From a virus, in the IMG/VR virus record IMGVR_UViG_3300001681_000071, positions 1-64,000 of that record: a stretch of 64,000 nt of DNA; one strand, written 5' to 3'. The position numbers and the translations under genes were made by a program. Shown piece by piece: positions 1 to 64,000 of this stretch (position 1 is the stretch's first letter; every line of letters starts with the position of its first letter). A model generated the notes under the pieces. That model was not told the origin of the DNA. It made no database searches and saw only the letters and a list, made by a program, of their open reading frames with translations.

Positions 1-266
1 TATTCGATGTACTGCGAGCCTGTTTTGAACAGATGTACAGTGTTTTCATGGGGTAATTTGCGCCCTCTAACCTACCGTACCGTAGGTTATGACTTTCGAC
101 GTTGTACCGATTGTGTAAGATAAACGAGCTAACCCCTACCGAATATGGTAATTTGGGTGTGGATAGTTCCAATTAAGGGGCTATTCGAACCATAAGGGAT
201 CCAAGTGGAACTACGAAGTTAGTAAAGCTATCATCGCCACTTGACCCGCAAACCAGAGAAGACACA

Positions 267-1139
267 ATGAAAACCAAAACAACCCAAAAGGTAACCACCA
301 AAACCGAAAAGGTAGTTACCGCCCCGAAAGCAGTTAACCAAACTGCTACCACCGACAACGCAACCCCCGACGCTACCACCGTCGCCAAGGGTAGCGACAC
401 CGCCACAACCGACGCTACCACCGTCAATGATGACGCTACCACCGTCAATGAGACACAACGTACCCAACCCCTCACCCTTGAAGACGTTAACACCGTTCGA
501 CTTGAGAGCAACCTCAACCCTTGCGCTCAACACCTTGCGGGGTTGCTCCGAAAGATGATCCCCCAACCCACCCACGTTGACGCCTATCTCATTGAGCGCC
601 TTCTCAATGGTAGCGTTCCTGATTCCGAATGGATCGAAGGGCAATACTCCTTCCTCATGGGGATGGATGTCGATATCCTTGACGAGCAAGGAGAATGGAC
701 AGGAGAGACTGTATTCCAGAAGCTACGGGTTTACTTCCCCGCTTGTACCGTCGCGACACTTGACAAGTTGTTTATCCAATCGACCCATAATAAGAAGAAT
801 GCTAAGACGGGAAAGGTTGACACCGTTAAACGGAATGGCGCGTTAGCGCGTGTTTTGATCGCGCGTAACAAGGATCTGACGGTGGAAAGTACTAAGGTAG
901 GGAACAAGACCCACAAGTACATCAAGTATCTCCCTGAGTTCACCATTGACGATCTCCGTGGCGCTAAGGTGTCACGCCTTGACGCTACCCTCAAGATCCT
1001 ACTTGGTACGCTGTTCACTTGTGATGTTCGTACAACGGGTGATCTGTTCGACACTGTTAGCACTGACGGGGACTTCACTATTCTAAAGAATGGTGATCTT
1101 ACCGTCGTAACAGTTCGGAAAGCCTATCGAAGCACGTAA
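267..1139 (+). CDS. hypothetical protein with Thr-rich N-terminal DATTV repeats; probably continues in the +1 frame to 1446
   Basis: 290-aa ORF; GACGCTACCACCGTC repeated at ~369, 411 and 432; C-ending codon style differs from downstream genes. Confidence 0.75.
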   Translation: MKTKTTQKVTTKTEKVVTAPKAVNQTATTDNATPDATTVAKGSDTATTDATTVNDDATTVNETQRTQPLTLEDVNTVRLESNLNPCAQHLAGLLRKMIPQPTHVDAYLIERLLNGSVPDSEWIEGQYSFLMGMDVDILDEQGEWTGETVFQKLRVYFPACTVATLDKLFIQSTHNKKNAKTGKVDTVKRNGALARVLIARNKDLTVESTKVGNKTHKYIKYLPEFTIDDLRGAKVSRLDATLKILLGTLFTCDVRTTGDLFDTVSTDGDFTILKNGDLTVVTVRKAYRST

Positions 1140-1446
1140 CAACCGGGTTAACGCTCAGTCCCTTGCGGACTTTGCTATCTCAACCGGGATTATCCCACAG
1201 AAGGATGGCGAAACATTGGAGAAGGCCCATAGCCGTATCCGCAAGGAGATCCGAGATAGCGGATTCCCTGCTTGCTCATGGGTTGAGACTGCTCCTTCTG
1301 TGGGCAACTTCAAACCCGTCATGTTCACCAAGGAAGGAGTTGAGGGTATTACCGCCTATCTTGATTCAATCAAGACCATTGAGGAAGCAGCAGAAGCGAA
1401 AGCAGAAGCGAAAGCGAAAGCAGAAGCAGAGCAGGAAGCAAGCTAA
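1111..1446 (+). CDS. probable C-terminal continuation of the 267 gene, or a separate small protein; ends in EAKA repeats
   Basis: Frame is open from 1111 (QFGKPIEARNNRVNAQSLADF...EAKAEAEQEAS), same codon style, followed by a terminator. Confidence 0.5.
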   Translation, partial: QFGKPIEARNNRVNAQSLADFAISTGIIPQKDGETLEKAHSRIRKEIRDSGFPACSWVETAPSVGNFKPVMFTKEGVEGITAYLDSIKTIEEAAEAKAEAKAKAEAEQEAS

Positions 1447-1503
1447 CAATCCCCTATCGCGGGTGAGCCCCATGCTTGCCGTTTGCGATAATCGAAACAA
1501 CCC

Positions 1504-1535
1504 GCCCCACTGTTAACGCAGTGGGGCTTTTTTTT
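1504..1535 (+). terminator. rho-independent terminator
   Basis: GCCCCACTG-ttaacg-CAGTGGGGC followed by T8. Confidence 0.9.
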
Positions 1536-1896
1536 GCTTAACGCCCACGCCTGGCGCGCTCCACCACTGTTGACATGTCAAGAGGAAGCTCGCCAGGTGG
1601 CCTGTGGGCGACTTTCAAACCCTACCCTACCCTGTACCCCTATGATATTCGGGCTGTGGCTGTGGTGGGGCTGGCCTACACCATGGCGGTTTGTGGTGGA
1701 TACCATCGCCATGGATCGCGGGGTAGCTACACGCCACGCGAGAAGCTCCACACCCGATCCACGTTAGCACCCCTCATGTATTTTCGAGGTTAGGTGGTGG
1801 CAAGTCAACACGCCACCGCTTTTTTTTCCGGATTTGCGGGGCATTAGCTCCCTCGGTTGCTAGCTTCGAGCCCGGCTCGAAGGCAATGCCAGGAAG

Positions 1897-2295
1897 CTAG
1901 CTCCCAGGAGCCAACACACACGCGCCAACTTCGGATTTCTGGTGTGGTGGCATTAGCAACCCAAAAGTTCGTCCGCGATAAATCCAAAAGAAGTTAGCCA
2001 GGCCATAGACACACGCGCAAGCACTTCGGTTGTTAATTTCGACGTACCGACACAACTGGCGCGTCCGTGGAAACATCGGGCGGAACGCACATATCTTAAT
2101 TAGGTCTCGCGCTTCAATCTCTACTGTTATAGCTTCGTGCTTACACGCGCCACAGCGTCTATGTCGAACTACAAACTCGTCTGAATACCAGGATAACAAT
2201 GTCTTACCAATTAACCGTAGGTGCTGGCGTGAATCGTCGTCCTTCGATGCTGTGTTTAACACTCGCCATCTCTGTCCACACCTTGGGCAGTCCAT
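1897..2295 (-). CDS. NrdR-N-like zinc-ribbon protein
   Basis: MDCPRCG...RVLNT...VVRHRRCGACKHEAITVE matches the NrdR N-terminal CxxC...RRxCxxC..T.E pattern; no ATP-cone. Confidence 0.6.
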   Translation of the reverse strand: MDCPRCGQRWRVLNTASKDDDSRQHLRLIGKTLLSWYSDEFVVRHRRCGACKHEAITVEIEARDLIKICAFRPMFPRTRQLCRYVEINNRSACACVYGLANFFWIYRGRTFGLLMPPHQKSEVGACVLAPGS

Positions 2296-2939
2296 ACACT
2301 CAACCTTCGCTTGGGCTGGAGCAAATCATAAAGGCTTGTGGCTCCTGTGACAAATTAATTGCCCAGAGGCATTAACGACCCAATGCTCTAAGCATATCCA
2401 ATGTAGGAGTAATTATATATATACATATACAGTTTATCGTCCTGTATAGATTATAAGTTCTGTGGAATAGCGAACTGGAGCTATAGGTATAAACATAGCA
2501 GGGCCGACGCGCCCTGTTTTTTACATAAGCCGTAGATGTTATCCATACTATGCTTGCCGTTTTGTTCTTATAGAGTTTTGAACTGACCCCGATATTATGT
2601 ATCCGGCCTCAGCCGGATGTAGTCATTGTTTATATAGATTAATATATATTATAGCCAATACAGCCGTATTCGCCCTTAGAGCTATCTTACACCTTGGCAA
2701 GCCAGTCTACCCTACCCTGAACACTAAAGAACACACCAGCCGAAGAAGAGAGCCCTTATAAGCGCTATCTATAAAGCGCTAATAGATACATAATTAATTA
2801 ATACTAATAACTTACAAACAGATATGGAGTTTCCGCGCACAGGCACAAGGAGTATATATCTCTTTTATGCACAAGCAATATGATCAGTAGTGTATCTACG
2901 GTCTCTCTGCACAGGCGCTGTAAAATCCTTAAATCGACA

Positions 2940-3014
2940 TATAATTATCAATTATTACTATCAATTACTATCAATTGTAATTATCAATTATTACTATCAA
3001 TTATCACTATCAAG
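2940..3014. repeat. AT-rich degenerate tandem repeat (TATCAATTA/TTAC units)
   Basis: TATCAA occurs about 6 times in ~75 bp of non-coding DNA. Confidence 0.8.
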
Positions 3015-3225
3015 TACAGATATAATTGTAATTAAGAAACGTTAAAGAATCTACCAATGGTACTAACAATGAATCAAGAATCACGCAAATTCATTTTACA
3101 ATTAAAAATAATTAGCACCACCAAAGAAGAAGGGGAAGTAGCTTGTTTTCACTACAACCCCATGGAGCGGAAATTTGATAGGAAATTTTTACGGCTAGTG
3201 GAAAACCGTGGCGGGAAAGATCACC

Positions 3226-3606
3226 CTACCACCTTTTCTTCCAACCGTTAACAAGAGACTGAGCCGGACCACTTGGTAACGATAGCGATACTCCTGGCCT
3301 TCTGGCTTTTGGCTGATGCCCAACGATGTGAAGCGTTTCGTAAATGTTCCCTCTGTTATCCCGACGAACCTTAATCGTTATACCAGCACCAAAGATAGTA
3401 GCTTTCGTATCTACGCTGGCTTTTGCTACTTCTAACAGTAGTTCTAAAGTGGGAATGTCCAAGATCATCTGAATGTTTCTGCCACAGGTGGGACCACCAA
3501 GAGTGTACTCACGTAGCACCTCGTCTTGTCCAGCTATCTGGAGGCACGTGTCCTTTCTCTTTACTTTTACTTCGTCCATAATTGGGGTGTTAGTGTCATA
3601 CATCAA
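3226..3606 (-). CDS. hypothetical protein
   Basis: 126-aa ORF overlapping the end of the upstream terS-like gene. Confidence 0.7.
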   Translation of the reverse strand: MMYDTNTPIMDEVKVKRKDTCLQIAGQDEVLREYTLGGPTCGRNIQMILDIPTLELLLEVAKASVDTKATIFGAGITIKVRRDNRGNIYETLHIVGHQPKARRPGVSLSLPSGPAQSLVNGWKKRW

Positions 3607-4339
3607 TCACCTCACGCAACCCAGAAACATCAATGTCCTTATCCTTAGATCGAATGGCACCAAGTACAGCTTGCAACTCGCAAACATCTTCATACATAGC
3701 TTCAACTATATCTTCGCCACGAGCCTTAGCATCACTGACCCTAACCGACTCAACAAGCAGCTTACCGCCATGCTTACCACTATCACCATCCGATAGCTCA
3801 GAACGCAACTGAAGTAACAAGGGCAAGTCCCTAAGAGTCCTACGAATCTCCTTATCTTTTATCCCCTGGGCTACATACCCAATAGCGGCATCAAGTAACA
3901 TCAAATGCTTGCGCTTCATCTCAGCGGTGAATATCGTTCCTTCATCCGGTCTGGACTCACGGATGCTTCGCTCTACCTCATCAGCTACGCCCTGAGACAA
4001 CGGAGAGATCGCTGTTAACGGAGCCATGATGTTCTTCTTTACAGCCTCGATCTCAGAGATGCCATACTTGTCGAAGTACAGCTCTCTGTAAAGTGCTTGT
4101 GCCTGAGACTCTACTGTTCCGCTCTGACAACGAGTATCCCAACTCCACCGAACCTTGAATTCCCTTATAGTCGTAGCCGCTCTGTCCAAAGCCCGTCCAA
4201 CAGCCCGTTGATTCCGTAGCTTAGGTGCTTGCATCGCCCACAATAACATGGCGCGGTGAGCCCTTTCCGACTCGCGCGGTTGGCGTGTCAATGGCCCCAT
4301 AGAACGAACGGGTTTATGCTTTTTTACCTTGTTTTTCAT
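3596..4339 (-). CDS. putative terminase small subunit (HTH)
   Basis: RQPRESERAHRAMLLW...RNQRAVGRALDRAATTIREFKVRWSWDTR resembles the ES..A..AF..Y...RS...VA..L......W...W..R TerS pattern; SD GGGGGA before ATG 4339. Confidence 0.55.
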   Translation of the reverse strand: MKNKVKKHKPVRSMGPLTRQPRESERAHRAMLLWAMQAPKLRNQRAVGRALDRAATTIREFKVRWSWDTRCQSGTVESQAQALYRELYFDKYGISEIEAVKKNIMAPLTAISPLSQGVADEVERSIRESRPDEGTIFTAEMKRKHLMLLDAAIGYVAQGIKDKEIRRTLRDLPLLLQLRSELSDGDSGKHGGKLLVESVRVSDAKARGEDIVEAMYEDVCELQAVLGAIRSKDKDIDVSGLREVIDV

Positions 4340-4960
4340 GCTAATTCCCCCATACAATTTGTAATTCTACTCATGATGTTCGTGAATTCTATACCTTTCC
4401 CTTAAAATAGCCCATAAATTACTAACATGTGAACGTGTTGTAATTTGGTAGAGGTACAGTGTTAGGTTGTTCTTTCGTTGATAAGTCAGTTAGTAAGTGG
4501 TTAATGGTAGCCCTAACAGAGCTGGTTAGAATAGACGGGTATTTGTTGGGGAAGTTGTGTTTGCGGGAGTGTTTTTTGTATTTAGCCCTAATTCCCTTAT
4601 ATGGTTGCGGTTGATTTTGGCAGGGTGTTGTGATTTGTTAGAAAATCCTTGTGGTTGTTTGTTTAGGGTAGTTTGGTGTTGAGTTGTGAGCTGTAGTAGG
4701 TGTGTTTTGTGCGGGTGAATTACGATTTGTTGAAAATGATAGGGTTTTTTCTGGCTTATGTAGAATTGTTAGGTTTGGCCCTGGCTTTTCGATCTTTCTT
4801 AACGGAATCGGCAAAATGTGGGATTGGCAGTAAGAATATCTCCCATTTTGGTTACGCATCGGGTATAATAAGCATGAGGGATTGTTGAAATTTTATTTGT
4901 CGAAACTATTCGATAGCACCCTTTTCAAAGTTAACCACCCAACCATAGAGGAACCTAACC

Positions 4961-5368
4961 ATGGAACAAGCTAACCCATTCGATCTCAATGACCGTATTA
5001 TCCAAATCAAGAAGGAAAGGAGAGAAAAAAAGAAGTTAGGTCGAAGCCAAGCGAAGGACAATAAGCCCAATTACTTAATGACAGTAGGCGGTATCACCTA
5101 CTACTTGAAGCCGGTAGTTAGCCGGTATGGTGAGTGGGGCCGACCCCATCAGGAGATGCTTGGGGTTTGCTTCCTTGCGAAGTCTACGGCTAACTCAGGG
5201 AAGGCAATGAGCAACTATACGGAGGTTAGCTCCGAGGGTTGGCTAACTCTACCCAAGCAAACCAGATGTGAACTTAGGGATAGAGCTAATCTTCTTATGT
5301 GTGGAGGTAGCCGATCTAGGACTTCCTCGATCAACAAGTTTATGAAGGCTTACCCACAGCCAAGATAG
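4961..5368 (+). CDS. hypothetical early protein
   Basis: 135-aa ORF with GAGGA SD and AC-rich leader. Confidence 0.8.
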   Translation: MEQANPFDLNDRIIQIKKERREKKKLGRSQAKDNKPNYLMTVGGITYYLKPVVSRYGEWGRPHQEMLGVCFLAKSTANSGKAMSNYTEVSSEGWLTLPKQTRCELRDRANLLMCGGSRSRTSSINKFMKAYPQPR

Positions 5369-5444
5369 TTTTACGGGGCTAGTGATAGCCCCACCTTTTA
5401 ACATGATTTACTTTACTCACCCTAACCAACAGAAGGAACCAACC

Positions 5445-5852
5445 ATGGAACAAGTTAACGAAAACAACCGGCTTATAGCGCGTATAAACGCTATGTTTGC
5501 TGGACGAGAAGAGACAATAGTAGAGTACCGCGACATAGGCTCGGCTTTGCCGGGTAGCTGGTCGATTGGGATTGTGAAAGAGAAGCGAGATAAGCAGAAA
5601 GCCTTTCCGTCGGTGTTAGGATACGGCTTGTCGCGGTCAGTTACCACAAAGGTAGCTATCTATAAGTCGAATGGTCAAGAGTTAACCAAGGAAGAGTGGG
5701 TAGCATTGTCCTACGGTAACAGGAGACTGTTCGTGGTAGAGGTAGAGATAGAGTATCGCATTCCAAACTTGGTTTGCGATATGGATGGGGGGATCAATAG
5801 CTACCCTTTCCAGATGAGCGATAAAAAGAGAGAAGAAAACTTTCTGGCGTAG
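5445..5852 (+). CDS. hypothetical early protein
   Basis: Start moved to the ATG after SD GAAGGA. Confidence 0.8.
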   Translation: MEQVNENNRLIARINAMFAGREETIVEYRDIGSALPGSWSIGIVKEKRDKQKAFPSVLGYGLSRSVTTKVAIYKSNGQELTKEEWVALSYGNRRLFVVEVEIEYRIPNLVCDMDGGINSYPFQMSDKKREENFLA

Positions 5853-5936
5853 TACTGCTAAGTTTCCGGGGTGCTAGTCGGCCCCTATTTTAACTCTATT
5901 TATACTTTACTAACCACAAACCAATGGAAGGAACCA

Positions 5937-6410
5937 ATGATTATCACTAACCACCAACCGTGGGCTTTAGCTCTTAATGGACAGAGATACGACAGGAACC
6001 AAAAGGGAACAGCCTTCTGGAACGGCCCGATAACCCTAACTAACGAAATTAACGTAGGGGAGGTGCTTCGTCAGAAGCTACGTGGGATGTGGGCAAGGAA
6101 AACAGAGGAAGGCAATTGGATGATTGAATCCATCAGCAATAGCCGGAAAGAAAGTTTAGATAGCTTTCTTGACAATATGGTTAAGGCCGAGAGTATTAGT
6201 CCAACAAGCTCTTGTCTTGTTATCGACCATAATAGACGGGTAAGGGCGGAGCGTGGATTGTTTGAGTTTGAGATACTAGAGTTTCGCTTTATGGTTCCTT
6301 CGGACCAGACAAAAGCGCGAGCATTTTGCTCAGATGATTTTGTTGGCGTAGAATTGTTTAAGTTGCGGGAGGCTTTCAAAGATGAGTTTGCGAAACTTAT
6401 CGCTGAGTAG
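5937..6410 (+). CDS. hypothetical early protein
   Basis: Start moved to the ATG after SD GGAAGGA. Confidence 0.8.
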   Translation: MIITNHQPWALALNGQRYDRNQKGTAFWNGPITLTNEINVGEVLRQKLRGMWARKTEEGNWMIESISNSRKESLDSFLDNMVKAESISPTSSCLVIDHNRRVRAERGLFEFEILEFRFMVPSDQTKARAFCSDDFVGVELFKLREAFKDEFAKLIAE

Positions 6411-6499
6411 TTTTCGCTTTACCCGTCCAGCCAGGGCTAACCAGTAGCCCCATTTTCACTCTATTTATCTTTACTGCTAACCACAAACCGGAGAAAATA

Positions 6500-6666
6500 A
6501 TGTTGTATACACTGAAAACATGGAAAACCGAAAGCTCAAAACCACAGGAGCAAGAGCCCATCTACTTGCAAAGGTATGGATTTGGAAAGGTTTCCACTCC
6601 AAAATCCACATTATCTCTCGGAATGGAAAGGTTGTTACCGAACTAGATAAGCCAACTGCGGAATAG
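6500..6666 (+). CDS. small hypothetical protein, possibly frameshifted
   Basis: SD GGAG + ATG 6500 gives 48 aa. A second frame from ATG 6520 ends at the TAG (6666) that abuts the next repeat element. Confidence 0.45.
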
Positions 6667-6763
6667 TTTTCGCTTTACCCATCTCGCCAGGGCTAACCCG
6701 TAGCCCTATTTTCACTCTATTTATACTTTACCTATAACCCCCGACAATGGAAGGAACCCAACC

Positions 6764-6958
6764 ATGACACCTACTGAAATTAAAGAGCTTATTGAGTCAT
6801 ACAATAAAGATGATAACTGTGAAAGGTTCAAGACGGAAGAACTGCTAGTTCTTCTTAGCATCTTCAAAGGCGAGTGGCCCATAGTGGAAGAGTTAGAACT
6901 CAGAGCTATGGTACGACGTACCGTAAATGAGAGCGATTTTGCTTGCTACGGTACATAG
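6764..6958 (+). CDS. hypothetical protein
   Basis: 64-aa ORF between repeat elements, strong SD. Confidence 0.75.
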   Translation: MTPTEIKELIESYNKDDNCERFKTEELLVLLSIFKGEWPIVEELELRAMVRRTVNESDFACYGT

Positions 6959-7057
6959 TTTTGCTTGGCGGTTAGCTACCGCCTTTTAACATGATTTATA
7001 CATACTTTACACAACCCGCTACCGAAAGGTAGCACTAACCAACGGAAGGATAAAACC

Positions 7058-7474
7058 ATGGATGACTATAGCTCAGTAATATATAGGAATAACCACAGGG
7101 CGGTGAGGCTACCGTCCACTCCACATGAGGTGGAGATCACCAAGAACTTAACCGACGAAGAACACGAAGCTCTTCAGGTGGTTGATGTATACAAAAAAAC
7201 ACAGCTTAACTCTATCCATCCGTGGATGGACTTAAACGATGAAGGGATGCTTTCCTCTCTGTGGGGTCGAGCTAGCTTTTGTGAAGGAAACACAGGGCCA
7301 GACGACACATACTACAATCCGGTGTTCCGGAACATAACAAAGGCTAACAGGGTTTTTGTTAGTCTTTTTGGACGAACAGAAGTTAGCAAAATGTCATACT
7401 GGTTCCTTCAAGGGCCAAACGAAGCAAACAAGACAGTAACAATCATTACGCAAATACAATTAGGAGGTGGATGA
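7058..7474 (+). CDS. hypothetical protein
   Basis: 138-aa ORF, strong SD. Confidence 0.8.
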   Translation: MDDYSSVIYRNNHRAVRLPSTPHEVEITKNLTDEEHEALQVVDVYKKTQLNSIHPWMDLNDEGMLSSLWGRASFCEGNTGPDDTYYNPVFRNITKANRVFVSLFGRTEVSKMSYWFLQGPNEANKTVTIITQIQLGGG

Positions 7475-7893
7475 TGGAAGATACAGAGACAACGGAAGAT
7501 ACAGCTATGGTTAACGCCATAGAGCAGCTATGGACGATGCTCAACAAACCCTCTAAGAGCAAGTACGAGGCCGATGTTAAAGCCAAGCGGGTGGCTAAGT
7601 CAGCCAAGCTGCTTGTGATCCGGATGACACCGGATGAACTCCCCTATGATATTACATGGTCCGATTGGGCCTATGGTAACTTGGAGGTTCCTATGTCTTA
7701 CCGGACGTTTAAGGACAATAATGGTAGCCCATACTTCTCGAAAGAGAACATAGAAAAAATGGAGGCGGATCGGGCTAACCTCCCAGAAGTTCCCGAAGCT
7801 TTCTGGGGTGCTATCTCCTTAGAAGAAGAAGCTAACCGTCGGGTGTTTAGAAACGCCCTCAGTACGGACGTTAGCATCGGGAGAGGTATTTAG
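7471..7893 (+). CDS. hypothetical protein
   Basis: ATGA overlap with the upstream gene, SD GGAGG. Confidence 0.8.
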   Translation: MMEDTETTEDTAMVNAIEQLWTMLNKPSKSKYEADVKAKRVAKSAKLLVIRMTPDELPYDITWSDWAYGNLEVPMSYRTFKDNNGSPYFSKENIEKMEADRANLPEVPEAFWGAISLEEEANRRVFRNALSTDVSIGRGI

Positions 7894-7973
7894 CCTGTTT
7901 AGCCATTTGGCGGTTGGCTCCCGTCTTTTAATTCTATTTATACTTTACTAACAACCAACCCGGAAGGAACCAA

Positions 7974-8078
7974 ATGACTAACCTTTTCTATCTTATACTA
8001 CTTGGCGGTGGGCTGATCTTATACGGACTTTTCGTCAATATACTTGAACGCCTAAACACGGAAGGAACCAATGAATAA
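7974..8078 (+). CDS. small single-TM membrane peptide (34 aa), not in the ORF track
   Basis: MTNLFYLILLGGGLILYGLFVNILERLNTEGTNE after a repeat element and SD GGAAGGA. Confidence 0.65.
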   Translation: MTNLFYLILLGGGLILYGLFVNILERLNTEGTNE

Positions 8079-8340
8079 ACCAATCCCGTTGCAAACAACT
8101 ATAGTTCATAGCCTCAGAAAGTATTCATTTGAGGGGGGCTATCCCCTGTTTTACACGGGAGAACACAACAATGTCCATTGCGCGGATTGCGCGGAAGAAT
8201 GTAGCTTCGACGATGCTAACTATGTCGCTCACCGGACAGAGGCCGTCAATTGGGAAAGCGAGATCCACTGTGATCTATGTTCAGAAAAGATCGAGTCAGC
8301 TTACGGATATGATGAAGATTCCGTGGAAGATGAAAGCTAG
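8071..8340 (+). CDS. small acidic zinc-binding protein
   Basis: GGYPLFY...CADC...CDLC...IESAYG. Confidence 0.75.
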   Translation: MNKPIPLQTTIVHSLRKYSFEGGYPLFYTGEHNNVHCADCAEECSFDDANYVAHRTEAVNWESEIHCDLCSEKIESAYGYDEDSVEDES

Positions 8341-8425
8341 CTCTCCAGGGGGATAGCGGGTTGCGCTACTCCTATTTTAAGATGATTTATACTTTACTAT
8401 ACAACCCAAACCAGAGGATAGAACC

Positions 8426-8896
8426 ATGGGACTACACCTAACAGAACTGTTCTGGAGCTATGATGAACCGGCTCCAGATTCGGCTACATTCCGGAAGATA
8501 ACACCGGAAGAATACCAGGAGCTACGCGCTCCTGTGGCTAACCGAATGAAGATGATACCTATCACTCTCTCGGTAGGTGCTAACGACTATCATAAGGTAG
8601 TTTTATACACGACAGAAGTTAACGGAGATGGAAGTAAGCGTGTTTTTATCAAAATACTTCCTTCTTTTTTACCTTCACGGGCTGTTGGCTTCGAGCAGTT
8701 AGGTCTTACGATCTGGACAAGCGATACCTATATAGACCCAAACCACTTCTGTAGGCTTTTCGGTGATGTTATCGAAGATAGCGACGAAGATAATATGGTC
8801 TTTCGGGCAACAAAGTACAAGTATGTTGGCTGGCGTGATGAATTAAATAGTTTGGGTGAGGTTGTACCAGAACGACTACCCTATATTCGCCAGTAG
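8426..8896 (+). CDS. hypothetical protein
   Basis: 156-aa ORF after a repeat element. Confidence 0.8.
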   Translation: MGLHLTELFWSYDEPAPDSATFRKITPEEYQELRAPVANRMKMIPITLSVGANDYHKVVLYTTEVNGDGSKRVFIKILPSFLPSRAVGFEQLGLTIWTSDTYIDPNHFCRLFGDVIEDSDEDNMVFRATKYKYVGWRDELNSLGEVVPERLPYIRQ

Positions 8897-9001
8897 CTCG
8901 TGTTTAGCTGTACTGCATTTATACCAAGGGGATAACTCCCCTATTTTAGGATGATTTTCATCTACTCAACTTTACCAACTAACAACCAACCAAGGAAGAC
9001 C

Positions 9002-9346
9002 ATGAGAGCTTTAACATTAAGAACAGATAAAAGAACTTTAGACTATAGGGAACACAGCCTACTGCTAAGTGTCCTGAAAGTTAAAAGTAGACAGATCCGC
9101 TATATGAAAGTGTATCTGGATAGCTTGCCATTGCTAACAAACAACGAGCGAAAGATTGATTATGGGCCATTGTTTGCTAGTTTTCTTGACGACAATGACC
9201 TAACCAGAAGTCATCGCTTGTTTATCAATAACTTTGGTAAAGCAAAAAGCGAGAGCATTCTGGATTGGGAGTTAGGGAAAGAGACAGATAGGGATGGAAC
9301 GATCCACGACAACGTAACTATTACCTATATTGTCCCAAGCGAATAG
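9002..9346 (+). CDS. hypothetical protein
   Basis: Start moved to the SD-associated ATG. Confidence 0.75.
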   Translation: MRALTLRTDKRTLDYREHSLLLSVLKVKSRQIRYMKVYLDSLPLLTNNERKIDYGPLFASFLDDNDLTRSHRLFINNFGKAKSESILDWELGKETDRDGTIHDNVTITYIVPSE

Positions 9347-9431
9347 GCTCAGTTCTAACTACCAAAGGGTGGCTATGTCGCCCTATTTTTAGACTATTTA
9401 TGCTTTACCAACAACCAGCCAAGGGGATGAT

Positions 9432-9644
9432 ATGAATAACTACAAAATAGTACGCTTTTACCAAGAACGTTTTGTTAGACAAGCAACAATAAAAGAAGGG
9501 CTTAGTCTTGAAGAAGCTAAGGACCACTGTAGCGATCCAGAAACGAGCAGTACAACTGCTAAGTCGGAAGAATCGGTAGCTCACACCAAGGAATTTGGAA
9601 AGTGGTTCGATGGATATAGAAAAGAAGACCAACCAAACAGATAA
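9432..9644 (+). CDS. small hypothetical protein
   Basis: YKIVRFY...IKEGLSLEEAKDHCSDPETSS...WFDGY; follows a repeat element. Confidence 0.75.
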   Translation: MNNYKIVRFYQERFVRQATIKEGLSLEEAKDHCSDPETSSTTAKSEESVAHTKEFGKWFDGYRKEDQPNR

Positions 9645-9762
9645 GCATTGTGGGTGTAACTATAATTATAGTTGTGCTGCACAAGCAAAAGAAGACTCAC
9701 ACACAAACCGGAAGGAAGAACCAATGATTACCACTACCAATCACAAACGAAGGAAGGAAGCT

Positions 9763-9924
9763 ATGAAAAACTACAAAGTTACTGGAGTATTACGAAGTGG
9801 AGCGCGGTTTAAGGCAATCCACACCACCAACCCTTATTATGCTATGGGTATAAACCTGTTTCGTGGTAACGTGTGGGAAAAGTCGAACGGCAAATGGAAG
9901 ATCATAAAGTCCGTTTGGAATTAA
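9763..9924 (+). CDS. small hypothetical protein
   Basis: SD GGAAGGAAG before MKNYKVTGV; alternative start at 9724. Confidence 0.65.
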   Translation: MKNYKVTGVLRSGARFKAIHTTNPYYAMGINLFRGNVWEKSNGKWKIIKSVWN

Positions 9925-10030
9925 GATAAGAAAAGCTTTACCGAAGGAGTAGGTTTGATAACCATCCTTCTATTTTCAGATGATTTATTTACCATTTTAC
10001 CAACTAACAACCAACCAAAGGAAGATAACC

Positions 10031-10603
10031 ATGGGACCAAGAGTACCACTGTCCGTTGCAAGGAAGCAGCGACAAGAGATAATAGCTCACATAGAGAGCG
10101 CCATTAAAAAAGCGATAGACCTAACGCCAGGGTGTCCGGTAGCTATGGACTTGTATACGCTAAAGGCGTTTGCAATAGCGTTAGCGGAAGCTGACGAATA
10201 CATAGGTGAACTGGAGAGAGCCACGCCACATGAGCCAGCACCTAAGCAAAGCTTGTTGGATAACACCAACGAGTATTACACTAACTACTACAAGTCGTTT
10301 CCCTATAGTGACAGCGAAGTAATAACAGGAAGCTTTCACGGAAGTCGTCTTACGGGATTCCCGGTAGACGAATGGTTACAAGGCTTTGATAATAACTGGT
10401 GGGTAGAGATATATGCTTGCCCATATACAGAAGATAAGCCACCTAAGTGTAAAGACGCCCTACCCAAGAGCGAGGTTAAGTCTTGGAGCCGGAAAGGTAG
10501 TGAATACTCAGAAGAGTATCCTCCGTTGTGGGGGTTTTCAGAGACTCCATGGGTCTTAGGTCCATGTGAGATCATGACCACATTGGGTAATACACTAAGC
10601 TAA
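10031..10603 (+). CDS. hypothetical protein
   Basis: Start moved to the SD-associated ATG. Confidence 0.75.
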   Translation: MGPRVPLSVARKQRQEIIAHIESAIKKAIDLTPGCPVAMDLYTLKAFAIALAEADEYIGELERATPHEPAPKQSLLDNTNEYYTNYYKSFPYSDSEVITGSFHGSRLTGFPVDEWLQGFDNNWWVEIYACPYTEDKPPKCKDALPKSEVKSWSRKGSEYSEEYPPLWGFSETPWVLGPCEIMTTLGNTLS

Positions 10604-10687
10604 GATTATACCTTTGGGGTTAGGTTAAAAACCCCTTTTAATTCTATTTATGCTTTACACTCACAACCCAAACCAAGGAAGATAACC

Positions 10688-11029
10688 ATGACCTACTTTA
10701 CCACCAACGACGGACACACATTGACTGTGTATAGTTCTTTATACATGGACTACGGTCTAACCATAACAAAAGATGGGGAAGAGTTGTTTAGCAATCCCCA
10801 TGTTCTCAGCCACGAAAGCTATGGTAGCAAACCAAGCGAAGATTATGATGACATGGAAGAAGCGGAAGAAGCGTTAGAAAATGGAGATGAAAATGCTATC
10901 GTTCCTTGGGAAGATAGCGATTGGTCTGAGATGCTTGAACTAGAGGCCGACGAACTTATAGAAGCATTTATTGTTAAGGACTTTACAACCACAAACCAAA
11001 CCAACGGAGCTAACCATGAGCAATCATAG
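10688..11029 (+). CDS. highly acidic protein, paralog of 18844..19194
   Basis: Shared DYGL.I...G..L...S.E.YGSKP.E.Y.D..EA...GD..A...W.D.DW...LE.EADEL. Confidence 0.8.
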   Translation: MTYFTTNDGHTLTVYSSLYMDYGLTITKDGEELFSNPHVLSHESYGSKPSEDYDDMEEAEEALENGDENAIVPWEDSDWSEMLELEADELIEAFIVKDFTTTNQTNGANHEQS

Positions 11030-11276
11030 AGCAGTAGTACAATCATTCTTAAAGTCACAACCAGACAGGGGTTGCAACCTTGTCAGTGATGGTAAGGCCG
11101 TAAGATCATACGGTCATTTAGTCATAGCTGAATGGAAAGGAAAAGGTCTTGTAGTTTATAACTACACTTCCAAGAATGGCGGTACGTCGCGAAGTACCTC
11201 CACAACCCGTCACGTTAACATGGTTATGGAAGGAGCCATTGTCAGCGGTAGGGAGTTTACTCTTGTAAACCCGTAG
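11016..11276 (+). CDS. hypothetical protein
   Basis: MSNHRAVV...SYGHLVIAEW...STSTTRHV; SD GGAG. Confidence 0.75.
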   Translation: MSNHRAVVQSFLKSQPDRGCNLVSDGKAVRSYGHLVIAEWKGKGLVVYNYTSKNGGTSRSTSTTRHVNMVMEGAIVSGREFTLVNP

Positions 11277-11360
11277 CATCTACAGGTACGGAGACTTAAC
11301 CAACCTCCTTTTAACATGATTTATACTTTACTTTACCAACCAACCAACAAGGGGGAAACC

Positions 11361-11849
11361 ATGAGAAGTCAACAGAAAGAACAGCCAGAAAAACTAAGGG
11401 AACGTGAGCCTAAGTGTTCTGAGGCCATAAATAACGGACTACAACGGTTAGCAGAAGTACCGGAAGAGGTAATAGCTCTTATGAACTATGACTGTTTTGA
11501 AGATAAAAACTACATTCTTAGCTTCACAGAAAATGTTCTAATTAACCAATTTGAAACCTATGAATATGGAATGGCTGACGATGACCTTAGTGAGATAATG
11601 GGTATCTTAGAGTGGCTATTCATAAATGGCTATAAACAACCTGCCATATCGCTTATCCATCCACTTGGATGGGGAGACTTTACCCTCATAAACTGGGAAA
11701 AAGGACGCTCTTACTTTATTAAGGGAAAGCCAAGCGAAGATAAGGGCTACGATTTGGGTAGAAAGATACCTTGTGAGCCATATAACGTAACATATGGTGA
11801 AGGAGACAATAGCCGAACATACAGTATTAAGTATCACTATTGTCGGTAA
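11361..11849 (+). CDS. hypothetical protein
   Basis: Start moved to the ATG after GGGGGA. Confidence 0.75.
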   Translation: MRSQQKEQPEKLREREPKCSEAINNGLQRLAEVPEEVIALMNYDCFEDKNYILSFTENVLINQFETYEYGMADDDLSEIMGILEWLFINGYKQPAISLIHPLGWGDFTLINWEKGRSYFIKGKPSEDKGYDLGRKIPCEPYNVTYGEGDNSRTYSIKYHYCR

Positions 11850-11973
11850 CAACTTGATGTGATCTTGGGATCTAACCACTCCCCCATTTTAACATGATTT
11901 ATATATTTACCAGTTTAGAACCACTTTCACTCGATGCAGTTAAGTCTGTATCACTAACACCATGGGAGAAACC

Positions 11974-13176
11974 ATGACCACAACCAATCAGATAACTCCG
12001 GTTCGACCAAAACCGGATACAACGCCACCAAGACCTAAGTTAGTCGTAAGCGAAGATACCGTTTCTGGAACTATAGAGCGAGACTATGGCTTAGGTCATA
12101 CTGTTTGCTGGATAACTACCGGGAGATGGATGCCAGACACGGTTAAAGACGCTGCTATCAAGGGAGGTATAGACCAAGACTTGATTGACGATATAGGAGA
12201 AATTCCGGCAAGGACAGCGGCTCTGCGAGCTAAGGACAACTTCAATCGAAAGAACACGAAGAAAGATGTTCCCCGTAAAGCAGAAATTGTCAAAAGCGGA
12301 GGTAACGACCAAGTTGAGGTAGCTATACTCGAAAGAGATAATGAAAACCCCAAAAGACCGTGGAAGTTGACCAACACCGTGTACGTTAACAACGACAAAG
12401 GAACAAAGACTACACCAAACCCTGACTATGGACAGATTATTGGAGCGATAACCCCGGAAGGCTCGGAGTTTGAAGCTATCTACCATAATGAAAAGTCAAC
12501 ACTAACCGGAAACGACATATACACCACCATCATAAAGCCAACTACGGAGCGAGCGAGGCGGATCCCAATGGCGCGTGGTCTTTACTTCATCAGTAAGAAG
12601 TACACAGACAAGGTTGTGAGCCTTAAAGTGCTATGTCGGTTGCTCGGTATCCGATTTAAGTCGTTAACACTTATGAACGACCAGGATACCAAGGAAACGG
12701 TACAGATAGATGCAAGGGAAGAGATAGAAAAGAACATCACCAAGGTTAAGGAAGCACTGAAGGTATGGGAAGGCAAGGATAACATTCAACAACGGAGCCA
12801 GGATAGGGTACTGGAAGAGTTAGCCGAACTACTCTCATTAGCCGAAGAAGTAAGGGTTACGTTAGAAGTCGAAACGGAAGACTTAATTAAGGCAATAGAG
12901 TTAGTAAAGGACAAAGCTGACGATATAATAGATGGAAAGAATAACCTCTACACTCCTGAGCAGTTGGTAGCTTGGCAAGCCTTTCTGAACCCTTCAAACG
13001 CTGACGAAGTAACGTCTAACGGATGCACTTTCATAGTGTCCCGTAAAGATATTCCGGGCTTTAGCGAGGCTGACCACCAATGTTTGATGAAGCTTGACCA
13101 TTACATGTTCGCCCTTGATGATCTTGATGGCGAAGGCAATAATTTGATTATGGTTCAAGATTGTAAGGAGATTTGA
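11974..13176 (+). CDS. DUF6744/DUF3150-like protein (MoxR/VWA-associated)
   Basis: LGHTVCW...P.RTAALRA, helical C-terminus, near an AAA+VWA pair; family assignment from memory. Confidence 0.5.
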   Translation: MTTTNQITPVRPKPDTTPPRPKLVVSEDTVSGTIERDYGLGHTVCWITTGRWMPDTVKDAAIKGGIDQDLIDDIGEIPARTAALRAKDNFNRKNTKKDVPRKAEIVKSGGNDQVEVAILERDNENPKRPWKLTNTVYVNNDKGTKTTPNPDYGQIIGAITPEGSEFEAIYHNEKSTLTGNDIYTTIIKPTTERARRIPMARGLYFISKKYTDKVVSLKVLCRLLGIRFKSLTLMNDQDTKETVQIDAREEIEKNITKVKEALKVWEGKDNIQQRSQDRVLEELAELLSLAEEVRVTLEVETEDLIKAIELVKDKADDIIDGKNNLYTPEQLVAWQAFLNPSNADEVTSNGCTFIVSRKDIPGFSEADHQCLMKLDHYMFALDDLDGEGNNLIMVQDCKEI

Positions 13177-13177
13177 G

Positions 13178-13849
13178 ATGAAAATAGACCACTTCGCAAA
13201 GATTAATACTGGCGTTCAAATAAGAACCGAGGAAGATGTTATTGATGTTTCCAGAGGTACGTTTAGGTGGCTGTGTGGTGTTAACACCGACAATAGCTCG
13301 CCAACAAACATTGCTTTTGTAAGCACTCCCGCTACATACGACCTATGTTTGGTTGACGACCCAGATAACTTACACCATGACTCTTCTTTCCGGCTAATGG
13401 GAAAGCTACACTTCGCAGCCTTTCTGATTGGTGTGGAAACAGCCGATTATGTTATGATTATGGACAAAGGATCAACCGGAGAACTATTAGAAGAAACTCC
13501 GGATCTTTATGTAAAGGCTATAAGGTATGGCAAAATGGAGGCGGGTCCATTCTTAATAGAAGAGAGCGTTGAAGAAGTGACGGTAGGTGTATTGTTTAAT
13601 AAGGATGGGCCTATTTGGCTGGGATCCTTTGGTAGACAGTTCACCAAGTTTGTAACGCCAAAAGTTAAAAACTGGGTAGGGTCGAACGGATTAAACTTTA
13701 TGAAGTTTATAGATAAAAAGGAATTTCGCAGCTTAGATGAGTATTTTCATGAGTTTGATAAAGAATCCTTAACAGAAAGACCGGAAGACCTTGAGTTCTG
13801 TTCTCTTGTAAACAGAGCCCGTAAATTTGCTTGTTCTGATCTTAATTGA
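13178..13849 (+). CDS. hypothetical protein
   Basis: 223-aa ORF coupled to the upstream gene. Confidence 0.8.
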   Translation: MKIDHFAKINTGVQIRTEEDVIDVSRGTFRWLCGVNTDNSSPTNIAFVSTPATYDLCLVDDPDNLHHDSSFRLMGKLHFAAFLIGVETADYVMIMDKGSTGELLEETPDLYVKAIRYGKMEAGPFLIEESVEEVTVGVLFNKDGPIWLGSFGRQFTKFVTPKVKNWVGSNGLNFMKFIDKKEFRSLDEYFHEFDKESLTERPEDLEFCSLVNRARKFACSDLN

Positions 13850-14007
13850 TCCACACCTTGGGGGAGGTATATATCCCCCGCTTTAACTATGATTTACTAT
13901 AATGCTATTTATACAATATGTAGAACTAAATAGAAGTTCCACGCACAGACATTTTTCAACCGGGATATTTTTCCCAATCAACCAACCAACCAAAACCGGA
14001 TAAAACC

Positions 14008-15222
14008 ATGGAACCCTTAGCGATAGCTACAACCTCTCAACCCAATAAGGGTGAGGATATAGATAAAGCCATACAGAGATACAATGGCTTTCAAGACGCT
14101 CTTAATGACGCCTTCTTAGAGATGGAAGACGAAGTTAGAGCAATACTCATTGGACTTATATCGAAGCACAACGTGTGGCTTATAGGTCCACCGGGAACAT
14201 CGAAGTCATTGTTGGTAGAAGTTATAAGCCAAGCAATGTTGGATGAAAAAGACCTTCCTATGGGCTTCTTCCAGTATTTGATAAACCGCTACACTACCCC
14301 TGATGAGCTTCTGGGACACTTCTCCTTGAAGAAGCTAAAGGAAGACGACCTCCAGGTGAGGCGCGTGGCTGGGAAGTTACCAGAGGCGATCTTCGCGTTC
14401 TTGGATGAGTGGGAAAAGGGTAACTCTGGAACCCAAAACTCATTGCTTACAATGATGAATGAAAGAAAGTACGATGTAGGTGACGGTACGCGAAAGAAAG
14501 CACCGTTAGAGATAGTAGTTGGAGCCAGTAACGGATACCTAAAGAGCCCAGAACTTGCCGCATTGTGTGATAGGTGGATGTTTCGTGTCGAAACCGGCTA
14601 TATCGTACAAGATAAGAACTGGGATAGGCTACTATTTGATAAGGACATTGGAAAGACTACATCGACCATTAAGTGGAGCGATATTCTCTTAATCCGTGAA
14701 CGCGCAGATAATGTAGACCTTAGTGGTCTAAGACAAGTTCTCCATGACATTCGACAAGAGCTAAGTGAACGTAGGATAGTGGTATCTGACCGACGTTGGC
14801 GAAACATTCCGCCAATTCTCAGAGCAGAAGCCGCAGTTAACGGTAGAACGAAAGCGATTGATAGTGATTGTGGTATTTTACGCCACGTTCTATGGTCTAC
14901 ACAAGAGCAGAAAAATGTGGTCTCTCAAATCATCAACAAACTATGTAACTCCGAGATGAACAAAGCCACGGAAGTCAAGGCGTTAGCTGATGGTATCTAT
15001 CAACAGCACATTGAGATGAAAAGCTCTGGCGTAACAGACTTGAACGAATGGAAGAAGATTAAAGGAGGAATAGAAGACCTATATGATGATTCACAGAGGT
15101 TAGATGCTACAGATAAGCAGATAATAGTGATCACAGATAGGATTAAAACCCAAGTTGAAGAGATCAAAGATCATTTCCGGTTCCTTGTTTATGGCAAGAA
15201 GCGCAACGGTCTTAGGAGGTAA
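14008..15222 (+). CDS. MoxR/RavA-family AAA+ ATPase
   Basis: Walker A GPPGTSKS, FFQYLINRYTTPDELLG, Walker B FLDE, NSLLTMMNER, GASN, ALCDR, VSDRRW. Confidence 0.9.
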   Translation: MEPLAIATTSQPNKGEDIDKAIQRYNGFQDALNDAFLEMEDEVRAILIGLISKHNVWLIGPPGTSKSLLVEVISQAMLDEKDLPMGFFQYLINRYTTPDELLGHFSLKKLKEDDLQVRRVAGKLPEAIFAFLDEWEKGNSGTQNSLLTMMNERKYDVGDGTRKKAPLEIVVGASNGYLKSPELAALCDRWMFRVETGYIVQDKNWDRLLFDKDIGKTTSTIKWSDILLIRERADNVDLSGLRQVLHDIRQELSERRIVVSDRRWRNIPPILRAEAAVNGRTKAIDSDCGILRHVLWSTQEQKNVVSQIINKLCNSEMNKATEVKALADGIYQQHIEMKSSGVTDLNEWKKIKGGIEDLYDDSQRLDATDKQIIVITDRIKTQVEEIKDHFRFLVYGKKRNGLRR

Positions 15223-15224
15223 TT

Positions 15225-16883
15225 ATGTATAAACCAACACAGCTATTGAGAGTTAAAAAAGATAAAGACCCAAACCTAGCTTATCAAACTAGCCGAATGA
15301 GTAATTTTAGGTTTAGTGTGAGATGTGCTTACCGTGGAAACTCACAGTTATCGGAGGCGGTTGACGGGTTTGTTGATTGTATAGAGAGTGGCGAAGACTA
15401 CTCTGATCCAACTAACAACCCAGATACTTATAGCCAGGAGACTCCCAGAACCCATGCAGAACAGTTTGGCAAAGAACTGTTCAACCAGATGTTAGAGAAC
15501 CCTGACCCGGTAGGCGATGATGACGGGGAACAATGGGCAAAAGACGCAATGGGTGTAATAAATGAACTAACTTCATTCAAAGACCTGAAATACACCGTGA
15601 AGGGTGACGCTGACTTCTCAGCACTTGCGACTGCTCAACTCTTGCATGAAGGGAAAGAGTCTATAAGCGAACTGCGAAGGCAACAAAAGGAAGAAGAGAA
15701 TGAAGAACAACCACCTGATCCTAACGGCCCTCCGGGTGGAGGAGGTGGCGAAGGCGATGATAGCGGAGAAGGCGAAGACGCTCCAGATGGAAAAGGAAAG
15801 CCCAAAGAAGATAGCAAGCAACAAGAAGATAAGAAAGAACGCCAGAAGCAACGTGAGAAGGAAAGGGAGAGGTCAAAAGATAAACTGCGCTCTAAGGTCT
15901 TTAAGAAAGTAAAGGAAATCAATGAAGACTTTGAGGATGCTATGTCCTGTATGTCTACCATCCCAGGAATGGAGGACGGAGATATTCTTAACGGAGAAGA
16001 TTCCGCTAAACGAATGGAGATAGCCAAAAGACTTCTTAACGACAAACGCTTCCGCGCCATTATGGACATGGCGGGTCGTATGGAGATAGTTAGCTCCGGT
16101 GTTCCTTTAATGTCAAAAATGGCTAAAGAGAAAGTTGTTGGAGTGGAGACAGGAAACGATCTTCCATTCGTTCTTAATAGCGAGATAGGAAACTTAGCTG
16201 ATCCAGAGACAGAGGACATATTCTACAATCGCTTCATAAGGTCAGAATTGCTTCAATATGAAATGGAAGGAGAAGACACTAAGGGGAAAGGTCCGTTGGT
16301 GGTCATGCTCGATGCTTCCAGTAGTATGCGGGGGCGTCGTAATGAATTCACTCAGGGTATGGCTGCTGCCATACTAAGTAGCTGCTATAAAGAAAAGCGA
16401 ACAGTTATCTTCGCTGACTTCAATTACAGTGTCAAAGCTATCTATTCGTATAATGGAGATACAGGGTATTGCAACGTTGGTAATAGTAACTTTGCGAACG
16501 TTAAAACAACCGATTGTATAACGCTTATTGAAAAGCTATTATCGCGTGGTTGTAGTGGTGGTACGTCCTTTGATTCCGCACTTGTATGGGCAATGGCTAA
16601 CTCAGCTTGGGATGGCTGCGATAAAGACAGTGGCCCAGATATAATCATGCTAACTGATGGAGATTGCCATATCTCCACAAGTACAAGTGAGAAAGCTAAC
16701 GAAATAAAAGAAGAAAACGGAGTACGCTTTTGGGGAATACTTGTAGACCCAAGCCTTAGAGGTAACGATATACCAGATGAATTCTGTAAGGTTTTCAATC
16801 ACAGCGTAATAGTTGATACCAGTAATATTGAACAGGGTATTGGAGCTATAGGCGAACTGATAGGCAAAGCGAACGATAGATAA
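15225..16883 (+). CDS. VWA-domain protein (ViaA/CoxE-like)
   Basis: MIDAS DASSSM, GGTSF, LTDG; acidic Gly-rich linker; adjacent to the MoxR ATPase. Confidence 0.88.
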   Translation: MYKPTQLLRVKKDKDPNLAYQTSRMSNFRFSVRCAYRGNSQLSEAVDGFVDCIESGEDYSDPTNNPDTYSQETPRTHAEQFGKELFNQMLENPDPVGDDDGEQWAKDAMGVINELTSFKDLKYTVKGDADFSALATAQLLHEGKESISELRRQQKEEENEEQPPDPNGPPGGGGGEGDDSGEGEDAPDGKGKPKEDSKQQEDKKERQKQREKERERSKDKLRSKVFKKVKEINEDFEDAMSCMSTIPGMEDGDILNGEDSAKRMEIAKRLLNDKRFRAIMDMAGRMEIVSSGVPLMSKMAKEKVVGVETGNDLPFVLNSEIGNLADPETEDIFYNRFIRSELLQYEMEGEDTKGKGPLVVMLDASSSMRGRRNEFTQGMAAAILSSCYKEKRTVIFADFNYSVKAIYSYNGDTGYCNVGNSNFANVKTTDCITLIEKLLSRGCSGGTSFDSALVWAMANSAWDGCDKDSGPDIIMLTDGDCHISTSTSEKANEIKEENGVRFWGILVDPSLRGNDIPDEFCKVFNHSVIVDTSNIEQGIGAIGELIGKANDR

Positions 16884-16910
16884 CTAACCAACAAACCAGA
16901 AGGAAAACCA

Positions 16911-17549
16911 ATGCGACCAACAACAATAGATAAAACATTAGCCGAAAAGAAGGTGGGCATGTTGTGGTGTGACCACGGCAAGCACGAATTCAGCGACTAT
17001 GCGTCATTTGAAATAGACGAAAGCATCTCTCCTAACCATATTATATGCTTTGAATGTAGCAGGGTTATTGCCAATGAAGAGGTGATGCCCAAACGAACGA
17101 AAGACATAGCCCTCTCAGAAGAGCTATGGATACCTGTAGAAGAGGTGGATGAAGCCTTAGCTTTCTTTTACGAAGAAAACCCCAACCATAGCAGAGAATA
17201 TGAGGAAGCTGATTGGGATAGTAGCTGCATAGAAGTAGCTATGGAACAAGACCTCGACGTATGCAATCTGGTTAGCAACGAAACCGTAATCTATTACCGA
17301 GATATGGGTAATGGCGGTGGGCTTACAGAAGATGAGATGGTGGAAAAGATAGTAGAACACTTGGAGTTCGATATAAAAAGACCACCACACACTGTAGATT
17401 TAGTATCTATGGAGATTGGTGCGGAGTCTGAGATAGTTTCAGCAGATAAATACGCTATCGTTACGATAACTTGTTCGCTTGATAAGGATTTGAAAGACTT
17501 CCACACTAAGTTGGTTCAAATGGTTCGCGAACGAAGGAGTCAATTGTAA
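16911..17549 (+). CDS. acidic hypothetical protein
   Basis: 212-aa ORF, SD GAAGGA. Confidence 0.75.
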   Translation: MRPTTIDKTLAEKKVGMLWCDHGKHEFSDYASFEIDESISPNHIICFECSRVIANEEVMPKRTKDIALSEELWIPVEEVDEALAFFYEENPNHSREYEEADWDSSCIEVAMEQDLDVCNLVSNETVIYYRDMGNGGGLTEDEMVEKIVEHLEFDIKRPPHTVDLVSMEIGAESEIVSADKYAIVTITCSLDKDLKDFHTKLVQMVRERRSQL

Positions 17550-17674
17550 TGGAAGACATTCTTTTTGAAGACGTAGGCAGAATGGCCCTATTGATTGGCT
17601 TCATGTTCTTAATTGGATATGTTTGTCAAGAGATATACAGAAAATTCAATCCTTGGGAAGAGGAAGACCTATGA
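17549..17674 (+). CDS. small membrane peptide (41 aa), not in the ORF track
   Basis: MEDILFEDVGRMALLIGFMFLIGYVCQEIYRKFNPWEEEDL; TAATG and ATGA overlaps with both neighbours. Confidence 0.6.
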   Translation: MEDILFEDVGRMALLIGFMFLIGYVCQEIYRKFNPWEEEDL

Positions 17675-18228
17675 ACTTCGATATATTTAAGATAGCTGAT
17701 GAGTATCACACGAAGCATAAGATACCACAGCACAAGACAAGACCTAAGACATGGAATTTCAACATAGATGACCTTATAGAGTTTCACTCAGAGAAGGATG
17801 AGTATAAAGAACTGGTAAAGCATCTAAAATCCACACAGAAGAAAGATAAAGAACAAAAAACGCTAATAGCTTGCCCATCGGACAATAAGATTCATGGTCT
17901 TTTGAATGAAAGCACAGGATCATGTTTATGGATATTCGGTCCACAGTGGTATATTGAAAACGCCAATCTTGGTTATTTATTCGACGTTAAGCTCTTCACA
18001 AAGACCAAAACCGTAAAGAAGAAGAAGGCTAACGTCAAAATGGTAGCCGCTATCTTCATAGCCGGGATTAAGGGCCGCGAAGTAGCACATGTTCTTAGTT
18101 TTGAAGCCGCTAACCCAGGAAGCAGCTTGAACTCAGTCAGGAGATTTGGTGTTAGCGACACATTTAAAACAAAAAAGCGAACATGTGTTGGAACTGACGC
18201 AGCACACACCTATTGGCATAGCCTATAA
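17671..18228 (+). CDS. hypothetical protein
   Basis: Start moved to MNFDIF with SD GAGGA. Confidence 0.75.
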   Translation: MNFDIFKIADEYHTKHKIPQHKTRPKTWNFNIDDLIEFHSEKDEYKELVKHLKSTQKKDKEQKTLIACPSDNKIHGLLNESTGSCLWIFGPQWYIENANLGYLFDVKLFTKTKTVKKKKANVKMVAAIFIAGIKGREVAHVLSFEAANPGSSLNSVRRFGVSDTFKTKKRTCVGTDAAHTYWHSL

Positions 18229-18238
18229 AGGAAGTAAA

Positions 18239-18847
18239 ATGAACACAACCGAACCAGAAGTAAAAGTATTGAACCATCCAGTAGAACCATATCTTTTCAA
18301 GGTGACAATAGACTACGGGAGCCATACCGACGATGTTAGCGGCTGGGTAGACCAGAGCCAACTTAACAACCTCATTGAATTGGGGAATATATTTATAAAC
18401 AACGAAAGGTTCAAAGAAGACAAACCTAAGCCCGGAGCTATGTCTTCCCATTCATTCAATTTTGCAAACGAGATAACCAGAGAATCTTTCTTATTGGTTC
18501 TTCCGGAGCTATCTATATTAGACTCGAAGAAGGCGAGAGAGATTATACTTAACGAAGTAGAAAACTCGTTGGTTAGAGCCGGTTGGAAAAGAAGTCACGT
18601 TAAAAGAAAAGATAATGATTATGGTCAACCAATGCGGGGATGGAAGATAGGTAAAGCATTACCGCAAAAGTGTGTGGTATTTAGGTGTAGACATAGCAAG
18701 CGCAAGCATCCACCAAAGCCACCCCATACCTTATCTTCACCAAGCATAACACAGCACTCCTGTACAGAGATAGTGGTTTCACACTTAGCGTGGCCTTACC
18801 TTATGGAAGCTATGAAAGAATTATCCAAACGTGTGCTCTCGCTATGA
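18239..18847 (+). CDS. hypothetical protein
   Basis: Start at MNTTEP with SD AAGGA. Confidence 0.75.
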   Translation: MNTTEPEVKVLNHPVEPYLFKVTIDYGSHTDDVSGWVDQSQLNNLIELGNIFINNERFKEDKPKPGAMSSHSFNFANEITRESFLLVLPELSILDSKKAREIILNEVENSLVRAGWKRSHVKRKDNDYGQPMRGWKIGKALPQKCVVFRCRHSKRKHPPKPPHTLSSPSITQHSCTEIVVSHLAWPYLMEAMKELSKRVLSL

Positions 18848-19194
18848 GCGTTTATGCCACTAAGGATGGTTTTATTTTGACCGTGACCAAGGGTGATGTT
18901 GATTATGGCTTGCGTATAGAGGACTCAAACGGTGTGACTCTCTATTTTTCGTCTGTTGCTTTTTCTTCTGAGGAATATGGCAGTAAACCAGCGGAACGGT
19001 ACGAAGATTACGATGAGGCCGATATGGCTTATTTGGATGGGGATAAAGATGCTTTTATTGAGTGGGATGATGAGGATTGGGAACAAGTATTAGAAGACGA
19101 GGCAGATGAACTTCTTAATAGATTAGCCGGTATAGACGGTGGCGTTATTGAGAGAACGGACAACCCTATAAGGACAGTTATTTCAAGATTATAA
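18844..19194 (+). CDS. highly acidic protein, paralog of 10688..11029
   Basis: ATGA overlap; shared YGSKP...W.D.DW...LE.EADEL motif. Confidence 0.8.
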   Translation: MSVYATKDGFILTVTKGDVDYGLRIEDSNGVTLYFSSVAFSSEEYGSKPAERYEDYDEADMAYLDGDKDAFIEWDDEDWEQVLEDEADELLNRLAGIDGGVIERTDNPIRTVISRL

Positions 19195-19204
19195 GGAAGC
19201 AACC

Positions 19205-19603
19205 ATGATAGAAAGAACCGAAACCAGAATTACTAACCACAACCCTAAGTTTGGCCTTGGTCAAGTTGTAGTTACATGTGGAATAGGTGTGTTGATAGAA
19301 GCAGATGATGATTTCAAGGAGCAAATTAATATATCTATTGGCAAACACCATCGCGGAGAATGGGGAACTTTGACCAATGAGGATAGAAATCAAAATGAAA
19401 AGCATTTAAGAAGCGGGGAACGCTTAATGTCAATCTATTATCTTGCTTATGGATCACCAATTCCCGACCCCTTCGGAACGGGGTTATTCCGAACTGATAA
19501 TAAAATAAAGATATACGTTATCACAGAACGTGTAACTCCTAATGAAGCAAAAGGTATTGCGGAACGTCCTTGTACTACGGTATTGCTACCAACCGAATAC
19601 TAA
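19205..19603 (+). CDS. conserved mobile-element hypothetical protein
   Basis: FGLGQVVVT...H..GEWG.L..ED...N...L..GERLMS.Y...IYVITE...TTVLLPTEY, a pattern I recognise from plasmid/phage proteins of unknown function. Confidence 0.7.
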   Translation: MIERTETRITNHNPKFGLGQVVVTCGIGVLIEADDDFKEQINISIGKHHRGEWGTLTNEDRNQNEKHLRSGERLMSIYYLAYGSPIPDPFGTGLFRTDNKIKIYVITERVTPNEAKGIAERPCTTVLLPTEY

Positions 19604-19857
19604 TCATGGACACAAATTACAATAGCCGGAGAAATACTCATGGTGTCACCGTCATGTTTATGGGTTTGGTGCCTATAGATTTAAGTGGTGATGGTATTAT
19701 GAGAGACTGCTCCCTAAACGGGATGCGCTACCGTCGCCAAGGCCGACAAATAGAAAGCCACTTGGTAGAATGAAGGATTACGAAAGAACTAACAAAGCTA
19801 TGGGTATAAGATTTGTTATTCAAGTTCATAGGAACCAATACAATAACTAATAGAGTT

Positions 19858-19900
19858 TACACGCACAAGGAATACACGCACAAGTAATACCCGCACAGAC
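19858..19900 (+). repeat. three 15-bp-spaced TAC(A/C)CGCACA repeats
   Basis: TACACGCACAAGGAA TACACGCACAAGTAA TACCCGCACAGAC. Confidence 0.8.
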
Positions 19901-19929
19901 AACCACAAACCAACTAGAAGGAAGACAAC

Positions 19930-20253
19930 ATGAAACCGATTGATTTACTTTTTGCCAACCTTGCGGAAATGATCCGTGATGGAATGGCTGACGGTCAGAG
20001 CAACATGGATAAACTCGTTTCCAATATTTACATGGAGATAGGCGAGTATCACTCTGAACCAGACGTATACGGTCTGCCTATGGATCCAGAAGAACAAGAG
20101 GACTGCGAGCTAACAGGATTTGAAGACTATGAACTCTGTCCGTTGTGTCAGAACTCAATCCCAATTGGTAGCAATTGTTCATTCTGTGAAGAAACGACAC
20201 GCAGAGACGAAAAGAACGGATTGTATCCAGATAAATCTGACGACTGCAACTAA
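19930..20253 (+). CDS. acidic protein with C-terminal CxxC/CxxC
   Basis: CPLC...CSFC. Confidence 0.75.
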   Translation: MKPIDLLFANLAEMIRDGMADGQSNMDKLVSNIYMEIGEYHSEPDVYGLPMDPEEQEDCELTGFEDYELCPLCQNSIPIGSNCSFCEETTRRDEKNGLYPDKSDDCN

Positions 20254-20281
20254 ACAACCATAAACCCGAAGGAAGACAGAA

Positions 20282-20563
20282 ATGAAAAAATCAAAACAGA
20301 AAGCTCGATATAGGGAGCGTAAAGCTATCTTTAATATAGCAGACCAATTGGTTAAAGATGAGGGTAGCCGAAAACTTCTCTTAGCACTTCTGATCCCACT
20401 TAAAGGATCAAACAGTGGGGTTCTAACTCAAAAAGAATGCTACTCCTGTAATGAACTACGAACCGCATTAATTCTCATCTTAAAGAGGGGCGCTTCTGCC
20501 GATGGGTATATGCCCAAAAAGACGGAGAAGGAATTCCTTAAAACGTGGAGGGGTGATGCCTAA
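20282..20563 (+). CDS. basic hypothetical protein
   Basis: 93-aa ORF with SD. Confidence 0.7.
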   Translation: MKKSKQKARYRERKAIFNIADQLVKDEGSRKLLLALLIPLKGSNSGVLTQKECYSCNELRTALILILKRGASADGYMPKKTEKEFLKTWRGDA

Positions 20564-20606
20564 ACTCCAAACCTATCAGCAACCATAAAACCAAAGGAAG
20601 ATAGAC

Positions 20607-20756
20607 ATGAAGACATTTCAAAGATGGTGCGAAGACCAAGGAAGGCGATGGATAGGCTCCACTACTTACGAAGAATTTGAAAAGAATGCACAAGACTATG
20701 AAGCTTACCGAAAGGCAGAAGCAGAGAGGAAGGAGAAAGAAAATGACAGGCGATGA
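20607..20756 (+). CDS. small hypothetical protein, not in the ORF track
   Basis: MKTFQRWCEDQGRRW... after an AC-rich leader and AAGGAAG. Confidence 0.5.
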   Translation: MKTFQRWCEDQGRRWIGSTTYEEFEKNAQDYEAYRKAEAERKEKENDRR

Positions 20757-20804
20757 TGTGAAGAGGACAAGCCACAGATTTATAGGATCAAAAGGAGATA
20801 TGAC

Positions 20805-20996
20805 ATGGTTAAAGTAACGGATAAAAATGGAAACGAGATGTGGATTAACCCAAGCCGGGTTGACTGGATCAGTAAACATATCGACGGAAACACGATCCTG
20901 TGCCTCGGTGAAAAGCATATATTCTTCACGGAATCCCCGGAAGAAATACTGCGCCTCCTCAGAGAGCCCCACAAAACTTGGTGCGAGAATGACTGA
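20805..20996 (+). CDS. FlbD/SwrD-like small protein
   Basis: MVKVTDKNGNEMWINPSRVDWI...TILCLG....TESPEEILRLL resembles FlbD MIKLT..NG....LNP..IE.I...T.I.L..G....V.ES.EEV. Confidence 0.55.
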   Translation: MVKVTDKNGNEMWINPSRVDWISKHIDGNTILCLGEKHIFFTESPEEILRLLREPHKTWCEND

Positions 20997-21333
20997 TTTC
21001 ACCTATTACACCTATTACACATACTATCAATGCGACTCTACTGAGGGGTTTTCAACAGAGGTAAAGGGGAGCAATGGAAATACCTACACGGTAAGATACG
21101 TAGCATCCAACCACAAAGAACATGACTGCTCTCATGGGTATAGCTGTACGTGTCCTGTCTATAAATCCACCAAAACAGCACTATGCAAGCATATTGAACA
21201 AGCACGAAAAGAAGGGAGGCACTGTACTTGGATGCAGTTTCTCGACGGAGGGCAACCTACCGTAGAACCTGATGGAACACACTTGTGTCCTGAGTGTGGA
21301 AGCGATGTAACCAAAAGACAATGGGCTTGCTAA
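20989..21333 (+). CDS. SWIM zinc-finger + zinc-ribbon protein, copy 1
   Basis: GSNGNTYTV...YSCTCP...CKHI...CPECG. Confidence 0.8.
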   Translation: MTDFTYYTYYTYYQCDSTEGFSTEVKGSNGNTYTVRYVASNHKEHDCSHGYSCTCPVYKSTKTALCKHIEQARKEGRHCTWMQFLDGGQPTVEPDGTHLCPECGSDVTKRQWAC

Positions 21334-21372
21334 GAAGACAACAATAAACAATCAAACCAGTAGGAAAACAAG

Positions 21373-21708
21373 ATGCATGATTTTACATACCATACATATT
21401 ACCAATGTAACTCAACCGAAGGCTTTTCAACAGAGGTAAAGGGAAGCAATGGAAACGCCTATACCGTAAGATACGGATCGTCCGGTCACAAAGAACATGA
21501 TTATTCTCATGGATATAGTTGTACTTGCCCTTCATACAAGTTCGATAAAAAAGCAACATGCAAGCACATTGAACAGGTAAAAAAAGAAGGTCGGCACTGT
21601 AATTGGATGCAATTTACCGATGGTAACACGCCTACGATAGAACCTGATGGAACACAAGTCTGTCCTGAGTGTGGGAACGGTATAACTGCAAGAGAATGGG
21701 CTTGCTAA
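21373..21708 (+). CDS. SWIM zinc-finger + zinc-ribbon protein, copy 2
   Basis: Near-colinear paralog of 20989..21333. Confidence 0.8.
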   Translation: MHDFTYHTYYQCNSTEGFSTEVKGSNGNAYTVRYGSSGHKEHDYSHGYSCTCPSYKFDKKATCKHIEQVKKEGRHCNWMQFTDGNTPTIEPDGTQVCPECGNGITAREWAC

Positions 21709-21718
21709 GGATACAACC

Positions 21719-22006
21719 ATGAACGATACACAATCATTAGTTAAAGCCATACAAAAAGTACAAGCTACAAGTGCTGATAATTATGACGGTTTCGATGGGG
21801 TACGACCAAACCAAAGAATAACAAATTATCTTAATGCTGTAGACGATCTTAGAGACTTATTGCTTTCGACATTTAGTGAGAGGGAACTCGGAAGATTGAC
21901 CGAATTGCTAATTGATATGCAAAGTGATTCACTTTCGGTATTTGATATGGATGGAAATGAAATACCTAAAACTATAGAGTCATTTTTGTTGGATGACTTG
22001 ATCTAA
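21719..22006 (+). CDS. hypothetical protein
   Basis: 95-aa ORF with SD. Confidence 0.7.
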   Translation: MNDTQSLVKAIQKVQATSADNYDGFDGVRPNQRITNYLNAVDDLRDLLLSTFSERELGRLTELLIDMQSDSLSVFDMDGNEIPKTIESFLLDDLI

Positions 22007-22092
22007 ATACAATGCAAACAGACCCATTATCAGATGACAATCAAACCATAGGCTCATTTATAGATGAGCTTTCAAACCAGTAGGAGAATAAA

Positions 22093-22428
22093 ATGAGAAT
22101 TAGATTAGCAAACACGAAACAATTCTTAGCACTTGAAAAGGATTCACGCGGTAGAAATCAAGGACCAAGTAAAAAGTTATTAAAGATAATTGACCCAAGT
22201 GGCATTCATGTAGTTGAGTTTCTGATGATTCATAACGATTGTGAATGTAGGTGCCGTTGGGTGGTCAAGGTTAAAGACCAGAAATTGCCCATAACGGTGA
22301 CCATGGACAATTCATTTGAAGCCTTAGATCAAAATAGCTCCTTAGTTGACAACGAAGACATAAAGGAAGCAATCGAAAGAGAAGCTTTGGAAGAAATACC
22401 AGCATTAGACCCATGCAGATTGAATTAA
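22093..22428 (+). CDS. hypothetical protein
   Basis: 111-aa ORF, SD AGGAG. Confidence 0.75.
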   Translation: MRIRLANTKQFLALEKDSRGRNQGPSKKLLKIIDPSGIHVVEFLMIHNDCECRCRWVVKVKDQKLPITVTMDNSFEALDQNSSLVDNEDIKEAIEREALEEIPALDPCRLN

Positions 22429-22437
22429 AGGAGGTGA

Positions 22438-22755
22438 ATGATGAAGTGCTATCAAGTGCGTTATGAAGAGTCTGACCGATGGTCGCCAACTGGATTCCGA
22501 ATTGTCTGGACAAATGAATTTCATGCCACCAAGGAAGGTGCAATGAATTCTGCTCAGACAAAGACCACAGAGGTAGTCGTTTCTGAATGTAAGATACCTA
22601 CTGATAAACAGTCGGTAATTGCATATCTTAATGGAGCCCCTCCAATCTTGCATGGTATGGAGGTACGCCACCTGTTCTGGAATGAAGACGGCAAATCTGA
22701 CACATTACTTCCGTATGGTGAAAAACGAACGGAGATGTATAATGAGAAACCCTAA
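22438..22755 (+). CDS. hypothetical protein
   Basis: 105-aa ORF, SD GGAGG. Confidence 0.75.
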   Translation: MMKCYQVRYEESDRWSPTGFRIVWTNEFHATKEGAMNSAQTKTTEVVVSECKIPTDKQSVIAYLNGAPPILHGMEVRHLFWNEDGKSDTLLPYGEKRTEMYNEKP

Positions 22756-23044
22756 CGAAATTTTCATTACTGGCAGATGCGGAGAAGTCTGTGAAGACGC
22801 CTATAAATGTTTAGTGTTTGGCGAATGCCTAAATCCTATAAAAGATGATGCTGAGATTGATGTTTCTGAACTAAGGAAACCTCTACTTATACTCAAAGAG
22901 TTACGATATGATCAGGCGTTGAAGCCTGATATATATTACTCAACTCAACTTGATAGAGCTATTCACTACTTAGAAGTATTTTTGGCGGCAGTGAATGAAA
23001 AGAATGAGAGTCTTAAAACAAAAGAAGATGGATTTCCTAAGTAG
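22742..23044 (+). CDS. hypothetical protein
   Basis: Start moved to MRNPNE; overlaps the upstream stop. Confidence 0.65.
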   Translation: MRNPNEIFITGRCGEVCEDAYKCLVFGECLNPIKDDAEIDVSELRKPLLILKELRYDQALKPDIYYSTQLDRAIHYLEVFLAAVNEKNESLKTKEDGFPK

Positions 23045-23309
23045 GATTTTCTTAGTTACTCATTGTATTGAAGCCAAGTCAAAGGGCCTTATCTTATTAT
23101 TCCCCAAGGATAAGGCTTTTTTTTATTCAGAAGAGCCTATCAAAAAAGGGATACCTGAGATATATACAGAGACAGAGTGCGGCAAGTATTTTACTGTTGA
23201 TGGCTCTAAGAATGTCATAGAACTAAAGAACAGAAGATTCCTACGCTATGGGGTTAATGTTTACAACAAAGAGGACGTATTTTTCTATGTTGAAGAAGGA
23301 TTGCTTTAG
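23028..23309 (+). CDS. hypothetical protein
   Basis: ORF in a dense coupled array. Confidence 0.6.
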   Translation: MDFLSRIFLVTHCIEAKSKGLILLFPKDKAFFYSEEPIKKGIPEIYTETECGKYFTVDGSKNVIELKNRRFLRYGVNVYNKEDVFFYVEEGLL

Positions 23310-23337
23310 GTCAAAGACAGAACCATATTGGAGGAGC

Positions 23338-23646
23338 ATGAACACATGGATTTGCACAAATCATCTCCCCAGCATCTCTCTTCCGGCTAATGCTACTGAA
23401 TGTTGGTATATAACTTGCCCATGTAAGAGGCCGACATTTGAAGAAAGAGATGCCAAATTCAAAGTATCGTTATGTGGTTGGGAAAAATGTAAGCGTGGAT
23501 TTGAAGGAGGTCATGGCAGAAAGAAACAAGGAAGGAAGTATTGTTCCCACGAATGTAGAAAGGACAGGGCGAGACACACGTATAATATGAAGAAAAAACG
23601 AGCCCAAAGCACAGAGAATATAGTGTTACACAAACTGCATCAATAA
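23338..23646 (+). CDS. Cys-rich zinc-finger protein
   Basis: CGWEKC...RKYCSHECR; SD GGAGG. Confidence 0.65.
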   Translation: MNTWICTNHLPSISLPANATECWYITCPCKRPTFEERDAKFKVSLCGWEKCKRGFEGGHGRKKQGRKYCSHECRKDRARHTYNMKKKRAQSTENIVLHKLHQ

Positions 23647-23647
23647 T

Positions 23648-24520
23648 ATGGAAAGGACGATAAGAATTGGCTCATTGTTTTCTGGTATTGGGGGGATTGA
23701 GCTTGGGTTAGAGTATGGTATTCAAAACTCTATAACTATTTGGCAAGTCGAGTCGAACGAATTTTGTCGCCAGGTGCTAAAGCGGCACTGGCCCAAGTCA
23801 AAAATCTATAACGATGTAAAGAAGGTAGGAAAACATAACTTAGAGCCTGTAGACATTATTTGTGGTGGCTTTCCGTGCCAAGATATTTCAATAGCCGGGA
23901 AAAGAGAGGGGATAAATGACGGTGCCAAATCGAGTCTTTGGTGGGAAATGTGGCGGGTTGTTAGCGAGCTACGACCCCGAATCGTCGTCATTGAGAATGT
24001 CTCAGCTATCACTTTTTCCGATGGCGGGGGATGGGAGTTACTACATTCCCTTGCCCAAATCGGGTACTCTTGCGAATGGATTGATTTACGAGCAAGTGAT
24101 CCCCCGTTCAACGCGCCACACGAACGAGAACGCATATTCTTTGTTGCCTACACCGACACCAGCACTGAATATGACCTCTCCTTCAATGATGAAACACCAA
24201 GGGCATCAGAACTTTCGTGCGCTATTGCCGACACCAACAACGAACGATTGCAAAAACACACCGGGCGGTGTAGCCCAATGGGAAAGGCACAGCAGCTTAA
24301 ATATAGAAGCCGCGAAGATGGCGGGACGAACAAAGACGACAATTGGAAAGGATTTCCGATTGAACCCCCGCTTTGTCGAAGAGATGATGGGATTTCCGAT
24401 AGGGTGGACAGACTTAGAGCGTTAGGGAACTCAGTTGTTCCGGCATGTAGTAGGTGGATTGGTAAGCGAATACAAGAGTCAGGTCTTTTAAGGAGAAGAG
24501 ATGCATCAACACTTCCATAA
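23648..24520 (+). CDS. DNA cytosine-C5 methyltransferase, large (alpha) chain lacking motif IX
   Basis: I SLFSGIGG, IV GGFPCQDIS, VI IENV, VIII APHERERIF, X RLRALGNSV. Confidence 0.92.
   Translation: MERTIRIGSLFSGIGGIELGLEYGIQNSITIWQVESNEFCRQVLKRHWPKSKIYNDVKKVGKHNLEPVDIICGGFPCQDISIAGKREGINDGAKSSLWWEMWRVVSELRPRIVVIENVSAITFSDGGGWELLHSLAQIGYSCEWIDLRASDPPFNAPHERERIFFVAYTDTSTEYDLSFNDETPRASELSCAIADTNNERLQKHTGRCSPMGKAQQLKYRSREDGGTNKDDNWKGFPIEPPLCRRDDGISDRVDRLRALGNSVVPACSRWIGKRIQESGLLRRRDASTLP
23916..24425 (+). CDS. nested alternative-frame ORF, putative beta chain of the C5 methyltransferase (motif IX)
   Basis: LLPTPT twice and RLNPRFVEEMMGFPIGWTD; own SD GAGGGG before ATG 23916. Confidence 0.75.
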   Translation: MTVPNRVFGGKCGGLLASYDPESSSLRMSQLSLFPMAGDGSYYIPLPKSGTLANGLIYEQVIPRSTRHTNENAYSLLPTPTPALNMTSPSMMKHQGHQNFRALLPTPTTNDCKNTPGGVAQWERHSSLNIEAAKMAGRTKTTIGKDFRLNPRFVEEMMGFPIGWTDLER

Positions 24521-25049
24521 AAATTTAAACGTTAAGAATATATTGTCACGATATAAACCATCGACAATTGTAGAACTTGGTGGGCTTAATGGAGCCAATA
24601 CTTTACAGTTACTCACGATGGGCAAAGTCATCACTATAAGTGATAATAAGATGCCCGATAAGCTCTCTCCTTTCGTTAAGAAAGGCGAACTAAAATGGAT
24701 ACAAGCACTATCGTTTAACGCTCTCAAATCATTTGCTGATGGCTCTATTGAATTCGCTAGTGTTGACACTGACCACAATTACACCACTCTAAAGTTAGAA
24801 CTTATAGAATTAAAAAGAGCAATGAAGAAAGATGGTGTTGTTGTTTTACATGATGTTGAAACCTTTAAGAATAGAAACAACCAACATTATACTCTTGAAT
24901 ATGCCAACGGAGAGCCATATAACTTTGCTCTAATGACACAAGGCCATAGCTACACAGCGGCTTTGACAGAAGAAATACAAGAGGGCGAATGGAAACTGTT
25001 GGATTGGTCAGAAGCGAGCAACGGAGCAGCGGCTATTATCAAAACTTAG
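24501..25049 (+). CDS. class I SAM-dependent methyltransferase (Methyltransf_24-like)
   Basis: IVELGGLNG, VDTDHNY, GVVVLHDV. Confidence 0.75.
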   Translation: MHQHFHKNLNVKNILSRYKPSTIVELGGLNGANTLQLLTMGKVITISDNKMPDKLSPFVKKGELKWIQALSFNALKSFADGSIEFASVDTDHNYTTLKLELIELKRAMKKDGVVVLHDVETFKNRNNQHYTLEYANGEPYNFALMTQGHSYTAALTEEIQEGEWKLLDWSEASNGAAAIIKT

Positions 25050-25050
25050 G

Positions 25051-25521
25051 TTACCTCTCCATCGCAGAGAAGCGAGGTGTTCTTCTTTTTTCATCGAAGA
25101 TCAATAGACAAGAAGGAGCCGGTGCTGAATTTGGTGCCTTTTGAAATTTGATACGTCCCCTCACAAGCCTAATTTCAGCCGCCCTCATAGCCCAATCGTG
25201 CCACCACTTGGTGTCTGTACGGGCAAATGTCAAGCAAACCACCGTACAGCCTTTGGTACTCTCCCAATACGATTTCTCAATCCATTTGCCCACTTCTCTC
25301 CCGTAAGGAGGGTTGAGCCACACTGCCTCTCCGCGAGAAATTTTATGCCATGGCAAACTCAAAGCATTCCGGGTCAGGTATAGAACACATTTATGGTTCT
25401 CAGCAGAGGCAGCAGCGTCCAATACAAAATTGAATTCATCATTGATCTTATTAAAGAAAGACCACGGAGTTCCCCAATCTTGTTTTTTGCTACTGAACAG
25501 TTTATCCTCGGACCAACTCAT
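25051..25521 (-). CDS. phage DNA N6-adenine methyltransferase
   Basis: DWGTP, F.LDAAAS..N.KC, WLNPPYG, ARTDTKWW, GRIKF. Confidence 0.9.
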   Translation of the reverse strand: MSWSEDKLFSSKKQDWGTPWSFFNKINDEFNFVLDAAASAENHKCVLYLTRNALSLPWHKISRGEAVWLNPPYGREVGKWIEKSYWESTKGCTVVCLTFARTDTKWWHDWAMRAAEIRLVRGRIKFQKAPNSAPAPSCLLIFDEKRRTPRFSAMER

Positions 25522-25522
25522 A

Positions 25523-25681
25523 TTACTCCCACTTAACTTTCAGTCCTGGTCGCCATGCTGGTTCCCATGGAAGTCTCCAATCTCTTTGTATCTCCCCTGA
25601 TTGCTTTTCCGGCTTATGTTTGGGTTCTTCCTTCTGCGCGATCTCCGCCTGAGTTACCTTTTTTTCCTTTTTCATTTTCAT
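25523..25681 (-). CDS. small hypothetical protein, not in the ORF track
   Basis: 52-aa ORF ending 1 nt before the methyltransferase start. Confidence 0.4.
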   Translation of the reverse strand: MKMKKEKKVTQAEIAQKEEPKHKPEKQSGEIQRDWRLPWEPAWRPGLKVKWE

Positions 25682-25850
25682 TCCTTATAGAGTATTTGGT
25701 TTAACCATAAATGCTCAACGCCCAGGCGATGGCCTACGCGAACTTGGCTTATTATATTTATAGGTGAAATACACCCATGCCTTTAGAGGCTGAAGTGGGG
25801 CGGAGCGTAGAATTTTCTGGGCCATAAAATATCACTGGTTTATAGATTGT

Positions 25851-26801
25851 TTAGAAGAAGTTGTCTGCGTAGTCGGCTATTATTCCAAAATCTCTGAATA
25901 GTTTGCACCTATCAAGGTCTATGCCAACAATCCTTCCATTTAATTCTGACAAGTATTCTCTGCCAAATACAGCCTGTCTTGCCCTGTAAAGCACACCAAA
26001 GCTTTCACCTGTCTGAGACACCACCTTTTGTATCCTCATGTGCATACGGTCTATGTCTCGACCCACGTAGTATCTTCCTTTCTTCAATCCATGGAAGTCA
26101 CACAGCAAACTCTCTGTTATTGCCATATCTACGCCTAATCTTGCGTATTCTGGGTACTCAACTACACTCATTGATAGCTGTTTATGTATCCATCTGGCAT
26201 ATTCTTCCAAAACAACGCTTGGCGATGAGTTTGCCATACCAGTAATGTCGCATACTCCCCTCCTTGGGCCAGAGGCTTCGTCTATTTCCATGGTGGATGG
26301 TATTACATCGAAAACGTTAACCTTATGAAACATATCGGCAGATGTATAAGCAGCCCATCTGCCATTACCCCACACAGTTCTCAGATTGTTAAGAAGTGTT
26401 TTCCAATTGTCTTCTTTGGAATTGGTAAAGTCCTTCGTAAGATATTCTTTAGCACCACCGTTCTTAGATAATTCAACCAAGCTATTTATATGTTTCGTAA
26501 CACTGGTTGTTATAAGATTTCTGCGCTGTTTGCCTATATGAAGCTTATCGTAGTCCTCTGGTATACGTGTTGGATAAGGGTAGCGGAGGAACGTATAATA
26601 GGCAGAAGCCGGATTATAGAAGGCCATATAAAGAAATGATAACCACACTGCCTGTTCTGGATCCAGCCCTTTCTGTACCTCTATTAAAAGACCATGGAAC
26701 GGATCATAGTCCTTTGTTTTCAACTGCTTTCTCGCAAAGTCGTTAAAGTAAAACCACGTATCCGACTTTTTTACGCTGTCTGGATTTATGGTAGTTATCA
26801 T
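25851..26801 (-). CDS. amino acid:DNA transferase (AADT / aGPT-Pplase2 family)
   Basis: DYDP, WLSFLYMAFY, QRR, GNGRWAAY..AD, SGPRRG, ESLLCDF..L..GRYYVGRDID. Confidence 0.8.
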   Translation of the reverse strand: MITTINPDSVKKSDTWFYFNDFARKQLKTKDYDPFHGLLIEVQKGLDPEQAVWLSFLYMAFYNPASAYYTFLRYPYPTRIPEDYDKLHIGKQRRNLITTSVTKHINSLVELSKNGGAKEYLTKDFTNSKEDNWKTLLNNLRTVWGNGRWAAYTSADMFHKVNVFDVIPSTMEIDEASGPRRGVCDITGMANSSPSVVLEEYARWIHKQLSMSVVEYPEYARLGVDMAITESLLCDFHGLKKGRYYVGRDIDRMHMRIQKVVSQTGESFGVLYRARQAVFGREYLSELNGRIVGIDLDRCKLFRDFGIIADYADNFF

Positions 26802-27703
26802 TCTTTTCCCATTGGTTCTCTACATATTGGAAGAGTTAGACAAGCAAAACCACCCCCTAATTTCCTTATCTCGTTCATTTTGCTTTTATAAACTACTATT
26901 CCATTGTCTTCTAATATAGACTCGGTTTCAGGACAGTCATCTGGCATCAAAACAGAGTTTGGCGAAAGTGTAATCCAATTCATGGATAGTTTCTCGTTGA
27001 CCTCCTTGCTCGGTTTTAGATGTATAATCTCACCCGACCACTTAAAATTCTCTGTATCACTTCTGGTAAATAATCGTGTCCCAACAATGCGGTTTCCACC
27101 AAGTAAATGTTGTGGAATAGATGGGCCGAACTTATCAACATACTGCACTATACATCGTGTCTCATGGGACCAGAATTCAATTGCCTTTTTCTGGCTTCTG
27201 CCACCACAAGCAACACTAAAGGAGCCATCATTCATTATTAAGATGTCAGAAGCCTCAACAAAACCAATCATCAGTTTCATTGGAGAAGAATAATTACACC
27301 GAAACCACTTCATAATATAGTCAGCTTCACTACTCCTATGGGCTAACCCAGAGCGTGTAACATAAATCACATCACCAACTATTTTCGCCATATCGCGAAC
27401 AAACATTGAGTCAATGCTTTTACCACTACAAGCCTCATTTATATCCAAAACCTCTACTCCCAGACCCCGTAGCTTGGAAGTTAAAGAATCGAATTCCGTC
27501 AGTAATGTGTCATGGTTTGGAAGCTTAATCCAAGATGGCGGAGGCAAAGATGGCGGAGGCAAAGATGTACGTGAAGATAGAGTCATACGTGTATGCGAAA
27601 ACACTTCTGCATGAAATTTCAGATTGGTTGGGCGATTGACCAACACCGTAAACAGGTTCCCTGTTTCGTTTGTAATAAATGCACGCTTTTTATGTCCAAT
27701 CAT
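26798..27703 (-). CDS. amidinotransferase/ADI/DDAH (pentein) family enzyme
   Basis: NETGNL..VLV.RP, MFVRD, EASD (EGGD position), His in QHLL, C-terminal GGGFACLTLPICR with the catalytic Cys. Confidence 0.82.
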   Translation of the reverse strand: MIGHKKRAFITNETGNLFTVLVNRPTNLKFHAEVFSHTRMTLSSRTSLPPPSLPPPSWIKLPNHDTLLTEFDSLTSKLRGLGVEVLDINEACSGKSIDSMFVRDMAKIVGDVIYVTRSGLAHRSSEADYIMKWFRCNYSSPMKLMIGFVEASDILIMNDGSFSVACGGRSQKKAIEFWSHETRCIVQYVDKFGPSIPQHLLGGNRIVGTRLFTRSDTENFKWSGEIIHLKPSKEVNEKLSMNWITLSPNSVLMPDDCPETESILEDNGIVVYKSKMNEIRKLGGGFACLTLPICREPMGKE

Positions 27704-28787
27704 TTGAAGTCATCGGATATAAAAGCTGTTTCATAATCGTTCGTATTCTTTCTTTTTTTGCGAAAAGTAGTATTTCCTCTTTTCTTTTGTGCCATCTATA
27801 CTTCTTAGGGGAACTTGTTGCCATAGTGAGTTTAAGATCAATCGGATGCGGGGGCTCTATACCAATGTCCCTGCAAATCGTATGAATCATTCTTTGGGGA
27901 TGGGCTACAACTTCTTCAAACTTATAAGATAATGATATATTATATTTAAGTGCCATCGAATGTGCGTTTGCCCACTGGTTCAAACAAACCTCGATCAGCC
28001 TTTTGTTTTTGTCGTCATACCAGCCTGGGTAAAGGTCAAAACACCACCAATTATAATAATTGTAATTCTTAATATTAAGCCCTCCGACCTTGTAAGCAAA
28101 AAAGGCCCTTTTGTGCAACCATCCATCCATAAGTCCATTAACAGTAGCCGCAAAAGAACGTTTGAGATGTATATATTGAATCTCGCTAACGGGGAATAGT
28201 TCTTTAAATAAGCTTGGCCTATACACATTTTGCGGTGTTTTAAAGATGATGACCTTGCCACTTAAAGACAATGGATAAGAACATGCTGTTGGCATGACAA
28301 ATGGCGGTTCTTCCAGTATCACCTTGTGTTTTTGTGCTTCGCGGTCTTCCAATTTTCCATCGTACCAACTTTGGTCTACATCTTCAAATCTTGCCGTATC
28401 CTTGCCAGGCCATTGTAGTATCTTTCTTATGTGTATAGAATTTATAAGATGAGACTCTACACTAATATGCTTGTGACAAAGTTCTCCGCGCACAAGCGTT
28501 TTCAATTCTAATATATTATCAATTTTATCTAGTCTGTTCCCGCACAAGTAATCCTCATTCACAGCATTGCCAGTTAGCTTTAAATAAGGCTCTATCTCGC
28601 CTTGTAGGCTCACTACACTTGGGCTTCTGCTCAATACATCGAATAAACAACTACTCCCACTCCTTGAGGCCGTAAGAATTACAACTACTTTCTTTGGTTC
28701 GCCTATTGGGGAGTTGAGCAGTTTTCGGATATTGTTTTTTGCTGCCCCTATTTGATGATCATTCGGTTTCAACAATAGTTCTGGCAT
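27690..28787 (-). CDS. PAPS-dependent sulfotransferase family protein
   Basis: 5'-PSB loop ILTASRSGSSCL..VL..SP, KTP, IHLKR, FEEVVAHP...I..IC..IG. Confidence 0.8.
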   Translation of the reverse strand: MPELLLKPNDHQIGAAKNNIRKLLNSPIGEPKKVVVILTASRSGSSCLFDVLSRSPSVVSLQGEIEPYLKLTGNAVNEDYLCGNRLDKIDNILELKTLVRGELCHKHISVESHLINSIHIRKILQWPGKDTARFEDVDQSWYDGKLEDREAQKHKVILEEPPFVMPTACSYPLSLSGKVIIFKTPQNVYRPSLFKELFPVSEIQYIHLKRSFAATVNGLMDGWLHKRAFFAYKVGGLNIKNYNYYNWWCFDLYPGWYDDKNKRLIEVCLNQWANAHSMALKYNISLSYKFEEVVAHPQRMIHTICRDIGIEPPHPIDLKLTMATSSPKKYRWHKRKEEILLFAKKERIRTIMKQLLYPMTSNDWT

Positions 28788-29313
28788 TTGTATTGATCCA
28801 ATCTATTACTATCTCTGAAAGGGCTTTGGGGCTTTGCTTGCCATCTAAAATCAAACGGTCTCTATTCTTAAACATGTTAAAAAAGTTCTTTGCCTTTGTC
28901 TCCCTTCCCTTTAACCAATTTGCATTTTGATTGGACCCACGTTCTTTCCTACGTTCCACAAGAACATCATTTGGCAAATCTATCAATATACAAAAGCACC
29001 CGTCAGCGAATTCATTAACATATTCAAGACAGTATTTTGTAGAGAACCTATCGCCATCAAATATGGTGACAGAGTATTTTTCATTAGCCAGAAGAAAGCT
29101 ACTCCAATACTGCAAAGACTCTTTGAAGGCATTGTATGGAACGGTATCGCCACCATCGAACGTCTTCCCCAAGTAATGACCAGACAGTATGATGTTGTTT
29201 GTAAGGGTCCACTTTGGCTTAACTACAAACTCTGTATCGAATGGGTCAATATAGTTTCTTAGCATGGTTGTTTTTCCACAACCAGGAGAACCAACAACCC
29301 AAACTCCTATCAC
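28759..29313 (-). CDS. P-loop nucleotide kinase of base-hypermodification clusters (5-hydroxymethylpyrimidine DNA kinase-like)
   Basis: GSPGCGKTT, G.Y..KTFDGGD, DGDRF, RRKERGSNQ..NWLKGRETK. Confidence 0.78.
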   Translation of the reverse strand: MIGVWVVGSPGCGKTTMLRNYIDPFDTEFVVKPKWTLTNNIILSGHYLGKTFDGGDTVPYNAFKESLQYWSSFLLANEKYSVTIFDGDRFSTKYCLEYVNEFADGCFCILIDLPNDVLVERRKERGSNQNANWLKGRETKAKNFFNMFKNRDRLILDGKQSPKALSEIVIDWINTNARTIVETE

Positions 29314-30230
29314 AATGACTCCAGCTTTCTGGTGTTGTATTTCTTGGCCCTTTTAAGCTCCTCTTCTGGGGATAAGCAGCCAAGGATACGGTTTCTAAGA
29401 TACATAACTACGCTAACTCGATACCAATCCTTATTCTTTTTTCCTTCGGCTTTTGGAGGAATATTGCCGTGCCATACAGCAGGGTTAAAAAGTATAAAAT
29501 CGCCATGCCGCATATTTACAGCCAAGCTAAATTCTGGAAGGACCAATTCAAATCCAGAATAATCTCCGTGTCTCATGGCAAACATGCAACCAAAACCTTC
29601 TTTAAGGTCGCCACTGTCTTGATGATAAGCAGCACACACCGTATTATTGACGGAGATTGTTGAAAATGGTGTGCCAGGTACTACCCAAGCTGGATGAGCT
29701 TTGTTTGCAAATTCTGTTTGTATCTCATGGAAGTTTGGCAGCAAAGACTTATAGATCCGCGAACACTTCCGCAAGTGTTTGGCAATTTTTGCCCATTCCT
29801 CTGGGTGGTCGCGTGTATACGTTGTTGCTCTACAATATGGGAAGCGACCTCCAACGCTCTCATAAAATCCACCTATAGAGCTGTAGACGGAGACCATTCT
29901 GCCATTTTCATCTAATGATCTCTCTGATTTAGATAATGTGCCATCCTTTTTGATTACCCGACTTTGCTTGTATCCGGCATATGCCGCCCTTGCATCTGAT
30001 GGGTATCTCATAAATTCCCTATATGGCTTTCTCACTTCTTCCAGTTCTTCGTCAGTGAAACATCCACGCCTCATAAGTATAATGGGTATACCATTGCTGC
30101 TATATACATCACAATTGCCGTCTATTATTAGACCATAATGGTTAGGTCTTGGATGGGTAGATTTCCAAGGCTCTATCTTTTCAGCCGATACTTTCGACCT
30201 TACCACTATCTTCATTGTTTTCATTATCAT
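29310..30230 (-). CDS. TET/JBP-family 2OG-Fe(II) dioxygenase
   Basis: PFSTISVN, HQD (HxD), GDL..GFG, WHGN (distal His), RVSVVMYLR (2OG-binding Arg); phage-type YCRAT region. Confidence 0.88.
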   Translation of the reverse strand: MIMKTMKIVVRSKVSAEKIEPWKSTHPRPNHYGLIIDGNCDVYSSNGIPIILMRRGCFTDEELEEVRKPYREFMRYPSDARAAYAGYKQSRVIKKDGTLSKSERSLDENGRMVSVYSSIGGFYESVGGRFPYCRATTYTRDHPEEWAKIAKHLRKCSRIYKSLLPNFHEIQTEFANKAHPAWVVPGTPFSTISVNNTVCAAYHQDSGDLKEGFGCMFAMRHGDYSGFELVLPEFSLAVNMRHGDFILFNPAVWHGNIPPKAEGKKNKDWYRVSVVMYLRNRILGCLSPEEELKRAKKYNTRKLESL

Positions 30231-30963
30231 CACCACCAAGACGCTTGTACTCTGCCATTACCGCTTCATAAACTGTATCTGGCATATTATCCGTGTCATA
30301 TGCGTATGATAACGACTTACAAGCCATCTTGAATTTTTGGCACTTCTCGTTTTCAAATATAAGCTGAATCATTCTGGAAGTAGAAATAGTTGGATTATCT
30401 ATCGTGATTACATCTTCGGCAATTGCGTCTTCATCTCCAGAATCCCAGACATTAGTAACGGTAGAATTTTCTGTTCTTCCACCAGCACCAGCATTGGCAT
30501 CATTGCCACTATACTTTTCATCGGGAGGAGCAAAGAAGTCTAAGGAGTCGTCTATTCCCCCAAAGGAATTGATCAAATCATCCATTTCACTACCAGTGAA
30601 GCCAAGCATCGTTGGATCAAAATCTGCAAGTTTGGCTAACTCTTCTAAGTGGTGTGCAAGCATAGCCTCATCCCATCCGGACAGTTCTCCAGAACGATTG
30701 AGCCTAATAGATAATTTTCTTGCTACCTCATCGGATACGTCCAAATAAACTATATTTGTTGTTTCGTATCCGAGTTCCTTTAAAACCTTTAGCCTTGCAT
30801 TCCCAGCAATAACCATTTGGGTTGTTTTCTGAACAATTAACGGCTCTACCTGCCCATGATCTTCAATGCTATCTCGTATAGCTGCATAGTTTTGTTCATT
30901 GTGTTTTCTTGGGTTTTGCGGATCATAGACAAGTAAATCAACTTCAACTTCGGCATATTCCAT
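30181..30963 (-). CDS. ParB/Srx N-terminal domain protein
   Basis: PQNPRKH...IRDSIEDHGQVEPLIV...IAGNARL...LNR..ELSGWD. Confidence 0.85.
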   Translation of the reverse strand: MEYAEVEVDLLVYDPQNPRKHNEQNYAAIRDSIEDHGQVEPLIVQKTTQMVIAGNARLKVLKELGYETTNIVYLDVSDEVARKLSIRLNRSGELSGWDEAMLAHHLEELAKLADFDPTMLGFTGSEMDDLINSFGGIDDSLDFFAPPDEKYSGNDANAGAGGRTENSTVTNVWDSGDEDAIAEDVITIDNPTISTSRMIQLIFENEKCQKFKMACKSLSYAYDTDNMPDTVYEAVMAEYKRLGGDDNENNEDSGKVESIG

Positions 30964-30972
30964 CTTTAAACC

Positions 30973-31239
30973 TCACAAGTTTCTAATTATCATATATGCT
31001 AATTCCGAGATCAACACGAATAGAAATACAAGTATTATCCTGGGATAGAACAAATAATCAGAATTTTCTTCTTCGGGAGGTGGAGACATAATCAATAAAA
31101 GGTAAGGGGTATCATTATCGGAAACAGGGACAGATGAAATTATCATCCATTTCTTTTCTAATAAAGACAAAAGCTGTGGTTGGTTTATAGACTGTTCCAA
31201 ATTCAACAGGTCTATCCTAATTATAGCGTTGGTAGCCAA
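30973..31239 (-). CDS. small membrane protein
   Basis: C-terminal hydrophobic helix; SD GGAGG before TTG. Confidence 0.6.
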   Translation of the reverse strand: MATNAIIRIDLLNLEQSINQPQLLSLLEKKWMIISSVPVSDNDTPYLLLIMSPPPEEENSDYLFYPRIILVFLFVLISELAYMIIRNL

Positions 31240-31286
31240 TAGTGACCTCCATGACTTACTGAATTAGTATAACTACTTATTATTTT

Positions 31287-31532
31287 TTATCCACTTTTTG
31301 GGTATACAGCCGTACAATCCTTCCCAATACAAAACATTCGATGCTGTCCTTCTGCATCTAATACTATCCATCTCTCTGTATGTATACTATGTCGCATAGT
31401 CTCATCAATGCACAGTTTCATAGCATCATCAAGCGATGATGAAGGAACCACAGTGTATAAAGATCCTTTCTTGATTGTAAGATACTTCCCTTTGTTGTTG
31501 AACAAACAGTCTTTTATGATTTCATACTTCAT
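31287..31532 (-). CDS. hypothetical protein
   Basis: 81-aa ORF in the operon. Confidence 0.65.
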   Translation of the reverse strand: MKYEIIKDCLFNNKGKYLTIKKGSLYTVVPSSSLDDAMKLCIDETMRHSIHTERWIVLDAEGQHRMFCIGKDCTAVYPKSG

Positions 31533-31540
31533 GTGCCACC

Positions 31541-33457
31541 CTACTTTGGTATAACGACCCTTGCGTTTCTCTTACCGGCTGGCGTTAAATTCCAACTATC
31601 AGCATAGATACAGGCCAATGGATCAAAAGCCATTACACAGTGAGAGCCAGCCTTTCCAAACTCACTTCTAACTTTATCAAGGTATACAACTGTTGATGGT
31701 TTAGAGTCTTCGCTTTTTATAGGCAGTCGCTGAACAACAATCCCAACGTGAGCATCTTGTCTAATCGCACTTGCTCCCTTTAGGTCAGTTATCTTCACCC
31801 TGCGTTGCTGACTAACGGACAGATTATTAGGATGGCAAACGAGAACAATCGTTATATTGTCATTGATAGCAATAGTAGCCAATCGTCTGACTGTACTTTC
31901 TATAGCTAACCTCTCATCCATATTGCTTTCTGGTTTCGTTAAGAACCCAAGGTGATCTATTAAAGCTATCTTTAGATCGTGTCTGCGAACAGAATATCGG
32001 ATAGTTGAAATTACCTTCTCAACATCGAGTTCTCCATAGTGGTCTAAAATCATAATGGGCAACTTGCCAAGTTCTTCACACGCAATACGCCTTTGTGCCT
32101 CGGAATGTCTTGTGAAGTCATTGCCTAATTGATGGCGCAATAATTTCTGCACTGTTCCTATTGGCCTTTGTTCAAACGATGTAAGCAGAACCGGAACACC
32201 ACGTAATGCCTGTTCCCACATCAACCATGTAGCCCATGTGGTTTTACCGTGTCCAGTATCCCCCGTAACCACCCATAAGCCGGGTCTGATACCTCCAAAT
32301 ATGGCATCCAACTTTTGACTTCCCATAGGCAAACCAGCAAGACTCTGTGGATTTTTTATGAGTTCTTCTATGTCATCGCTATAGCTATCAACATTGCGAA
32401 GTGTTGCCTCAAAGTAATCCTCATAGTTCGATAATATGTCTCCTATTGTGGATGCTTTTGCCTTTTGTTGTAATGCTTCGCCAGGGTCATTATACTGCTT
32501 ACTTCTTATGCGGAAACAACGAAATTTCCCAAGTTTAGAGGCCAATTTCTCAGACCCTTCATCACCTGCTTTATCGTTGTCATACCAGAGATAGAACCCC
32601 TGATAAGGCTCCATAGAATCGAGCCATTGGGTACACCAGTTTGCGCTCGCTCCAGTTGTGCCAGAAACCACTGTAGAACCGTATCCATACGTCCTAAGAG
32701 CCAATACATCAAGTTCTCCTTCTGTCACTATTACAAACTTACTTTTATCTTCCGATAACTGATCGAAGCCGTATAAAGGCATTGGCCTTGAAGGACAGAC
32801 TCTATAGGTTTTCATATCTGGAGGTACAGACCTAAACCTCATGTTAACTATCTTCCCAAATCGGTCCTTCAACGGTATAACGAGCCAATTCTTTCCCCTT
32901 GACTTCATATATCCTAAATTAGCATCACGAATAACGCTTTCACTTATACGCCTAGTCTCTATTAGATAGTCAAGTACAGGTTTTCCTTCATTGCTAAATA
33001 AGTTACCAGCATAAATATCTGGCAATTTTTCATCCCAGCGAAAGATGCTTGAACCTGACGGGTCGGGTGGAGATGTAAACTCTTTTCTTACCGTATTATC
33101 AAGCAAACCGTCTATCGTTACAATCTTCTCTTTTGCCTTTTCTAAAGAAAATCCATTCTCTAGCGCCCAATTTAGTACCTTTTTCTTCTGACCTGGCCCA
33201 GAAGACCTGTATAGGTTTCCAACAACCTTACACGACACTAAGTCCGTCATGCTTCCGTGTGATTTACAAACATGACAACACCAGCCACTACCATTGGACG
33301 TTACTCCAATTGGGAATCTGCCATCCTCACTTCCTCTTTTCATTGCACGACATTTTGGGCATGGACCCCAACTTCCGGCCTTTCCTGATTTTAGGCCAAT
33401 TTTAGGCCCAATCTTAACTATACCAGCCTTGTTCATAATCTCAAACGCAGTCATCAT
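31541..33457 (-). CDS. DNA primase-helicase (T7 gp4/Twinkle-like)
   Basis: Zn finger CPKC...CHVC; TOPRIM EGELD and DNDKAG; SF4 helicase GDTGHGKTT, IDHL, DLKGASAIRQDA. Confidence 0.93.
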   Translation of the reverse strand: MMTAFEIMNKAGIVKIGPKIGLKSGKAGSWGPCPKCRAMKRGSEDGRFPIGVTSNGSGWCCHVCKSHGSMTDLVSCKVVGNLYRSSGPGQKKKVLNWALENGFSLEKAKEKIVTIDGLLDNTVRKEFTSPPDPSGSSIFRWDEKLPDIYAGNLFSNEGKPVLDYLIETRRISESVIRDANLGYMKSRGKNWLVIPLKDRFGKIVNMRFRSVPPDMKTYRVCPSRPMPLYGFDQLSEDKSKFVIVTEGELDVLALRTYGYGSTVVSGTTGASANWCTQWLDSMEPYQGFYLWYDNDKAGDEGSEKLASKLGKFRCFRIRSKQYNDPGEALQQKAKASTIGDILSNYEDYFEATLRNVDSYSDDIEELIKNPQSLAGLPMGSQKLDAIFGGIRPGLWVVTGDTGHGKTTWATWLMWEQALRGVPVLLTSFEQRPIGTVQKLLRHQLGNDFTRHSEAQRRIACEELGKLPIMILDHYGELDVEKVISTIRYSVRRHDLKIALIDHLGFLTKPESNMDERLAIESTVRRLATIAINDNITIVLVCHPNNLSVSQQRRVKITDLKGASAIRQDAHVGIVVQRLPIKSEDSKPSTVVYLDKVRSEFGKAGSHCVMAFDPLACIYADSWNLTPAGKRNARVVIPK

Positions 33458-33815
33458 TAGCCTCAACAATCATATAAGGTATATATACTTCGCTTATTTC
33501 CGAAGCCTTATTATGTTTCTGCCAATTCACTGCTCTGTCATATTTGTCATCGAACTTCCGTTCTCTAAACAAATTGTCTAACGTTGTATACGACACCCCA
33601 GAAGAACCACGCATAAATTGTGAGTAGTTGTCTTCTGACTCAGAGATATACTTTATAACTAATAGAACCCTATCCTTTCCGAACTTCTTTACAGCACGAA
33701 GTATCTTTTGTTCTATTTTTGCGGTCATTCTCAATGATGGGTCATACCCACATTTTTTTCTTAATGACTTCCATTGATTGAAAATTTCTCTAACTTGCCT
33801 CGTTAAGTTCTCCAC
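33441..33815 (-). CDS. replication-associated hypothetical protein
   Basis: Helical domain ending TLDNLFR..KFD.Y, directly upstream of the primase-helicase. Confidence 0.6.
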   Translation of the reverse strand: MENLTRQVREIFNQWKSLRKKCGYDPSLRMTAKIEQKILRAVKKFGKDRVLLVIKYISESEDNYSQFMRGSSGVSYTTLDNLFRERKFDDKYDRAVNWQKHNKASEISEVYIPYMIVEANDDCV

Positions 33816-34434
33816 TTAGTAACTCCGGTTCTGGTTTATATGGTTGTTGTTCGTCTGTTTCTTCTCTTTTAGACCACAAAGCAACGCCAGCAGCGTCAGA
33901 GATATGGTCCTGTCTTCCTTGTTGGTATAGGGCTATGCCAAGATGCGGCAATAGTTTAGGCATTATTTCAAGAGATAATCTTTTAGCCTCTTCCCGTTTT
34001 ATTCTTCTATTGACTCCAAGAACATCTTTTCTCCAAGTCATTACAGGAACAAATCTTACATCAACATCATGGTAAAGTTCTATTCCTCCAAGCAAAGCAC
34101 CTGTGAATCTAGCCAAGTGAAGAGCAGTTCTTCCTGATCCGGCACGGATATATATATCTTCACAAGCGAGTTTGAATGGAGTTTTTTCTAGCTCTGGCAA
34201 GTGTGCAATTACAGACCCTATTTTTGAAGGGCGATCTACTATAATCAATTGTTCTGTTCGCTTTATCATTCTTACGATTGACACTTTCCAAACACGTTTC
34301 TTTTTTCTTACTCTCTTATTCCACAGAACGGATATAGCGGCAGTGCCGTTGATTAGCACCACCGCTGATCCGTTATTAGCGGGGTCTATGCCTATATAAA
34401 TTTCATTAGAATGGCAATTCTTCCCAAGACTCAT
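33790..34434 (-). CDS. RuvC-like Holliday junction resolvase
   Basis: YIGIDP, ACED, W.K..LG...K, DHISDA. Confidence 0.75.
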   Translation of the reverse strand: MSLGKNCHSNEIYIGIDPANNGSAVVLINGTAAISVLWNKRVRKKKRVWKVSIVRMIKRTEQLIIVDRPSKIGSVIAHLPELEKTPFKLACEDIYIRAGSGRTALHLARFTGALLGGIELYHDVDVRFVPVMTWRKDVLGVNRRIKREEAKRLSLEIMPKLLPHLGIALYQQGRQDHISDAAGVALWSKREETDEQQPYKPEPELLSGELNEAS

Positions 34435-35011
34435 TTGTTTCTTCCCCACCGATATTTTTATCATCGTGTGGTTGGACTTGCTCATCAAATGAATTTAAGA
34501 ACTTGATTTTGTGATAAATATCGCCATATTCAATTCTTTTATCAATCATCTTCTGGATGCTAACTACAGCCTTAGCTATCACTTCCTTTTGTTGGTCTGT
34601 GACTTTTGATGACCGTGCAACATTGTAATATTTAATGTTCAGATATGTTTTTTCGTTGTAAGTTCTTTCGGCAAATGTGCCTTTGAAAACCTTTCCTTCG
34701 CGAACGATAGAAATAATATCTTCCATCCTCTCTGGATCAAACGGTATCTCACATCCCATTGCAGCCGCAAACTTTCCAATTTTCCAGGTAGCATTTTCAG
34801 TAAGGTAGAATTTATCAGAATGGATTATACCCACATCGTTACTGTCCTCTAAATCCTCAACGACAACATAAGTTATCTCCAACACGTTCTTCTCAAAGGA
34901 CTCCTTAAACCCAATCGCTATTGGGGATAGGATTTTACGCCCTTCGTGTATAATTCGTTTGATTTGCTCATTATCGCCATCTGTTTTCCAATCATTCGGA
35001 TTGACTTTCAT
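34406..35011 (-). CDS. putative ssDNA-binding protein (DUF669-like)
   Basis: Follows the Sak4-like ATPase; acidic tail ending WEELPF. Confidence 0.65.
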   Translation of the reverse strand: MKVNPNDWKTDGDNEQIKRIIHEGRKILSPIAIGFKESFEKNVLEITYVVVEDLEDSNDVGIIHSDKFYLTENATWKIGKFAAAMGCEIPFDPERMEDIISIVREGKVFKGTFAERTYNEKTYLNIKYYNVARSSKVTDQQKEVIAKAVVSIQKMIDKRIEYGDIYHKIKFLNSFDEQVQPHDDKNIGGEETNESWEELPF

Positions 35012-35831
35012 TTTCTTTCTCCACGGTTTCGGTTTCTATATTTATACTGGTTATTACTCTATCTATTATCTCTTCCATGTTGGGATTGGTTATTACTGAC
35101 TCCAATCCGAAACAAGGCTTACACATATAATTCTCAGGCCCATCGAACATTAACTTTCTAATTGCTACGTCTTCTGGGTTCTTAGCTCTTGTTCTATATA
35201 GGAATCCAACAGCCGAGAAGAATTGCATAACTTCGTTGCCTGTTTTCTTTCCTTCAAACATTGGTCCGACATATCTAACATCATCACCACCAGTGGTAAC
35301 TTCAGATAGGCACGTACAGACAACATGGGCTGGAACATCACGTATCCATCGAATTAGTCTTCTCATTCTGTCAGCTAATCTGCCCCAATCTTGAATTCTA
35401 AACTCAGGATTGTCTTCGCCTTTGGCTTCAAGAATTTCAGTTTTAATTAAACGCTGTACCTCAGTTAAAGAATCAATGACCAAAGTATCGAACATATGCT
35501 CTATTCCATCAGAATCTTTTAGACTTCCAGATTGAACTTGCATAAGAATATTGCGTAGATCATTCGCTGTAGTGCAAGTGATTATTAAAGCGTCCTTATT
35601 TGAATGAACAGCACTAACAGCACCGTTCGCCTCAGTTAAGATTATTAAAGGGTTTTTAGAACCCGCAGCAAGAAATGTCTTACCTGATCCAGAATCGCCT
35701 ATTACAAGTATCTTTGCTTTGGCTTGCTTATCTCGGAAAGCATTAGCAGCCTTAACTACGATGATAGGTTTTGTTTCTGGCTTATGGTTTGAATCGTCCT
35801 TTGGTCGTTTCTTGTTATTTTTTGGTGGCAT
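34992..35831 (-). CDS. Sak4-like (AAA_24) ATPase / annealase
   Basis: KILVIGDSGSGKT, TLVIDSLTE, QDWG. Confidence 0.85.
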   Translation of the reverse strand: MPPKNNKKRPKDDSNHKPETKPIIVVKAANAFRDKQAKAKILVIGDSGSGKTFLAAGSKNPLIILTEANGAVSAVHSNKDALIITCTTANDLRNILMQVQSGSLKDSDGIEHMFDTLVIDSLTEVQRLIKTEILEAKGEDNPEFRIQDWGRLADRMRRLIRWIRDVPAHVVCTCLSEVTTGGDDVRYVGPMFEGKKTGNEVMQFFSAVGFLYRTRAKNPEDVAIRKLMFDGPENYMCKPCFGLESVITNPNMEEIIDRVITSINIETETVEKENESQSE

Positions 35832-35846
35832 AATGCTCCATTGGTT

Positions 35847-37094
35847 TTATGTTTGGTTGTTGATAACCCACCTCATAGTGGGAAGCTGTGGATACTGTAT
35901 GACCTCTAAAGGAGTGTTAGCAATGCAATTAGCACCGAATTGGCACTTTCCCCATCTGTCACACAATGGATGACGTAAAGAAGCAAAATCAAACTGTCTT
36001 TTTGAATGTGGATTTATCCTGACTAGTTCATTCCGCTTTTCTGATAGCTTTTTTGCTACCGCGTAGTCTTCAACTGTAGTTCTTTCTATGTCTTCTTCCG
36101 TTATCCATCCGTATTCTATTCCAAAGTAATCGCTGTCCTTCTGTTCTTTACATTCACGGTAGTGTTCTTCATAGTCAGAAAAATCAAGATCATTTTCTAT
36201 TACCGCTTTCTTGAATTGCCAAGAAGGACCAAGCCTTGCTGTACTAAGCTTTCCAGACTTTAGCGGTTTTGGTGGGTTCGGTATTTTTGAACTACATATA
36301 TCCCACAAGTATCCAGCAACCCGCTCGCATTTTAAAGAGCTAAAACAACCATGCTCCAGTTCATACTGTAATAAGCGACAATATGATGGAAGTTGTAAAT
36401 CGTAAGAGAGCTTGTTCCTGTATGTCGAAAGAGAAGAGGTTGTTTTGTGGTCAATTATCCATAAATAGCCGTTGTCATTATCCATAAGAATAGCGTCAGC
36501 TTTCCCTATTTTATACCACGGCATTTGCATCTCAAAAGAATCGTGAATTTCCCCTACTTTTGCCAACCTATATTGTTTTACACCCTTGATTTCTTCTTCT
36601 ATAAATCTCTCGTTGCTTACAAAATGGTCGCCTTGTAAATCAAAAACAGGTGCAATTAATTCTTGTTCGATGGCTATAAGTGTATATTTACCAGATATAT
36701 GCTTGTTCCAACTTGCAACCCAACCCTCGGTGGAGTTTGCCATTCGTTGTTGAATCTCTTGGTGGAAATCTTCGTATTCATAGTCATTCAAATCATACTT
36801 ACTGAGTTCGTCAGAGATGAATTTCATATGAACACCACAGTCCATCTCTTTTTTTACCCTGTCAAACTGTAAATTTGAACCAAATCTAAAGAGTAGATAT
36901 TCAAGCCAGGAGTGCCAAATTATTCCATAAGCCCGTGGTTTGGACATACCTTTAGTATTGAATTCTTGAACGTATTTATATGTCCATAGTCGGTTACACC
37001 CAAACACGGACCTTTCCGTCTGACTAAAGACCATAGCTTGGCCCAATTGTGAGACTCGTTCACTTTTTTCGTACCGATTTACTATTAATTTCAA
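35847..37094 (-). CDS. PD-(D/E)XK RecB/Cas4-like exonuclease
   Basis: GKADAIL, IIDHKT, QLPSY; N-terminal Cys and C-terminal C..C...C. Confidence 0.82.
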   Translation of the reverse strand: MKLIVNRYEKSERVSQLGQAMVFSQTERSVFGCNRLWTYKYVQEFNTKGMSKPRAYGIIWHSWLEYLLFRFGSNLQFDRVKKEMDCGVHMKFISDELSKYDLNDYEYEDFHQEIQQRMANSTEGWVASWNKHISGKYTLIAIEQELIAPVFDLQGDHFVSNERFIEEEIKGVKQYRLAKVGEIHDSFEMQMPWYKIGKADAILMDNDNGYLWIIDHKTTSSLSTYRNKLSYDLQLPSYCRLLQYELEHGCFSSLKCERVAGYLWDICSSKIPNPPKPLKSGKLSTARLGPSWQFKKAVIENDLDFSDYEEHYRECKEQKDSDYFGIEYGWITEEDIERTTVEDYAVAKKLSEKRNELVRINPHSKRQFDFASLRHPLCDRWGKCQFGANCIANTPLEVIQYPQLPTMRWVINNQT

Positions 37095-37374
37095 TTGGTT
37101 CTCAAGTTATAGAATAATTTTATTACTCAAATCAGGATATTTATTATACAAATAAGATAACAACATTTCGAGGAAATAGCCACACAAACATCATTAATTT
37201 AATTAATTAATTATAACTCTATAACTGAAGAAGGGAGGGGAACCAATCCCTCCCTTCAGGGGTAAAGTAAAAACTTTACACAACCATAAAACCAGTATTA
37301 TAAGCCAAGCGGCACAATCCTAGGAAGTTGAACGTCTTGGCTGTATTTGGATAGTATCATAATTATTATCAAAA

Positions 37375-37665
37375 TCAAGAACTTTGTTCGTCTTTTTGGA
37401 TAAACCCGCTTTTCGCCATTGCTGCCCGTACAAAAGCATCCACGGCAGATTGACCCCCCAAGTACAACGCCTGTACTGTACCAGCGGCATAAACCATTGC
37501 AGATAGAACATTGGCGTCAATACCCTTTCGTATTCCGAACCAAATCAAACCCAACCAGCCGATGTTCCAAATCATTGCTGCCAAGAATTTCTTGGAGCCT
37601 AAAGGCGTTTTCTTGATCTCATCCAACCATTTATCATTATTTCCGTTTTTCAAAGATTCGCTCAC
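37375..37665 (-). CDS. putative holin (2 TM)
   Basis: SKKFLAAM.. two hydrophobic segments, YLGGQSAVD; near the putative lysin. Confidence 0.5.
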   Translation of the reverse strand: MSESLKNGNNDKWLDEIKKTPLGSKKFLAAMIWNIGWLGLIWFGIRKGIDANVLSAMVYAAGTVQALYLGGQSAVDAFVRAAMAKSGFIQKDEQSS

Positions 37666-38020
37666 AGTCTTCACTCCCTTCACATGCTTTAAGTATCACA
37701 ACTGAATTCAAAATATTTCCTATAGACTCACACTCTTGACCAGAAGTCTTGCTATCAATGCCTCTTGTGGTCATACGGCAAAACATTTCTCTACACAAAC
37801 CATCTTCGTGTTTGTCTATATATTCCATAGAACAAGGTATTTCCAATAAGTCTATGTTTGTAAGCTGTTTCTGAACAGCTATTTGTTCCTCGGCTACTTT
37901 GTTATCAGGAACTATCACTACAGGTACAATGTCGGGCCTTCTATTCAAGGCCATGAATGTGCCAGCCGTTCCACCGCCACCAACAATAGTACCAATCAAA
38001 ATCCATCCCCACCAAGTCAT
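37637..38020 (-). CDS. membrane-anchored Cys-rich protein, possible lysis accessory
   Basis: N-terminal TM (MTWWGWILIGTIV), 6 Cys; SD GAGG. Confidence 0.55.
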   Translation of the reverse strand: MTWWGWILIGTIVGGGGTAGTFMALNRRPDIVPVVIVPDNKVAEEQIAVQKQLTNIDLLEIPCSMEYIDKHEDGLCREMFCRMTTRGIDSKTSGQECESIGNILNSVVILKACEGSEDCERIFEKRK

Positions 38021-38052
38021 ATTAACCTCTGCTATTTTTTCTAAATCTACTT

Positions 38053-38604
38053 TCATACTATATCCAAACTTACATCCGAAATGACTTCATCACCCCAACA
38101 ATCCCAACCATCAACTCTTCTTCTTGCGAACAATTCTATTTTGTTTTGAACAGGGAACATATCCTCTATCCTTTGACGTACTTCTTCCGGCTTCTGGCTG
38201 TGTTTTGTGCGCTTTGAGTATACATACTGCCTTGCGTTCCTTATGCCTCTTGGTTGCGGAATACGCCCCCTTTTACCCAGCAAACAGAGTTCGCACTGAG
38301 ACATTGTGTAAAATCCTGGGTTTACTCTTACTTTATCCCACACAAAACCGACTGTAGCCCACTTGAAACCCCAAGACCTCATAAGGTCTACCGCTTGGTC
38401 TAAATGCGGGTTAGTTGTCCACATGAATAGCAAACAATCATCGTCACAGATAGAAGTAACATTAAGACGTTTAAGGTCTTTGAGCTTTATGGTCGAATAA
38501 TGAGAGATAGCTCCTCCGGTATCTATCCCACCTTCACCGTTATGTTGTTTTTGTCCTTTGTAATCCCATGGTGGGTCCACATAAATGACTTGGTACTTTT
38601 TCAT
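38053..38604 (-). CDS. MT-A70 family adenine methyltransferase
   Basis: YQVIYVDPPW, LFMWTT, WGF, E.CLLG.RG, HSQKP, KIELFAR. Confidence 0.9.
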   Translation of the reverse strand: MKKYQVIYVDPPWDYKGQKQHNGEGGIDTGGAISHYSTIKLKDLKRLNVTSICDDDCLLFMWTTNPHLDQAVDLMRSWGFKWATVGFVWDKVRVNPGFYTMSQCELCLLGKRGRIPQPRGIRNARQYVYSKRTKHSQKPEEVRQRIEDMFPVQNKIELFARRRVDGWDCWGDEVISDVSLDIV

Positions 38605-39179
38605 TCTTCAATCAATGTATACGAAAAGCTATTTCCATAAAGTGATGCCGAAAGCCTACAGAAAGACATAAAAACATCAAACTCCTTTGGATGAGCAAAT
38701 ACTTGGCAACCTGCTGACCACTTTTCTACTACGGTAGACTCCCTACGAGAATTGGACCTATGAATGTTTATTCCGAACCATCCCTCAGATACGCTACTGG
38801 CATCCATATCCAACACATTGTCTCTGTTAGAATCCCTATAGACCTTAACCTTCCCATTACGTTGGCATAAAGCATCATAGCGACCTCTATGTTTGTCTAT
38901 TTTCCATACCCCGCGATACTGACCAGGAACGAGTATAGCTGTGCCTTCTATTCTGCTTGGGTTTTGTAAATGATATAAACCGGGGTCAGTGGTAATTTGG
39001 AAGCATATATCTATCCAATTCCCAATCTCATCCTTACAAACAACATGCAAACTATCGTTATAAGTATTTGATATATTGTCCTGAGAGCGAACACCGATGA
39101 GGTTTAAATTCCACACCCCTGTTTCAAATACAGTGTGTCCAAGGTCTTTAGATTTTTGAAGAATAGCAGGTATAGGCAT
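38601..39179 (-). CDS. putative endolysin with an L,D-transpeptidase-like His/Cys motif
   Basis: LNLIGVR, TTDPG, PGQY, GINIH-x(13)-SAGCQV; SD GGAG before ATG 39179. Confidence 0.55.
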   Translation of the reverse strand: MPIPAILQKSKDLGHTVFETGVWNLNLIGVRSQDNISNTYNDSLHVVCKDEIGNWIDICFQITTDPGLYHLQNPSRIEGTAILVPGQYRGVWKIDKHRGRYDALCQRNGKVKVYRDSNRDNVLDMDASSVSEGWFGINIHRSNSRRESTVVEKWSAGCQVFAHPKEFDVFMSFCRLSASLYGNSFSYTLIEE

Positions 39180-39272
39180 AGTTTTCTCCGTTTTACAGTA
39201 GCCGAAGAAAAGATAATGCAGCCAAGGTCTGTTGTCGATTACCATAAACCACCGCCAACTTTAATCACATTT

Positions 39273-39698
39273 CTATTTTCCTATATAAACAATGTCAGGA
39301 TTTGGGTCAGGTGCATTTTCCCATTTACGGATATTTTTATTGGCCTCAAACTCCCTGATCTCTTTAAGAGTTGTTGTTCCTCCATTGTCTTCAAAAAACT
39401 TTTCCAATTCAAAGGAACTTCCCCTCATAGAAACAAGAAGAACAAAAGAACCGTCTGCTTCAGAATTCATTTTCTCTACCCATGTTTTCATAAAATTATA
39501 GTTAATCCAATTTGTGGCACCATAATCTAATCCGACATGCAGCGTTCGTGGCTCTGAGATAACCATTCCTCCATTTGAGCCAATACACTTATAGATTGTA
39601 AGATTTACATCGTATAGTACGAATAGCAGTTCTTTATTCTCTAAGAAGTCGAATTCTGCATGAATCGCATTGCTTAGTTTTATTCGTTTAGCTATCAT
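39273..39698 (-). CDS. hypothetical protein
   Basis: 141-aa ORF in a coupled array. Confidence 0.7.
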   Translation of the reverse strand: MIAKRIKLSNAIHAEFDFLENKELLFVLYDVNLTIYKCIGSNGGMVISEPRTLHVGLDYGATNWINYNFMKTWVEKMNSEADGSFVLLVSMRGSSFELEKFFEDNGGTTTLKEIREFEANKNIRKWENAPDPNPDIVYIGK

Positions 39699-39911
39699 CT
39701 ATCTCTTCTTCATAGCTATCAAATCTTCTGGATCTTCCCAACTCAGACCAGTAAAGGACCAAAGAACAACTATATGATCTCCGTCTATTTTCTCTACTGC
39801 GCCTGTCTCTGTTTCTTCTTCGATTTTTAGATAAGCGTCCTCTTTGATCTCCTTTATCCATTCGGCACTTCTCTTTACTTTTTCTCCTATGAGAATGTCG
39901 GCTATCTTCAT
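39699..39911 (-). CDS. hypothetical protein
   Basis: 70-aa ORF, ATGA overlap. Confidence 0.65.
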   Translation of the reverse strand: MKIADILIGEKVKRSAEWIKEIKEDAYLKIEEETETGAVEKIDGDHIVVLWSFTGLSWEDPEDLIAMKKR

Positions 39912-40723
39912 CTGTTATCCCCACTATTCTCAAGCGGCTGAACTGGAACAAAATTGGTATACAGAACATATTCTTTATAAGAATTCATTAGCTCTTCGTA
40001 ATCAAAATGGTTTCCACAAACATCTGCGAACGAGATCATAACAGAAGATTGGTCAATCCTTGTAACGTCACCGTTATAAGTGAATAGATGCTTATAAACT
40101 TTGACCTTTCCACTTATAAAGTCCAAACCCAATTCCGTTGGTTTCCATAGCCCTGTCATGCGCTTTTTCCTGGTTTTATCGCGGTTGGTAACAGCCAATC
40201 CCCACCAAGCTAGAGCCGGGTAGTCCCTTGAAGAGAATTCACAGTCTTTGTAGTGAATCCAGCCATCATTATCATCAACATGGCCCATTATATTCTCCAT
40301 ATACTTCTTAGTTAATGAGCCGAGAAATTTGGCACTATTGCTGCTTAGTGACCTTCTGTATTCCTTCACATGTTGGTCACAGCATGGACAAACAGTTCCT
40401 TTAATCCTTGTAGTTATCAAGTCACTTCTTGCGGAACGTATAAGCTCACTCCTAAGTTCAAACTCAGATATAATTCCTGTCTTATGAAGACCCAGAAAGA
40501 ACAAGAATTCATCCTCACTGTTTTTGAAAACATGGGGGTTCTTTTCCATTACTTGTGTAAATCGTGCCAACCATTGTTTGACTTTCTGCTTTTTAGGTGG
40601 CGGAATCTTGGGTGTATAGCCGGGACGATGCCCGATTTGCGCTGATGGCTTGCAAACATCTATAAAAAACATGACCTTCCTCACATCATCCGGTGTAAGG
40701 AAGCTAAATCTATCGTGGTTCAT
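39908..40723 (-). CDS. hypothetical protein with CPCC motif
   Basis: G..CPCCDQ.VK.Y.R.L...WWGL...GLWKPT..G..F. Confidence 0.75.
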   Translation of the reverse strand: MNHDRFSFLTPDDVRKVMFFIDVCKPSAQIGHRPGYTPKIPPPKKQKVKQWLARFTQVMEKNPHVFKNSEDEFLFFLGLHKTGIISEFELRSELIRSARSDLITTRIKGTVCPCCDQHVKEYRRSLSSNSAKFLGSLTKKYMENIMGHVDDNDGWIHYKDCEFSSRDYPALAWWGLAVTNRDKTRKKRMTGLWKPTELGLDFISGKVKVYKHLFTYNGDVTRIDQSSVMISFADVCGNHFDYEELMNSYKEYVLYTNFVPVQPLENSGDNR

Positions 40724-40738
40724 TGTGGTCCTTTGGTT

Positions 40739-41074
40739 TTATTGTTCGTTTTCCCCGTCAAGTATGTCTTGAAGTGAATCTACTGGAATACACACAACGC
40801 CATCGCCATGAATGGCAAGAGCCAGGTCTAACTCATAGCATAGTCTGATAATGGCCCATAACGGGGCAGAGCGACCTGTCGGGCTATTATTTGCGTAAGC
40901 AGCGCAAGCTTGCGGTGTAATCTCTAAAATTTCAGCCAAAGCAGAGGCAGTTCTTCCTGTTTTGAATTGCCATCTTTTCCGCAGTTCTCTAAACAAGTCC
41001 TTACGGGGCAAATCATTGTTCTTCGTGCCATAATAAGGAGCTTTTTCCTCTTCATTTGTAGCTATCGACGACAT
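40739..41074 (-). CDS. XRE-like helix-turn-helix protein
   Basis: TASALAEILEITPQACAAY.N...P...IIRLC. Confidence 0.65.
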   Translation of the reverse strand: MSSIATNEEEKAPYYGTKNNDLPRKDLFRELRKRWQFKTGRTASALAEILEITPQACAAYANNSPTGRSAPLWAIIRLCYELDLALAIHGDGVVCIPVDSLQDILDGENEQ

Positions 41075-41110
41075 TCTAACTCCTAAAAAAAACTAGACTC
41101 GTACAGACAT

Positions 41111-41119
41111 AGTATAGCA
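41111..41119 (-). promoter_or_regulatory. extended -10 promoter element (TGCTATACT)
   Basis: TGnTATACT about 37 bp upstream of the HTH gene; flanked by the inverted repeat ACAGAC (41103) / GTCTGT (41132). Confidence 0.45.
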
Positions 41120-41199
41120 CATTATTACACGGTCTGTGTTACAAATCAAGCCAATTCAGTAAGATAATTTACTTCCGATAGAATATATTTGGCGACAAT

Positions 41200-42624
41200 T
41201 TAAACAGTTGGTGCCTGACTTTTATAAGGGTGTGTGGGTTGCAATAGCCCCTGAAGTCCGTATCGCCAAGCCAAGTATCCTTCAAACTTCTGCCTATCTG
41301 GTATAGACAATTCACCACGAACAAGTATAACCTCCGCAATTCGTCCCTCAAATCTCGTTGTTGAGCTACCAATCCCCATATACAACGCATCTGCATTATC
41401 TGCCCCAACGGGAGCGGTTGTAAAATTACCGTATTGACTACCATTACGCCAAAATCCAAACTTCTGTGCTGTTACGGTACTATCTTTATTGGTGACAATT
41501 CCTTGAAGTTGGAATGTGCCAAGAGAAGTGGCGTTATCACTACTTGTCTCTTTATCACTACCCCCTGTTCCCCATCTGTATTGCAAACATTCATCATTGA
41601 CACCCCCATTATCATAGATCGAAGCCTCATAACTGTCTCCTTTCCATACTATCCCACTTCTTAACGGTGCTACTGAGCCAGGAGAAGCCCATGCGTCGTT
41701 CTTTGCCACCCATAAAACGCTAAGACCAGTGGAATTAAGGTCAAGTGAAGTGGAATCAATAGCCGTAAGAAAGGAAGCTAAACCATCAAATTCAATAGCC
41801 GGTAATGAGTTTACCGCATTTGAAATGTATTCTGGCCTAGAACCAGGAACGGCTTGAGAAAGATCATTACTATAGGCTGTATTATCCGTCCAAGCAGAAA
41901 CACGATCTTTACCATCTACAGACACTGTAGTTACATTTGCGGCATCAGCTCTCCACCAAGCAGCAAGTGTTCCAGTAAAGTCTCCGGGTGCCCACAATGC
42001 GGGAGACTCACCCGTTGCGGTGTATTCATACGTTGTAAAGTTATCAATATATGTAGTCCCGCTTTCAATATGCATACCGGGCTGACCAGTTACAAGCCTC
42101 TCCGCTGTAGTGTCACCAGTATTTATGACCACTTCTTCATCAATCAATAATTGCAGTGTGACTTGGGTTGTTCCATAACAGCGGAATTCCATGGTGTGCT
42201 TAGAGCCAACCGAAGTAGCATCAGAAGAGATAGAAGAAGCAGCAATAGTTAAATCTACGTCATCAATCCTTCTAACAATCTTAAACGAAGCGTCAGAATT
42301 ATCAAACCCTCCAAAGTACCCATACTTGGCACTATTCAAGCCAGCACTGGAACTTGTGAACGTATGCGTTCTAGCCATAAGCGATAGATTTCCAGCAGTA
42401 AACAAAGCGGTATTAGAAGGCCAAGCATATTCAATCTGAACCGAGTAATGGTCTTTAGCCCAAGCTGTAGAGGTATTTAGATAAGTGGACAGGTAGTCTT
42501 CATTCGTTGCCGAAACTCCGGAGCTACCCACCAGAACCTTGCCGGTCAGGACACCAGTTGGGTCATCTATGGTTCCCCATCCACCAATACCATGCCAATT
42601 GCTCTTAGCCATTTTAGACTCCAA
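41200..42624 (-). CDS. virion/tail-associated protein with a concanavalin/LamG-like domain
   Basis: AWWRAD..VSAWTD...P.Y..N..N.LPAIEFDG...FEGRIAEVIL...FEGYLAWRYGL. Confidence 0.7.
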   Translation of the reverse strand: MESKMAKSNWHGIGGWGTIDDPTGVLTGKVLVGSSGVSATNEDYLSTYLNTSTAWAKDHYSVQIEYAWPSNTALFTAGNLSLMARTHTFTSSSAGLNSAKYGYFGGFDNSDASFKIVRRIDDVDLTIAASSISSDATSVGSKHTMEFRCYGTTQVTLQLLIDEEVVINTGDTTAERLVTGQPGMHIESGTTYIDNFTTYEYTATGESPALWAPGDFTGTLAAWWRADAANVTTVSVDGKDRVSAWTDNTAYSNDLSQAVPGSRPEYISNAVNSLPAIEFDGLASFLTAIDSTSLDLNSTGLSVLWVAKNDAWASPGSVAPLRSGIVWKGDSYEASIYDNGGVNDECLQYRWGTGGSDKETSSDNATSLGTFQLQGIVTNKDSTVTAQKFGFWRNGSQYGNFTTAPVGADNADALYMGIGSSTTRFEGRIAEVILVRGELSIPDRQKFEGYLAWRYGLQGLLQPTHPYKSQAPTV

Positions 42625-42674
42625 ACTTTATTTGAAAGTATATCCTTTTGTTTTCCAATTCACACACGCCAATC

Positions 42675-42911
42675 TCAATGTTTGCTATCCTTCCCCTTTT
42701 TCTTCCCGGCTTTTGGATTTGTTTTTTCCCCAACATAAATCTTGTCTACGCATTCCGACCATATCAGAATGTACTTAGCAGTAGTATTGGGAACAATATT
42801 ATCAACCACACCATACGGAAGATCCAAGCGTAGCATATCTGTTGTAGGGCATTTAGAATACCCCTGGCACACTATGGCTGAACCACCTTTAAGGTAAACA
42901 ACGACCATCAT
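42675..42911 (-). CDS. small hypothetical protein
   Basis: 78-aa ORF in the tail region. Confidence 0.55.
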   Translation of the reverse strand: MMVVVYLKGGSAIVCQGYSKCPTTDMLRLDLPYGVVDNIVPNTTAKYILIWSECVDKIYVGEKTNPKAGKKKGKDSKH

Positions 42912-42924
42912 TTCATTTTAATAA

Positions 42925-44685
42925 TTATGTTTTAACAATGTCATACACGAACAGTAAGACTTCCGTATTTAGATCACCACCAGATCCGCCAAATGTAACA
43001 GTTGTAGTGCCAAGGGAACTTGCAACAGTATATTCTGAGGAATCTACCGGACCAGAAGCAACCAGCTTGCAGAAAACACCGTTCACGAACGCCATCACAC
43101 TATTAACATCTACAGTATCCGTAAGAAGTGCATATGCGAGATTAGCATTACCCACCGTTGCCTCTTGCTTTCTTTTAATTCCCATCTTGACATAAGTGAC
43201 AGCATTATTAGCCAGTTTGGCTGTGCTAACAGACCCATCTGCGAGACTACTTCCACCAGTAAACTGAGAGAATCCCATGGCAGTTGTACCAACAGTTACA
43301 GTGCTATCATTAGTTGAGATGAAGCCCTGATCTGCACCGGCTGTTCCTTCACGAACGAAAACAGCCCCACCGATAATCTTAGCGGAGGTATCGAAATCGG
43401 TGGCTCGTGTCAAAATAAACGCAGCACCCACCGCGCCAGCATTGGTAACTACATAAATACCGTTTCTTAGAGCGTTACCAGCAGTTTCATTCTTAATCAA
43501 TACACGAGTTGTTCCAGCGACAAAAGCAGTAACAGCATCAATTGTAAGTGTTCCACTTGCATTGGCTGTAATGGTCGCTCCAACCCCACTGGCTCCGTTA
43601 GCGTAGGTATTTGCCGGTAACACGGCAGCAGTTGCACATTTCACTGAATCTTTCCAGTGTACTCCAGTAAGTAGTGAAGCCACATATCCGACTGTTGCAA
43701 CATCATTATCATTAGGAGATGCGGAGGGAGTTGGGGAACGAAGGTATGTTGCCCCAGAGAGATCCCAATTCTGACCAGAAATGTTCAGGTTTCCGGAAGT
43801 GATAGCAGCAGTGGCAATCTTTCCCGCTGTAACAGCACTACCACTAATCCTATCTGCCGTTACACAGTTATCGGCTAATTCTCCACCAGTAACACAGTTT
43901 GCTGCTAGTTCGGAAGTACCAACAGCACCAGTGCCAATGCCAGCAGCAAGAACCGCGCCAGCGGCTATCTGAGTTGATGTAACCGCTCCAGTAGCGAGTT
44001 GAACGTTTGTGATTGTAGCATTTACAATCTTTGCTGCTGTTATTGTAGTGTTTGCAATCTGGGTGGCTGTGATTGTAGCATTTGCAATCTTTGCTGCTGT
44101 TATTGTAGTATTAGCGATCTGAGTGTCTGTAATTGTAGTATTCGCAATCTGACCGGCTGTGATTGTAAGGTTTGCGATCTTTGCTGATGTGACAGCTAAG
44201 TTATTGATAGCATCGGTGCCAACCGCACTACTAGCAATACTAGCAGCGATAACCGCGCCAGCACCAAGCTTCGTTGAAGTTACAGCACCAGTGGCAAGTT
44301 CGGTTGCTGTGATCGTAGTAGCTGCTATCTGCGCAGATGTGACTGTATTATCTGCTATCTGTCCGGCTGTAACTGTCTTATTCGCAAGCTGCGTGGATGT
44401 GATTGTATTATTCGCAATCTGCGTAGCTGTGATTGTAAGATTTGCGATCTTACCACCTGTGACAGCTAGGTTATTGATTGCAAGAGTGCCAACGGCATTA
44501 TTAGCAATACCAGCAGCGACAACTGCGCCATTCGCAAGCTTCGTTGAAGTTACAGCGCCAGTGGCAATAGCATCAGCAACAACGGCATCATCTGCCAGTT
44601 CGGCTGATCCTACTGCATTGGAGGCAATTAAAGCCTGAGTGACTGCATTATTCTTAATCTGGAAGGTGCTAAGTTGAATAGCCAT
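42925..44685 (-). CDS. repetitive tail fibre/virion protein (10-aa repeats)
   Basis: About 28 decamers of the (I/L)A.n(A/T)(V/I)T..k type; C-terminal WK.SV..AT...RVLIKN....NGIYVV...RATDFD fibre domain. Confidence 0.75.
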   Translation of the reverse strand: MAIQLSTFQIKNNAVTQALIASNAVGSAELADDAVVADAIATGAVTSTKLANGAVVAAGIANNAVGTLAINNLAVTGGKIANLTITATQIANNTITSTQLANKTVTAGQIADNTVTSAQIAATTITATELATGAVTSTKLGAGAVIAASIASSAVGTDAINNLAVTSAKIANLTITAGQIANTTITDTQIANTTITAAKIANATITATQIANTTITAAKIVNATITNVQLATGAVTSTQIAAGAVLAAGIGTGAVGTSELAANCVTGGELADNCVTADRISGSAVTAGKIATAAITSGNLNISGQNWDLSGATYLRSPTPSASPNDNDVATVGYVASLLTGVHWKDSVKCATAAVLPANTYANGASGVGATITANASGTLTIDAVTAFVAGTTRVLIKNETAGNALRNGIYVVTNAGAVGAAFILTRATDFDTSAKIIGGAVFVREGTAGADQGFISTNDSTVTVGTTAMGFSQFTGGSSLADGSVSTAKLANNAVTYVKMGIKRKQEATVGNANLAYALLTDTVDVNSVMAFVNGVFCKLVASGPVDSSEYTVASSLGTTTVTFGGSGGDLNTEVLLFVYDIVKT

Positions 44686-44777
44686 GGTATTCCCCGGTGT
44701 AAATCATTCATTCAATGAATTATTATCACATATAATCGTCATGCCCACTCAATATGTAGAATCTCAACAACTTGTTG

Positions 44778-45830
44778 TTAGACAAGCTCTTGGTAGTCCA
44801 CGAGCAATTCATCTCCAAAAGCCGGTAAAAAGGTGGTCGTAAAAGTGGTGTTATTATTTATTATGATCTCTGGCGAAGCTCCAGAAGAACTCTGGCGTAC
44901 ACCGTTCCAATATACATGTATTGGGCAATCGGCTCTAAAACTCTGCGTTGTTGTAAACGAAGTGGCTATTCCATCGGCTTGTGCGCTAAGGTTCTCCGTT
45001 TCAATACTACAATTCGCAGTAACAGAGCCAGGAATACTTGGAGCTACGCCTTCTGACCATAAATCTCCGCCAAAGCCTTCAATACCCATGGGAACTATTG
45101 TCTGAGGTTCTTGTAGCTTATTGGATGCGACGGTCCATTCCACGCTTGTGCCAGCATACCAATTCTCAACACTGGCTTCTGGGGATCCGCTTATATTCTC
45201 TTGTATGAAATTGCTGTACGAGATCGTTGTAGCGGTTCCGGCATACCATTCTGTATAGCCTTTTGTACTATTGAAGAATTCAACCCCTTGGTTATTAGAT
45301 GTTCTCCACCCCAAACCACTATTGCTAACTATCTTCACGCTCTCAAAAACTGGAGTTCCAGTGGTAATGGCGTATGTTCTTGCCTGTGCCACCCGATCCT
45401 GTTGGCTGTTAGAGCTATTCATGCTAAACCTTTTAGACCATGCAGCAAGTGTAAGTGGTGTCGTAGAAGTCGCTATGTCCACCTTTGAGGTATAAGAATC
45501 AGTAACAAGCACCAACCACTCATAATCGTCCCTAATCAATGTAAAGTCCTCAACCCGACCCATTGGGGTGGACTTACGAAGAATAAACGAGCCTTCGCCA
45601 TTTGTTCTATCGTTTGCAAGAAACATTAACGCTTCCATAGTTGTTGCCGGATCTACGATTGTAGAAGACAACGAATCGTACTCTACAAGAGACAATGAAT
45701 CGAATGACGTTCCACCATCAGGATTTCGTATATCAGGAGGAAGCACTTGTTTTAAACTGTCTTTCAGGCCATCAAACACAGAGTTTAGTTCTGCTGCCGT
45801 GTAATCCTCTCTATCTTGTGTAAGTGCCAT
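44778..45830 (-). CDS. putative virion structural protein
   Basis: Tail-module position; C-terminal ADG..TSFT...VYWNGVRQ module. Confidence 0.65.
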   Translation of the reverse strand: MALTQDREDYTAAELNSVFDGLKDSLKQVLPPDIRNPDGGTSFDSLSLVEYDSLSSTIVDPATTMEALMFLANDRTNGEGSFILRKSTPMGRVEDFTLIRDDYEWLVLVTDSYTSKVDIATSTTPLTLAAWSKRFSMNSSNSQQDRVAQARTYAITTGTPVFESVKIVSNSGLGWRTSNNQGVEFFNSTKGYTEWYAGTATTISYSNFIQENISGSPEASVENWYAGTSVEWTVASNKLQEPQTIVPMGIEGFGGDLWSEGVAPSIPGSVTANCSIETENLSAQADGIATSFTTTQSFRADCPIHVYWNGVRQSSSGASPEIIINNNTTFTTTFLPAFGDELLVDYQELV

Positions 45831-45839
45831 CTTATAATC

Positions 45840-47510
45840 CTATGCTATACGGTCATACAACAACCACATCCTCAAACCTATAACAAGCCTACCACGTTGA
45901 TACTCAATCTTCTCTATTGTGGATTTAATCTCGGAAAGACCTAATTTTTCGTCAGTAATCTTTACATTATCTCCCAATTGAACCATAAACATCAATGCCG
46001 GAGATCCTTCGTATTCTACATAATAAGATGGAAGACTAAAATGAGATGCCAGCCAATCAGCAACGTATTGGGCGGTAGCATCATCATGGATAATCACACT
46101 TTCTAACGGTTCTCTTTCTCTAAGACCCAATCGGCTTTCTGAAATTTTGCAAAACACATTGTTCGATGAATTGACCGTTATAATCTTTTCATGGTTATTG
46201 GTAATACCGTTAAATGAATATTTCAGAACATATGAATTGTAAATGTCTTCTTTAGAGGACTCTTGTACGGAAGAGGCCCTATCATACAAGAGATTTTGTC
46301 CAACTATCAGTTCCTCAACATACACAGGGCTACTTCTATTTGTAAATACAGGCCCATAACCACGACCACTGTAGGCCATACTAATCATTGGAAAACTACT
46401 ACATATTGTGGACTCGATATAATCTATCGCTGTAGCTATATCGTTCTCTCCGCTGGCGTTTATCAGCAATTGTGCCAGTAATGTCGGACATTTCGTCTTG
46501 GCTCTTGAAAAAAGGTTCTCGTCTACACCAACAGGGCCATATAAAGTCATTGTCCGTATAATATCTTCTATTAATTCAATAACAATTCTCTCTGACCCAT
46601 CAGAGCGTTCAACATAAACGTAGACCGATACATCTTTGTAGTAGCTATGGCTTTGGTTTAGAATGCTAACTTCCAGATACTTTATTCCATTAGCCGAGAA
46701 AGCATCACTAACAGTTACGATATTGAGAACCTGTGGAAGCTCTTCTCCATCAACAAAAACAGTCGTTACTCGATGTTGGTGCCCTAAACAAACAACAAAT
46801 TTATGTTGATACGAGCCAGTTGATAGGTCTTCTCTAAGAACACCAATACATGGCACACCAGAAGTATTTCTGTCCATTACAATTGGGAATCTAAACCCAA
46901 TGGAATCTTCTGGTATTGATGCTCCTTTAGTATAATTTCCGAAGGAATTTTCGTCACAGATGTATTGTGGCTGGATCTTATCAAATGTTATCTTTGGATC
47001 AATAACATCAAATTCCAATGGCTCATCACTTGTGCCAAAGACCACACCACCAGACATATCTCCTTTCAACAAAACGTAACGAGACTCATATTCTCCATCT
47101 GGTATTTGCAAACTTATCTCAGCAAACCCAGTTATTAAATCACCACCAAGAACAACCGCCATTGGATCAAGCGTCCTGGCATCAATACTAACAACAAAAG
47201 AACGCTGAGATGCAGCACCAGAACCCAATGTGTAGGAAGAGCTTATGGTTGGCTCTGCTATGAGCTTAGGCGCATAATAGTGACTTTTTGAGTTCTTATC
47301 TATCGTTGAAATGCTATCGGTTGCGACTGAAATTCTATGACCGTTCCCGAAAACAAAATCCATAGTCATGACAACATTGGTCATGCCGGGGTCTTTCGTT
47401 ATAATATCTAACCAATAAGAATTGATGACATTTACTGAAAAAACACGATTAAACACAATAGATCGCAAGTCTCTAAAACTATAGACCCCACCAGCACTAG
47501 TAACCGTCAT
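45840..47510 (-). CDS. putative tail tip/hub protein
   Basis: Downstream of the tape measure; C-terminal LGD.V.I.D..LG...IE.I hub-like signature. Confidence 0.6.
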   Translation of the reverse strand: MTVTSAGGVYSFRDLRSIVFNRVFSVNVINSYWLDIITKDPGMTNVVMTMDFVFGNGHRISVATDSISTIDKNSKSHYYAPKLIAEPTISSSYTLGSGAASQRSFVVSIDARTLDPMAVVLGGDLITGFAEISLQIPDGEYESRYVLLKGDMSGGVVFGTSDEPLEFDVIDPKITFDKIQPQYICDENSFGNYTKGASIPEDSIGFRFPIVMDRNTSGVPCIGVLREDLSTGSYQHKFVVCLGHQHRVTTVFVDGEELPQVLNIVTVSDAFSANGIKYLEVSILNQSHSYYKDVSVYVYVERSDGSERIVIELIEDIIRTMTLYGPVGVDENLFSRAKTKCPTLLAQLLINASGENDIATAIDYIESTICSSFPMISMAYSGRGYGPVFTNRSSPVYVEELIVGQNLLYDRASSVQESSKEDIYNSYVLKYSFNGITNNHEKIITVNSSNNVFCKISESRLGLREREPLESVIIHDDATAQYVADWLASHFSLPSYYVEYEGSPALMFMVQLGDNVKITDEKLGLSEIKSTIEKIEYQRGRLVIGLRMWLLYDRIA

Positions 47511-50500
47511 TAAACAACTTCCTGTAAGCTAATGGACATATTGCCAATTGGTTTCCATTGAAGATTGCGTTGATCATAGTACCAACCTTCATTATCCAGA
47601 GAAGTAGAGCCGTTATACTTAGATAAAATTAGATTGTCCGTCCTTTCCTTCGTAAAACCATTGAAGAACACAATTGGCCTTTTAGAATAGCTAGATAAAC
47701 TTCTCAACGAATCTCTTATTTTAAGTCTTTCCTCTTCACTCACATCGCCAACGATACTGAGGGTTAACTCTCGATTTGGTGGCCCTTCGTTGTAGCACCA
47801 GTAAACCCCACTACGGGTGGTGAATTCTGTTTGGTTAGGGGTCTCCTCGTCTGAATATGCCCAATCAAGAGGAACATTAAAGTCAAACTTCTGACCACCT
47901 ACAATGGTTCCTATTCGCACATGCCCTTCATATGTATAAGGCGTAGTAGATGCCAACCTAAAGATAGGCAAATGAACCATATTATCAAATTCAACTACAG
48001 AACGGTCTGCAAAAATCGCAACTGAAGTTCCAACCATAGATGCTTGAGAAATCTTACTTACATCTGGTGCTTCAAACGTGAAAGAGTCGGATCCAATATG
48101 ATTATCAATCTTAAACACAGCATTTGTTGGATAATAAAAGGTATCTGCCGTATTTGTTATTTCTAAGTAGAACGATCTTTTATCGGAAGAAGATAATGAC
48201 CCACCACGAACAATGTCCTCGTTTTCAGTACCAGCATATCCGGCACCAAAATAATCAATGACCCAAACTCCTTCCGTTACACTGGAAACACGACCAGTAA
48301 TGATTGTTGCATCAAAATCTTTAGATGTTGTAATCACAGTAGCAGCAGTAGAACGATAGGAAACTGTCCCCCTACGAATGTTTGTATTGAATAAAGCAAC
48401 ACACCGATGACTAAATACCTTGTCATTTGGTGCTTTAAAATCCAACACTACACTTGAAGGAGAGGTCTCTGATCTAAACATGGTTCTTGGAGAAGCAAAA
48501 GCGACAGCATTTTTAGAACTATATGAAAAGGCATTTGAGGCAGAGTAAGAGTCTCCATCCATTCCACCTGTTCCTCCCCACACAATCTCTATCTTATCGT
48601 TCATTAATACAGGTTCTCCTGTCATTAGCTTTCCGCGTGGAACATCTTTACGTTCCACATACTTCCATGGGCTTGTTGCGATACCGCTAAAATCACTATG
48701 TAGCTGACACATCAAGGCAGAGGAAGTTAAATCATTCGACCTATGAACACCGAAGTTTTGGAATTCAATAACAGTAGGGCCGCTAGGAGCAACAGTCGGT
48801 GTGTGTGGAAATAATCCGAATGAAACTGCTTGGTGCCACGGATTTGTTGTAGTGGAATTAACAAAAGATGGAGCAACATAATCGCTATCTGATGTTGTAG
48901 TTGATGACTTTGGGTAAACCATTGGAGTAGAGTACCAAGTCTCTGTTCCCTTTTTCCGAGCCATTAAAAGACACGCAGTTCTAATATTGGGATTGGCCTT
49001 AGTTGCCGACCAAACGCCTTGAACGGATAATGGATACCATCCCCACCTAAATTCAACAAAGCTGTCTTTAAAGAAATCAGTGCTTGGGCTTATAGTAGCT
49101 AATGCTATGTTCTGTCTTTCATCCCAAATTATTGCATAGCTTTTTCTAAGTCGAACACTACATCTAACTAGTGCGCCCTTAAAGTATGGTGGTGTCGTTA
49201 CTGGCGGTTCCCATATACTCATAGAATCTAACATAAAACTATTGAGACTAATCCCAGCAATCAGTGTAGTATTTTGAACTACAGAAGATGTATTTTCACG
49301 ACGGATTTTTGAGGTCCATACTATACAAGAGCCATGCCCATTAGTTGCTGGGATACTTACATCTGGTGGCGGTGCCGTACTCCACCAATAACCAGAATTA
49401 TACGGACTTATTGTCCCCGCATTATCTGGTACAAAGCACCAATTAACATCTGGCGTGGCCTGGTTTCTATAGATCCCAAGTGGATTAACAGCACTGACGC
49501 TCGCGTCATAATCATACTGACATATACCGGCAGAAGGGGACCAAACTGTGTTGTTGTTCCATGTAGATCCATTTCTGAAAGGGTATGCACCAACCCCCGG
49601 ATCTTGGAATGTATATGCTGCATATGTTTCAACATTGTATGCAATATTAGCTAATTTCAAGCTTTCGGTAGTTAGATTTTGTGTGCAATATCTAATGCTT
49701 CTCTTAAAAGGAGTATTAAGGGAAGAGTTGGTTGGAGTATTGTTCTCAGCCGGTGAGCCAATTGTTATGTCCCAATAAGGAGCGAAAATAGCGCCTTTTG
49801 GTTGCCAAGGATTTAATTCATCTAAAGACTTCTTACCCATTAGAAAAGAGTCAGGATAGTTACCAGCATTAAATGACCGTACAGGAGCTATTGACCATCC
49901 ACCCATCTTGTAATAAAAAATAAGAGCTAAGTTTGAATTTATGCCGGTGTTTCTATCGTATGCCTTATGAAAGAAAGAGAGAGATCCACCAGCCCAAAAG
50001 AGTTTTCCAACAGCCGGTAAATGGCGTATAGCACAGTTAAACCCAGTAATTCCGAACTCCGTGTCGCTACTGTCTACTGACCCAAGTGCTGTCCAGTTTA
50101 CTTCTTGGAGGTTAGATCCTAACGGTATCCTCTCCATATTATATTCTATGGCATCACTGGTATTCTCAACATTCAAATAATTATTCCTCTGACATAGATG
50201 AGAATAATAAATGACTAAATGAGCATCGGTTTTGCACATAAAGGGCTTCTCCGACCCCCACGAACCACGATGATGTATGTTTAGATTTTCTTGACCCTGA
50301 AAAGCACCTGATCCGGTAGCCATATACCCGGTATAGGCCATAATCCCATTTTGGCTAAGATTTATATAGCTATCATAATCTTCTAAAAATGGATTTGGAT
50401 CTGCTGATTCTGTTCTCTCAAACCATACATCAACATCTGGCTTAACCATTAGAACAAAGGTTCCGCTATCGTCTGCCGATGAAACATCGAACGACCACTT

Positions 50501-51523
50501 TGGGCCATTAAAATCAACTGTGCCCGGAACTATATCAAATTGATTTGTTAGACCCCAACTGGATCCACCATCAATACTAACCAACCCCAATAGATACCAA
50601 GAGTCAATAAACTCCAAATCAGACCTGCTACCAAACGGAGTAGAAGCTACGGTAACATCTTCTCGTCCAGCTACTGTTTCTGTATTTTTAGATGACGGGT
50701 CTTTGACTTCTCTTGCTGTATTAGCCGATACATACTCAACACACACAATTCGCAAGTAGTAACCGCTTGATACAAGCCTTATCTCGTCAAGTCCAGCAGC
50801 TTTTCTACCAAGAAATCTTGATGTGACCCTATCGCAAATTGCTGTCCACTCCAATCCGTCTTCAGAAGAAAAAATAGTTATGTCATTATTGCTTATGATT
50901 GCCATTCTGAACGTACCGTCAGGCATTACGCAAACATCAATACCGTGATATGGCAATTTATGTTGTGATAACTGTTTTGACGATGTTCTTATCTGCCAAT
51001 TGCTTGCTGTTGTCCAAGACTGTTCGTAATTAGACGCCCCTGCATTTCGGTATCGCGTCTGAATAGATCCAGTAGGATAGCGCGTTGAAGCCAAGTTCTT
51101 ATATGTGTATAAGTATTCTTTTTTCAATTTGGGATTGTATACAGCAGCCAGCGAATTCATTTGAAAACTTGCTGCCCCACTATCAAACGGGTCTGAAAAG
51201 TCATGGCGATACCGTATATCGTGCTGACCATAGTAGTTATCGTCGCTCTTGGTCTTGTCTTTCCACGTCCAAGTTGCTTCTCCCAACGAACCGCTTGTTT
51301 GTGCTCTTAAATCATACTCTGTAGACTGTGTTGGTACTCCCATAGCAAAAGCTGAGTTGTTGCCTAAATTCGTGCTTGCTGGCGTTATGCTGGGTGAAAT
51401 CAATGCTGGCTTGGTTGGAACCGCTAAAGGAGCATTTGCCGAAGTCATCACCTCTGCTTCCGTTAGCAGTGGGTCTGGAAGAATAAAGAACTGAGTAACA
51501 TTATTTGACGAAAATAGTGGCAT
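47510..51523 (-). CDS. large minor tail protein
   Basis: 1337 aa, beta-rich, directly after the tape measure. Confidence 0.7.
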   Translation of the reverse strand: MPLFSSNNVTQFFILPDPLLTEAEVMTSANAPLAVPTKPALISPSITPASTNLGNNSAFAMGVPTQSTEYDLRAQTSGSLGEATWTWKDKTKSDDNYYGQHDIRYRHDFSDPFDSGAASFQMNSLAAVYNPKLKKEYLYTYKNLASTRYPTGSIQTRYRNAGASNYEQSWTTASNWQIRTSSKQLSQHKLPYHGIDVCVMPDGTFRMAIISNNDITIFSSEDGLEWTAICDRVTSRFLGRKAAGLDEIRLVSSGYYLRIVCVEYVSANTAREVKDPSSKNTETVAGREDVTVASTPFGSRSDLEFIDSWYLLGLVSIDGGSSWGLTNQFDIVPGTVDFNGPKWSFDVSSADDSGTFVLMVKPDVDVWFERTESADPNPFLEDYDSYINLSQNGIMAYTGYMATGSGAFQGQENLNIHHRGSWGSEKPFMCKTDAHLVIYYSHLCQRNNYLNVENTSDAIEYNMERIPLGSNLQEVNWTALGSVDSSDTEFGITGFNCAIRHLPAVGKLFWAGGSLSFFHKAYDRNTGINSNLALIFYYKMGGWSIAPVRSFNAGNYPDSFLMGKKSLDELNPWQPKGAIFAPYWDITIGSPAENNTPTNSSLNTPFKRSIRYCTQNLTTESLKLANIAYNVETYAAYTFQDPGVGAYPFRNGSTWNNNTVWSPSAGICQYDYDASVSAVNPLGIYRNQATPDVNWCFVPDNAGTISPYNSGYWWSTAPPPDVSIPATNGHGSCIVWTSKIRRENTSSVVQNTTLIAGISLNSFMLDSMSIWEPPVTTPPYFKGALVRCSVRLRKSYAIIWDERQNIALATISPSTDFFKDSFVEFRWGWYPLSVQGVWSATKANPNIRTACLLMARKKGTETWYSTPMVYPKSSTTTSDSDYVAPSFVNSTTTNPWHQAVSFGLFPHTPTVAPSGPTVIEFQNFGVHRSNDLTSSALMCQLHSDFSGIATSPWKYVERKDVPRGKLMTGEPVLMNDKIEIVWGGTGGMDGDSYSASNAFSYSSKNAVAFASPRTMFRSETSPSSVVLDFKAPNDKVFSHRCVALFNTNIRRGTVSYRSTAATVITTSKDFDATIITGRVSSVTEGVWVIDYFGAGYAGTENEDIVRGGSLSSSDKRSFYLEITNTADTFYYPTNAVFKIDNHIGSDSFTFEAPDVSKISQASMVGTSVAIFADRSVVEFDNMVHLPIFRLASTTPYTYEGHVRIGTIVGGQKFDFNVPLDWAYSDEETPNQTEFTTRSGVYWCYNEGPPNRELTLSIVGDVSEEERLKIRDSLRSLSSYSKRPIVFFNGFTKERTDNLILSKYNGSTSLDNEGWYYDQRNLQWKPIGNMSISLQEVV

Positions 51524-51525
51524 TA

Positions 51526-54500
51526 TTAACTCGCAAATTTATTGAAACGGCCTCTACTGTAGCCAACGGTTACACCGCTTGCTCGTCTTAGCCTTTTTGT
51601 CATTTCTGGGGCATGTCCCCTCTTCATTGCTGTTATCTGAACAGCATCTAACAACCGTCCTTCCGCTATAATAGCTATATCTATCGGGGCAGACCCACCA
51701 TATGTTGGTGGAACAACAGGTGGCCCAGCAGCAGCAGCAGAAAGACTAGTAGCATATGACCCAATACTATTGGTTGCAGCCATAAGCGATTGGCGTATCA
51801 GTTCAGATGGTTGCTGTGCAGCTATAATGTAGTCTCCAGCAGCAAATGAAGCCATTAAGCCCTCTTGCCCAACCCGTATAGGAGCAGGTGTATCGTTAAA
51901 CATAGACCAATTTGATGGCTTGAGCCTTGAGTCCTCCCACCACTCTGAAACAGATTTATCCTCAGAAGGATGCTCCTCATCCCAAGCATCAGCTTCGGCT
52001 TGTTTCTCCTTTAGCTTCTCTATAAGCGGAAACATGCTTAGAATCGCTTTACCAAATACCTCTGCCATATGAACGGCTACTCCAAACACAGCCTTCCTAA
52101 ACGTTTCGCTACCAAGAGTTGCCTCCAGTATGCCTTGGAGAATATTGCCAAAAATATCCATTACGGCTTCAAAGGCAGAAGAGCTAACCACCCTCTCCAT
52201 TGTTGCGGTCAGGAGTTCTGAAACCGCATCTATTAAGCTTTTTATTAGCTTCTGCATTGGGCCACTAATCTGGTTCAATACGTCAGAAGACCCCTCAACT
52301 ACTCTTTTTAATATATGGAGATTGCTTATTATTGAGCGTATTGCGTCAGCTATCCTTCCAGAGTTGGAAGATATACTACTTACAAACGTCTTAACAATAG
52401 TAGGAAGCGCAGTTGCAACTGCATCTATAACGCCACCAGCACCTTCAATTGCTGTTCTAAAGAAATTCGGAAGTCCAGTAGCCAGAGAAGAGAGGACCTT
52501 TGGTGCCGCAGAACTAACGGCTGCAAATAACTTGGGCAGTCCAGCTATTAAAGCGTCCAAAACGGCTGGGGTTACCGCGACAAGTGACGTTGCGAAGTCT
52601 GTTGCAGCCTCTATCTTTGCTCCAACCCCTTTTTTCGCTGTTTCACGTGTAAAGGAGGCAGAACGAGCCTCACCTATGCGACGTTCACGGTCTGCTGCGC
52701 TTATCTCTCCTTCCTCGAATAATTTACTTGCTTCGTCTATTTGCTTTTGACGTTCAGACGCCACACTCGCTGCAATTCCTTTAATCATTGACAATGGATT
52801 TAAATCAAGGCCACCCGTCATAAATGACAAAGACGATTTAAAGACGCCCACGACCTTCTTTATTCCGGCTATTGCTACTTTTACAATCTTAACTGTTAGC
52901 CGTATCATGCCACCAATAACTTTAGCTGCTACCACTCCTATAGCAAGAACACCAGCAGCAATAACTGCAAGTGGGCCAGCAAGACCCGCAAGAGCCACAG
53001 CACCATCCTTTCCAAGCGACTTAAATAATGGGCCTAACTTCTTCAAACCCGTTGCTGTATCTGTCCCTTTAGTGGCAAATTCACCAATCCCACGTTTCCA
53101 ATCTTTCCAGGCACTACGAAGACCCGATTCTTTCCACGCATTACGAAAACCCGATTCTTTCCACGCGCTACTAAGACCCGATACACTGTTTTTAGCTAAC
53201 TCAATAATATCAACCAACCCACGTAGGCCAGCCCCTGCCGATTGTGCTGCTTTTCCAATATCTACAATCCCTTGTGGCAACACGGACGTTAGCAGGTCAC
53301 CCATAGCTGCTTGGGAGTCAATATCTCTGAGGTTTTCTAAAAACTTAATTGCAGCTTTCTTTTTTTCTTCGTCTTTTATGCCCCTAGTCGTCTTCTCCCT
53401 AGTCTCAAACTCTTCATTCACTTCAGTTAATTTTTCATAATACTGTCTAAACGCACCTATCTTCTCTTTGAAGGACGCAGACCTTATGTTCGTTTCTAAG
53501 GTGGTAAGACGCTGAACTTTTTTAATGTATTGCAACTCTACATTGTACAGGTCTTCTAAAATCTGTTCTTCAAGCCGTGCCCTTTCTTCCCACTGTTCGA
53601 GATTCAGCGCGGCTACAAGGTAAAGGGTTTCTTTCCTTTTATAGTCCTCCTTTGTTTTCTCCATGCTTTTGCGGTGTGTCTCATCGAGAATTTCCAATTC
53701 GCTTTTAGAAGCGTTCTCATTTACCGCTTTTATTTTCTTAACAAGCTCCTCTTCCAATCGTAAAAGCTCTTCATCGCGTATAGCAGCAGCAAGAACAATT
53801 TCCTTAGTTATCTGTTCTTGCTTTTTCCTTTCGCCCTCTATTTCGTTTAGTGCGTTCTCTTTCGCAAGATTTGCTTCTTCCTTTGCTATCTTTTTCTCTC
53901 CTTCTAACCTTTCAAGTTGCAACGCTAAAACCTCTCTTGAGGCCTTAGTACCAGCAAGCGTCCTTACGGTTTTCTTTGATGATGCTATCTCTTTTTCAAG
54001 ATGACTAATGTGTTCTTCAAGATCACTTAAATCAGGACTTAAATCAATCTTCTTCATCTCCTTTTCTAGCTCAGTCATTAGACCTATCTGCTTCTCGTTC
54101 ATTGCATTTAGATCAATAATTCTCTGATCATATGACTTTTTTATTTTAGTCTCTTCACTGTCTGTCATTCCAGCAAATGTATCGGATAGGTCTTTGCGTA
54201 CAGCTTTTACATTTTCGTTATACTCTGCGATTAGTATTTTCGCTTCTCCTGACAGACCCGCGAGCAAGGCGGCCTCATGCCCACCACCTAACTCTTGAAC
54301 AATCCCAATAGGCGCGTCTTCTATCTTGTGCCTAAATGCTATTGCCGCTCTCTCTGCCTCGTTTAGAGCAAGAGCGAGTTCGACTCTTCTCGCTAACTCC
54401 TTGTTGTATTGGGAAAGGGCCTTGGTTGACTTTTTAAGAGCCTGTTCTTGTTTTCTTGTTGCCCCAGGACCTATGTTTTTATCTCGGAGTTCACCCAGCT

Positions 54501-57474
54501 TTTTTTCTGCGTGGATTTGATTTTTTACTTGCTGTCCCGCTGTCTTTGCTCCCTGTTCATATCCACGTAGATGCTTTCGGTTTACTTCAAGCTGTGCGTC
54601 AACTGCTGCCGCATTTCTTTGTATTATTGTATATAGGTCTTTGAGGTCAGCGTGTTCACTAGGTAAGTCAAATGCTTTCATCCCCAGCCGCATACGCTCC
54701 GTATTTAATGATTTAAAGGATGCGATCATTGCAGCGTGGGTGGTTCTATTGTTCTCGCCATACTTATGTTCAGCGGCAGCGACCTCCTTTATTGTCTTAT
54801 GATACATCTCTTGTCTAGCAGTAAGAGTTTCAATAGTACCAGCAAAAAACTTACTTCTCTTTGAAGCATTCTCTTGTATTTTAAGACCGTCAGCCATACC
54901 CTCTTGAAGTAATCTCTGAGCAGCAGACCAAGACAAAACAGCAATTTTTCCTTTATGAATTATTTTAGTCAGATGGCCCTTTGATAAACCGTTCGCTATC
55001 TGTTCTGCTGTAAGTGTAGATAACGTATCGAGTTCATTTCTAAGAACACCTCCAAGTTTATGCCGCGACTCTAATTCTTTCTTCAAATTCACCAGAGTTT
55101 TGTTCTGGACTTTCTCAATTTTTACACCCTGCTTACGATATGTTTCCGCATCATCCTCCTGAATTTTCTGTATGGCCTTAGCTCCACCAAGAGCCCTTGC
55201 GCCAGCCAATGCAGCATTATCAGCAGCGGTTTCATACATGACCCAAGCAGCGATAGTGGCAACTATGGCTGCAACAATTCCCAATGGGCCTAACATGGCT
55301 GCTCTAAGTCGTACCATCGCGGAAGCAGTACCATCAGCAGCCACTCTAGCCGCTATAAATGCTTTTGATAGCTTATCTACGACTGTTATCAGCGAAGCAA
55401 CCCCTGCTAATATGCTTGAAGATACAAACACAAACAGCAGAGATTTCCCTAAAAACTTAATTGCATCTCTCGCTTGATATACAAACCGTACAAATTCAAG
55501 TAGCGCAGCAACCATAGAAGTTGCACCCGCAGCAAATTGATCTGCAAAATCCTCCGAGCTTTTTGTCATATCAGAAAACAACAATGTGAGTTGAGTTCCG
55601 ATTACAAGTTTCATTCCTCTAAAAGCTTCAGCGGTTCTATCTATGATAACTTTAAGTCCACCTATGAAGTCGCCAAGATTTGATTGGTCTCCACTACCGC
55701 CTTCGTTCATTAGTTCAAAAACAGTTATTAAAAGCTCTTCAAAGGCAGAACGCAAGATAAGGGCTCTGTTGCTTACAGCCGTTATCTGCTGTTCATATGT
55801 TCTTTTAGTAAGTCCTTCTGCGATCCCCTTATCAATTTCGACCATTATCATATTGAAACTATTGGACTCTTCAGAGGCAGTAGCAAACTCCTTGGAAATT
55901 TGAGCGATACTACCAGCAGCTCTCTTTGAGACAAGACTAACAATGTCTCCCATCTTCATGTTAGCCTTTCCAATCGTTGTCATTATCTCAGCAAAAGAAT
56001 TGGAAACAGGGTTTACCTCTTCCATTGTAATGCCGTATTTTTCCAACGCTTCTTGGGCTCTTGCTGTTGGTCGAGATAGTGCCAACATTGCCTGTCTAAA
56101 CTGTGTACCCGCGATGGAGCCTTCAAGTCCCAGGTCTCTAAACAACGCTAACGCTGTAGTTGTATCTTTCAGGCTCATTCCAAGCGCAGCACCAACCGAA
56201 CCCCCGTATCTCATAGCAATAGTTAAACTTTCAACATCTAAAAGAGAGTTTTGTAGTGCCCCGGTAAATGTATCTACAACCTCAGTAGACTTATCGGAAG
56301 TCAGGTTGAACTGAGCCATTGTTGCTGCAAGTAGCTGAGTAGCATTCGACATTGACGTTGCATTAGCACCAGCAAAGTTAAGAGCATCACCAGACACTTC
56401 CAAAATAGAGTTAGCATCCATACCAGCTCGCGCCAACGCTTGCATGGCATCAGCAGCCTCAGTAGCCGTAAAAAGGGTGGTCCTACCGAGTTGTCGCGCT
56501 GTGTCCTCCATATCTTGCATCTGTTGGATGCCTTCGGAAGTGCCCAAATTAATTCCACGTATCGAAGCAAGTGTGATGATTGATTTCTCAAAATCAGAAC
56601 CAACTTTCAATACAGCAACGCCTAGTGCTGCTGCCGCAAACGCAGCAACCTGGAAGGCCATTACAAGTGGTCCCATCATAAACGAATGTAAGGATTTCAC
56701 AGAACCGTGGAAGTCTTCCATGGCTCTTTTCTTCGCTGCTGCTTCACGTTTATGAATAGCAGCTATTTTCTTCGATGTAGCCTTTTCTTCTCGTTCTCTA
56801 CGATTTCGTGCCGCCTTTTCTACTCTTACTCGCTTTTTAATTCCGGCTAGCCGGTCTTTTTCTAGCCTCGACCAAAACTCATTTAGGGCCGTTTCGTTGG
56901 CCTTTTCTTTCTTGCGATTTGCATCCTTTACTCTTTCCAGCTTTTTAATTCCGGCTATCCGGTCTTTTTCGAGCCCGTCCCAAATGCTTTCCAGCGCTTC
57001 TGCCGTAGCTTTTTGTGACGCTAATACTTTCTTGTCTGCTGCCTTAGCGCGTTTTATATGTTCTGCTTTGAGCTTCTTCGAGTAGCTTTCCCACGCTTCT
57101 GCTGTAGCTTTTTGTGACGCTAAGTTTTTCTTATCTGCTGCCTTAGAATCTCGTTCCTCCTTACTCTTAATAGCCCTTTTCGCTGCCCTGGCCTCTTTAT
57201 CCAGTTGTATTTCTTTTAAAACCGTACCTTTATACGCTTCTAAGAGTTTTTCATTTGTTAGCTTTACTTCTGCAAGTTCTTTTCTGTGTGCCTGTAGTTT
57301 CTTGTCCCTGCGTTTTTTGTCGCGCCTTGCCCTCTTTTCCCTGCCCTTTTCAAGCTTATTCTCTTCTCTCTTTTGCTTCTTCATTAGATCAAGAAGCTTA
57401 TCAAAGCTTTGTGATACCTCAGTGGCGTCAACCTTAATAGAGATGCCAAGATCAGCAATATTTATAACAGCCAT
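51526..57474 (-). CDS. tape measure protein
   Basis: 1982 aa; ARQLGRTTLFTATEAADAMQALARAG and GLEGSIAGT TP901-type core; coiled coils and TM segments. Confidence 0.93.
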   Translation of the reverse strand: MAVINIADLGISIKVDATEVSQSFDKLLDLMKKQKREENKLEKGREKRARRDKKRRDKKLQAHRKELAEVKLTNEKLLEAYKGTVLKEIQLDKEARAAKRAIKSKEERDSKAADKKNLASQKATAEAWESYSKKLKAEHIKRAKAADKKVLASQKATAEALESIWDGLEKDRIAGIKKLERVKDANRKKEKANETALNEFWSRLEKDRLAGIKKRVRVEKAARNRREREEKATSKKIAAIHKREAAAKKRAMEDFHGSVKSLHSFMMGPLVMAFQVAAFAAAALGVAVLKVGSDFEKSIITLASIRGINLGTSEGIQQMQDMEDTARQLGRTTLFTATEAADAMQALARAGMDANSILEVSGDALNFAGANATSMSNATQLLAATMAQFNLTSDKSTEVVDTFTGALQNSLLDVESLTIAMRYGGSVGAALGMSLKDTTTALALFRDLGLEGSIAGTQFRQAMLALSRPTARAQEALEKYGITMEEVNPVSNSFAEIMTTIGKANMKMGDIVSLVSKRAAGSIAQISKEFATASEESNSFNMIMVEIDKGIAEGLTKRTYEQQITAVSNRALILRSAFEELLITVFELMNEGGSGDQSNLGDFIGGLKVIIDRTAEAFRGMKLVIGTQLTLLFSDMTKSSEDFADQFAAGATSMVAALLEFVRFVYQARDAIKFLGKSLLFVFVSSSILAGVASLITVVDKLSKAFIAARVAADGTASAMVRLRAAMLGPLGIVAAIVATIAAWVMYETAADNAALAGARALGGAKAIQKIQEDDAETYRKQGVKIEKVQNKTLVNLKKELESRHKLGGVLRNELDTLSTLTAEQIANGLSKGHLTKIIHKGKIAVLSWSAAQRLLQEGMADGLKIQENASKRSKFFAGTIETLTARQEMYHKTIKEVAAAEHKYGENNRTTHAAMIASFKSLNTERMRLGMKAFDLPSEHADLKDLYTIIQRNAAAVDAQLEVNRKHLRGYEQGAKTAGQQVKNQIHAEKKLGELRDKNIGPGATRKQEQALKKSTKALSQYNKELARRVELALALNEAERAAIAFRHKIEDAPIGIVQELGGGHEAALLAGLSGEAKILIAEYNENVKAVRKDLSDTFAGMTDSEETKIKKSYDQRIIDLNAMNEKQIGLMTELEKEMKKIDLSPDLSDLEEHISHLEKEIASSKKTVRTLAGTKASREVLALQLERLEGEKKIAKEEANLAKENALNEIEGERKKQEQITKEIVLAAAIRDEELLRLEEELVKKIKAVNENASKSELEILDETHRKSMEKTKEDYKRKETLYLVAALNLEQWEERARLEEQILEDLYNVELQYIKKVQRLTTLETNIRSASFKEKIGAFRQYYEKLTEVNEEFETREKTTRGIKDEEKKKAAIKFLENLRDIDSQAAMGDLLTSVLPQGIVDIGKAAQSAGAGLRGLVDIIELAKNSVSGLSSAWKESGFRNAWKESGLRSAWKDWKRGIGEFATKGTDTATGLKKLGPLFKSLGKDGAVALAGLAGPLAVIAAGVLAIGVVAAKVIGGMIRLTVKIVKVAIAGIKKVVGVFKSSLSFMTGGLDLNPLSMIKGIAASVASERQKQIDEASKLFEEGEISAADRERRIGEARSASFTRETAKKGVGAKIEAATDFATSLVAVTPAVLDALIAGLPKLFAAVSSAAPKVLSSLATGLPNFFRTAIEGAGGVIDAVATALPTIVKTFVSSISSNSGRIADAIRSIISNLHILKRVVEGSSDVLNQISGPMQKLIKSLIDAVSELLTATMERVVSSSAFEAVMDIFGNILQGILEATLGSETFRKAVFGVAVHMAEVFGKAILSMFPLIEKLKEKQAEADAWDEEHPSEDKSVSEWWEDSRLKPSNWSMFNDTPAPIRVGQEGLMASFAAGDYIIAAQQPSELIRQSLMAATNSIGSYATSLSAAAAGPPVVPPTYGGSAPIDIAIIAEGRLLDAVQITAMKRGHAPEMTKRLRRASGVTVGYSRGRFNKFAS

Positions 57475-57477
57475 GTA

Positions 57478-57846
57478 TCACCCATTAACGACAGGAACAT
57501 TTCCATAGACCTTACTTAATTTAGCCAATAATTCCGCCTTCTTTTGCTCCTTACTAACTCCCTTATTGGATTTTCTGGTCTTTGGTGGTTTTTTAGCTCC
57601 AAATGCAGAGGCAACAGGGTCCATTACCATCTCTATCATCGAGAGCTTGTGACGCATTGCGGCTCTTGAAGCCAAGCCAATCTGGTCAAAGCTCATATCA
57701 AGTATTTGTTCAAAACTTAAACCACAAGAAAGCAACGTTCCTAATGAACGCTCCAACGACTCAACTTTTTCTTCTTCTGTTACATGTTCGCTGTTATTGA
57801 TTTCACTGCTTGGCTCGCCTTTCTCGCCAGCCGTATAAACAAAGGG
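57478..57846 (-). CDS. tail assembly chaperone, frameshifted extension (T part of GT)
   Basis: The -1 frame is open from CCCTTTG through VYTAGEKGE...ERSLGTLLSCG to the stop at 57478. Confidence 0.8.
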   Translation of the reverse strand, partial: PFVYTAGEKGEPSSEINNSEHVTEEEKVESLERSLGTLLSCGLSFEQILDMSFDQIGLASRAAMRHKLSMIEMVMDPVASAFGAKKPPKTRKSNKGVSKEQKKAELLAKLSKVYGNVPVVNG

Positions 57847-58325
57847 ATTATGGCGGCTATCATCTCCTCTAGTGGAAATAGGTCTGCTGCTGCCAAATCA
57901 CTGTCCTCAAAAGGAAAGCCTTGTTCAGTCGCCTTCTTCTTTACGCTGGCGATTAAAAGTGGTTGAGACACCGAAAAGCAATTGGAGATCACCCTTAGCA
58001 CATCATCATTATCAGCAACCGACATAATCAAATCAAACATAGAAGAAGCGTCATTCGCAAATGGCATCTCCGTAAAGCTAAGAGACTTCAATTTTTCAAA
58101 CTGTCTTAGCACTTTTATCTGAACACGTGCGCTGGCGACTGTCCTTACCATGTGCTTTCCGCCTAATACATCTTGAACCTCGATTTCATCATCAGGTATC
58201 AATGTTTTCAACACGTTTTGAAGCGTATAACCAGCATCGGCTATTGTCAGTTGTTCTTCTACTTCTTCTACTTCTTCTTTTGGGATTTCTGGTTCAGAGG
58301 CGTGTGCCACTTCTGGATCTGTCAT
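57780..58325 (-). CDS. tail assembly chaperone (G)
   Basis: Upstream of the tape measure; SD AGGAG; slippery heptamer near the 3' end. Confidence 0.8.
   Translation of the reverse strand: MTDPEVAHASEPEIPKEEVEEVEEQLTIADAGYTLQNVLKTLIPDDEIEVQDVLGGKHMVRTVASARVQIKVLRQFEKLKSLSFTEMPFANDASSMFDLIMSVADNDDVLRVISNCFSVSQPLLIASVKKKATEQGFPFEDSDLAAADLFPLEEMIAAIIPLFIRLARKASQAVKSITANM
57840..57846 (-). other. programmed -1 ribosomal frameshift site C CCT TTG
   Basis: X XXY YYZ heptamer in the correct phase, joining the two ORFs. Confidence 0.8.
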
Positions 58326-58462
58326 TGTTTACTCCTACGTCATGCGTATTTTTGGGTAATAATTTTATATTACCTTATCATAACGGATACCAAAAAACCT
58401 ACAAATTACACCGATAGTAAACAAAAAAAGAACGGAAAAGACCCCCCGAACCCGATTCAATA

Positions 58463-58471
58463 TGTTATACT
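58463..58471 (+). promoter_or_regulatory. extended -10 promoter element (TGTTATACT) for the inverted island
   Basis: TGnTATACT about 50 bp upstream of ATG 58523. Confidence 0.5.
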
Positions 58472-58522
58472 ATATGAGTAACCAGAAGTGTAATTAATCA
58501 TACTCATAACCAGGGAAGAACA

Positions 58523-59167
58523 ATGGACCTCGTAACTATTACGTCCACGCTCAAAGGGGCTGTACGTGGCAGAAGACCAAACCGGAAAGCATACGGAAGA
58601 CACAGAGTTATATCTGCAATCGACGTAGGTTTCCGATACAGAGAGGTATTAAAAACCTCTTGCGACATTATTTATAGCGATAGATTTTATGACCTTTTAA
58701 TGGACAAATTGGACGCTGAAGGCATATTTGTAAAACGGGAAGATTGTGATTCGTTAATAGAGGCACAACACGACAAAATGAAATCCCAAATGACCGATAA
58801 TTGGGGGGTTAAAGAGTCAATTTATGCTCCAGCCCCATACTTCGGCATGGGATTCAAACGCCACAAGGAAACAGGTGGAATATACGTTGCTGGGCTACAA
58901 ATTTGCGAGAAAGTGGTAAACCATGACCCGAACGGAAGTATACCTGCTCCGAATTCCAAGGCAGCAACAATCGTAAAACGGTCAATAAGTGGCTTGATCC
59001 CGTTGGGAATATATAGAACCTATAAAGTAATAGACGTAGTAGAGGGGATAAGAATTCCAACAGCCGAGTGGAAAACAGGTCAAGATGCTTTGGAAATGCT
59101 CCTTATCAACGGTCTAAACCAAGCCAACAAACAATACAAAACTTTTTTAACACTGAAAGGGGAATAA
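58523..59167 (+). CDS. hypothetical protein (inverted island)
   Basis: 214-aa ORF with SD. Confidence 0.8.
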   Translation: MDLVTITSTLKGAVRGRRPNRKAYGRHRVISAIDVGFRYREVLKTSCDIIYSDRFYDLLMDKLDAEGIFVKREDCDSLIEAQHDKMKSQMTDNWGVKESIYAPAPYFGMGFKRHKETGGIYVAGLQICEKVVNHDPNGSIPAPNSKAATIVKRSISGLIPLGIYRTYKVIDVVEGIRIPTAEWKTGQDALEMLLINGLNQANKQYKTFLTLKGE

Positions 59168-59170
59168 GCA

Positions 59171-59524
59171 ATGGACCGGAATTATTCAGAAATATTTAAA
59201 GACTTAAACCAAATATTAACCAAGATAAAAGGACTAGGGCTCCTTGGCTATGAAGACAAATTTGCAATGTCACTATCATTTGGGCATGGAGTGAACAGGC
59301 GTAGTGGATATATAAATATCCATGTATTTGAAAAAGTGTTCACAGATATAGTTAGCAAGTTCAATCTTGCAAGTAAGGTTGAATTTTGCAATAGCTCTGG
59401 CAGTAGCGGACACCATGTTGAATTATATTTAGAAGAATACGATATAATGCTCACATCTATTCTCCCCTTTAAAGAAAAACCCGAAGACTTAAAGACCGAA
59501 TACTTTGGTGTATCCAATGTATGA
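59171..59524 (+). CDS. hypothetical protein
   Basis: 117-aa coupled ORF. Confidence 0.7.
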   Translation: MDRNYSEIFKDLNQILTKIKGLGLLGYEDKFAMSLSFGHGVNRRSGYINIHVFEKVFTDIVSKFNLASKVEFCNSSGSSGHHVELYLEEYDIMLTSILPFKEKPEDLKTEYFGVSNV

Positions 59525-59789
59525 AGTAGGAAAGATAATACAAAGTCCCGATAGATTTTTTGTCTGCGTAAGAATTAGAAACAAATGGGGCGTTCCATAC
59601 AGTCTCCGGAAAAGGATTGGTCCTTTGGAGATTAAAGAAGCGCACCAAACTCTTTCTAAATCCATAGAGAAATATGGCTGCAACTACGAGATAGTAATTG
59701 AGCCAGCAACACATGTAGATAGAACTGCTGATAGCTGTCATAACAGCATCATCCAAAACCATGAGGTTAACAATGACTCATCCCCTTAA
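59517..59789 (+). CDS. hypothetical protein
   Basis: Coupled ORF. Confidence 0.55.
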   Translation: MYEVGKIIQSPDRFFVCVRIRNKWGVPYSLRKRIGPLEIKEAHQTLSKSIEKYGCNYEIVIEPATHVDRTADSCHNSIIQNHEVNNDSSP

Positions 59790-59976
59790 TTCTATGCGCT
59801 ATGTGAGATTAGCAGAGCGCCTAAACGAAACATTGCGCTTGGTGAATACATATCTGCAACTTCGCATAGAAGAAGTAAAAACAAATTTGTCAGCACGACA
59901 GCTTGCCGACCTAACAAAGATAACGAACATAGATGAAGTTATCAAAGACTGCGACCAAGCAAGCCCTATAAATTGA
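59773..59976 (+). CDS. hypothetical protein
   Basis: SD GAGG, coupled ORF. Confidence 0.6.
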   Translation: MTHPLNSMRYVRLAERLNETLRLVNTYLQLRIEEVKTNLSARQLADLTKITNIDEVIKDCDQASPIN

Positions 59977-60189
59977 TAAATATTTCCGTGAATAGAGCCA
60001 GCGATTGGTCGCCTCATCATATGGTGTCTATGCAAGGCTTAACAGCCTTACCTTCCCCAAAGACTCCAGTTGGATACGGAGTTTGCGAAAGCTAAACGTA
60101 ATGAGGTCTATCCATAAAGGCCAGCAGGTTTGCTTCATGTAGCCTGTTGGTCTTTTAAATTTTATAAACAAACCACAAACGAGACAGCC

Positions 60190-60813
60190 ATGATAAAAAA
60201 CATTAGCCGGAAAAAAAGGGGGGTAACTACAACGTGTGACTTCAAGGAGTACGAACCACACGGTAAGGGCGAGCTATTGCCACCAGAACTGCGCGAACGG
60301 ATGGACCTAACAACATGGGATTGGGACACACTCAGATACTTTCAAAGCTCTGTTTACCGTGTCTCCTTTTATGTTCAGCCTCCGGTGGAAGATGTACGAC
60401 CATTCCACTTTGGTCTACTAAGTTATAGGCGTAGAGATGGAAAGACCATCGGATCTTGGAGGGAAAAGCAGCTTATAAAAGATTGTATCGCTGGCACATT
60501 ATGTGAAGGAGCAGAACTATTCCCCTCTCATCTACGGCTACTGGATACCGCTAACCAGTATCATCTCTGGCTTATGCCTAGTGCGTCCCTAATGCCGTTT
60601 GGATACTTTCAGCTACGGTGTACTGACCAAGACGAAGAGGTAGTTAAGATGGGATCACTGGTAACAAAAAACAGATGCCCACAACAACCACGAAAGAGCC
60701 GCCATGACTATACCGAAGATGCCGGGTTTGGGCCGTATGGTCTTCTCGGTAAATGGTGGGAAGAATATGGGTATCCCACAACAGATTGGGACAAAAAGAT
60801 AGGGGCTAAATAG
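60190..60813 (+). CDS. conserved phage hypothetical protein (DUF7694-like)
   Basis: RRRDG..I.SW.EKQ.IKD..G...E..E.FP...RL.D.AN.YHLW. Confidence 0.65.
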   Translation: MIKNISRKKRGVTTTCDFKEYEPHGKGELLPPELRERMDLTTWDWDTLRYFQSSVYRVSFYVQPPVEDVRPFHFGLLSYRRRDGKTIGSWREKQLIKDCIAGTLCEGAELFPSHLRLLDTANQYHLWLMPSASLMPFGYFQLRCTDQDEEVVKMGSLVTKNRCPQQPRKSRHDYTEDAGFGPYGLLGKWWEEYGYPTTDWDKKIGAK

Positions 60814-60861
60814 CCCCTTAGATAACTGATGTAGCAAATTACAGCATCTCAGCCCAAGATT

Positions 60862-61500
60862 CTAAATCTTAGTATATCTGTCGATACGGATTAAGCTTTG
60901 ATGGTCAGACAATGCTAGACCATCCCAAGATTTTGTAACACCAAGGGCAGTAAATCCAAACCCAAATGAGTGTTCATCTTGACCAAACGGAGCAGTAAAC
61001 CCGGTAGTTGACTGACATTTCCAAACATAACAGTTGAGAGTATCGCCTGTAACTCCCATTTGGTGACGTATACTCATTGAAATATCAACATTCGTAGGAT
61101 CTCCGCCAAACCAAAACGCTTCGCCAGTGGCAAGAGCGGGTATATCCCAACCAGGAGGCTCTGATGACCCGGCTCCATACAAGAGTTCATCTTCATCATT
61201 GATACCAGAACCTAATGCCATCTTGAACCGAAGAAAATCCCATTCAATAGAGGTAAAGGTGATGTTTACCATTTGTTGTTGTTGAAAAGTGTAGACTACC
61301 TGACGAGGATTTCCTTGCATGATCTGTTTCTTCTCTGAAACCATCTCAAGGGATACGCCATCGTCACCAATAAATCCAACATCAACGGTGGGAGTTAATC
61401 CATTCGGAGAAGTCCCGCTTCCAGTGAATAAGGCCATCTTTAAGGTGGCAGGTCCGAAACTAATGTCATTGGTAGTTCCGCTTGGTAGATTAAGAGCCAT
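60862..61500 (-). CDS. major tail (tube) protein
   Basis: ISFGPATL...DVGFI.DDGV.L...F.F.ALG; located after the tail terminator. Confidence 0.75.
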   Translation of the reverse strand: MALNLPSGTTNDISFGPATLKMALFTGSGTSPNGLTPTVDVGFIGDDGVSLEMVSEKKQIMQGNPRQVVYTFQQQQMVNITFTSIEWDFLRFKMALGSGINDEDELLYGAGSSEPPGWDIPALATGEAFWFGGDPTNVDISMSIRHQMGVTGDTLNCYVWKCQSTTGFTAPFGQDEHSFGFGFTALGVTKSWDGLALSDHQSLIRIDRYTKI

Positions 61501-61532
61501 GATCTTCTCCCAAAAAAGATTTCATTTCAAAT

Positions 61533-61874
61533 TTATAAAGGATTTTCTTTAGTATATCGTACAACATTAACATGTGAACAAGAACGACAAATAATTTTTA
61601 GCTTGCCGCCAACGCCAGCAGTCCAGTAAGCATAAAAATCTTTGTATCTTATTCTCAATTCATCGCCCTCTGTATCGTATATCCCAAGCCTAAAGCTGCA
61701 CTTCTCACAATTCCATATCACATCATTGGTATGTAATGCATCAGTGCCATCAAGTTCTTGATTGCCATCTGTATTTTGCTGAGAAAGAACAGCCATTTGG
61801 ATTATCGTTGCAAGCTCTGACTCTATTGCTTGAATTTGTCGCTCTAATCTTTCTATGGATTTTCGTTCAGACAT
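61533..61874 (-). CDS. small coiled-coil + zinc-ribbon protein
   Basis: CEKC..RLG...CRSC...N. Confidence 0.65.
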   Translation of the reverse strand: MSERKSIERLERQIQAIESELATIIQMAVLSQQNTDGNQELDGTDALHTNDVIWNCEKCSFRLGIYDTEGDELRIRYKDFYAYWTAGVGGKLKIICRSCSHVNVVRYTKENPL

Positions 61875-61875
61875 A

Positions 61876-62289
61876 TTAACCAACAGTAACGGCTCTATAT
61901 ATCCCTCTAACAGCCCAACACTTCATCGCATCATTAAAAAGACCAAAGGGTCGCTCAGTCTCATACATGTATCCCTTCATGCTAATTCCAGTATGCGAAA
62001 GTCGTACACAATTAAGAGACTTGTATGCCAGGTCATAAACCGACTTGCTTTGAGAGGCAGAAATACGGCTATATGTGTATATCTGGATCTCAATATTCTG
62101 ACTACACATGGCGTAATTGGCTCTACCGCTACGGTTTTCTATGATAATCAATGGCATCTTAACTGTAGGTATATCGTAATCCATGAAGTGATCAGTATAA
62201 ATACGATCTTCCACAACAGAGTTTATGTTCGGATCAAGAAGCAATTGCATACGAATTAACTGGTCTACTATCTCTATCTCGTTTGACAT
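61876..62289 (-). CDS. tail terminator/completion protein
   Basis: L..D..I...V.DRIY......P.III...IQIYTYS; size and synteny. Confidence 0.7.
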   Translation of the reverse strand: MSNEIEIVDQLIRMQLLLDPNINSVVEDRIYTDHFMDYDIPTVKMPLIIIENRSGRANYAMCSQNIEIQIYTYSRISASQSKSVYDLAYKSLNCVRLSHTGISMKGYMYETERPFGLFNDAMKCWAVRGIYRAVTVG

Positions 62290-62783
62290 TATCCCCTTCC
62301 CTGACGCTTAATATGCCGTATAAGAGTCTTTTCAAATACCGAAGCTAGCTTTTGTTGTACGACAGGTTTAGTGGCCTCTCCACGAACCGGATCACGCGCA
62401 ACCATTATCTTGGTGCCTTCCCAAACATACAGCCTTGATTTCGGGATCCCAGAAGTAGGCCCAACCCGACCTTCTAATGTAAGACTGTTAACGTCAAAAC
62501 CAAGATACTTTAGAAAAACACCCTTTCTTTTATGAACCATGTGTGGCTCTAAATTTCCGGGTAAAGGAAAGCCTCCAGCCCACTTTGTGGCGTATGGGTG
62601 GTTAAGATACCGTAGTCGCATTTCCGATATATCTGTTCTGGAAGACGCTTCAACCGAATACTGTAGAAGCCTTTTTGTTGTAGCCCTTAGAGCAAGAACA
62701 ACAGCAAGATTTACACCTCTTTTAGACTTGCGAAGCTGATCACTTAGCCCCGATACATTTATTCTCAACTCTATCTTCGGCAT
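62289..62783 (-). CDS. putative neck/tail completion protein (HK97 gp10-like position)
   Basis: Basic protein with Y.WEGTKIMVARD; synteny. Confidence 0.55.
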   Translation of the reverse strand: MPKIELRINVSGLSDQLRKSKRGVNLAVVLALRATTKRLLQYSVEASSRTDISEMRLRYLNHPYATKWAGGFPLPGNLEPHMVHKRKGVFLKYLGFDVNSLTLEGRVGPTSGIPKSRLYVWEGTKIMVARDPVRGEATKPVVQQKLASVFEKTLIRHIKRQGRG

Positions 62784-64000
62784 CTTCTATCTCAATTGGC
62801 TTTACAAAAAACGTACCCTTCTCATCTACTTCTATTCTATCATAAGGAAAATCAGGAAGGTCTTGTTCTATCGTCGGTCTGAATTCTCCGGTATCTATGA
62901 TTGATTGAAGAGGAAATACTGACTCTAACTTCTCAATAAGTTCAAAACAGACTTTATGAAACGGGTGGCCTGGACCGAGCCTTTCAAATGTATGTTTAAA
63001 CATCAGATTCGACTTCCTACCAAGATGGTAAGCATATTCTTTGTATGGCAAAAAGGCTGTTCCAGCACACATACAGGCTCTTTCATAACAAGTTTCTGCC
63101 TTAGCCATTTGACCATCATTCACACATTGAAGACCCAAAGCAACCCAAGACCCACAATCCAAGGGATTCTTCTTCAATTCATTGAACAACATTGAATTGT
63201 ATTTTCCTAACTTGTGTGCCATATCTTTTGGTTTCCGCATTAGGCCGGTATTCACAGTGATAAACGGAGCATATTGAACATTGGGGAAAATCCCCATATC
63301 CATTAGTCTATTGAAAGCTTTTTCATACCCCTCATGCACTGAGCCTTCTACTTTTACAAGCCCAACATCATCCAATTTTACCATTCGTATCGTTTCGCTT
63401 CTTGACTCTTTCTTGTCTCCAGCATTTGTAGGATTGGTAAATCTAAACATCCATCCCCACACATCGTTAACCTCTGCCATCCGTTTGACAGCAGCAGTGA
63501 ATGGAGGTTGATCTTGTGGCACAATCTCATCAGGGTCCATTGATAGTACCCATCCAATTGTGCCTTTGTTTGTTTGCCTAAAGTGATCTATAGCTGCATT
63601 CCTACACGCGCCAAGACCTCCTTCAATGACAGCAAGCTCTTTATGTATGACCTCCACCCTGAATAACCTCATAAGTTGAGCCAAATTCCATGATGGGCCG
63701 GTCTTATACTTTTTGCTCCATTCTTCTTCTGTAGGCCAAGAAGCATGATTATCATCTTTAGCCCACTCCATATCTTCCTCTTCCCACTTGCCTGTCCATA
63801 CAAGAGCCAACCTATCGCAGATCCCGTAAAGCTCTATAAACCATCGTCCAATATGCGGGATTATCTCATCTTCATATGCCAACATGTACGCTGCAATACC
63901 GTTCCTTGGATTGTAAACAGAAACCGGGACATTCTCTTGCCTGACGATATGACTGTAATTCCCATCCAAGCCCACAAGCTTTGGGTTTTTTTCCTTGTCT
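62740..64000 (-). CDS. GT2-like glycosyltransferase with TPR-like C-terminus, 5' end outside the window
   Basis: GLGACRNAAI, WVLSMDPDE (DxD), GSVHE, TPR-like WVALG.......AE..YERA; frame open to the window edge. Confidence 0.7.
   Translation of the reverse strand, partial: DKEKNPKLVGLDGNYSHIVRQENVPVSVYNPRNGIAAYMLAYEDEIIPHIGRWFIELYGICDRLALVWTGKWEEEDMEWAKDDNHASWPTEEEWSKKYKTGPSWNLAQLMRLFRVEVIHKELAVIEGGLGACRNAAIDHFRQTNKGTIGWVLSMDPDEIVPQDQPPFTAAVKRMAEVNDVWGWMFRFTNPTNAGDKKESRSETIRMVKLDDVGLVKVEGSVHEGYEKAFNRLMDMGIFPNVQYAPFITVNTGLMRKPKDMAHKLGKYNSMLFNELKKNPLDCGSWVALGLQCVNDGQMAKAETCYERACMCAGTAFLPYKEYAYHLGRKSNLMFKHTFERLGPGHPFHKVCFELIEKLESVFPLQSIIDTGEFRPTIEQDLPDFPYDRIEVDEKGTFFVKPIEIEDAEDRVENKCIGAK

Follow-up and report, generated by a model that had tools for sequence, protein, structure and literature searches.

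The 365-residue protein encoded between a P-loop kinase and a DDAH-like pentein in an uncultured marine phage is, by sequence profiles and modelled fold, a sulfotransferase-fold enzyme of the PAPS-type superfamily (Sulfotransfer_3, TPST/CurM ST branch). The gene is best explained as encoding a PAPS-dependent sulfotransferase, predicted to be active, which would work with the DDAH-like hydrolase encoded directly downstream as a two-enzyme module. As a tentative proposal, to which we give a little less than an even chance, both enzymes would act on a side chain derived from arginine and leave a hypermodified thymine with a sulfonated amine. Sulfated DNA is thus put forward here as a prediction from gene content and sequence.

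The operon of the source phage

The window—the whole stretch of 64,000 nucleotides that was analysed—belongs to a phage known solely from metagenomes, whose genome is complete and comprises 79 kb (79,172 bp). The sequencing runs listed with its DNA are hydrothermal-vent and marine metagenomes, with no RNA run among them. Six genes follow one another on the same strand in the order ParB / T-dioxygenase / P-loop kinase / sulfotransferase / DDAH-like pentein / AADT (Table 1).

Table 1. Genes of the modification operon and the facing methyltransferase gene, with window positions
Predicted product	Positions	Strand	Evidence
ParB-like protein, probable activator of the adjoining dioxygenase	30181..30963	-	Pfam ParB_N E 6.8e-8; PHROG 620 E 2.2e-35
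TET/JBP-type dioxygenase of 5-methylpyrimidines (5mYOX), probably oxidising T to 5-hmU post-replicatively	29310..30239	-	Pfam Tet_JBP E 2.2e-21
P-loop kinase, probable 5-hmdU DNA kinase	28759..29313	-	Pfam Ploopntkinase3 E 8.9e-7, 29.1 bits vs cut-off 27
PAPS-type sulfotransferase (TPST / CurM-ST-like, Sulfotransfer_3)	27690..28787	-	Profiles, AF2 fold, invariant residues
DDAH-like pentein (guanidino-group hydrolase)	26798..27703	-	DDAH profile; Pfam ADI E 1e-5
Amino acid:DNA transferase (AADT)	25851..26801	-	Pfam ADDT (PF18724) E 1.2e-19
C5-cytosine DNA methyltransferase, facing the operon	23648..24520	+	Pfam DNA_methylase E 4e-41

The sulfotransferase ORF begins with an ATG inside the kinase ORF, the two overlapping by 29 nt, and, as read from the sequence, shares its last 14 nt with the beginning of the pentein ORF, confirming the overlap with both neighbours that the first-pass annotation had described. 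By coordinates, the AADT start also overlaps the pentein stop by 4 nt, and the kinase (29.1 bits) and the AADT (E 1.2e-19) are encoded together in one overlapping operon. The annotated ATG of the sulfotransferase is probably right, since the N-terminal MPELL is shared with a metagenomic homologue of 69–74% identity. No fusion of the sulfotransferase in the same frame to neighbouring genes was found, the long ORFs seen at bacterial loci of high GC content being artefacts. PKS or TE domains were not found near this stand-alone protein either, and NCBIfam has no model for it. A promoter and terminator scan of positions 24,900–31,700 returned none above shuffled controls.

The ParB-5mYOX pair is probably the source of 5-hmU, and its predicted assignment to the ParB-dependent T-dioxygenases is based on the adjoining ParB and on the linked kinase and AADT. 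This subclass of 5mYOX enzymes (clade C1) comprises phage thymine dioxygenases linked to P-loop kinases and AADTs (PMC13229309). A thymidylate-synthase-like (dUMP) hydroxymethylase was not found in the source genome, and the base dioxygenase is the only hydroxylase encoded in the operon. With a C5 methyltransferase encoded at a distance of 5 kb, 5mC could be another substrate of the dioxygenase.

The sulfotransferase and its guanidino hydrolase partner

Taken alone, the Pfam Sulfotransfer_3 match of the phage protein is borderline (27.1 bits against a cut-off of 27). The profile of its family, however, matches CurM ST (E 4e-10), OLS ST (E 4e-9), and TPST1 (E 1e-3; 1.4e-3). Its AF2 model (pLDDT 87.7) was aligned by VIA-align to CurM ST (4gbm; Z 14.7, rmsd 4.3, 220 aligned), OLS ST (Z 14.3), and TPST2 (3ap2_A; Z 14.3, rmsd 3.9, 224 aligned). 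The best 50 structural matches are all PAPS sulfotransferases, with no kinase among them, and the top Foldseek matches are the same sulfotransferases. The earlier identification of the gene as a sulfotransferase, for which a kinase fold had been named as the outcome that would speak against it, is therefore upheld by both profile and structure comparisons.

Nine positions are invariant among 19 phage members of the family: R42, G44, S45, E64, K183, R210, N217, R331, and W332. The first three lie in the 5′-phosphosulfate (PSB) loop, S41-R42-S43-G44-S45-S46, which aligns with SPRSGST in CurM ST, and R210 aligns with the 3′-phosphate-binding Arg of CurM and of the TPSTs. E64, within a G-E-x-E motif 18 residues past the PSB loop, is the putative catalytic base, an equivalence drawn from this spacing and from TPST2 Glu99, which we take to be the catalytic Glu with E60 as its CurM counterpart. 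For K183, the candidate catalytic Lys, the alignment with the Lys of CurM ST is confined to an HMM segment of weak score. The protein also carries an insert of approximately 30 residues bearing an invariant WWxFD motif. At position +8 after R210, canonically a Ser, all 19 members have Gly (Gly218), and the invariant Asn217 at +7 might take over the 3′-phosphate contact of the missing Ser. The first-pass annotation had noted PAPS-binding motifs; the PSB loop and the 3′-phosphate Arg are present, and the canonical Ser is replaced.

The same annotation could recognise neither APS kinase nor ATP sulfurylase in the window and expected host PAPS to be needed. This absence holds across the whole 79,172-bp genome, where CysD/PAPS-reductase family proteins and CysQ-type phosphatases are not found either, and the lack of PAPS-supply genes supports a dependence on the host. 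Two other phage records carrying the sulfotransferase, both of the type II described below, encode an APS kinase (E 7.6e-74 and 9.5e-73), in keeping with PAPS as the donor. The available parts of these records contain no further recognisable member of the sulfotransferase family.

The pentein encoded downstream is related over its full length to the DDAH of P. aeruginosa (family profile against 3rhy, E 3.9e-22). In the alignment, the DDAH triad C249, H162, and E114 is matched by Cys288, His199, and Glu150 of the pentein. Its R123 and R169 correspond to R85 and R132, which, from DDAH structures, presumably bind the substrate carboxylate. A complex prediction for the sulfotransferase with the pentein scored 0.00, which gives no verdict in either direction.

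A guanidino hydrolase gene is found within 3 kb of the sulfotransferase gene in 159 of 165 unique loci, and in 152 of these 159 it lies within 200 nt. In four of the six remaining loci, the sequence is truncated downstream of the sulfotransferase. The hydrolase is a pentein in 41 paired loci and a member of the arginase family in 118; even among the phages, three loci (L013, L015, and L159) hold an arginase-family gene after the AADT instead of the pentein. In another locus, L014, the ORF that follows the pentein (10045–10596) had no Pfam match to a pyruvoyl decarboxylase. Judging from this distribution, the arginase family is a non-homologous replacement of the pentein as partner of the sulfotransferase.

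In phages, the sulfotransferase occurs in three types of hydroxymethyl-pyrimidine clusters. Type I (ParB-5mYOX-kinase-sulfotransferase-pentein-AADT) is represented by the source window and three further loci (L008, L010, and L118), with 36–45% protein identity over all seven genes. In type II, a P-loop kinase, the sulfotransferase, and a pentein are encoded beside thymidylate-synthase-like hydroxymethylases and an APH-like kinase, one example being locus L007 (6376–13196). Type III consists of a 5-hmdU DNA kinase (PF18748, or PF18723 at E 3e-62), the sulfotransferase, and an AADT. The first-pass placement of the gene within a DNA-modification operon is strengthened by this recurrence of the family beside 5-hmdU kinases and AADTs or beside hydroxymethylases. 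A kinase is present in all three types, that of type II being an unclassified P-loop kinase. An AADT-alignment search that detected its positive controls found no AADT in the type II phage records, one of which is 70% complete; the module is therefore not always AADT-dependent. Among 50,697 GenBank phage records, no homologue was found by tblastn with three family members, and megablast of the operon against GenBank phages gave no match. In a scan of viral contigs, a single query sequence retrieved 0 loci and an alignment-based search 18.

The family is not restricted to phages. As many as 118 of the 159 paired loci, from bacteria and metagenomes, are bacterial-type cassettes without DNA-modification genes, and hydroxymethyl-pyrimidine genes are absent from their neighborhood, so that the core substrate of the family need not be DNA. 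These cassettes combine a HemK/PrmC-like protein methyltransferase, the sulfotransferase, and an arginase, and are found in Burkholderiales and candidate-phyla bacteria. They probably share their core chemistry with the phage module. No conserved small ORF that could encode a peptide precursor was found beside them. Most sulfotransferase homologues and their penteins are acidic (pI 5–7). Net charge and pI were considered as a test for DNA binding and are not diagnostic, given that AADT homologues from the same loci span pI 5.5–9.5.

Candidate acceptors of the sulfo group

In the proposed pathway, the ParB-activated dioxygenase would generate 5-hmU in replicated DNA, the P-loop kinase would phosphorylate it, and the AADT would exchange the phosphate for an arginine-type amino acid. 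The hydrolase would then remove or convert the guanidino group, exposing a nitrogen nucleophile, which the sulfotransferase would cap with SO3 from host PAPS. An arginine-derived side chain would offer only nitrogen acceptors, because the base dioxygenase is the sole hydroxylase of the operon. The predicted end product is a thymine with a sulfonated (sulfamate-type) amino-acid side chain. We infer the acceptor, the order of the steps, and arginine as the amino acid, and likewise the substrate of the module, which may be the DNA-bound adduct or the free amino acid before its transfer by the AADT. Put in structural terms, a thymine whose 5-methylene carries a side chain from arginine or ornithine, capped by a sulfamate (or sulfate) and made by a module conserved in dozens of uncultured phages, is a possible product that falls slightly short of an even bet.

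Some observations run against this sulfonated-amine pathway. Penteins and arginases differ in their products, a ureido group in the first case and an amine plus urea in the second, and would converge on one product only with a pentein of the dihydrolase or DDAH type. The type II records without a detected AADT and the bacterial-type cassettes without DNA-modification genes also count against the pathway. The closest solved relatives of the sulfotransferase are O-sulfotransferases rather than N-sulfotransferases, and the replacement of the canonical 3′-phosphate-binding Ser by Gly218 is also unfavorable. The acidic pI of the homologues and of their penteins carries little weight, considering the range of the AADTs.

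A different role would be an activating one, in which hmU (or hmC) in DNA is O-sulfated at its 5-hydroxymethyl group and the sulfate leaves for a nucleophile, being absent from the final base. The first-pass annotation had proposed this possibility together with sulfation of the appended amino acid or its guanidino group, and the evidence leans to the latter, because the sulfotransferase is almost always accompanied by a guanidino hydrolase, which may have one or the other of two unrelated folds. That partner would be left unexplained by activating sulfation, which is unlikely, and less likely than the sulfonated amine. Benzylic-type sulfate esters are nonetheless good electrophiles, the nearest solved relatives by both sequence and fold are the activating CurM ST and OLS ST, and the type II clusters, with hydroxymethylases and no detectable AADT, need another activation or transfer route. 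On the other hand, activating the same hydroxyl twice would seem superfluous where a kinase is encoded, as in all three architectures, although this kinase is a recognised or probable 5-hmdU DNA kinase only in types I and III; moreover, the 118 bacterial and metagenome loci carry the sulfotransferase without any hydroxymethyl-pyrimidine gene.

Those same bacterial cassettes raise the question of whether the target is a protein, a peptide, or a free metabolite and never DNA, the enzyme serving host takeover or a small-molecule product and its place in the operon reflecting co-regulation only. The pairing with a HemK/PrmC-like protein methyltransferase points in this direction, as do the acidic character of most family members and the TPSTs, which are structurally as close as CurM ST (Z 14.3). 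In addition, peptidyl-arginine deiminases, of the pentein fold, and peptide arginases, of the arginase family, act on arginine in proteins or peptides. However, the phage gene is wedged between a DNA kinase and an AADT with overlapping reading frames, this position recurs in distant phages (30–45% identity) and in rearranged clusters, and the bacterial cassette has no conserved small precursor ORF that we could find, which makes a non-DNA target quite unlikely.

The order of the two reactions could also be reversed, with the guanidino group first converted to an N-sulfoguanidine and then cleaved by the hydrolase, so that the sulfate would be a handle and not the final decoration. DDAH-type penteins are specialised for N-omega-substituted arginines, the pentein of the operon is closest to DDAH, and the pairing with the sulfotransferase is near-obligate (159/165 loci). 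Nevertheless, cleavage of a sulfoguanidine by arginase-type and DDAH-type enzymes would give different products, both hydrolase folds take unsubstituted guanidines without any activation, and we know of no precedent for enzymatic N-sulfonation of a guanidine; the reverse order is accordingly improbable. Finally, Gly218, the borderline Pfam score, and the source genome without PAPS-supply genes would fit a sulfotransferase fold that has lost its activity or works with a different donor or in a different reaction. With the Arg of the PSB loop, the Glu proposed as base, the Lys, the 3′-phosphate Arg, and the C-terminal Arg-Trp invariant across deep branches, and an APS kinase encoded by two phage records with a family member, this is very improbable.

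Relation to known systems

To our knowledge, every thymidine hypermodification described so far attaches a neutral or cationic group, for example an amine, an amino acid, a polyamine, or a sugar. Literature searches found no paper linking sulfotransferases with phage or DNA hypermodification, and none describing a sulfo-group modification of DNA. If the sulfonated-amine pathway is correct, the side chain would add a new chemical class to the natural modifications of DNA and equip the major groove with a permanent negative charge. Evasion of restriction and CRISPR, packaging of the DNA, and its recognition by proteins would then be affected differently, and the enzymes would be new tools for site-directed DNA derivatisation. 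In any case, the sulfotransferase and the guanidino hydrolase constitute a testable two-gene module, widespread in uncultured phages, whose absence from the GenBank phage records may explain why it was missed. The phage module also points to the methyltransferase-sulfotransferase-arginase cassette of Burkholderiales and candidate-phyla bacteria, which is uncharacterised.

Like the source phage, phages M6, ViI, PaMx11, PhiW-14, and SH-Ab 15599 encode a kinase and an AADT homologue (PF18724) in one operon, and their thymidine hypermodification starts from 5-hmU, with tailoring genes between or beside kinase and transferase (PMC8989533, PMC5889632, PMC13458397). Tailoring enzymes known from these systems are PLP decarboxylases, radical SAM isomerases, FAD oxidases, and acetyltransferases. 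The main text of PMC8989533 contains no term for sulfotransferase, arginine, guanidin-, deiminase, or sulfation; the ten occurrences of 'sulf' in it refer to reagents and iron-sulfur clusters. The origin of 5-hmU also differs, being probably a post-replicative ParB-dependent dioxygenase in the source phage and a dUMP hydroxymethylase in the known phages. The systems of PMC13229309 resemble the source operon in this respect, with ParB adjoining a TET/JBP-type oxygenase and with linked P-loop kinase and AADT, and sulfotransferase, amidinotransferase, pentein, and deiminase are not mentioned among the linked genes in its main text.

Regarding the sulfotransferase itself, the best profile and fold match is to CurM ST and OLS ST (4gbm, 4gox), which have the PRSGS-type loop in common with the phage protein, as well as the positions of the Lys and the Arg. 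These are domains of PKS modules followed by a sulfate-eliminating thioesterase, whereas the phage protein stands alone, with its own insert and a guanidino hydrolase as partner. TPST1 and TPST2 (3ap1, 5wri) match with Z 14.0–14.3, and the RSG(S/T) loop is followed approximately 18 residues later by G-E-E, presumably the position of the catalytic Glu in TPST; the TPSTs, however, are Golgi membrane proteins acting on peptide tyrosine, with about 16% identity to the phage protein.

For the combination of both activities, two systems offer parallels. The sulfotransferase domain of heparan sulfate NDST (1nst, 8cd0) matches the phage model with Z 11.8–11.9, and its logic is like that proposed here, a hydrolase unmasking an amine that a PAPS sulfotransferase N-sulfonates. 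The analogy is functional only: in NDST, both activities reside in a single fused protein with a glycan as substrate, and its hydrolase removes an acetyl group rather than the amidino group of the phage proposal. In clethramycin/mediomycin biosynthesis, the sulfotransferase Slf and an arginase-family amidinohydrolase act in either order on one arginine-derived molecule (PMC5704753). There, the substrate is a polyketide, the sulfate is placed on a distant hydroxyl, and the genes are unlinked, unlike the linked phage pair; as in the phage proposal, however, a PAPS sulfotransferase and a guanidino-removing amidinohydrolase work on one and the same molecule.

Sulfotransferase fold and motifs

Taken alone, the Pfam match of the studied ORF (Sulfotransfer_3) barely clears the threshold, scoring 27.1 bits where 27 is required. 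The family behind this match is nevertheless genuine, with 660 representative clusters at E ≤ 1e-3. A profile built from 19 members matches the CurM sulfotransferase (ST) domain (E 4.2e-10), the olefin synthase ST (OLS ST; E 3.7e-9), and the tyrosylprotein sulfotransferase TPST1 (E 1.4e-3). The AlphaFold model (pLDDT 87.7, pTM 0.89) aligns with CurM ST (Z 14.7), OLS ST (14.3), and TPST2 (14.3), and its best 50 structural entries are PAPS sulfotransferases without exception, with Foldseek concordant. The protein therefore has the sulfotransferase fold proposed in the first-pass annotation, and not that of a kinase. Of the PAPS-binding motifs, the phosphosulfate loop (S41, R42, G44, S45) and the 3'-phosphate arginine R210 are invariant in 19 phage members, as are G63-E64, K183-T184, N217-G218, W247-W248, D251, and R331-W332. 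The one deviation is Gly218, placed eight residues after the 3'-phosphate arginine, where a serine usually stands.

Modification clusters and PAPS supply

The window is drawn from an IMG/VR virus record of 79,172 bp, rated 100% complete by CheckV, and covers its first 64 kb. Its minus-strand operon comprises six genes arranged head to tail with overlapping ends. Read directly on the DNA, the sulfotransferase gene starts 29 nt ahead of the kinase stop codon and the pentein gene 14 nt ahead of the sulfotransferase stop (ATG in both cases), bearing out both overlaps noted earlier. Four further methyltransferase genes (C5, facing the operon, Methyltransf_24, Dam-like, and MT-A70) make it probable that the phage DNA is modified in several ways. 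A MoxR-type ATPase gene in the plus-strand early region adjoins large ORFs without a Pfam match.

Coordinates of the features discussed (window, or local to related loci with L-numbers)
Feature	Coordinates	Strand	Match
ParB-like gene	window 30181-30963	-	
TET/JBP-type dioxygenase	window 29310-30239	-	Pfam E 2.2e-21
P-loop kinase	window 28759-29313	-	Ploopntkinase3, 29.1 bits
Sulfotransferase	window 27690-28787	-	Sulfotransfer_3
Pentein	window 26798-27703	-	
AADT	window 25851-26801	-	PF18724 E 1.2e-19
C5-cytosine methyltransferase	window 23648-24520	+	
Methyltransf_24 gene	window 24501-25049	+	
Dam-like N6-adenine methyltransferase	window 25051-25521	-	
MT-A70 methyltransferase	window 38053-38604	-	
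MoxR-type AAA ATPase	window 14008-15222	+	bpMoxR E 1e-38, AAA_lid_8, AAA_5
APH/protein-kinase-like phosphotransferase	L004:10744-11685		
Homing-endonuclease-like gene	L009:6640-7500		
Homing-endonuclease-like gene	L012:8504-9229		
Homing-endonuclease-like gene	L181:603-1457		
Adenylosuccinate synthetase homologue	L014:3219-4292		PF00709, E 1.5e-53
Three-gene bacterial cassette	L022:7234-10027		
APS kinase	L180:1429-2382		
Following gene	L180:2384-2950		PF01467
APS kinase	L181:1420-2079		
Following gene	L181:2305-2787		PF01467

An alignment-based scan of viral contigs yielded 18 loci with the family, a metagenome scan 80 more, and a genome scan 251 bacterial matches, 80 of them kept. Three architectures are seen among the phage-type loci. 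The window's operon represents type I and is repeated gene for gene in L008 (a second complete 79-kb virus), L010, and L118 at 36-45% protein identity. In type II, a P-loop kinase (Walker A, WDRG), the sulfotransferase, and a pentein follow one another in that order, as in type I, and around them lie two to three thymidylate-synthase-like genes together with genes for an APH-like kinase, guanylate kinase, and ribonucleotide reductase; the contigs span 16-132 kb, with completeness estimates of 10-70%. Type III combines a 5-hmdU DNA kinase, the sulfotransferase, and the amino acid:DNA transferase (AADT); the kinase belongs to PF18748 in L013, directly upstream of the sulfotransferase, and to PF18723 (E 3e-62) in L016. 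5-Hydroxymethyl-pyrimidine DNA is known to arise by two routes, oxidation after replication and hydroxymethylation before it, and the enzyme thus occurs alongside both. The trio of AADT, sulfotransferase, and guanidino-hydrolase recurs, for example, in L014 and L166; no pyruvoyl decarboxylase was confirmed in L014.

Several neighbors deserve mention. The type II APH-like phosphotransferase, located between two thymidylate-synthase-like genes in L004 and with homologues in L002, L005, L007, L009, L011, and L012, is a candidate non-P-loop kinase acting on hydroxymethyl-pyrimidine DNA or nucleotides. Homing-endonuclease-like insertions (NUMOD3 plus TnsA-like N domain; GIY-YIG) lie in or beside type II clusters and adjoin an APS kinase. 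On the 188-kb viral contig of L014, the adenylosuccinate synthetase homologue, 2.6 kb upstream of the trio, might be of the PurZ type; if so, this jumbo phage may have 2-aminoadenine as well as hypermodified thymine.

As the first-pass annotation stated for the window, searches of the virus's genome found no APS kinase or ATP sulfurylase, nor a CysD/PAPS-reductase family member or CysQ-type phosphatase. In two type II phage records, an APS kinase is clearly encoded (E 7.6e-74 and 9.5e-73, with Pfam scores of 244 and 238 bits). In their sequenced parts the studied enzyme is the sole sulfotransferase-family match, the records being 31-42% complete with room for another PAPS client in the remainder. 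Conversion of host APS into PAPS by a phage is difficult to account for without an active sulfotransferase of its own that uses PAPS in quantity. In one of these records the APS kinase is fused to a HAD-like domain, and in one a CMP-sugar synthetase-like gene lies upstream; the small cytidylyltransferase-like gene that follows in both might be a minimal sulfate adenylyltransferase.

Guanidino-hydrolase partners and bacterial relatives

A guanidino-hydrolase gene lies within 3 kb of the sulfotransferase in 159 of 165 unique loci (within 200 nt in 152); in four of the six other loci, the available sequence extends under 1 kb downstream. The partners are 41 penteins and 118 arginase-family proteins. 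The pentein family gives a full-length match to P. aeruginosa DDAH (E 3.9e-22), with invariant or nearly invariant counterparts of the triad C249, H162, and E114 and of R85 and R132. Phage clusters L013, L015, and L159 likewise carry the arginase version, in the order 5-hmdU kinase, sulfotransferase, AADT, and arginase. Two unrelated folds sharing a substrate group thus fill one position, a comparison that strongly supports a guanidino compound, most simply one derived from arginine, as part of the chemistry.

The bacterial cassette consists of a HemK/PrmC-like methyltransferase, the sulfotransferase, and an arginase-family protein, in Oxalobacteraceae, Comamonadaceae, Sphaerotilaceae, and some candidate-phyla genomes; genes of the phage modification clusters are absent from its loci. 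Besides Undibacterium sp. (L022), it occurs in 117 further genome or metagenome loci, including ones from Kerfeldbacteria, Parcubacteria, and a Woesearchaeota MAG; hybrid sensor kinases and an NMT1/THI5-like binding protein are frequent neighbors. A maximum-likelihood tree groups the bacterial sequences in a single shallow clade (support 98/99) whose sister is the type II phage clade. Types I and III diverge deeply, on long branches, so viruses account for most of the family's diversity.

Proposed chemistry

Dioxygenases of the ParB-dependent subclass have recently been shown to oxidise thymine and to have P-loop kinases and AADTs as linked genes (PMC13229309), making thymine the likelier target of the window operon; 5mC is possible, given the nearby C5 methyltransferase. 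The analysis shows the fold, the motifs, the place in the operon, the conserved pairing, and the APS kinase of relatives; all that concerns the acceptor we infer. In the tentatively favored reading, which falls somewhat short of an even chance, the dioxygenase would form 5-hmU, the kinase would phosphorylate it, the AADT would install an arginine-type amino acid, the hydrolase would unmask a nitrogen on this side chain, and the sulfotransferase would N-sulfonate it. The last two steps might alternatively act on the free amino acid, before transfer.

This reading has weak points: AADT goes undetected in type II records while positive controls match, the closest solved relatives are O-sulfotransferases, and pentein and arginase products are equal only if the pentein is a dihydrolase or DDAH-type enzyme. 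The type II clusters lacking AADT, together with the kinship to activating STs, would suit sulfate as a leaving group that activates the hydroxymethyl base. However, a kinase is present in all three cluster types, the bacterial relatives carry no hydroxymethyl-pyrimidine genes, and the idea says nothing on the hydrolase partner, so we consider it unlikely. That the target is a protein, peptide, or metabolite with no connection to DNA appears a little less probable still, and sulfonation of the guanidine itself is improbable. That the fold is inactive or put to a different use seems very improbable.

Thymidine hypermodification as a framework is established, and the novelty would lie in the sulfotransferase-hydrolase module and in a sulfonated base. 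A literature search found no paper combining sulfotransferase with phage DNA hypermodification terms, the main texts of the ParB-dioxygenase paper (PMC13229309) and of the two key papers on the pathway make no mention of one, and searches with three family members gave no homologue among GenBank phage records. For the AADT, the closest cultured relatives are uncharacterised actinophage proteins (~30% identity).

N-sulfonation of an unmasked nitrogen is favored for two reasons. The operon holds no hydroxylase besides the base dioxygenase, so an arginine-derived group would offer nitrogen acceptors only, and the proposed order, unmasking and then sulfonation, has a precedent in the heparan sulfate N-deacetylase/N-sulfotransferase (NDST).
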